Shown here: one piece after another, positions 1 through 31,421 of the stretch | How positions within the stretch are numbered: position 1 is the stretch's first letter | Layout of the letters: every line of letters starts with the position of its first letter | Origin: Candidatus Asgardarchaeum abyssi | GTDB taxonomy: Archaea > Asgardarchaeota > Asgardarchaeia > Asgardarchaeales > Asgardarchaeaceae | DNA: 31,421 nucleotides | Assembly: GCA_040225955.1 (NCBI GenBank) | Contig: JBECUL010000026.1 | Coordinates: 1-31,421, forward strand | Direction of reading: 5' to 3' | The notes under the pieces: model-generated | What the model saw: only the letters and a program-made list of their open reading frames with translations | The model's database searches: none | Told to the model about the DNA's origin: nothing | Position numbers and translations under genes: made by a program

Positions 1-437
1 TGAAACATATCATCAGCCATGTTAATTACAGGAATTTTTGCCCATTTGGCATATTCGCGAACTACTGCATTACCACGTCCATATACATAGTCTACCGCAT
101 TTTCTAGTATACGAATACCCAGTCCGTGTCCATATCTTTCATACATGCGGGCAATATCCTTTGGAGCCTCGCCTTCTCCAGCTCTTGTAGTGGATATGTC
201 GATAAATTGAGCATGTCCACCTAGAGCAGTCATAGCAGCCTCAAAAGAAGCTCTAGTCCTAGTGGATGTATTATAGAAGAGCATGAAAAACGTTTTATTT
301 TTAAGAATTTCTGGAAGATTACCTGTATAATATCTTCTCTTTAGATCTTTTGCAACCTCTAAGGTGAAGTCCAATTCTTCACGAGTCCATTCTTGTGTGG
401 TGATTAAATCTTTACCTAAAAGATCAACATATGTCAT
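1..437 (-). CDS. Ornithine carbamoyltransferase-family transcarbamylase, N-terminal part (runs off the window start; absent from the ORF track)
   Basis: Manual translation from ATG at 437: MTYVDLLGKDLITTQEWTREEL...TFFMLFYNTSTRTRASFEAAMTALGGHA...EAPKDIARMYERYG...KIPVINMADDMF. Carbamoyl-phosphate-binding STRTR motif; GAGGTG SD upstream. Confidence 0.9.
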   Translation of the reverse strand, partial: MTYVDLLGKDLITTQEWTREELDFTLEVAKDLKRRYYTGNLPEILKNKTFFMLFYNTSTRTRASFEAAMTALGGHAQFIDISTTRAGEGEAPKDIARMYERYGHGLGIRILENAVDYVYGRGNAVVREYAKWAKIPVINMADDMF

Positions 438-720
438 TGATTACACCTCTATCCATATATAGTTGTTGTGAAAATAAAAATATCTTCTTATAAGCATTTT
501 CTAAAAATAAATAAGAAATTAAAAGTAATAAGCCATTACTTTTGAAAATAGCAAAAGAATTTAAAGACTCGCTAACATCTATGTAGAAATTATACTGCTG
601 AGATCACACCAAAGCTTAATCATATTATTATGATTTTGCTGTTTATCCTCTTATGTCTGTTTTTTAAGCGCCTTTACTAGTTTATGCTCACCTTATTCTG
701 GAATATTTAAATTCAGAGAA

Positions 721-1275
721 TCATAACCCAAGTTTATCAGCTATTTCTTGTAGAGCTTTCAAGGAAATTTCGAGAAAGTCAACAAGAGGTATTCCAATTT
801 CCTCGCACATAAGAATTCTTTCACGCTTTGAACCACGTGCAAATGATTTATCTTTAAATTTCTTCTTCAAAGTTTTTAGTTTCACTTCATGTAGTTTCTT
901 CGACGGCATAACTAATGCAGTTGCTATAATAAGCCCTGAAACAGCATCAGCGGCTATTAGAGCCTTTGCTACTAATGACTTCGGTTCAACTCCTGTATTT
1001 TCAAAATTATGCGCCATGATAGCCTCTCGCATATTTTCGTCTATTTTATCTCCTAGAATTTCAACTGTTTTTATTCCATGCTTAGAAAAATCATCACTTG
1101 TTATTTCATAGTCTAAGTCATGAAGAAGACCTATTAGTCGCCACTTTTCAACATCCTCGCCTAATTTTTCAGCAAGTGCTGCCATAATTGCTTCCACGGC
1201 AAGAACATGCTTCTTTAAGTTCGGATTTTTAAGATACTCATCAATCAATTTTAAAGCCTCTTCCCGAGAGATCAT
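721..1275 (-). CDS. HD-superfamily (HDIG-type) metal-dependent phosphohydrolase
   Basis: LKKHVLAV...GLLHDLDYE...KHG...AIMAHN...AADAVSG metal-ligand pattern; GGTGA SD upstream. Confidence 0.88.
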   Translation of the reverse strand: MISREEALKLIDEYLKNPNLKKHVLAVEAIMAALAEKLGEDVEKWRLIGLLHDLDYEITSDDFSKHGIKTVEILGDKIDENMREAIMAHNFENTGVEPKSLVAKALIAADAVSGLIIATALVMPSKKLHEVKLKTLKKKFKDKSFARGSKRERILMCEEIGIPLVDFLEISLKALQEIADKLGL

Positions 1276-1487
1276 AGCATCACCCGTCTATTGTAGCCAA
1301 TTAATAATATACAATACGAACAATACGGCATAATAATAAAAATATTAGTAGCAATATATATCAATAAATATGCTGAAAAAAGAAAATGTAATACTAAAAA
1401 TCATAAAATTATTAATGGATAGAAATAAAAGTAATAGACATAAAATAAAATTTTTCTATTAAGAGTATTTTTGCATGGGGCGGAATA

Positions 1488-2831
1488 ATGATAGATTGGA
1501 CAGATTTTTATATAAAAACCTTAAGGCAGACTGCAATGGATATTAATAAAATTGATGATTATCTGAAAAAAACTGCTAGTTATAAGATAATTGCATCTGA
1601 ATTTTATCTAATGGGGTATGAAGAACAAGCTCAAATCTATTTTGATAAAGCAATTGAGAACGCTAGGAATATTGAGGATGTATACTATCAGAATTGGGCT
1701 ATCGGAGACATAATAGAAGAGATGGCTAATATTGGGTATATTGTGAGAGTAAAACAATATTTGAAATTATTAGAAATTCCACTAATCAAAGTAAATGCTT
1801 ATAGAAATATTGCTGATGCTTTAATATTGCAGGGTGCGTTATATGATGCAAAAGAATTTCTTAATCTGGCAATGAAAATGATTGAGGATATAGATTCAGC
1901 ATATGAAAAATGCAATGCCCTAAAAGGAATAGCAATTGAATATTTAAGAATACCTAGGTCAAAGAAAAAAGTGAATACAATTATCAAGCAAATAGAAAAA
2001 CTATTGGATGAAATAAAAGTTGTTTCTTATCAAATAATAACATTAACAAATTTAGCAGAAATGTATAGTAAAATAAAGTTAAATCAAAAGGTAAGAAAAG
2101 TCATTAACAATTCCAAAAAGCTTATCGAACAAATTAGTGATGGATATGAAAAGATAGCTGCGCTCAGAAGGATAGCTGTAACACTCTCGCAGATAGGTAT
2201 GGCAGAGGAGGCTATTAGTACACTTAGAGAGGCTATTAAAAGGGTAGATGAAATAAGTGATGAGAAAAGGAAAATGTTGGCATTTCGAACAATAGCAATA
2301 GAGTTGGGAAAGCTTGGAAAGTTTAAGCAAGCAATCGAGATAGCTATGAAAATAGAAAATGATCTTAAGCGTGACTATACGATGCGCGAAATAATGAAGT
2401 CTATTATTGAAAAAGCAGAGATTGAGTTAGCAACATATCTGCTTGACGGCATTCAAGATAATAGAATTAGAGCGGAATGTCAAAAGGATATAGCATTAAC
2501 TTTGATAAAATATGGTAAATTAAAGGCAGCAGAAATGATTGCTGATGGCATTTCTGATGAGGATTTGAAAATATTAGCATATGGATGTTTGATGTGCGAA
2601 CGCATAAAACGTGGATTAGAGGAATTAGATGTATCAGAGATCGTATCACTGAAAGAGAGATTATTAGAAATTGAGCCTCAGGAGAAGAAAAATAAGATTG
2701 TAGAACAATTTGCAAGGTATTTAATTGAAATTCAAATGTATATTGAAGCAGTAGATCTTATATCGAGAATAGAAGACCCATTAAGGAGATTGTGGATTTT
2801 AAGAGATATTAGAGAGGAAATTTTAAAGTAG
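1488..2831 (+). CDS. TPR-like alpha-helical repeat protein
   Basis: Recurring ~32-40 aa units I-x-D-x3-K/R-x2-AL-x2-IA-x2-L (IDSAYEKCNALKGIAIEY, ISDGYEKIAALRRIAVTL, ISDEKRKMLAFRTIAIEL, IQDNRIRAECQKDIALTL); no catalytic motif seen. Confidence 0.75.
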   Translation: MIDWTDFYIKTLRQTAMDINKIDDYLKKTASYKIIASEFYLMGYEEQAQIYFDKAIENARNIEDVYYQNWAIGDIIEEMANIGYIVRVKQYLKLLEIPLIKVNAYRNIADALILQGALYDAKEFLNLAMKMIEDIDSAYEKCNALKGIAIEYLRIPRSKKKVNTIIKQIEKLLDEIKVVSYQIITLTNLAEMYSKIKLNQKVRKVINNSKKLIEQISDGYEKIAALRRIAVTLSQIGMAEEAISTLREAIKRVDEISDEKRKMLAFRTIAIELGKLGKFKQAIEIAMKIENDLKRDYTMREIMKSIIEKAEIELATYLLDGIQDNRIRAECQKDIALTLIKYGKLKAAEMIADGISDEDLKILAYGCLMCERIKRGLEELDVSEIVSLKERLLEIEPQEKKNKIVEQFARYLIEIQMYIEAVDLISRIEDPLRRLWILRDIREEILK

Positions 2832-2839
2832 GTGGGAGA

Positions 2840-3460
2840 ATGGTAACAGTTAATGTTGTTGAGAATAATAATCTCGCCCAAGCATTATTAACATTATTAA
2901 GGGACAAAAATACGCCAACAGAGAAATTTAGAGACTACTTAAAGAAAATTGGGGCTGTTCTAGCCTCAGAAGCTTCACAAGAGTTTGACACTAAGGATAC
3001 TAAAGTTATAACCCCTATGGATGCTGAAACTAAAGGTGTAATCATAGAAGAAGATATTGTTATTCTTGCAATTTTAAGAGCTGGAATGTTTATGGCTGAG
3101 GGAGTAAGATATGTACTGCCAAATTCAAGAATTGGATTCGTAGGAATTGAAAAAGCAGAAGGAGATACTGAAATAAAATATATCTCTATCCCAGAAATCT
3201 CAGGAAAAACAGTAATTATTGTTGACCCTATACTTGCAACGGGATGCACTATTTCAAAGATTATTGAAAAACCAATTTTTGATGATGTAAAAAAGATTAT
3301 TATAATCACAGTAATAGCAACAGAGGAGGGTATTTACAAATTGGCTGATATAAAACCAGATATTGCTGTCTATACAGCTGCTGTAGATCCAGAGCTTGAT
3401 GAAAAAGCATTTGTTATTCCAGGTCTTGGAGACGCCGCAAAAAGAGCATTTGGCTGGTGA
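2840..3460 (+). CDS. upp: Uracil phosphoribosyltransferase (somewhat divergent)
   Basis: LTLLRDKNT..FR, ILRAG, PRPP-binding IIVDPILATG, C-terminal IPGLGDA; 8-nt gap after the upstream gene with GGTGG SD. Confidence 0.85.
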   Translation: MVTVNVVENNNLAQALLTLLRDKNTPTEKFRDYLKKIGAVLASEASQEFDTKDTKVITPMDAETKGVIIEEDIVILAILRAGMFMAEGVRYVLPNSRIGFVGIEKAEGDTEIKYISIPEISGKTVIIVDPILATGCTISKIIEKPIFDDVKKIIIITVIATEEGIYKLADIKPDIAVYTAAVDPELDEKAFVIPGLGDAAKRAFGW

Positions 3461-3527
3461 TATATACTGATAAATATTTTAGTTTTTAGTTAGCTAATTA
3501 TCATTTCTAGAAGATTAATTGTAATCT

Positions 3528-4349
3528 TTATTCTGGAAGTAAATCCTCAAGAAGCCCCATTTTCTTAAGCAAAGTTACGACGATATATGTTTTTTCATCC
3601 CTAAATTGCCTACCCCACATACCATCTCGTTTTTGCATTTTTATTATAACTGGAAGAGAATTGTGAACCATTCTAATCGCAATATCATACTTATCAAAAA
3701 AGCTAAGTGTGTGCAGCACAAAAAATGTATCTTCATAAGAAGTAGAATAAAATCTTACTCTCCATCTACCTTTATATTGAAGCTTTTCCAGCTGAGTTAA
3801 TCCTTTTTCAATTATGGCTTCATACTCTTTTCTAAAACTCAAAGCACGCAGAGATAAATTTGTACAGACAGAGCAGCAATAAAAACCATTCTCCATGAAT
3901 TTTGCAAGCCTTTCCAAGGCTCCAAGAACTTTACTATTGATAACATTAATCTTTTGAAGAACATATAAAACAAAAGCAGAAACATTATATCCATTCACTC
4001 TAAAGGTTTTACCACCAAATAATCGCCGTTTCTCTGTGTTTGTATAGAAAAAATTCTCAGAGTATGTATTCTTATTGTTCTGTTGAGATAAAATAAAGTT
4101 CACCCCTCGCCTATAGTTAGAACCTATTAGACCTAAATCAAATAATATTTCAACATTCCACGCGGTCAGATAAGTTGATCCTTCCCAGCTGCCATTTGGC
4201 TCTTGTGAATTAGATAACTCAGATAAAGTCAGAGTTTTTACTTTTGTGTCTAAAGTTTCATCAATTTTATTAAATTGCTTCCTAGCTAAGAACCCACTCC
4301 GAGAAATACAACTTAAAAGAGATGGAAGAGGATTAACTTTAAGCTTCAT
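3528..4349 (-). CDS. Prenyltransferase/squalene-cyclase QW-repeat (alpha/alpha barrel) protein, function unknown
   Basis: QW-type motifs SQEPNGSW, GVNFILSQQ, LEKLQYKGRW, KMQKRDGMWG; GGTG SD upstream. Confidence 0.7.
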   Translation of the reverse strand: MKLKVNPLPSLLSCISRSGFLARKQFNKIDETLDTKVKTLTLSELSNSQEPNGSWEGSTYLTAWNVEILFDLGLIGSNYRRGVNFILSQQNNKNTYSENFFYTNTEKRRLFGGKTFRVNGYNVSAFVLYVLQKINVINSKVLGALERLAKFMENGFYCCSVCTNLSLRALSFRKEYEAIIEKGLTQLEKLQYKGRWRVRFYSTSYEDTFFVLHTLSFFDKYDIAIRMVHNSLPVIIKMQKRDGMWGRQFRDEKTYIVVTLLKKMGLLEDLLPE

Positions 4350-4471
4350 TTAACAATCACACCTGATTTAATGAAACATAGAGAAATCTTGGTATAAAAG
4401 AAATAAAGACTTATGATATTTATACATTAATAGAAAATTTCTAATGATCTACATTCAAGTTATATAAAGTT

Positions 4472-6331
4472 TCATTGCTCAGCGCTTCTTTCTTTCAATC
4501 TTAACAATCGTTCTCTCAGGTATTCTTCTTCCTTAATAGCTGTTCTTGCAAGTTCTCGTATTATATCAGACTTTGTGACAATTCCTAGCACAATACCATT
4601 TTCATCTACAACAGGTAATCCATCAACATCATACTTAATCATCAATTTAGCAGCCTCTGCCGTATCTGTATCGAGAGATATTGTTGTAGGAACTTCGATC
4701 ATAAAATCTTCTGCTAATAATGGTGTAATTTTCACGTATCTAGCCATCTTTCTACCTTTAAGCTTTCTTATCCAAACAACCCTTCGATGCTTTATACCTC
4801 CGACAGAATCCGTTATTGGAACAAAAACTAATCGATTTTCGGAAATTAAGCCTATTGGAGCGTTTCTTTCAACCACAACTACAGCATCTAAATAGTTTGT
4901 CTCCATAACACGAATGACATGAGCTATTGAGTGATGTCTATGAACAGCACCAATGCTTCTGGGTTGCATAATATTCTCAACTTTTGCTCGCCCAGTTGCA
5001 TGTTTAGCGTAGGCTTCAACAATATCATCTTTAGTAATAATCCCAACTATCGACCCGTTTTTTTCCACCAAGAGAGCATCAACATCGTAAAATAGCATCA
5101 TATTTGCAGCATCTTCTATTGTGGCATATGCAGATATTCTTGGTGGATCAGGGGTCATAACCTGTTCAATAAATCTTAGGTCAAATTCACGACGCATCCA
5201 TATGGGACCCCTTATTCCAAGAGCTCGAATAATATTTCTCTTTGAGAGTATTCCAAGTATTGAACCTTCATCATCCACAACAACCAGATGATTTACTTTA
5301 TATCGAAGCATTAAATTCCTTGCGTGCTCTAATGTATCAGTAGGTAGTATTTCGATATATCCTTTCTGCATTATCTCTTCTACGGTTAACTCTGGTTTTA
5401 TAATAGCAGATGCTGGTTTTTTAACAAGAACTGTTTGTAACGTACTTTCTGATGGGGCATAAACAATTTCCTCTGCTGGTACTGGAACTTCCCAAGGCTT
5501 AACTGCAACAGCCTCTGGTTTCTTACCAAGCATATACGCTCTCAGTAGATCTAACTGTGTTATAACACCTATTACCTCACCATTTTCATCAATTACAGGC
5601 AATAAAGTATAATCATGATCAACTATGAACCTAGCAACCATATCAATCGGCAAATCCTTCGTGACAACCATAACACCACGAGTCATAAATCGTTTAACCT
5701 TCCCAGGAGTGCGAGGTCTTTCAGCCTCTCTAGCAAACATCCAGCTCTTCTTATCTATAAGATCTTTTGGTGTGAGAATTCCCCATAAGTTGCCATCTTT
5801 CTTTATAACTAGAGCTGCCTTTACATGATCTTCTACGAATTTATGCCAGACTTTATCTATTCTTTCATCTGGGTCTATCTTGTAAAAGTCTGCAGTCATA
5901 ACTTCACTTACTGTTTTAGCTCTTGGTGTAAATCCTAGAGATATCAAAACCCTTAGAATATCTATAACTGTAATAACACCAAGAAGAAATGGCTCACGAA
6001 GTGATTTAACAACAGGGATAGCTTCAAGATTGTTTTTGATCATTACTTTTGCGGCCTCAAAAATGTCTAAATCTTGAGTTATAATAGGATGAGAAACCAT
6101 AAAGTCCTTAACAGGAGCTACAGAGCTTATACCTTTTAAAGGTATTTTCAGTTTGAGGGAAGTTAATTTAATGACATCTATTCTTCTTAAATAACCTAAT
6201 AGCTTGCCATTCTCATCTACGACTGGGATCACTCTTACACCGGTTTCTCTAAAGATTTTCCTGGCCTTGCCGATATGATCATCAGGTTTTAATACTTTTG
6301 GTGGTTTTTGCATGACCTCCCATACACGCAT
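4472..6331 (-). CDS. Protein with eight CBS domains (4 Bateman modules)
   Basis: Eight repeats of M...(P)VVDxxG...G(I/V)(I/L)(T/S)xxD(I/L); a Pro-rich linker between domains 4 and 5; GGAGG SD. Confidence 0.9.
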   Translation of the reverse strand: MRVWEVMQKPPKVLKPDDHIGKARKIFRETGVRVIPVVDENGKLLGYLRRIDVIKLTSLKLKIPLKGISSVAPVKDFMVSHPIITQDLDIFEAAKVMIKNNLEAIPVVKSLREPFLLGVITVIDILRVLISLGFTPRAKTVSEVMTADFYKIDPDERIDKVWHKFVEDHVKAALVIKKDGNLWGILTPKDLIDKKSWMFAREAERPRTPGKVKRFMTRGVMVVTKDLPIDMVARFIVDHDYTLLPVIDENGEVIGVITQLDLLRAYMLGKKPEAVAVKPWEVPVPAEEIVYAPSESTLQTVLVKKPASAIIKPELTVEEIMQKGYIEILPTDTLEHARNLMLRYKVNHLVVVDDEGSILGILSKRNIIRALGIRGPIWMRREFDLRFIEQVMTPDPPRISAYATIEDAANMMLFYDVDALLVEKNGSIVGIITKDDIVEAYAKHATGRAKVENIMQPRSIGAVHRHHSIAHVIRVMETNYLDAVVVVERNAPIGLISENRLVFVPITDSVGGIKHRRVVWIRKLKGRKMARYVKITPLLAEDFMIEVPTTISLDTDTAEAAKLMIKYDVDGLPVVDENGIVLGIVTKSDIIRELARTAIKEEEYLRERLLRLKERSAEQ

Positions 6332-6487
6332 TTGAGAAACCTCCTGTCAGCATAGCTGCTATAAAGCAAAAAAGCTTCGTTTATGAAGCCATAACTATTT
6401 TATTAGAGAGTTATTTAAATATTACTTGCCCGTTATGAGATTTATAGATATAGTCATTTATCGTTATATATTGTAGAGGTTTTACAA

Positions 6488-7306
6488 ATGAGCGATGATG
6501 AAAGAAAAAGGAAATCGTTATATGCGATAATAGCAGGGATTTTATTGTTGATAAGTGGAGCACATGGAAGTTTAGGTGATATTCCTCAACTTATAATTGC
6601 AGCTGCATCAAGTGGATTTATTACGGTACAAATTGCTAGATTTCTGATTACATTGCTTATTATAATTGCATTCCTTGGAGGAATTAGTGTTATCATAGGA
6701 GGTTTTCTATTAAGAATTAAGCTGCCAACTGTAGTCTCAAACTTCTTAATTTCGATAGGGAGCGGAGTAAGCGTATTTAATTTCGTGATAGAAATAATTT
6801 TAATAGGCCCAGCATTAAAATTAGCTATTTTAAGGTATGAAACCCCGTCCATATTAAATCTAGGTTTTCGGTACATAATTATCATGTTAGCTATCTTTTT
6901 CGTCTTTATGGCTCTAATTAAAGATGTCATCGGTTTCATTATAGCGTTTATTGCAGGATTTTTGATGAACGTAGCAAGCTCTTTTTCTGATTTCCTATTG
7001 ATTTTAAATTTTCTTGGAAAATTGGGTATTGTTAGGCCACCATTAATAATTGTTAATCTTCTTGCAATTTCGTTTTTTTCCGGATCAATATTCTTAGCTA
7101 GTGCCATTCTGAATGGTTATAAAATTTACAAGCTTGGATTTATACTTGGACTAATTGCTATTGCGCTTTATGTACTTCCATTTTTGGCTATTCTTATAAG
7201 TACTGTTCTTGATCTGATTAATGTCATTAGGATCATTATTGCCAGTGTAGGAATGTTATTTGGCGTGCTTTCTATAGTTATGGGATTTCAGAAACTTTCT
7301 AAATAA
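6488..7306 (+). CDS. Polytopic membrane protein of unknown function, possibly internally duplicated
   Basis: About 8 hydrophobic segments; halves begin similarly (AIIAGILLLISG / AFIAGFLMNVAS); GAGG SD. Confidence 0.75.
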   Translation: MSDDERKRKSLYAIIAGILLLISGAHGSLGDIPQLIIAAASSGFITVQIARFLITLLIIIAFLGGISVIIGGFLLRIKLPTVVSNFLISIGSGVSVFNFVIEIILIGPALKLAILRYETPSILNLGFRYIIIMLAIFFVFMALIKDVIGFIIAFIAGFLMNVASSFSDFLLILNFLGKLGIVRPPLIIVNLLAISFFSGSIFLASAILNGYKIYKLGFILGLIAIALYVLPFLAILISTVLDLINVIRIIIASVGMLFGVLSIVMGFQKLSK

Positions 7307-7362
7307 TAACTGTGTTAAAAATTAATAAACTCGTCATTAAAAATAACTTAACTCAATATTAG

Positions 7363-9531
<2,169 letters not shown>

Positions 9532-9534
9532 AAA

Positions 9535-10101
9535 TTAATATTTGCTTCTTCTTAGGTACTCTATTAAACCAGGAGTGATGATTACCTTTCCTTTTATAAT
9601 TGGATATGCAAAGGGTAATACTACTGACTCCACTTCATTAAACTGAATTTCCAATTCATCTGCAAATTCTATATCTTCAATGGATGCCCCAAGCTCTATC
9701 ATTTTCATTACAAAAATTGCTATGTCTATCGACATTTGCTTAGGACCTAAATTTCTTGATTCGGTGTTAAGTTTCGAGGTTATTAACTCATAGGTTCTGC
9801 CTCTAGGTGGATAGTCTCCTAAAATTCCGCCTACCACATAAAAAGCACATTTCTCAAAATCTTCAGTGGTAAGAGTCCTCTTTGCTTGAGGATCCATAAC
9901 AACTAAACAAGGAAAATCATCTTTTATAACTGTAATACTTTCTTCTCGAACTGTTCCAAGCTCAGCTAGTTTTCTACGCTCCGACGCACGTTTAACATTT
10001 GTAAAGATAATATTGTTTTTTCCAACTATTTTAGATGAATGCTTATATTCTAAGTATAACCATTTGCTTAGCGGTGGGAAATGTTCAATAATTACTTTCA
10101 T
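9535..10101 (-). CDS. Sfm1/DUF431-like SPOUT SAM-dependent methyltransferase
   Basis: IIEH..LSKWLYLEYKH, MDPQA..LTTED, VVGGILGDYPPRGRT, RNLGPKQMSID, ESVVLPFAYP family signatures. Confidence 0.85.
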   Translation of the reverse strand: MKVIIEHFPPLSKWLYLEYKHSSKIVGKNNIIFTNVKRASERRKLAELGTVREESITVIKDDFPCLVVMDPQAKRTLTTEDFEKCAFYVVGGILGDYPPRGRTYELITSKLNTESRNLGPKQMSIDIAIFVMKMIELGASIEDIEFADELEIQFNEVESVVLPFAYPIIKGKVIITPGLIEYLRRSKY

Positions 10102-10200
10102 GACTCTCCCATTTTTATTTTTGTTGAGATTAAAACTTATAACAAACTATATAATAATTACGCGTATGTATATTGATGTAAGCTGTTATGAGGTGACTTT

Positions 10201-10992
10201 ATGGAACTCGGTTTGCAAGGAAAGGTGGCTATTATTTCTGCATCAAGCCAAGGAATGGGAAAAGCTATTGCATATGAATTAGCAAAGGAAGGAGCAAAAG
10301 TTACAATTTGTGCTAGAAGAGAAGAGATTTTAATGAAAACAGCCGAAGAGATAAAAGACAAGACTGGATCTGAGGTTATAGCTGTAAAGGCGGATGTTAG
10401 AAAAGCAGAGGACATAGAAAAAGTCGTTACAGAAACTATTAAAAAGCATAGCACGGTGCATATCCTCGTCAATAACTCAGGGGGCCCACCAGCTGGTTAT
10501 TTTGAGAATTTCACAGACAAGGATTGGTATGATGCCATAGATCTTTTGTTGATGAGTACTGTTAGATTCATAAGATTAGTTCTACCTTACATGAAAAAAC
10601 AGAAGTGGGGACGAATAATCAATCTGACATCTGTGTCTGTTAAACAACCAATCGATAACTTAATACTCTCAAATTCGATCAGATTGGCCATAATAGGTAT
10701 GGCCAAAACTCTAGCCAATCAACTTGCTAAGGACAACATAACAATCAACAATGTTTGCCCAGGGCCTATTCTTACTCAAAGAATGGAAAATCTTGCGCGT
10801 GCAAGAGCAGAAAGGGAGGGTATTACAATCGAGGAAGCATTATCAAACTGGATCAACGCTATATCCATGAGACGAATGGGAAAACCAGAAGAGGTGGCCG
10901 CACTAGTAGTATTCTTAGCTTCAGAAAGGGCTAGCTTTATTACGGGGACAACAATACAAGTTGATGGCGGATATGTAAAAGCCATCATGTAA
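10201..10992 (+). CDS. Short-chain dehydrogenase/reductase (3-oxoacyl-ACP reductase-like)
   Basis: ASSQGMG Rossmann motif, ILVNNSGGP, NNVCPG, FITGTTIQVDGG; SNSIR replaces YxxxK as in the atypical BKR-like subgroup; GAGGTGA SD. Confidence 0.9.
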   Translation: MELGLQGKVAIISASSQGMGKAIAYELAKEGAKVTICARREEILMKTAEEIKDKTGSEVIAVKADVRKAEDIEKVVTETIKKHSTVHILVNNSGGPPAGYFENFTDKDWYDAIDLLLMSTVRFIRLVLPYMKKQKWGRIINLTSVSVKQPIDNLILSNSIRLAIIGMAKTLANQLAKDNITINNVCPGPILTQRMENLARARAEREGITIEEALSNWINAISMRRMGKPEEVAALVVFLASERASFITGTTIQVDGGYVKAIM

Positions 10993-11021
10993 CGACATTT
11001 ACTAACAAATAAGAAACATTT

Positions 11022-11432
11022 TTACTTTTCTTCATCTGTTTTTTCTTTAATTTTGTCAATACCCGTAGGTGGTCCAGGACTATGAAACGGTGGGCTTATT
11101 ATTAATTCATGACCTTCTAGTATTGCTCGAATTATTTTCTTTCTAGCACTTTGAAGGAGACGCCATACAGTTCCCCTTGAGATATTCATTCTCTTTCCAG
11201 CTTCCTCTTGAGTCAAATCTTCAAAATCTACGAGCCTTAATGCTTCTAATTCATCTGGTTGTAGAATAATAGGAGGGGGTGTGGCCAATTGTTCTAACCA
11301 TGGTGGTGTAGGAACATTTAGAGGAACTGGGATAAATCTATAAACAGGAGGAATTACACTAATCCATCTCATCTTTGGTGGACGCCCACGCCATCCTCTT
11401 CTTCTCGGACCCCACAATTTAACCCACCACAT
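11022..11432 (-). CDS. DUF134 (UPF0251) helix-turn-helix protein
   Basis: GRPPKMRWI...DELEALRLVDFEDLTQEEAGKRMNISRGTVWRLLQSARKKI signature; exact start uncertain. Confidence 0.88.
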   Translation of the reverse strand: MWWVKLWGPRRRGWRGRPPKMRWISVIPPVYRFIPVPLNVPTPPWLEQLATPPPIILQPDELEALRLVDFEDLTQEEAGKRMNISRGTVWRLLQSARKKIIRAILEGHELIISPPFHSPGPPTGIDKIKEKTDEEK

Positions 11433-11463
11433 ACAATCCCTAAAATAAATTATTTAGCTCTGA

Positions 11464-11937
11464 TTATTTTGCTAACTTTGTTAATTGTATTTTCCTATCA
11501 TCTTTTATTGTATTTAAAATTAATTTTGTATTTGTTCTTTCAACATATTCCATTTTCTGTAACTTTTTAACGAAATTATCTAAATCTTTTCTTGTTTTAA
11601 AAATCGCAAGAATTGCAACATCAAACTCACCAGTAATATCATATACTGCAAGCACATTTGGGTGTGCTGCAATTTCTTTCTCTACCTCAAATAGCTTACC
11701 CTTTGATACCCTGACATCTATTAATACTGGAAAATCAAACCCCAACTTTGTATAATCAACAATTGCAGTATATCCCTTAATTATGCCAAGCTTCTCTAAC
11801 TTTTTAACTCTAGAAATTAAGGAGGTTACGCTTATATTTAATGCCTTTGATATTTTTCTAAAGGAGTCTCTGGCATCTTGCTGTAAATATGCTAAGATCA
11901 TTAGATCTTTTTCATCAATCTTTTCTTCCAATAACAT
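11464..11937 (-). CDS. Lrp/AsnC family transcriptional regulator, divergent from glnA
   Basis: IDEKDLMILAYLQQDAR..SRVKKLEKLGIIKGY HTH; RAM domain VYDITGEFD; GAGGTG SD. Confidence 0.93.
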   Translation of the reverse strand: MLLEEKIDEKDLMILAYLQQDARDSFRKISKALNISVTSLISRVKKLEKLGIIKGYTAIVDYTKLGFDFPVLIDVRVSKGKLFEVEKEIAAHPNVLAVYDITGEFDVAILAIFKTRKDLDNFVKKLQKMEYVERTNTKLILNTIKDDRKIQLTKLAK

Positions 11938-12033
11938 TTGTCTAAAAACACCTCAAATTGTTTTCACTTTTTAATACATTGTCATCTTATTTAATATATT
12001 TTTTGACATTTGTTCCTAAAAATAATAAAATAA

Positions 12034-12076
12034 TTTAAATTTATTTTTAATAATTGCAATATCAGTTACAATTATT
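12034..12076 (+). promoter_or_regulatory. Putative glnA promoter (TATA-like TTTAAATT, 12034-12041) followed by an inverted-repeat operator candidate (12049-12076)
   Basis: AATAATTGCAA-tatcag-TTACAATTATT: 11-bp arms with one mismatch, ending 12 nt before the ATG at 12089. Confidence 0.5.
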
Positions 12077-12088
12077 TCGGTGTTAAGT

Positions 12089-13510
12089 ATGGGACATAAA
12101 AAATCTACTATTGAGGAACTAAAGGAATTAAATGTTAAGTGGATACATTTGTGGATCACAGACATTCACGGGCATATAAGAAATATCTCGTTTTCTGTTG
12201 ACACCCTTAGTGATGATGATTTAGAAACAGGGTTTGGATTTGATGGATCATCCATCCCTGGCTACAAAACGATTGAAGATTCGGATATGATCGCTAAGCC
12301 AGATGTATCCACGTTAAAAGTTCTTCCCTGGACCAATTTTGCACATAAATCCGCTATTTTCATCACTGATATATATGAAGGGTTTGTTAATAAAAGATTT
12401 GAAGGAGATCCGAGATATGTTGCTCAAAGAACACTCGAAATGGTCAAGAAAGAGGGATTTTCAAAAGTAATAATGTCTCCAGAAGTTGAATTCTTTGTTT
12501 TTGATAAAGTTACATCGCCAGAACTTAGATTAGACCCTATGACACCAGAAGGTATATATATAAAGCTAGAAAGTAGAGAAACAAGTCTAGAATCTGGTTA
12601 TTACATAAGACTTAAAGATGGATATTTCCAGCATCCTCCCTTGGATAAAACACATGAATTCAGGATGGATTTTGCAAACACTTTATTGGAGATGGGTATT
12701 AGAGCTTCGAAAACTCATCATGAAGTTGCAACTGCAGGGCAAGTCGAAATAATTATAGGAGCAGCAGATTTGGTTACAACAGCTGATAATATTCAAGTCT
12801 ATAAGTATGTTGCTAGAAACATTGCACATAAGCACGGTTTAGTTGCTACATTCATGCCAAAACCATTAGCGCATGATAACGGTAGTGGAATGCATGTGCA
12901 CCAAAGTTTATGGAAAGATAATGAAAATGCATTTTACGACCCAAATGATAAATATGCCGAACTTAGCCAAATAGCTAGGTATTACATTGGAGGGATATTG
13001 GATCATGCAGAAGCTTTAACTGCAATTGTTGCACCTACTGTGAACTCTTATAAGCGCTTAACTCCTGGATTTGAAGCACCAGTTTATATTTGCTGGGGAA
13101 GAAAAAATAGATCCGCATTAATCAGAGTTCCATTATATAAGGGTGGCCCAATTGGTAGAAAATTAAGACGTATTGAAGTACGATTCCCAGATCCTTCCTC
13201 AAATCCATATCTAACACTATCAGTCATTGTAGCAGCGGGATTGGATGGTATAAAAAGGAAAATAGATCCAGGTGATCCAGTGGATGAAGATGTATATCAT
13301 TTATCCCCTCAAAATCTCAAAGAATACAATATTAGGCAACTACCTGGAACCTTAATCGAGGCTGTTGAGGCTTTAGAAAGTGACGAAGTACTCCAACGCA
13401 CACTAGGATCACATATATTCGACCAGTTCATTGAGATTAAGAAAAAAGAATGGAGAGATTATCTCAATTACATTACACCGTGGGAATACTTACATTACTT
13501 TAACCTATAA
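12089..13510 (+). CDS. glnA: Glutamine synthetase type I
   Basis: FDGSSIPG, SPEVEFFVF, HHEVATAGQVEI, ATFMPKP..DNGSGMHVHQSLW, NSYKRLTPGFEAP, NRSALIRVP, IEVRFPDPSSNPYL. ATG at 12089 preferred to GTG 12080 because GGTG (12079-12082) then sits at SD distance. Confidence 0.97.
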   Translation: MGHKKSTIEELKELNVKWIHLWITDIHGHIRNISFSVDTLSDDDLETGFGFDGSSIPGYKTIEDSDMIAKPDVSTLKVLPWTNFAHKSAIFITDIYEGFVNKRFEGDPRYVAQRTLEMVKKEGFSKVIMSPEVEFFVFDKVTSPELRLDPMTPEGIYIKLESRETSLESGYYIRLKDGYFQHPPLDKTHEFRMDFANTLLEMGIRASKTHHEVATAGQVEIIIGAADLVTTADNIQVYKYVARNIAHKHGLVATFMPKPLAHDNGSGMHVHQSLWKDNENAFYDPNDKYAELSQIARYYIGGILDHAEALTAIVAPTVNSYKRLTPGFEAPVYICWGRKNRSALIRVPLYKGGPIGRKLRRIEVRFPDPSSNPYLTLSVIVAAGLDGIKRKIDPGDPVDEDVYHLSPQNLKEYNIRQLPGTLIEAVEALESDEVLQRTLGSHIFDQFIEIKKKEWRDYLNYITPWEYLHYFNL

Positions 13511-13527
13511 CTGTTTACTATTTTTTA

Positions 13528-14853
13528 CTAAATTGATAATTTCTCTTTTTCTTGCTTTTCTGGTTCATAGACCAAAGTTATGAAAAGAATTAGGCTTATA
13601 AGACCTATAAACGCACTAATCCAAAATGATATTGCAACGCCTGGGACTATATAACCTAAAATGTTAAATTCCCATTTCATAGCAATTTGATATATAGCAC
13701 CACCGATTGGTGCAAAGGCTGCACCAAAATTGAACAGCGACTGAACAGTTCCAAATACCTTTCCTCTTAATTTTTTAGGTACCAAATCTGCTTGTAATGC
13801 ACGATATGCAGGAGATACGATGTTAAAAGCCGCAGCTCTTAAAGAGTATATTGCAAGTAATTCCTCATATGTCTTTGAAAAGGGTAAAAGCAGAGTAGCC
13901 ACTCTTGTTCCTAACTGTCCAACTATAACTACTTTTTTCCGACCAATTTTATCAGATATTATTCCCGCTGGGCAGTTAGCCAAGAATCCGACAATACTTG
14001 ATAATGTTGCTAACATCCCAGTAGCAGCAGGATCAGATGTTATATAATGAATAACAAAGACCATGGATATCGGAGCCACCAAACCCATTGCAACTCCATT
14101 TGCAAATCCCATTACATAAAGTACCTTGATGGACTTAGATATGTGCTTTGGAATTTTTATGGTTTCTTTATTCTCCCCTAATATTAATGTTATTATACTA
14201 AATTTCCAGTTTGCAGATTTAAACGACGTAGTAGTTTCTACAGTAAAAATGCTTATAATCATTCCTACTAAAGCATTAGCAGTCATCACATAAAATGGAA
14301 AAGTGAGCGCATCAAAAACATTCATACCTAAAACGTGAGCAGCAAATTTATACAAATACGCACCAAAGAGGGGGCCTGCGAAGAAACTTACATTAGATGT
14401 TGTCATATAGTATCCCATGTATTTTCCTCGCTCACTCCAATGTACGGAGTCTGTAAGCATAGCCTCGGAAACGGGCCATACCATCGCAGATGCTGCACCT
14501 TGTATCCCTCTAACAATAAGGATATCAATCCAGCTTCTTGATAGGATATATCCGTAGGATAGGATTGTGTAAAGTAATAAACCGGTGAATATTATCTTCT
14601 TCCTACCAATATGGTCACTCAAATTACCAAAATATCTTGCTAGGAATGCCCTAGTAAGCATAAATATGGACGTTAATATAGTTATTTGGATGGCTAGTTC
14701 TCCTACGTTAGGAATAGTGCCCAAATTTTCAGGAAGATCTGTCAACTCTCCTTCATAGTATAGTAGTAAAAATGGGAGCAGAGGCATTATAGTTCCAAAT
14801 CCTAGATTAACTATGAATGCTATTATGCACAGTAGGTATACATTCCTTTTCAT
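13528..14853 (-). CDS. Major facilitator superfamily transporter
   Basis: Motif A twice (GNLSDHIGRKK, GIISDKIGRKK), RGIQG, ~12 TM; start moved to ATG 14853 (GGTGA SD upstream). Confidence 0.9.
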   Translation of the reverse strand: MKRNVYLLCIIAFIVNLGFGTIMPLLPFLLLYYEGELTDLPENLGTIPNVGELAIQITILTSIFMLTRAFLARYFGNLSDHIGRKKIIFTGLLLYTILSYGYILSRSWIDILIVRGIQGAASAMVWPVSEAMLTDSVHWSERGKYMGYYMTTSNVSFFAGPLFGAYLYKFAAHVLGMNVFDALTFPFYVMTANALVGMIISIFTVETTTSFKSANWKFSIITLILGENKETIKIPKHISKSIKVLYVMGFANGVAMGLVAPISMVFVIHYITSDPAATGMLATLSSIVGFLANCPAGIISDKIGRKKVVIVGQLGTRVATLLLPFSKTYEELLAIYSLRAAAFNIVSPAYRALQADLVPKKLRGKVFGTVQSLFNFGAAFAPIGGAIYQIAMKWEFNILGYIVPGVAISFWISAFIGLISLILFITLVYEPEKQEKEKLSI

Positions 14854-14974
14854 ATAGGTCACCGGATTTATTGAAGAGATTGTGCTATTTTGCACACAAG
14901 CGTAACAATTTTCAATTGATTAGTTTATTTAATGTTATTATTACGGTAAGCTAACTGAATGTGTATCAGAGTCT

Positions 14975-16297
14975 TTAAAGCTTCTTCGTATGCATTTTCT
15001 GTTTTCGACCATAGTGAAAATTGATGCTTATCGAAACTACTAGTGCTCCGAGAAGAACCATCATTCTCAGAAGGTTCATCAAGTAGTTCAATAAGTAAGC
15101 TATTGTTATACCTATAAATATTATTGGAATTATGCTAATGATTAGATTATTCTTTATGATTCCTCTTTTTTGGAGATTAATCACGCTAAGATTAACAGCC
15201 ATAAAGATCATCATGAAGAACAAGCTGGCGAGAGAAGCCACATCTTCAAGAAAACCTATAACCACCAATATTGCTGATGCTAGGGAAGTGAACAATATCG
15301 AAAAGTGTGGCGTTTTTCTTTTAGAGTGAATATTATTCAATATTGATGGTGCTAAGCCATCGCGAGAAATGGCATACATTATTCGGGATGCTCCATATAA
15401 ACTAGCGTTTAGAGCGCTAGCCGTCGCTAGCACACTACCAACCCCCATTAATATTTCACCAATGACTCCTAAAAACTTCTTTGCAGCAATTATAAGAGGC
15501 CCTTCACTTTCAGAAAATAGTGTTGGATCGACAACCATAACGGATACCATTGCAGTAAATATGTATATTAATGAAACTATTATTATACTTACATGGATTG
15601 CAATACCTATGTTTTTCTCAGGATTTTCAATTTCTTCGGCACTCGCAGCTATAAGCTCAAATCCCTCATATGCGACAAAAATTAAAGCACTACCCATTAT
15701 AATGTTCCTAGTTAGGTCAAATACTGAGGATACCCCATTAGGATAGCTAAAATTAAAATTAAGAAACTTTACAATACCGATGTAAGATAATCCAAAGATT
15801 ATAAAGATCAATAAAATTAGAACCTTGCCAGCAACTATTATATTTTCCACAAATCCCGTTTCCTTAACTCCCCTAATATTAATTGTAGTAAATAAGACAA
15901 TCAATAATAATCCCAAAGTTTTCCAATCAATACCCAAAAAATAGCTGGTATATAATCCAAATGTAACTGCATATAATGCAGAAGCAGCAACATATCCGAA
16001 CCATAATATCCAACCAGCTACTCCTCCAAGAATTTTTCCAAAGCTTTGAGTTATGTAGGTATAACTTGCTCCACTGCTCGGATATTTTCTTGCAAGAAGA
16101 GAATAGTTATAGCCAGTAAAAATAGCAGCTACTGTACAAAAAAACAAGCTTGCAAAAACGTAAGAACCAGTTAAACCAACAACTAAGCCGATAACAGAGA
16201 AGATTCCACCACCGATCATGCCACCAATACCAATTGCGATAGCCTCCTTTAACTTAAGGTTTCTTGCAAGAGTGTCTCTCCTCAATTTAACCACCAC
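14975..16297 (-). CDS. APC-family amino acid permease
   Basis: GIGGMIGGGIF TM1, YPSSGASYTY, FVAYEGFELIAASAEEIENPEKN TM6, SRIMYAISRDG; start may be the TTG at 16285. Confidence 0.92.
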   Translation of the reverse strand: MVVKLRRDTLARNLKLKEAIAIGIGGMIGGGIFSVIGLVVGLTGSYVFASLFFCTVAAIFTGYNYSLLARKYPSSGASYTYITQSFGKILGGVAGWILWFGYVAASALYAVTFGLYTSYFLGIDWKTLGLLLIVLFTTINIRGVKETGFVENIIVAGKVLILLIFIIFGLSYIGIVKFLNFNFSYPNGVSSVFDLTRNIIMGSALIFVAYEGFELIAASAEEIENPEKNIGIAIHVSIIIVSLIYIFTAMVSVMVVDPTLFSESEGPLIIAAKKFLGVIGEILMGVGSVLATASALNASLYGASRIMYAISRDGLAPSILNNIHSKRKTPHFSILFTSLASAILVVIGFLEDVASLASLFFMMIFMAVNLSVINLQKRGIIKNNLIISIIPIIFIGITIAYLLNYLMNLLRMMVLLGALVVSISINFHYGRKQKMHTKKL

Positions 16298-16439
16298 CCA
16301 ACGATATTAGTGAAATATTTATTTCATATAGGAATAATAAATATATTATTACGTGAATTTTCTCTAAAACACTGTTGAAAATCTAGAGATTACACTTATA
16401 AAATTTTTGAAAATAACAGTACTTCCGCACTATTTTCGA

Positions 16440-16700
16440 AATGAGTACGCTCCCTAGACACCAAGATCCGCCTCAGTCCTCCATGAATTTTCAAAATTCC
16501 CCAATAAAAATATTCCGCGCACACACCAAAAAGTCATGTGAAAGCATCGTACGCATCAAATATTAGAATAACCAGTAGACATCGCAATCACAAGTCATAT
16601 TGCTATCATCACCGGCGGCGGCCAGCTCTCACGCTCACACTTGTACGGGATACCACTAATAGTAATAACCTCAGTAACCTCAAACTCGACAACTCCCTCC
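16440..16700 (-). pseudogene. Decayed foreign coding fragment, possibly the 5' part of an IS200/IS605 tnpB
   Basis: GC-richer, strand-skewed patch. Broken minus-strand frames EVITISGIPYKCERESW (16622-16672) and ILKIHGGLRRILVSRE (16450-16497) follow an SD-like GGAGGGAG (16693-16700). TnpB resemblance is from memory only. Confidence 0.3.
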
Positions 16701-16955
16701 CAAACCAGCACAAAAACGTAAATTTGATTTTCATCTGCTCCGAATATCGATCATTTGATAAGACGATTGCCACGAAAACATCAATATCACAAGAACTTGT
16801 GTAGCATGCAAATTTAAAGGAGTATTGGGAAGTCTGTTATGGATTTAAAGAGTTTTTCGAAAGAATGTATAATTATGGTTTTTGAGAAAATCATAGGATT
16901 GAAAATATTTGAGAAATGAAATTACCACAGAAGAAAATCTAATTTTTCAAAAATA

Positions 16956-16989
16956 TTTTTAATTAAGATTTGTTTTTAATTAAGAATTG
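16956..16989. repeat. Tandem 17-bp direct repeat containing the palindrome TTAATTAA
   Basis: TTTTTAATTAAGATTTG / TTTTTAATTAAGAATTG (16 of 17 identical). Confidence 0.7.
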
Positions 16990-17087
16990 AGAATTGCCTT
17001 TCAAAATATTAAATACTTTGTGAGTATTGAGGTAAACAGCTTATCCAAATGTGGTGGCAATAAAATACTGAAAGATAATGTACTGCA

Positions 17088-17210
17088 ATGTGGGTTGTGG
17101 GGTTACCCTGAACAGAGTCAAGACCAATCACTTGCTCCCTATGAACTCAGAGGGAGCTGAGGTTAATGAGACCAAGGTGAATGTTCGCTCACCAATACGG
17201 ATATTCACTG
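17088..17210 (+). ncRNA. Structured RNA candidate, HgcC-like / orphan TnpB omega-RNA-like element
   Basis: GC-rich island. Stem GCTCCCT(17134-40)/AGGGAGC(17151-57) extends through TCA/TGA and GACC/GGTT. Stem GTGAATGTTCG(17177-87)/CGGATATTCAC(17198-208) has G.U pairs valid only on the + strand. Motifs ATGTGGG..GGGGTTACCCTGAAC and CTCCCTATGAAC..GAGGGA..GAGGTTAATG recall archaeal tnpB 3' ends/HgcC. Confidence 0.55.
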
Positions 17211-17234
17211 AACCAATTAGATGGTGGTATGTAG

Positions 17235-19937
17235 ATGCTGACTTTAAAAATTGCTTTCAGGAATATGAGAAGGAGGAAAATAAGAACAACAATAGCACTT
17301 ATTGGTGTCATAACCGCATCAGCTCTTTTTGTTGGCGTTAATTCAACAGTTGATATACTAACATATGAATTGGTTCAGAGTTTTACAGACTTTTTAGGCG
17401 ATTTTGATATTATGATATATGGTACTAGTTCAAATGCTTTTTTTGACCCAGAAAATATTACAAGTAAAGTATTAGAAGTAGATGCTGTAGATGTTGCTAT
17501 ACCGAGGTTAATATTTCGAGGAATAGCTACTAGTGAGGAGAATAAAACCACAGGATTACTTTTGGTCGGAATATATCCAGAACTTGATGATAGAATAGGA
17601 AGTTTTGAGGTTATCCAAGGAGAAATAAGCTTTGCTGAGAACGAGACTATTTTGTTATCAGATATAGCTAAATTTCTCAATGTTCAAGTAGGTGAGTTAC
17701 TAAATGTAACAACATATAATTTCATTAATAAGACATTTAAGATTACTCAACTCAAAATAGTTGGTATAGTAGACCAAGAGGGGAAATTGCCATTAAATAT
17801 GAAAAATGTAATCTTTATGAGTAAAGCTACATTACAAAAAATGTTAGGATTATATGATAACCAGAGTGCAAATTTTGTTTTTGTTCAGTTAAAGGAAGAC
17901 GTTTTTGATTATAATGATATTGAAGGGACAATAAACAAACTTGTAAGCATAGGAAGTGAAATACAGCTTAAAATAGGTCTTGATTATAATGTAGTACTCG
18001 TAAAGGGTAGGGTGCTTGAAAGGGTTTCAGCTTCATTGGAATCACAGAGGATAATGCTAAATATTTTTGTTTTCATTACCGTGCTTATGGCTGGTGTTTT
18101 AATAGTATCAACAATGTTAATGAATGTAAATGAGAGAATAAGGGAATTTGGAATTTTGAGATCTTTAGGGTTTGCAAGATATCAGATATTTCTTATTGTT
18201 CTAACCGAATCTATAATAATAGGGCTTGTTGGATCAGTAATTGGGTTATATGTAGGAATTATTTTGGGCTCAAAAATAATTACACCTATAGTTGTAGCTC
18301 GATTGACACAAGACACAACAGAAATTATCACTATATCAATAAATCCCATCACATTAGAGTATGGATTTTTAATAGGCTTCTTAGTTTGTATTGGAGCAGG
18401 ATTATTTCCAGCATATTATATTTATAATTTGACTCCTATTGAAGCTCTTTCAGCATCAGCTAGAAAAACAATACTTGTGGAAAAGCATTTAAAGAAGCTA
18501 AGTCCGGAAAGAGTTAGCTGGTCGTTGTTTTGGTCTGGTTTATTTATTTTTGCTACTATGAGTTTAATGGTCGTACTCTTTCCGCTCATTAGGTTTTATT
18601 TTGGGCAGAGTATTATTACTCTGGTTACATTTCTCTCACTAGGATTGTTATTGGTTGGCATAACAGTAATGTTCACCGCGATATTACCTGTTGTTGTGAG
18701 GTTATTAGCAAGGTTATTCTCAATATTCGCTAAGATCGAAGGTTCACTTGCTGCAAGAAATCTAATCAAATATAAAAGGAGAACTACACTGACATTCTTC
18801 ATGCTTACAACAAGTATCGCATTTATTTTTATGATAGGTTCACTAACACAGAGCTATGCTATTAATGCTCAAATGGCAATTAGATACGAAACAGGTTCTG
18901 ACATAGTTATATACTTAAACGAACCAGTTCCGGAGAGCATAATATCAAACATAACAGCAATCTCTGGAGTAAAAGCAGCTACACCTATAACGGCACCATT
19001 AACAGTAAAGGTTGGAGATTTGATCTTATGGAAGCAATATACAATTAAAGTCTACGGTATAAATGCAACAACATTTATGAGTGCAGTTTATGCAGAAGAT
19101 GCAATAATAGATTGGCCAAAATCGGAGAATCCATTCATGGCCCTTACTCAAAATAATGAGTCCATAGCGATTGCAACTGGATTGGCTCAAGCATTAAAAC
19201 TATCTGAAATGGATACTATTAGAGTGGAAATCTATGGAAAAAGCAAATTAATGAATGTAAGTATGTTGATATCCGCTCTACCAGCATTTTCATTTACAAA
19301 ATTCGAACAAAAAGCAGCAAGAAGCGAAGCTTTAATTTCTTTAGAAACTTACAAAAATCTGACTAGAGGCATTTTAACATACGAAAGAATTCTTGTAAGA
19401 GTAAAAGAGGGGTTCAATGTAGAAAGTATAGCTAATTCTATTAATAATTTAATAGGCACCGATTATGATATTCAAGTAATTACCACTCAAGAACTTATTG
19501 AGATGGCACAGGAAAGTTATTCACAAGTGTTACAACTTTTTATGACACTTTTATCCTTTGGAATAATAATCTCGGTTTTAGGTCATGTAACTTCTCTTTT
19601 AACTACGGTAAGAGAAAGAATATGGGAAATTGGAATTTTCAGAAGTATTGGTGTAAGCAAGGAACAGGTAATTCTAATTTTTATAGTAGAAGCTATCATT
19701 CTATCAATAGCGGGATACATTTGCGGGCTCTTAAGCAGCCTTATTGTAGTCACTGAAATTACATATACAAATAATCTAATGAGTGACATCCCCCTAGTTC
19801 TGACAATCCCTATAGATTTAGCTTCAGTAATATTTGCTCTTGTAATAGGAGTTTCCGCGATAGCATCATATATATTTACTAAAAAGCCTATAAGTATTAA
19901 TATAGTAGATGCTTTAAGATACGGGTTGAGGGAATGA
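17235..19937 (+). CDS. ABC transporter permease, MacB/LolE/FtsX family (two fused permease repeats)
   Basis: IAFRNMRRRKIRT and AARNLIKYKRRT N-motifs; VNERIREFGILRSLG and VRERIWEIGIFRSIG; two extracytoplasmic domains; GGTGG SD at 17223-17227. Confidence 0.93.
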   Translation: MLTLKIAFRNMRRRKIRTTIALIGVITASALFVGVNSTVDILTYELVQSFTDFLGDFDIMIYGTSSNAFFDPENITSKVLEVDAVDVAIPRLIFRGIATSEENKTTGLLLVGIYPELDDRIGSFEVIQGEISFAENETILLSDIAKFLNVQVGELLNVTTYNFINKTFKITQLKIVGIVDQEGKLPLNMKNVIFMSKATLQKMLGLYDNQSANFVFVQLKEDVFDYNDIEGTINKLVSIGSEIQLKIGLDYNVVLVKGRVLERVSASLESQRIMLNIFVFITVLMAGVLIVSTMLMNVNERIREFGILRSLGFARYQIFLIVLTESIIIGLVGSVIGLYVGIILGSKIITPIVVARLTQDTTEIITISINPITLEYGFLIGFLVCIGAGLFPAYYIYNLTPIEALSASARKTILVEKHLKKLSPERVSWSLFWSGLFIFATMSLMVVLFPLIRFYFGQSIITLVTFLSLGLLLVGITVMFTAILPVVVRLLARLFSIFAKIEGSLAARNLIKYKRRTTLTFFMLTTSIAFIFMIGSLTQSYAINAQMAIRYETGSDIVIYLNEPVPESIISNITAISGVKAATPITAPLTVKVGDLILWKQYTIKVYGINATTFMSAVYAEDAIIDWPKSENPFMALTQNNESIAIATGLAQALKLSEMDTIRVEIYGKSKLMNVSMLISALPAFSFTKFEQKAARSEALISLETYKNLTRGILTYERILVRVKEGFNVESIANSINNLIGTDYDIQVITTQELIEMAQESYSQVLQLFMTLLSFGIIISVLGHVTSLLTTVRERIWEIGIFRSIGVSKEQVILIFIVEAIILSIAGYICGLLSSLIVVTEITYTNNLMSDIPLVLTIPIDLASVIFALVIGVSAIASYIFTKKPISINIVDALRYGLRE

Positions 19938-20638
19938 GAATGGAAAAACAAGAATCTGTCAGAACTGAAGAACTCGTAAAGATTTACAGATTAGGAAAGG
20001 TTGAAATACAAGCATTGAGAGGCGTTTCAATATCATGCATTAGAGGCGAAGTGGTTGCTGTAGTTGGACCTTCTGGAAGTGGAAAAACAACACTCTTAAA
20101 TCTCATTGGAACCTTAGATAAACCCACTAGTGGAAGGGTATTTATTGATGGTCAAGAGGTTACTAAACTCCCTGAAAAAGAACTAACAAAGTTAAGAAGA
20201 AAGAAAATTGGTTTTGTATTTCAGTTTTTTAATTTGATTCCAGTTTTAACAGCATTTGAAAATGTGGAATTGCCATTATTAATTGCAGGGGTGCCCAAAG
20301 AAGAGCGAGAGAAACGAGCTAGGGAATTGCTTGAGCTAGTAGGATTAGCAGATAGAATGAACCACAAGCCAGATGAACTGAGTGGTGGAGAGCAACAACG
20401 AGTTGCTATTGCAAGAGCACTAGCAAATAAGCCAAGTTTATTATTGGCTGATGAACCAACAGGAGATTTAGACAGCGAAACTGGAATGAAGGTTGTTACG
20501 CTCATGAGAGATATGGTTAAGCATGAGCATGCAACAGCAATTATGGTAACTCATGATATGGAAGTTGCTAAGATCGCTGATAGAATCTTAAAGATGAGAG
20601 ATGGAAAAATCGTTGGAGAAGAAAAAATGACGAATTAA
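19934..20638 (+). CDS. ABC transporter ATP-binding protein, LolD/MacB-like
   Basis: GPSGSGKTT, GFVFQFFNL, LSGGEQQRVAIARAL, LLADEPTGDLD, VTHD; ATGA overlap with the permease stop. Confidence 0.95.
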   Translation: MRMEKQESVRTEELVKIYRLGKVEIQALRGVSISCIRGEVVAVVGPSGSGKTTLLNLIGTLDKPTSGRVFIDGQEVTKLPEKELTKLRRKKIGFVFQFFNLIPVLTAFENVELPLLIAGVPKEEREKRARELLELVGLADRMNHKPDELSGGEQQRVAIARALANKPSLLLADEPTGDLDSETGMKVVTLMRDMVKHEHATAIMVTHDMEVAKIADRILKMRDGKIVGEEKMTN

Positions 20639-20668
20639 CGACGTTCTATTTTTATTTGATCTCATTAC

Positions 20669-20676
20669 TTTTTTTT
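20669..20676 (+). terminator. Possible archaeal oligo-T terminator of the ABC operon
   Basis: T8 run 30 nt downstream of the stop codon. Confidence 0.4.
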
Positions 20677-20798
20677 ATAAATGCAACAAGCACTTTCACC
20701 CCTTAAATATTCAAAATTAGTGAGAAAAATGCAAGGCGCGTGATAATTTATTAAAAATGGCTTAAGTAGCATCAAGCATTAAATTTTTCTTAATTACT

Positions 20799-20970
20799 AT
20801 GACCATGAGTACTGACCCAAGAATTGTGACAACCGAAGGACGCATTGCTATTTTAAAGCGTTTATTTGATAGATAAAAAACTCGTTTACCAGCTTGAGGA
20901 GGAGATCATAGACCTTATGATAGCTCGTTTAAAGAGACTTGAATATGCCGGAGTTAGACTTGAATAGCCG
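20799..20970 (+). pseudogene. Frameshifted remnant of a small coiled-coil protein gene
   Basis: MTMSTDPRIVTTEGRIAILKRLFDR*, then in the +1 frame IDKKLVYQLEEEIIDLMIARLKRLEYAGVRLE*; 21-bp-spaced direct repeat AGACTTGAATA(T)GCCG at 20935 and 20956. Confidence 0.35.
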
Positions 20971-21103
20971 TTAAGAAAAATGTATCCTCATTAAAGTGTG
21001 CTCTTAAAGAAATTAAAAAAGGATGATGACTGAAATAATTAATTAGATAAAAATAAAAGTTTCATGCTGATTTTAATATTTTAGTTGAAAAACTGGCTTC
21101 TAG

Positions 21104-22288
21104 GTGTTTGAATTGAGATCTCTATCAAGGAATGCTATTAATATTCCAGAGAGTGGAACTTTAAAAATTTTAGAGATTTCTAAAAATATGGAGCGAAAAG
21201 GTATTAATGTTATACATCTTGATGTTGGAGAGCCTATGTTTGACACGCCGAATGAAATAAAGAAAGCAGCTATAGATGCTTTAAACAAAGGACTCACGAA
21301 ATATACGCCTAGCAAGGGAATCTATGAATTACGCAAAGCAATATTGGATACGTATAACCAAAAGTACAAGCTTTCCTTGAATCCAAATAAGAATATCATC
21401 ATAACGCCTGGTGCGAAGTTCTCTGTATTTTCTGCTTTACTTTCTATAGTTTCCGAAGGAGATGAAGTTGTAATTCTGACACCTACTTGGGTCTCGTATT
21501 GGGCACCCATTAAGTACATAGGTGGGAAAATAGTAGAAGTGGATGTAATGAATGAAAATTCTGACTATGAAGAAAAATTAAAGAGTTTTATTAGCAAAAA
21601 AACAAAGGTGCTTATTGTTAATACACCAAATAATCCAACTGGTAAAGTATTGGAAAAACATGAACTCAAAATAATACGTGACCTCAGTGAGGATTACGAT
21701 TTCTACATACTTGTAGATGAAATTTACAGTTTCCTTACATACGAGTCGGAGTTTCATAGCATTCTTGAATTTAATGATATCCTGGATAGAGTAGTGATTA
21801 TCGATGGGTTTTCTAAGAAATATGCAATGACTGGGTGGCGGCTTGGTTATGCCATAGGTCCTCAAGAGATAATCAACTTAATGAATAAAATTCAGCAAGC
21901 TGCCACAACATCACCTGCAAGTTTTGTTCAATATGCAGCTTTAGTAGTATTTGAATATAGAGAGAAAATAAATAGAAAAATCAACCTCATGAAAGAAACC
22001 TTTAAAGAGAATAGGGACTTGGCAGTGAAGTTATTGTCAGAAATAGACAATATTTCATTTAATATTCCGCAAGGAGCGTTCTATATATTTCCAGATATAT
22101 CAAGATACTATAAGGATTCTAAAAAATTTACAATTGATTTACTTGAGAAAAAACATGTGAGTGTAACTCCCGGTGTAGCTTTCGGAAGAGGAGGAGAAGG
22201 GCATATTAGAATAAGTTTTTCTGCCTCACGTGAGGCCCTCACTAAAGGTATTTCTCTTATTAAAGAATTCTTAGTAGGTGGAAAGTAA
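21104..22288 (+). CDS. PLP-dependent class I/II aminotransferase (aspartate aminotransferase-like)
   Basis: LDVGEP.FDTP, TKYTPSKGIYELRKAI, NTPNNPTG, DEIY, PLP-lysine motif GFSKKYAMTGWRLG, PQGAFYIFP, HIRISF. Confidence 0.93.
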   Translation: MFELRSLSRNAINIPESGTLKILEISKNMERKGINVIHLDVGEPMFDTPNEIKKAAIDALNKGLTKYTPSKGIYELRKAILDTYNQKYKLSLNPNKNIIITPGAKFSVFSALLSIVSEGDEVVILTPTWVSYWAPIKYIGGKIVEVDVMNENSDYEEKLKSFISKKTKVLIVNTPNNPTGKVLEKHELKIIRDLSEDYDFYILVDEIYSFLTYESEFHSILEFNDILDRVVIIDGFSKKYAMTGWRLGYAIGPQEIINLMNKIQQAATTSPASFVQYAALVVFEYREKINRKINLMKETFKENRDLAVKLLSEIDNISFNIPQGAFYIFPDISRYYKDSKKFTIDLLEKKHVSVTPGVAFGRGGEGHIRISFSASREALTKGISLIKEFLVGGK

Positions 22289-22299
22289 GTATTAACTAA

Positions 22300-23004
22300 T
22301 TATTTTTTCTTTCTTTCTAATAATTTTATTATCTTATCCAACTTCTCATTTAAATCCTTAAGACTACGATGCAAATCTGTCCAAAAAAGATACGTTCTAA
22401 TGTACCTTTGAAGAAGCGAAAATTTCATAGATTTTTCCGGGAGTATCCCTTTTTTCTTTAAGGTACTAATAAATCTACCAAAATCCTTATTCGTCATTTT
22501 TGTTTTATTCAAAAATTCTTGAATATCCTTACTTTTTGATAACGTTATCAGAAATTCCAACTCATTTTCATCCAATTCTGCAGGATAAATTGGACCAAAT
22601 CCATATTCATTTAATACGTCAGTCATTATGCCTCTAACTACAATTTCCAATTCTGTTGGATCCAGTAAGATAAAGAAATCACTCATCTGAAGCACTTTAA
22701 CGCCCAAGCTTTCAGCTATTTTTTTAGCGGCTTCATTTGAAAATCCTCGTCCTATGATTAAAGGTTTCATTTTCAATATTTGTGCATTAGCATACGAATT
22801 TCTTATGGTGCTTACATCTATATCTCCTGCCTTTACCTCAACAACATATTTTTCTCCTTCAGGACTTTCAGCTATATAATCCACTTCAGCTATTTCTACC
22901 TCATCCACCTTAAAACGCTCACTTGTTTTGATTATTTTAAATCCCATCTTTTCAAGGATATATCTTGCAATTCTCTCCGCCGATATACCTTTAATCTTAG
23001 ACAT
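22300..23004 (-). CDS. PD-(D/E)XK restriction-endonuclease-like protein (RecB/Mrr/YraN-like) with helical C-terminus
   Basis: AERIARYILEKMGFKII...EVDYIA...YVVEVKAG; GFSNEAAKKIAESLGVKVL Mrr_cat-like tail. Confidence 0.8.
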   Translation of the reverse strand: MSKIKGISAERIARYILEKMGFKIIKTSERFKVDEVEIAEVDYIAESPEGEKYVVEVKAGDIDVSTIRNSYANAQILKMKPLIIGRGFSNEAAKKIAESLGVKVLQMSDFFILLDPTELEIVVRGIMTDVLNEYGFGPIYPAELDENELEFLITLSKSKDIQEFLNKTKMTNKDFGRFISTLKKKGILPEKSMKFSLLQRYIRTYLFWTDLHRSLKDLNEKLDKIIKLLERKKK

Positions 23005-23029
23005 TTACACTCACTACCAAGTATAATAC

Positions 23030-23806
23030 TTATTGATTACTTATATGTTCATTAATGAACTTTTCAATTTCTTGATAGAGTATATGTCGTTCCTTATCCA
23101 AGGTTACAACGTGATGTGACTTCTCAAGCCAAAATATTCTTTTATCAGCCGAAGATATGTTATTATAAATTAATTCAGCATTATAGGGTGCAACTAACTC
23201 ATCCGATCTACTATGGATTATTAAAGTTGGTGCAGATATTTTATGCAAGTTTTTTCTTACTACTTTTAGTAATTTTAATAGCTCATGTAAAGCAGATAAA
23301 GGAACAACATCATATGAGAAATGCTTAAGCTCATACTCTTCTTTTGCTTCTTTAACTGCAGTTTCCTTGGTTATAAACTTCTTAAAGTGTTTAAGCAAAG
23401 GCAAAAATGTCAGTTTCCAATTCTTAATTTCAACTGGTGCAGCCATCGGAATTAAACCAGAAACATCAGTATATTTCTCCCCGAGATATAATGTAAGTAC
23501 ACCACCCATAGAGAGACCACATACAAAAACATTTTTAATACCCATATCTTGCAATTCTTTATATCCATTTTCTACAGCATTTGCCCAATCTTGCCACTTT
23601 TTAGTATTCATATCATCTGGAGATGTGCAGTGCCCCGGTAAAAGGATACAGTTAACAGTAAACCCCCTATCAGCTAGGTATTCTCCTAACGGTTTCATTT
23701 CACCCGGCGATCCAGAAAAACCATGAATAAGTAGGATACCCACGCTGTCAGATTTTTTAAGAAGAAATGGTTCGCAACTTTTTTCTATTATATTCATGTC
23801 GCTCAC
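23030..23806 (-). CDS. Carboxylesterase / monoacylglycerol lipase (alpha/beta hydrolase, Est30/YvaK-like)
   Basis: LLIHGFSGSP oxyanion motif, GLSMGG nucleophile elbow, SDELV Asp, SHHVVTLD His; GGTGA SD. Confidence 0.92.
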   Translation of the reverse strand: MSDMNIIEKSCEPFLLKKSDSVGILLIHGFSGSPGEMKPLGEYLADRGFTVNCILLPGHCTSPDDMNTKKWQDWANAVENGYKELQDMGIKNVFVCGLSMGGVLTLYLGEKYTDVSGLIPMAAPVEIKNWKLTFLPLLKHFKKFITKETAVKEAKEEYELKHFSYDVVPLSALHELLKLLKVVRKNLHKISAPTLIIHSRSDELVAPYNAELIYNNISSADKRIFWLEKSHHVVTLDKERHILYQEIEKFINEHISNQ

Positions 23807-23956
23807 CGTGAATATCGTATGTTTTACAGCTTTTAGGCAGTTTACAGTGTAATATATTATAATAGGTTTTAATATTTTTACTACATATCTTGGTATCTTA
23901 ATTATTTACTTAAACGAAATAAAAATAGAAAATTGAAAAAATATGTAAATTTCATA

Positions 23957-26203
23957 TTACGTAACTGTAAGAATAATATCCTTGATCTTTTCTCTATCTT
24001 TAACAAGATCTTTTACTTTATCTTGTTCTTCTCTAATAGACCATATACTTATAGCCCACTTTAACTTATCATCTATAAATTTAATATCATCAATGAAGTT
24101 TGACAGATCAATCTTTATTGAACTACTTGAAACTATATTTGAAATCACATCAGTCAATCTGATTTTTGTGAGAGTTGTAATTTCTGGGTTATGTATACCA
24201 TAATTATATATTGATATTGCTTTATTTAAGTACTCTGCAGTCTCATCTTTATCATCCAAACATTTAATTATTTCATTTATTATTTCTAGCTGTTCTATCA
24301 GTAGTAATTCGCATATCTTTCCTTCATCAAGAAGAGCCATGTAAAGTTTATCATAATATGAAACTAGATTTTTAAGATATTCGATTCTTTTAGCCTCATC
24401 CTCAATTAGACTTTTTACAATGCCGCTAAGACCTCTTAGCAGACTTATTGCTAATTCAAATGAAACTCCCTTTGCCATAAATTCTTCAAGCGTTGATGCA
24501 TCGATATTTAAAAGTATATTAAAGAGCTCTCTAAGATAGCCCCATATCTTACTTCTTGCTTTATAATTAAGTGCAAACATGTTAAACAATCTTATTGAAT
24601 GAAGAACTTGGTATATTTTTGGGAAGCCCTTTAAATTTTTAGTAGTTTCTATGAAGATTTCCAACATTGCAGAGAATTCATCATCCAGCGTAGTTTGATA
24701 TCTTTGAACTTTTTCTTTACTAATGAAATATTGGTATTTCAAATAGTATAACTCTGATATCAAGTAAAAGAATGAAAAGAGATCATTTAGAATTACTTTT
24801 GGCTTTCTTTCAAGATCCTTCTTCAAGTCCATCCATAAAAGTAATGCCATATTTATATTCTCTTCAATATCATTTATACCAAGGCTCTTATTTCCACTAG
24901 CAATTGTTATAGCGTTAACATAATCAACAAGAGATCTTAAGTATTCCAAAGATGATAAATGGACCTCATATGGCTGTAATTTAGTAGCTGGCAGAAGTCT
25001 TGTAGTTTTTATATAATTCTTTCTGCTATCGTAAAATCGTTTTCTAGCATCAAGTAATGTCTTTCGAAATTCGTTCCATTGGACGATTTTATATTTAATT
25101 TTTTCAAATCTATCGTTATTAATCACACCAAGTGTCCAGATATATGGAAGTCTTTCTCTATCCGCAGAAAGGAAACTAATAAATTTATTAGCAAGATTAA
25201 TGTAGAAAGAGTCTAGAGGAAAAGTCACATTTATAAAAGCATCTCTAATATTTGTTTGTATAGCTTCGCTCTCAAGAATATTTATAATTTTATTTTCTAA
25301 TTCTTCTATCTTGTCATGCAGCTCCTCTGGATTTAGCAAATCGGGGTAATGTAAAGTTGCAAGTAACGTTATAAGATATTCTTTCATTACCTGCGTTACT
25401 TTATCATTTGCAATAACTTCTCCAGTTAATAGGTTAAGAATTTCTTTCTTATCTATCAACTCCTCTTGATCAGTAAATCCTAACAAACTGGCTACAATCC
25501 AAGCTTTTATGTATATAAGTTTAAAAATGTCTCCCCTGTCAGTATCCTCAAAATACATTTTAGCTTTTCGTAGAACCTCGCGAATATTTCCATTAAAGAA
25601 TTCTTCATTTACATCTTCCAACGGATCTAAAATAGGTCCTTCATTAAAACCTTCGGTACTATAATTACCATGATTATTAATATCAGTTTTTTTATTTATT
25701 TCGGTAACCTCCTCAATTTCAGCTTTTTGATATGGAGGGATTTTATCTTTTATGATCTCAAATATTTTCTTCGCGATATCATAAATTTCTCTCAGAGAGA
25801 ATTGGGGTTTGGTAGTTATATGCTCTTCCAAAATCGATACTAATTTTTCAAAATCTTCCTTTTTTGCATCTTCAAGACTTTTTTCTCGCTCGATTTTATT
25901 TAAGAATACTGTAATTAGGGCAGTTAAAAAACTTATTAATGTTTTAGTTCGTATGTCATCTTTATCATTAACAAAAATTATATTATATTTCCCTCTACGG
26001 ATTGGATAATAAGTTACATAATACTTATCAAACTCAACACGCTTTATTTCTTCTGAAAAAACATCTCTTGAAAAATTTATATAAGAAAACAAGAGTCCCC
26101 TTGCTAAATTAGTTATTCTATCATTTACAAAGATTTTATCACTAATATTTTTCTCGAAGATAATATGCCCAGTATCTTTCATAATAAAGACCGAATGTAA
26201 CAT
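23957..26203 (-). CDS. N-terminal longin-like domain fused to a long alpha-helical region
   Basis: First ~130 aa follow the longin beta-beta-alpha-beta-beta-beta-alpha-alpha pattern (HSVFIMKDTGHIIFEK / LARGLLFSYINFSRDVF / IKRVEF / YYVTYY / NIIFVND / helices); remainder amphipathic helices with no enzyme motif; GGTG SD. Confidence 0.65.
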   Translation of the reverse strand: MLHSVFIMKDTGHIIFEKNISDKIFVNDRITNLARGLLFSYINFSRDVFSEEIKRVEFDKYYVTYYPIRRGKYNIIFVNDKDDIRTKTLISFLTALITVFLNKIEREKSLEDAKKEDFEKLVSILEEHITTKPQFSLREIYDIAKKIFEIIKDKIPPYQKAEIEEVTEINKKTDINNHGNYSTEGFNEGPILDPLEDVNEEFFNGNIREVLRKAKMYFEDTDRGDIFKLIYIKAWIVASLLGFTDQEELIDKKEILNLLTGEVIANDKVTQVMKEYLITLLATLHYPDLLNPEELHDKIEELENKIINILESEAIQTNIRDAFINVTFPLDSFYINLANKFISFLSADRERLPYIWTLGVINNDRFEKIKYKIVQWNEFRKTLLDARKRFYDSRKNYIKTTRLLPATKLQPYEVHLSSLEYLRSLVDYVNAITIASGNKSLGINDIEENINMALLLWMDLKKDLERKPKVILNDLFSFFYLISELYYLKYQYFISKEKVQRYQTTLDDEFSAMLEIFIETTKNLKGFPKIYQVLHSIRLFNMFALNYKARSKIWGYLRELFNILLNIDASTLEEFMAKGVSFELAISLLRGLSGIVKSLIEDEAKRIEYLKNLVSYYDKLYMALLDEGKICELLLIEQLEIINEIIKCLDDKDETAEYLNKAISIYNYGIHNPEITTLTKIRLTDVISNIVSSSSIKIDLSNFIDDIKFIDDKLKWAISIWSIREEQDKVKDLVKDREKIKDIILTVT

Positions 26204-26445
26204 AAATCAACACCGAAGAGCTCTTATTGCGTCCCCCTTGAAATTTATATTATAATAATTAATTATTGATTGTTTGTTAATTATTATTATACTTTACTTT
26301 TACTTTTTATATTGCACTGCTACCTCAACCAATAAATAATCTTGATAATTGGATATTTAAGTTTTCAAAGATATACAATTTCTTCTTCCTCTTTCCTATT
26401 AAAAAATATTACTTCCCTTACCATGACGCTCAAAATTTATTGTAC

Positions 26446-27180
26446 TTAGTCGTAGGTTGCCTTTATATAATCTTTTATAACATAATCTGTTTTTCCTAAA
26501 ATAGGAGCTTTGATTGCTACTATTAAGTATTTATAGCTAAGTTTGAGATAACCTTCTTTTTCAAATCTTCGTGCAGAGGAATAAATAACTAATTTTTTGT
26601 CAAATACAAGTTTCCCGTACTTTCTTAACCTTCTTGAGATTTCAGTATCAGCCGCCATTCCTAATTCTAAATATCCACCAACTTTAAAGAATGCATCTCT
26701 TCTTATTGCTGAATTATTCCCAAGGGTAAATACTATCTTATTATTGGTGATAGTAGCAATTATTCTGAGTAAGATATTATAAGAAAAAGCAAAATATAAC
26801 TTTGCTTTTAATGTCTGTTCTATAGGAAACACAGGGCCCGTAGCTGCAATAATTTGCGGATCTTTGTTAAAAATATAAACTATTCTTTCAAGCCAGTTTG
26901 GAGGAGGTATCGTATCAGCATCGGTCATTACTAGTATTTTCCCTTTTGCTATAAGAGCGCCTTCATTTCTAGCACCATCAGCTCCTAAGCTGTCGCCTTG
27001 CAGCATTGCAATATCTGCATATTTCTTTGCGATTTTAAATGTCTTATCAGTACTATGACCATCCACAACTATAATTTCGTACATATCCCTCGGTATTGTT
27101 TGTCTCTTTAGAGCACAAAGTAACCTATAGATATTTTTTTCTTCATTGTACGTAGGTATTATGACAGAAAGCAAAACCAT
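26446..27180 (-). CDS. Family 2 glycosyltransferase (GT-A fold)
   Basis: SVIIPTYNEE, EIIVVDGHSTDKT, ARNEGA, DAD motif, AFFKVGGY, SARRF. Start moved from 27252 to ATG 27180 (GGTGA SD upstream). Confidence 0.92.
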   Translation of the reverse strand: MVLLSVIIPTYNEEKNIYRLLCALKRQTIPRDMYEIIVVDGHSTDKTFKIAKKYADIAMLQGDSLGADGARNEGALIAKGKILVMTDADTIPPPNWLERIVYIFNKDPQIIAATGPVFPIEQTLKAKLYFAFSYNILLRIIATITNNKIVFTLGNNSAIRRDAFFKVGGYLELGMAADTEISRRLRKYGKLVFDKKLVIYSSARRFEKEGYLKLSYKYLIVAIKAPILGKTDYVIKDYIKATYD

Positions 27181-27375
27181 AGTATTCACCATATTATGGG
27201 TTTTAGAGATATATGTCATACTACTTTTACAACTATTAGCAAAAAGTATCAATATTGCAGATCAATCTCGGATGCTCAATATTTTTATTTTCCACAAAAA
27301 AGGATAAATTTTTTATTCTTATTTTTAACATAATTTTCTGTATATGCGTAAAACTTCGTTTTCAACATTACTGAG

Positions 27376-30300
27376 GTGCATAGTTTGGTTAAAGAAAAAT
27401 CAGCAGAAAGAGAAATACAAACATTGATTGATTTTCCTCCAATTCATATGTATCTTGTTAAGGAAAAAGGAAGGACCCTATGCTATACGGAGATTCGATC
27501 AGCTGAATGCAATGAGTTATACGAAAAAATTATCACCATAAAAGAAGAAATCACCAAGCTAAACAAATCATCAATTGCGATACCTGAGGTAACTATAGAT
27601 AACAACAATGTTTTAACTCTCAGATATGATATCCCGCCAGGTTATTTTCCATTAACAAATTTAGATGATAAACAACAAAATAGTTTATTAAATATTTTTG
27701 ACATGACAATTCAAGTTCTTGACTGTCTACGAGAAGCCCATAAAATAGGTCTCTATCATGGTTTTTTAATTAAAGAAAACATTTTCGTCTCAATTAATAA
27801 TTCAAGAGTTAGAGTTATTATCTTGAATTTTGGAATTATTCAAAATATAATTCATAAGTTAAGTATAGATTGGCTAAAGCAGATAATTCCCGCGAAACTA
27901 ATAAAGACAAATTTGTTCGATACGAATAAAGATTCTCAAATAAATTTCGATATTATTGATTCGATTGAGATGATTAATTTACTCCTTTCCTTACTTTTTT
28001 CGGACAAGGATTTACCAATAGATAAAGAAGAATGTGCCAACTACGATATTCCCCTGCTCATATGTGATATTCTTAGTAACCTAGAAGATCCAGCAAAAAT
28101 AAATTTAGATATTCTGTATAATAGAATTGCCGAGTTAAGAAGGCATATTGGATTATTTAAATCTCTTTCAAGACATATTAGAAATATAAATCGACTAATT
28201 TTGGTAGGCGACTTTGAAAAGGCAAATAGAGAAATTAATAAATTAAAGAGAACCAAAATGGGTCTTCTGGTATCATATATTTTAGAAGCGGAGATTTTTT
28301 CCGTAAGAGGAGGACATGGAAGAGCTCAAGAACTTTATATGAAGGCCATAAACCAAAGTCCAGATGGAGTTTATATCTACTCGCAACAGTATCTTCTTGA
28401 TAATAAAGATGTAAAAGTAAACTTAGCATTAGCATTTTTTAAGAGTAGAAAGTACGAATATGCTGTTATATATCTTAATAGGCTATTGAGGGATTATCCT
28501 ACGTTTGCACCTGGCTGGCGAATTCTTGGACTTTCATATCACTATTTGAAGGAATATGATAAGGCGATAGAATCATTTAAGAAGGCACTAGAAGTTCATC
28601 CAACATTTTCGCAAGCATTAGTTAATTTGGGTATTACATATTATCAAATTGGCGAATTAAGTCGTGCGGAGGATGCTCTTAAGCGTGCGGTTTCATTTAA
28701 TCCCGAACTAACAAATGCTTGGAACTATCTAGGTTTAATAATGTATGAACAAAGGAAATATGACGAAGCGATTAAATTTTTGAAAAAGGCAATTGAAATA
28801 GATCCCAACTTTTATAATGCGTGGAGAAATTTGGGTTTATCGTATTATGCTATAGGCGACTATGAGAATGCTATTAAAGCTTTTAAAGAGGCTATTACTG
28901 CTAATCCAAATTTCGCTGCGGCATGGAATAGTTTAGGCAGAACATATCACCAGATGAAAAACTATGTTGAAGCTATCAAGTGCTATAAAAAGGCATTAGA
29001 GATAGATCCTAATTTTGATCACGTCTGGAGAAACTTAGCACTTTCATATTACTATCTTAGAAGGTATCAAGATGCTATCGATGCTCTCAATAAGGCAATT
29101 TCAATAAATCCAAGATTTCTTGAGGGATATATAAGTCTCATAAAAACATATATCAAGGTAAAACTGTATGACCGAGCGATAAAAGTTATAAAGAAGGCTT
29201 TTGAGATAGCTCCTGATTCCCCGTTGTTGTGGTATAACTTAGGAATAGCTTATATAGGATTAAAGAAATATGATGAGGCCCTTTATGCTTTAGAAAAAGC
29301 ATATTCTCTTAATCCAAAAATGCCTCAAATTCTTGTATCTCTTGGCAAATTATTCTTAGATACAAACAAGTTCGAAAAAGCTGAAGAATATTTCATTAAA
29401 GCTCTCGAGATGAACGAATCACTCTCGTATGCATATGTAGGTCTAGGAATACTCCAGTATATTCGGAAAAATAATAAATCAGCAATAGACTTCTTTAAGA
29501 AGGCATTAGAATCAAAGCCTGATAATGTTGTAGCACTAAGAATGTTAGGTCTAACTTATTATAGAGAACGAGAGTACGAAAAGGGAATTGAGGCCCTATC
29601 AAAGGCTGCTCAACTCTCGCCAAATAATAAAAAAATATGGTTCAGTCTTGGTAAAACGTACTATAAAAATAAACAACATGAGCAGGCAATTCGCTGCTTA
29701 AAGAGAGCGTTAAAGATAGATTCCATGTTTAAGATTGCGTGGAACACCCTTGGTTTATGCTATTATCGAATTCAAAAATATGATTTAGCAGTAGAAAGCA
29801 TAAAAAGAGCACTAGAGATAGATCCCAACTTCATATATTCATGGTACAGTCTTGGAAGGACTTATTATAAGATGGAAAAGTTTCAGATGGCAATTGATTG
29901 TTTTAATAAGGTACTAGAGTTAAATCCCGAATTTAAGAAAGATGTCTTTGCGTATTTAGGAAAATCTTATCATTGTTTAGGTGAATATGAAAAAGCAATA
30001 AAATATTACATAATGGAGATAGAACACTTTCCTAATAATTTCTCTGCTTGGAGAAATCTCGGGAAATCATACTATAAACTTAAAAGATATGATGATGCTC
30101 TTAAATGCTTTTTCAGGGCATTAGAACTTAATCCTAATTATGCAATTGCATGGCGTAATATTGGTGTGACATACATTGCAATGAAGCGATATAAAGATGC
30201 AATTGATGCATTTAATAAGGCTTTGTCGTTAAATTCAAAAATCCCAATAGTATGGACGGATTTAGGTATAGCATATGAGGCCATTAATGATAAAGATTCT

Positions 30301-30399
30301 GCTATTAAATGTTATCGGAAAGCTCTTGAGATAAATCCTAACTTTCAAGAGGCGATAAATAGACTAAATAACTTATTAGATTCTTCTAAAGTTAAGTAA
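27376..30399 (+). CDS. Degenerate protein-kinase-like domain fused to ~19-21 TPR repeats
   Basis: LREAHKIGLYHGFLIKENIFV...VIILNFGI aligns with HxDLKPxN...DFG; at least 19 consecutive ~34-aa TPRs (AWxNLG..Y..AIxxxxKALEIxP). Confidence 0.85.
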   Translation: MHSLVKEKSAEREIQTLIDFPPIHMYLVKEKGRTLCYTEIRSAECNELYEKIITIKEEITKLNKSSIAIPEVTIDNNNVLTLRYDIPPGYFPLTNLDDKQQNSLLNIFDMTIQVLDCLREAHKIGLYHGFLIKENIFVSINNSRVRVIILNFGIIQNIIHKLSIDWLKQIIPAKLIKTNLFDTNKDSQINFDIIDSIEMINLLLSLLFSDKDLPIDKEECANYDIPLLICDILSNLEDPAKINLDILYNRIAELRRHIGLFKSLSRHIRNINRLILVGDFEKANREINKLKRTKMGLLVSYILEAEIFSVRGGHGRAQELYMKAINQSPDGVYIYSQQYLLDNKDVKVNLALAFFKSRKYEYAVIYLNRLLRDYPTFAPGWRILGLSYHYLKEYDKAIESFKKALEVHPTFSQALVNLGITYYQIGELSRAEDALKRAVSFNPELTNAWNYLGLIMYEQRKYDEAIKFLKKAIEIDPNFYNAWRNLGLSYYAIGDYENAIKAFKEAITANPNFAAAWNSLGRTYHQMKNYVEAIKCYKKALEIDPNFDHVWRNLALSYYYLRRYQDAIDALNKAISINPRFLEGYISLIKTYIKVKLYDRAIKVIKKAFEIAPDSPLLWYNLGIAYIGLKKYDEALYALEKAYSLNPKMPQILVSLGKLFLDTNKFEKAEEYFIKALEMNESLSYAYVGLGILQYIRKNNKSAIDFFKKALESKPDNVVALRMLGLTYYREREYEKGIEALSKAAQLSPNNKKIWFSLGKTYYKNKQHEQAIRCLKRALKIDSMFKIAWNTLGLCYYRIQKYDLAVESIKRALEIDPNFIYSWYSLGRTYYKMEKFQMAIDCFNKVLELNPEFKKDVFAYLGKSYHCLGEYEKAIKYYIMEIEHFPNNFSAWRNLGKSYYKLKRYDDALKCFFRALELNPNYAIAWRNIGVTYIAMKRYKDAIDAFNKALSLNSKIPIVWTDLGIAYEAINDKDSAIKCYRKALEINPNFQEAINRLNNLLDSSKVK

Positions 30400-31130
30400 A
30401 GAATATAAGAACCTCGCTTATTGTAGTATATAAGAGTATAGCAAAGATAGCTGATATGGGGAATGTTAAAAACCATGAGAAAAATATATCTCTTACGGTT
30501 TCCTTTTTTACTTTTTTTCCTTCAACAATACCAACTCCAATAATAGCAGCAACAAGAATTTGCGTTCCAGATAATGGATAGCCAAGGTAGGTACCAAAGA
30601 ACAATACCATCATTGTAGAAAGTTGGGCTGAAAACGCTGTTGATGGTCTCATTTCCGTGATTTCCATACCAACTGTTCTAACAACACGGCGGCCTAAAGT
30701 CAATAGCCCAGCAGCCATTCCAATACCTCCCCAAAGAAGCATATACTGAAAACTTATGCCATATAATTTGCTTAGGATACCCACGGCATTAGCTACATCA
30801 TTAGCACCACGGCTAAAAGCAGTTAGACTTACTGTAATAACTAGTAAGTAAGAGCTTATTTTTTCAAACCGTTCTATTTCTCGTAAGCCTTTAAACCGAC
30901 AGATTATTGTTATTACCAGAAATTTATGAAACACGAAAGCCAATACAAATCCTAAAATGGGTGATAAAAACCAACCAGTTAGAATAAAAATAAGGGTGCT
31001 CATATTTATTGTTTCTATACCAGTAGTTATTATTGCAAGTCCAATAATTGTTCCTACGATGGAATGTGTTGTGGAGACAGGTAACTTCCTATATGAAGCT
31101 ATTGTCAGCCAAATGGCCATAGCTATTAAA
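30392..31130 (-). CDS. PiT-family inorganic phosphate transporter, 5'-truncated (N-terminus of the ORF-track protein is not PiT sequence)
   Basis: LPVSTTHSIVG, WFLSPILG, FSRGANDVANAVG, GRRVVRTVG..IT, GYPLSGTQ, SWFLTFP; the first GANDxAN signature is missing; 8-bp convergent overlap with the TPR gene. Confidence 0.85.
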
Positions 31131-31277
31131 ATTGTTATAATTTCAAAACCTGGAGAACCATTATCTTCACCGTTACTATTAGTCTCTATCGAGAGATCAA
31201 CCTTCCAATCTTCATCAATAAAATATTCACCAAGAAACTTACCGTTGGTCTTGAATTGATTTATCATGTCATCATAA

Positions 31278-31421
31278 TATTTTCTTAAATATTTCAAAAG
31301 CGCTCTTGAGAACATGCGCAAGCGTAGAAACAAGGTATATGTGCATCTTGGCCTGGTAGTAAATCCGGATATATGCGTGATTATTGCCGATTTTTTCATG
31401 AGAGTTAATTACGTAACATGG
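31278..31421 (+). other. Isolated coding fragment resembling a DHH-family phosphoesterase, probably foreign sequence at the contig end
   Basis: Open + frame YFLKYFKSALENMRKRRNKVYVHLGLVVNPDICVIIADFFMRVNYVTW, preceded by a stop; the HLG..V..PD....IADFF.RV..V.W pattern is recalled from bacterial DHH proteins. Confidence 0.45.

Follow-up and report, generated by a model that had tools for sequence, protein, structure and literature searches.

Mobilised omega RNAs that stand alone can be used in trans by effectors compatible with them (Altae-Tran et al. 2021, summarised in PMC10691335). PATEs often encode omega RNAs that need TnpB supplied by other IS copies (Meers et al. 2023, PMC10055086). For IS607 elements, the core dinucleotide used by the serine recombinase lies at both junctions and the TAM is the target motif (10.1101/2023.11.20.567912); according to the same work, the donor is protected by a mismatch between right end and TAM at position -3.

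The window, that is, the whole stretch of 31,421 nucleotides of Candidatus Asgardarchaeum abyssi DNA that was analysed, carries at 16996-17216 what is very probably an insertion, old and eroded, of a protein-less element that derives from an IS607-family transposon and is not autonomous, and the copy itself is most likely a fossil. A first-pass annotation had delimited an orphan structured RNA with tnpB remnants at 17045-17210, which was too short by comparison with the repeat unit. The features of the window copy are as follows.

16996..17216, + strand: whole gene-less IS607-derived mini-transposon of the short subfamily (family-profile nhmmer, 185 bits, and alignments)
16996..16998, + strand: left junction GCC, a conserved G followed by the CC crossover dinucleotide and a candidate TAM, by analogy with IS607
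17009..17016, + strand: TATA-like box TTAAATAC, putatively from the parent tnpA promoter, conserved in all copies
17017..17027, + strand: left-end repeat TTTGTGAGTAT, single here, with two in siblings and parent IS elements
17045..17107, + strand: frameshifted, AT-eroded remains of the tnpB zinc ribbon and C-terminal tail (DNA alignment to tnpB of contigs C97/C135 and C1)
17099..17118, + strand: GGGGU at 17099-17103, the 5' strand of a long-range helix, and a small hairpin at 17105-17118 (RNAalifold and pair counts)
17122..17164, + strand: central hairpin, core stem 17134-17139 with 17152-17157 (z -3.0)
17176..17209, + strand: terminal 12-bp hairpin closing the scaffold (z -3.9 on +, no signal on the - strand)
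17210..17216, + strand: right end GAACCAA versus the consensus GAACCCC (family alignment), the same in three sister-strain assemblies
17217..17236, + strand: guide position, derived from the flank, all copies diverging completely past the right end

Both hairpins of the first-pass annotation were found at 17122-17164 and 17176-17209, within a patch that is indeed GC-rich (about 41% GC versus about 25% in neighbouring intergenic DNA). Compared with dinucleotide shuffles, the former (-17.5 kcal/mol) gave z -3.0 on the + strand and z -1.6 on the - strand, and the latter (-13.0 kcal/mol, with three G.U pairs) gave z -3.9 and 0.0, respectively. Since the reverse complements of both hairpins give weaker z values, the + strand is the meaningful one, and its designation as the RNA strand was borne out by the better fold on + and by G.U variants in sibling copies that are workable on + alone. 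The whole 186-nt stretch was marginal against shuffles (z -1.6 on +, -1.75 on -), so that folding better than shuffled controls held for the two hairpins but not clearly for the stretch in full.

In the assembly to which the window belongs (2.64 Mb in 189 contigs, 34% GC), a search returned about 20 look-alikes with 82-89% identity and one common 3' stop position, and an nhmmer profile recovered 18 full and about 6 partial copies with E values of 1e-54 to 1e-88. The copy number and these E values place the repeat far beyond chance. A search for genome copies had been proposed at the outset; the many that were found fixed the ends of the element, and none was attached to an intact tnpB. At the sharp 5' boundary, unrelated sequence is followed by GCC in every copy, and at the equally sharp 3' boundary ..CACTGAACCCC is followed by unrelated sequence. 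The family unit measures 220-243 bp and occurs as two subfamilies, one of 220-225 nt, to which the window copy belongs, and one of 242-243 nt with an internal duplication of about 19 nt. CC stands at both ends of all copies with the exception of the window copy, whose right end reads ACCAA.

No long ORF is attached to any copy, the longest frames ending in the element being 40-60 aa. Eight metagenome contigs bear the same gene-less element, some at the same sites and some at new ones, and it is absent from the nearest relatives among the genomes compared, which share only the phylum. The remark that no tnpB adjoins the patch was found to apply to every copy, in the genome and on the eight metagenome contigs. 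It had also been supposed that tnpB decayed in place; instead, every copy has the same internal deletion, sharp ends and unrelated flanks. An internal deletion and sharp ends common to all copies indicate that the element arrived already gene-less and that tnpB never stood at this locus. One metagenome contig carries a reduced form of about 110 nt (L039:150-260), in which the central and terminal hairpins directly follow the initial ~30 nt of the left end.

The 5' flanks have GCC as their sole constant, and position -4 is never G in 17 copies and is variable otherwise; as a guess, GCC may be the TAM. Removal of sibling copies from ORFs restored long frames equally well with GCC kept or with nothing kept. 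Pfam searches with the ORF halves at four sibling insertions detected no family spanning a junction, the search for homologues of the gene interrupted on C39 returned only the protein itself and one distant protein, and the empty site of the window copy had no match in the metagenome contigs. For 19 guides, second-site targets in the genome amounted to nothing beyond chance, one 19/20 AT-rich match being judged chance, and the 24-mer guide of the window copy likewise has no second-site match in the genome. Guides without such matches fit homing and retention rather than distant targeting. By crude ORF calling, the nearest downstream ORF of at least 90 aa lies on the opposite strand in 15 of the 18 copies, and the window copy is among the three exceptions; given the opposite-strand orientation in those 15, the element RNA would run antisense into the downstream ORF.

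The left end of the mini-element matches that of the resident IS607, which consists of a serine-recombinase tnpA and a 416-aa tnpB. Common to this left end and those of full-length IS607 relatives are a GCC start, an ..AAC.GTT motif, a TTTAAAT-type TATA box and two GTGAG repeats abutting the tnpA ATG. The mini-element keeps these features in the same order and breaks off exactly at the would-be tnpA start, after which a scrap of the first zinc-knuckle region and then the tnpB tail follow. The box TTAAATAC is homologous to the TTTAAATG box located about 25 nt before the tnpA ATG in full-length elements and would presumably act as a promoter, with an RNA start predicted at about 17038-17045. An inverted copy of the left-end repeat sits in the loop of the terminal hairpin, and the left-end repeats together with this copy are candidate TnpA binding sites.

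For the right half, homology is to the tnpB 3' end and the right end on C97 and C135. The reading frame on these contigs is ..FMRGLGVALSGVKTDDLLP.., and ..CAGACCCC closes the element, past which the two contigs part; by nhmmer, positions 104-204 of the family profile match tnpB-linked right ends with E 2.8e-16. This homology sustains the earlier proposal that the patch derives from a tnpB 3' end with its omega-RNA scaffold. Contig C1 encodes an intact TnpB of 396 aa, in an element that ends ..GTGAACCCC, and the right ends of IS and mini-elements alike end ..ACCCC. The coding scraps of the first reading proved to be genuine relics of the tnpB 3' end. The piece at 17088-17107 (ATG TGG G.. GGG GTT ACC) aligns with QMWGSGVTPK of the intact C1 TnpB, to which the MWG.GVT scrap is closest in sequence, and also with the FMRGLGVALSGVKT region in the IS607 TnpB of C97/C135. 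Where one lost base had been assumed in the MWG region, the family consensus shows two to be missing.

Full-length homologues of the C97 fragment are 416-aa TnpB proteins encoded directly after a 208-aa MerR-HTH plus resolvase gene, and this tnpA-tnpB IS607 architecture occurs in an ENA contig, an Asgardarchaeia MAG, Thermococcus kodakarensis and others. In the genome of the window, one end of C44 holds tnpA with the first 37 tnpB codons, and C12, C97 and C135 have more tnpB pieces at their ends; such tnpA and tnpB pieces at contig ends point to a resident IS607 fragmented by the assembly. Several TnpB genes are present elsewhere in the genome, as had been anticipated. The homologous left end, the zinc-knuckle scrap and the tnpB tail together mark the mini-element as an internal-deletion derivative of an IS607-clade element. 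Its copies are dispersed, contain neither transposase nor tnpB, and have ends homologous to those of an element with tnpA and tnpB, as a non-autonomous IS607 derivative should. An IS that bears tnpB and has this very terminal hairpin, which would be the exact parent, was sought without success in the genome, the metagenome and the genome collections; a core-motif scan of genome-collection contigs gave no match, and a metagenome scan for a tnpB-linked parent gave eight matches, all gene-less. Relative to the mini-element, the resident IS607 is only about 84% matched in the central hairpin and has a different terminal hairpin, and the ends match a related IS607 clade, not the exact parent.

Other right ends without genes were noted in the same genome. 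Orphan C97-type IS607 right ends lacking tnpB, 90-99% identical, lie at C61:3617-3752, C135:1709-1836, C63:1-77 and C73:3395-3440, that on C135 following a tnpA fragment at 1533-1700; these fragments make up another group of guide-scaffold relics. At C28:1886-2089, a C1-type tnpB tail has become a pseudogene with in-frame stops and still ends ..GTGAACCC.

Six tnpB-linked right ends were aligned with the final ~132 nt from each of 17 copies (A3). Folding of this alignment with RNAalifold returned the central and terminal hairpins, one small hairpin and a long-range helix in which GGGGU pairs with the terminal ACCCC. In this structure 97.2% of cells are paired and 8 pairs are changed on both sides; none of 500 column shuffles reached any of four measures, and slid partners pair at 38-58%. 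Changes on both sides affect 4 of the 9 pairs of the central hairpin across MITE and IS members, and the long-range helix, being invariant, has no covariation support. Within the mini-element family, G.U changes in the terminal hairpin are viable on the + strand alone, and the window copy shows one GC-to-AU double change there. Derivation from a tnpB 3' end, termination at the right end, a variable guide that follows and a conserved secondary structure with covariation support were all found in the right half, which, as far as sequence can tell, has the anatomy of a TnpB omega-RNA scaffold ending at the transposon boundary, with the flank as guide.

The family arose by internal deletion of an IS607 parent, of which four parts remain: everything from the GCC junction to the tnpA start codon, TATA box and short repeats included; a fragment of the zinc-ribbon region of tnpB; the omega-RNA scaffold, made up of the final ~130 nt of tnpB and the right end; and the ..ACCCC boundary on the right. 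For live copies, a mechanism can be proposed by analogy with published systems. The resident IS607 serine recombinase TnpA would move the element by means of the CC crossover dinucleotide, and the left-end promoter would transcribe the scaffold together with the flank, which would serve as the guide. TnpB made elsewhere would load this RNA and cut the empty site (GCC plus guide match) after excision, following which homologous recombination would restore the element.

The resident IS607 TnpB clade, comprising Asgard and Thermococcus proteins that are 67-100% identical, reads ADRQFVGAFNI, so that the canonical RuvC-III Asp is Gln throughout the clade; ISDra2 TnpB has DRD at this place, with the catalytic D361. 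The RuvC-I Asp and the RuvC-II Glu are retained. The Gln at the canonical RuvC-III Asp makes the nuclease activity of the clade uncertain, and the clade probably falls in the archaeal serine-recombinase-linked 'rearranged' branches of PMC10691335. The Asgard IS607 TnpB is 77% identical to that of Thermococcus kodakarensis KOD1, with left- and right-end motifs in common too, and such sequence likeness suggests that IS607 was recently transferred between archaeal phyla. On a further reading, which is very unlikely, the ~22 gene-less copies would form a dispersed, promoter-driven guide library for the Gln-variant TnpB (ADRQ..NI); if this protein binds DNA without cutting, or cuts differently, the mini-elements would be RNA-guided regulators or antisense generators at their insertion sites, not homing aids, and the window copy would be a retired member located in an ABC permease leader.

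The window copy stands apart from its siblings in state of preservation. With 185 bits it is the lowest-scoring full copy by family-profile nhmmer (243-295 for the other full copies), and it differs from the subfamily consensus at 43 of 216 aligned sites (20%), other copies differing by 1-7%. Its changes run from GC to AT in 29 cases and from AT to GC in 10, leaving 41% GC versus about 52%. It has one left-end repeat instead of two, and its GAACCAA right end has lost two of the five long-range pairs and the usual CC junction. The first-pass annotation had judged the fold to look intact, which overstated the case. Of 30 consensus pairs 26 are kept, and the energy of the consensus structure is -19.8 kcal/mol versus -28 to -38 kcal/mol in siblings, the MFE being -40 versus -48 to -60.

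Three sister-strain assemblies, in which the permease is 99% identical, have the same insertion with the same defects, and such an orthologous copy dates the insertion before the strain split. In the comparison of 16996-17216 with L045:2261-2481, L047 and L046, the element differed at 11 of 221 sites, the adjacent 2703-nt gene at 21 sites and the 4-fold sites of that gene at 2 of 359. Of the 11 element differences, ten are transitions; G:C-to-A:T changes that only the window strain shows account for at least 7, and most of the changes that can be polarised against the family consensus are of this private type. This between-strain excess may reflect local hypermutation or an assembly effect, and a sibling pair (C55 versus L040) has no such excess, with 1/243 versus 6/509. 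Change faster than at 4-fold sites leaves no purifying selection detectable on the window copy and implies that it is probably inert. Fixed before the strain split, deprived of structural and end features and under no detectable constraint, the window copy is most likely a fossil. Some residual function is still conceivable, given that two of its hairpins are intact and that one pair shows a compensatory change.

Downstream of the element, on the same strand, an FtsX/MacB-type permease gene begins with the ATG at 17235, a start deduced from N-terminal conservation and from the equal length of homologues. The guide position covers both this ATG and an SD-like GGTGGT (17223-17228). With the same orientation and a right end about 19 nt upstream, a transcript from the TATA box would run into the permease gene, and this sense-oriented position about 19 nt before the start codon may be the main present effect of the window copy. 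Upstream, positions 16396-16722 belong to another repeat family, unrelated to the mini-element and rich in C on the + strand, with units of about 330 nt and at least 15 genome copies at 94-99% identity, many of them about 43 nt from contig ends. That repeat is absent or rearranged at the same site in the sister strain L045, which characterises it as a young polymorphic insertion. No inverted repeats were detected in 16380-16800, and the RNA fold there is no better than shuffles.

Several other readings of the window copy have to be weighed against the fossil insertion. The first-pass annotation had favoured a guide RNA still at work, and in the corresponding scheme the copy would be a stand-alone omega RNA that is still live, with its own TATA box driving transcription, a TnpB, maybe one with an altered RuvC-III, using it in trans, and its guide reaching into the 5' UTR and start codon of the permease gene. 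Such action in trans is plausible for the family, of which the window copy is the most eroded member. The kept TATA box, the two intact 3' hairpins with z -3 to -4, the GC-to-AU compensatory pair, the TnpB and IS607 tnpA genes in the genome and the published use of stand-alone omega RNAs in trans (PMC10691335) speak for it. The lowest score in the family, the loss of 4 of 30 consensus pairs including two of the five in the guide-adjacent closing helix, the ACCAA right end, a between-strain divergence about 5-9 times faster than that of synonymous sites and a guide whose sole target is its own flank make this scheme unlikely. Alternatively, the element could serve the FtsX-type ABC permease (17235-19937) by donating a promoter, a structured 5' leader acting as an anti-SD switch, or both. 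Such a service would agree with the shared strand, with a right end lying about 19 nt before the ATG and 7 nt before the SD-like GGTGGT, with the fixation of the insertion in four related assemblies and with a terminal-hairpin loop, CACC, that could pair with the SD. The loop is, however, found in all copies, whatever their neighbours, and as a family-wide feature was not shaped for the permease; moreover, the element changes faster than neutral sites, and in another Asgard MAG the region before an orthologue with 60% identity is free of the element, with just 71 alignable nt about the start. A part in permease expression is thus quite improbable.

Membership of the HgcC RNA family (Rfam RF00062), raised in the first-pass annotation, could appeal to Gomes-Filho et al. 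(2015), who tie HgcC to a tetraloop motif of tnpB 3' sense-overlapping RNAs (PMC4615843), and to the Pfam domain of the parent TnpB, which is named after M. jannaschii MJ0013. The curated model was nevertheless unmatched even at E<=10 in the window, two consensus-like siblings, the IS right ends, that of the parent type included, and the C1 tnpB end. An Rfam scan of the whole window at the gathering score returned nothing, and at E<=10 the 16800-17400 region and five related loci (siblings, IS right ends and the C1 tnpB end) gave chance matches and no HgcC, which renders the assignment extremely unlikely.

Under the preferred reading, an eroded IS607-derived insertion, the conspicuous GC-rich structured patch is ordinary mobile-element debris, and no annotation as a new RNA gene or permease riboswitch is needed. 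The window copy in particular adds little. The family itself offers a clean case, from an archaeon, of a mini-transposon derived from IS607 that bears a promoter and encodes nothing but a guide RNA; it could serve tests of omega-RNA use in trans and of TAM/core logic (GCC versus CCC) in Asgard or Thermococcus systems.

Compared with HgcC, the Asgard family is likewise a GC-rich structured RNA in an AT-rich archaeon with a historical tie to tnpB 3' ends, but the HgcC covariance model was unmatched at all thresholds tried. PATEs (PMC10055086; for a Halobacterium PATE-derived RNA, PMC4615843) resemble the family as protein-less, multicopy fusions of left and right ends for which TnpB would be needed in trans. 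PATEs are, however, Y1-transposase IS200/IS605 elements with subterminal hairpins and a 4-5-nt TAM, whereas in the Asgard family the ends are of IS607 type (GCC/CC junctions, with direct and inverted repeats that are short) and the 5' flanks hold no conserved motif. The IS607/IStron elements of Zedaveinyte et al. (10.1101/2023.11.20.567912) share with it a serine recombinase beside tnpB, found for the Asgard family in the related IS607 elements, a core dinucleotide (putatively CC in the Asgard family) at both junctions and a scaffold that runs to the boundary. By analogy, the position -3 logic of the IStron (TGGG versus TCGG) would correspond to GCC versus CCC in the Asgard family. On the RNA strand the putative core reads CC, where that of the IStron reads GG; the Asgard element holds neither intron nor genes, and its TAM is a candidate by analogy. 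The likeness to the stand-alone omega RNAs summarised in PMC10691335 lies in a mobilised scaffold plus guide without effector or transposase and in effector-bearing loci elsewhere in the genome. Those presented there were shown to be active in trans, as the Asgard family may be, which differs in its descent from a serine-recombinase IS607, with the tnpA promoter fused to the scaffold. Elements of this kind have already been published as standalone omega RNAs and omega-RNA-bearing PATEs, and the Asgard family is a further member.
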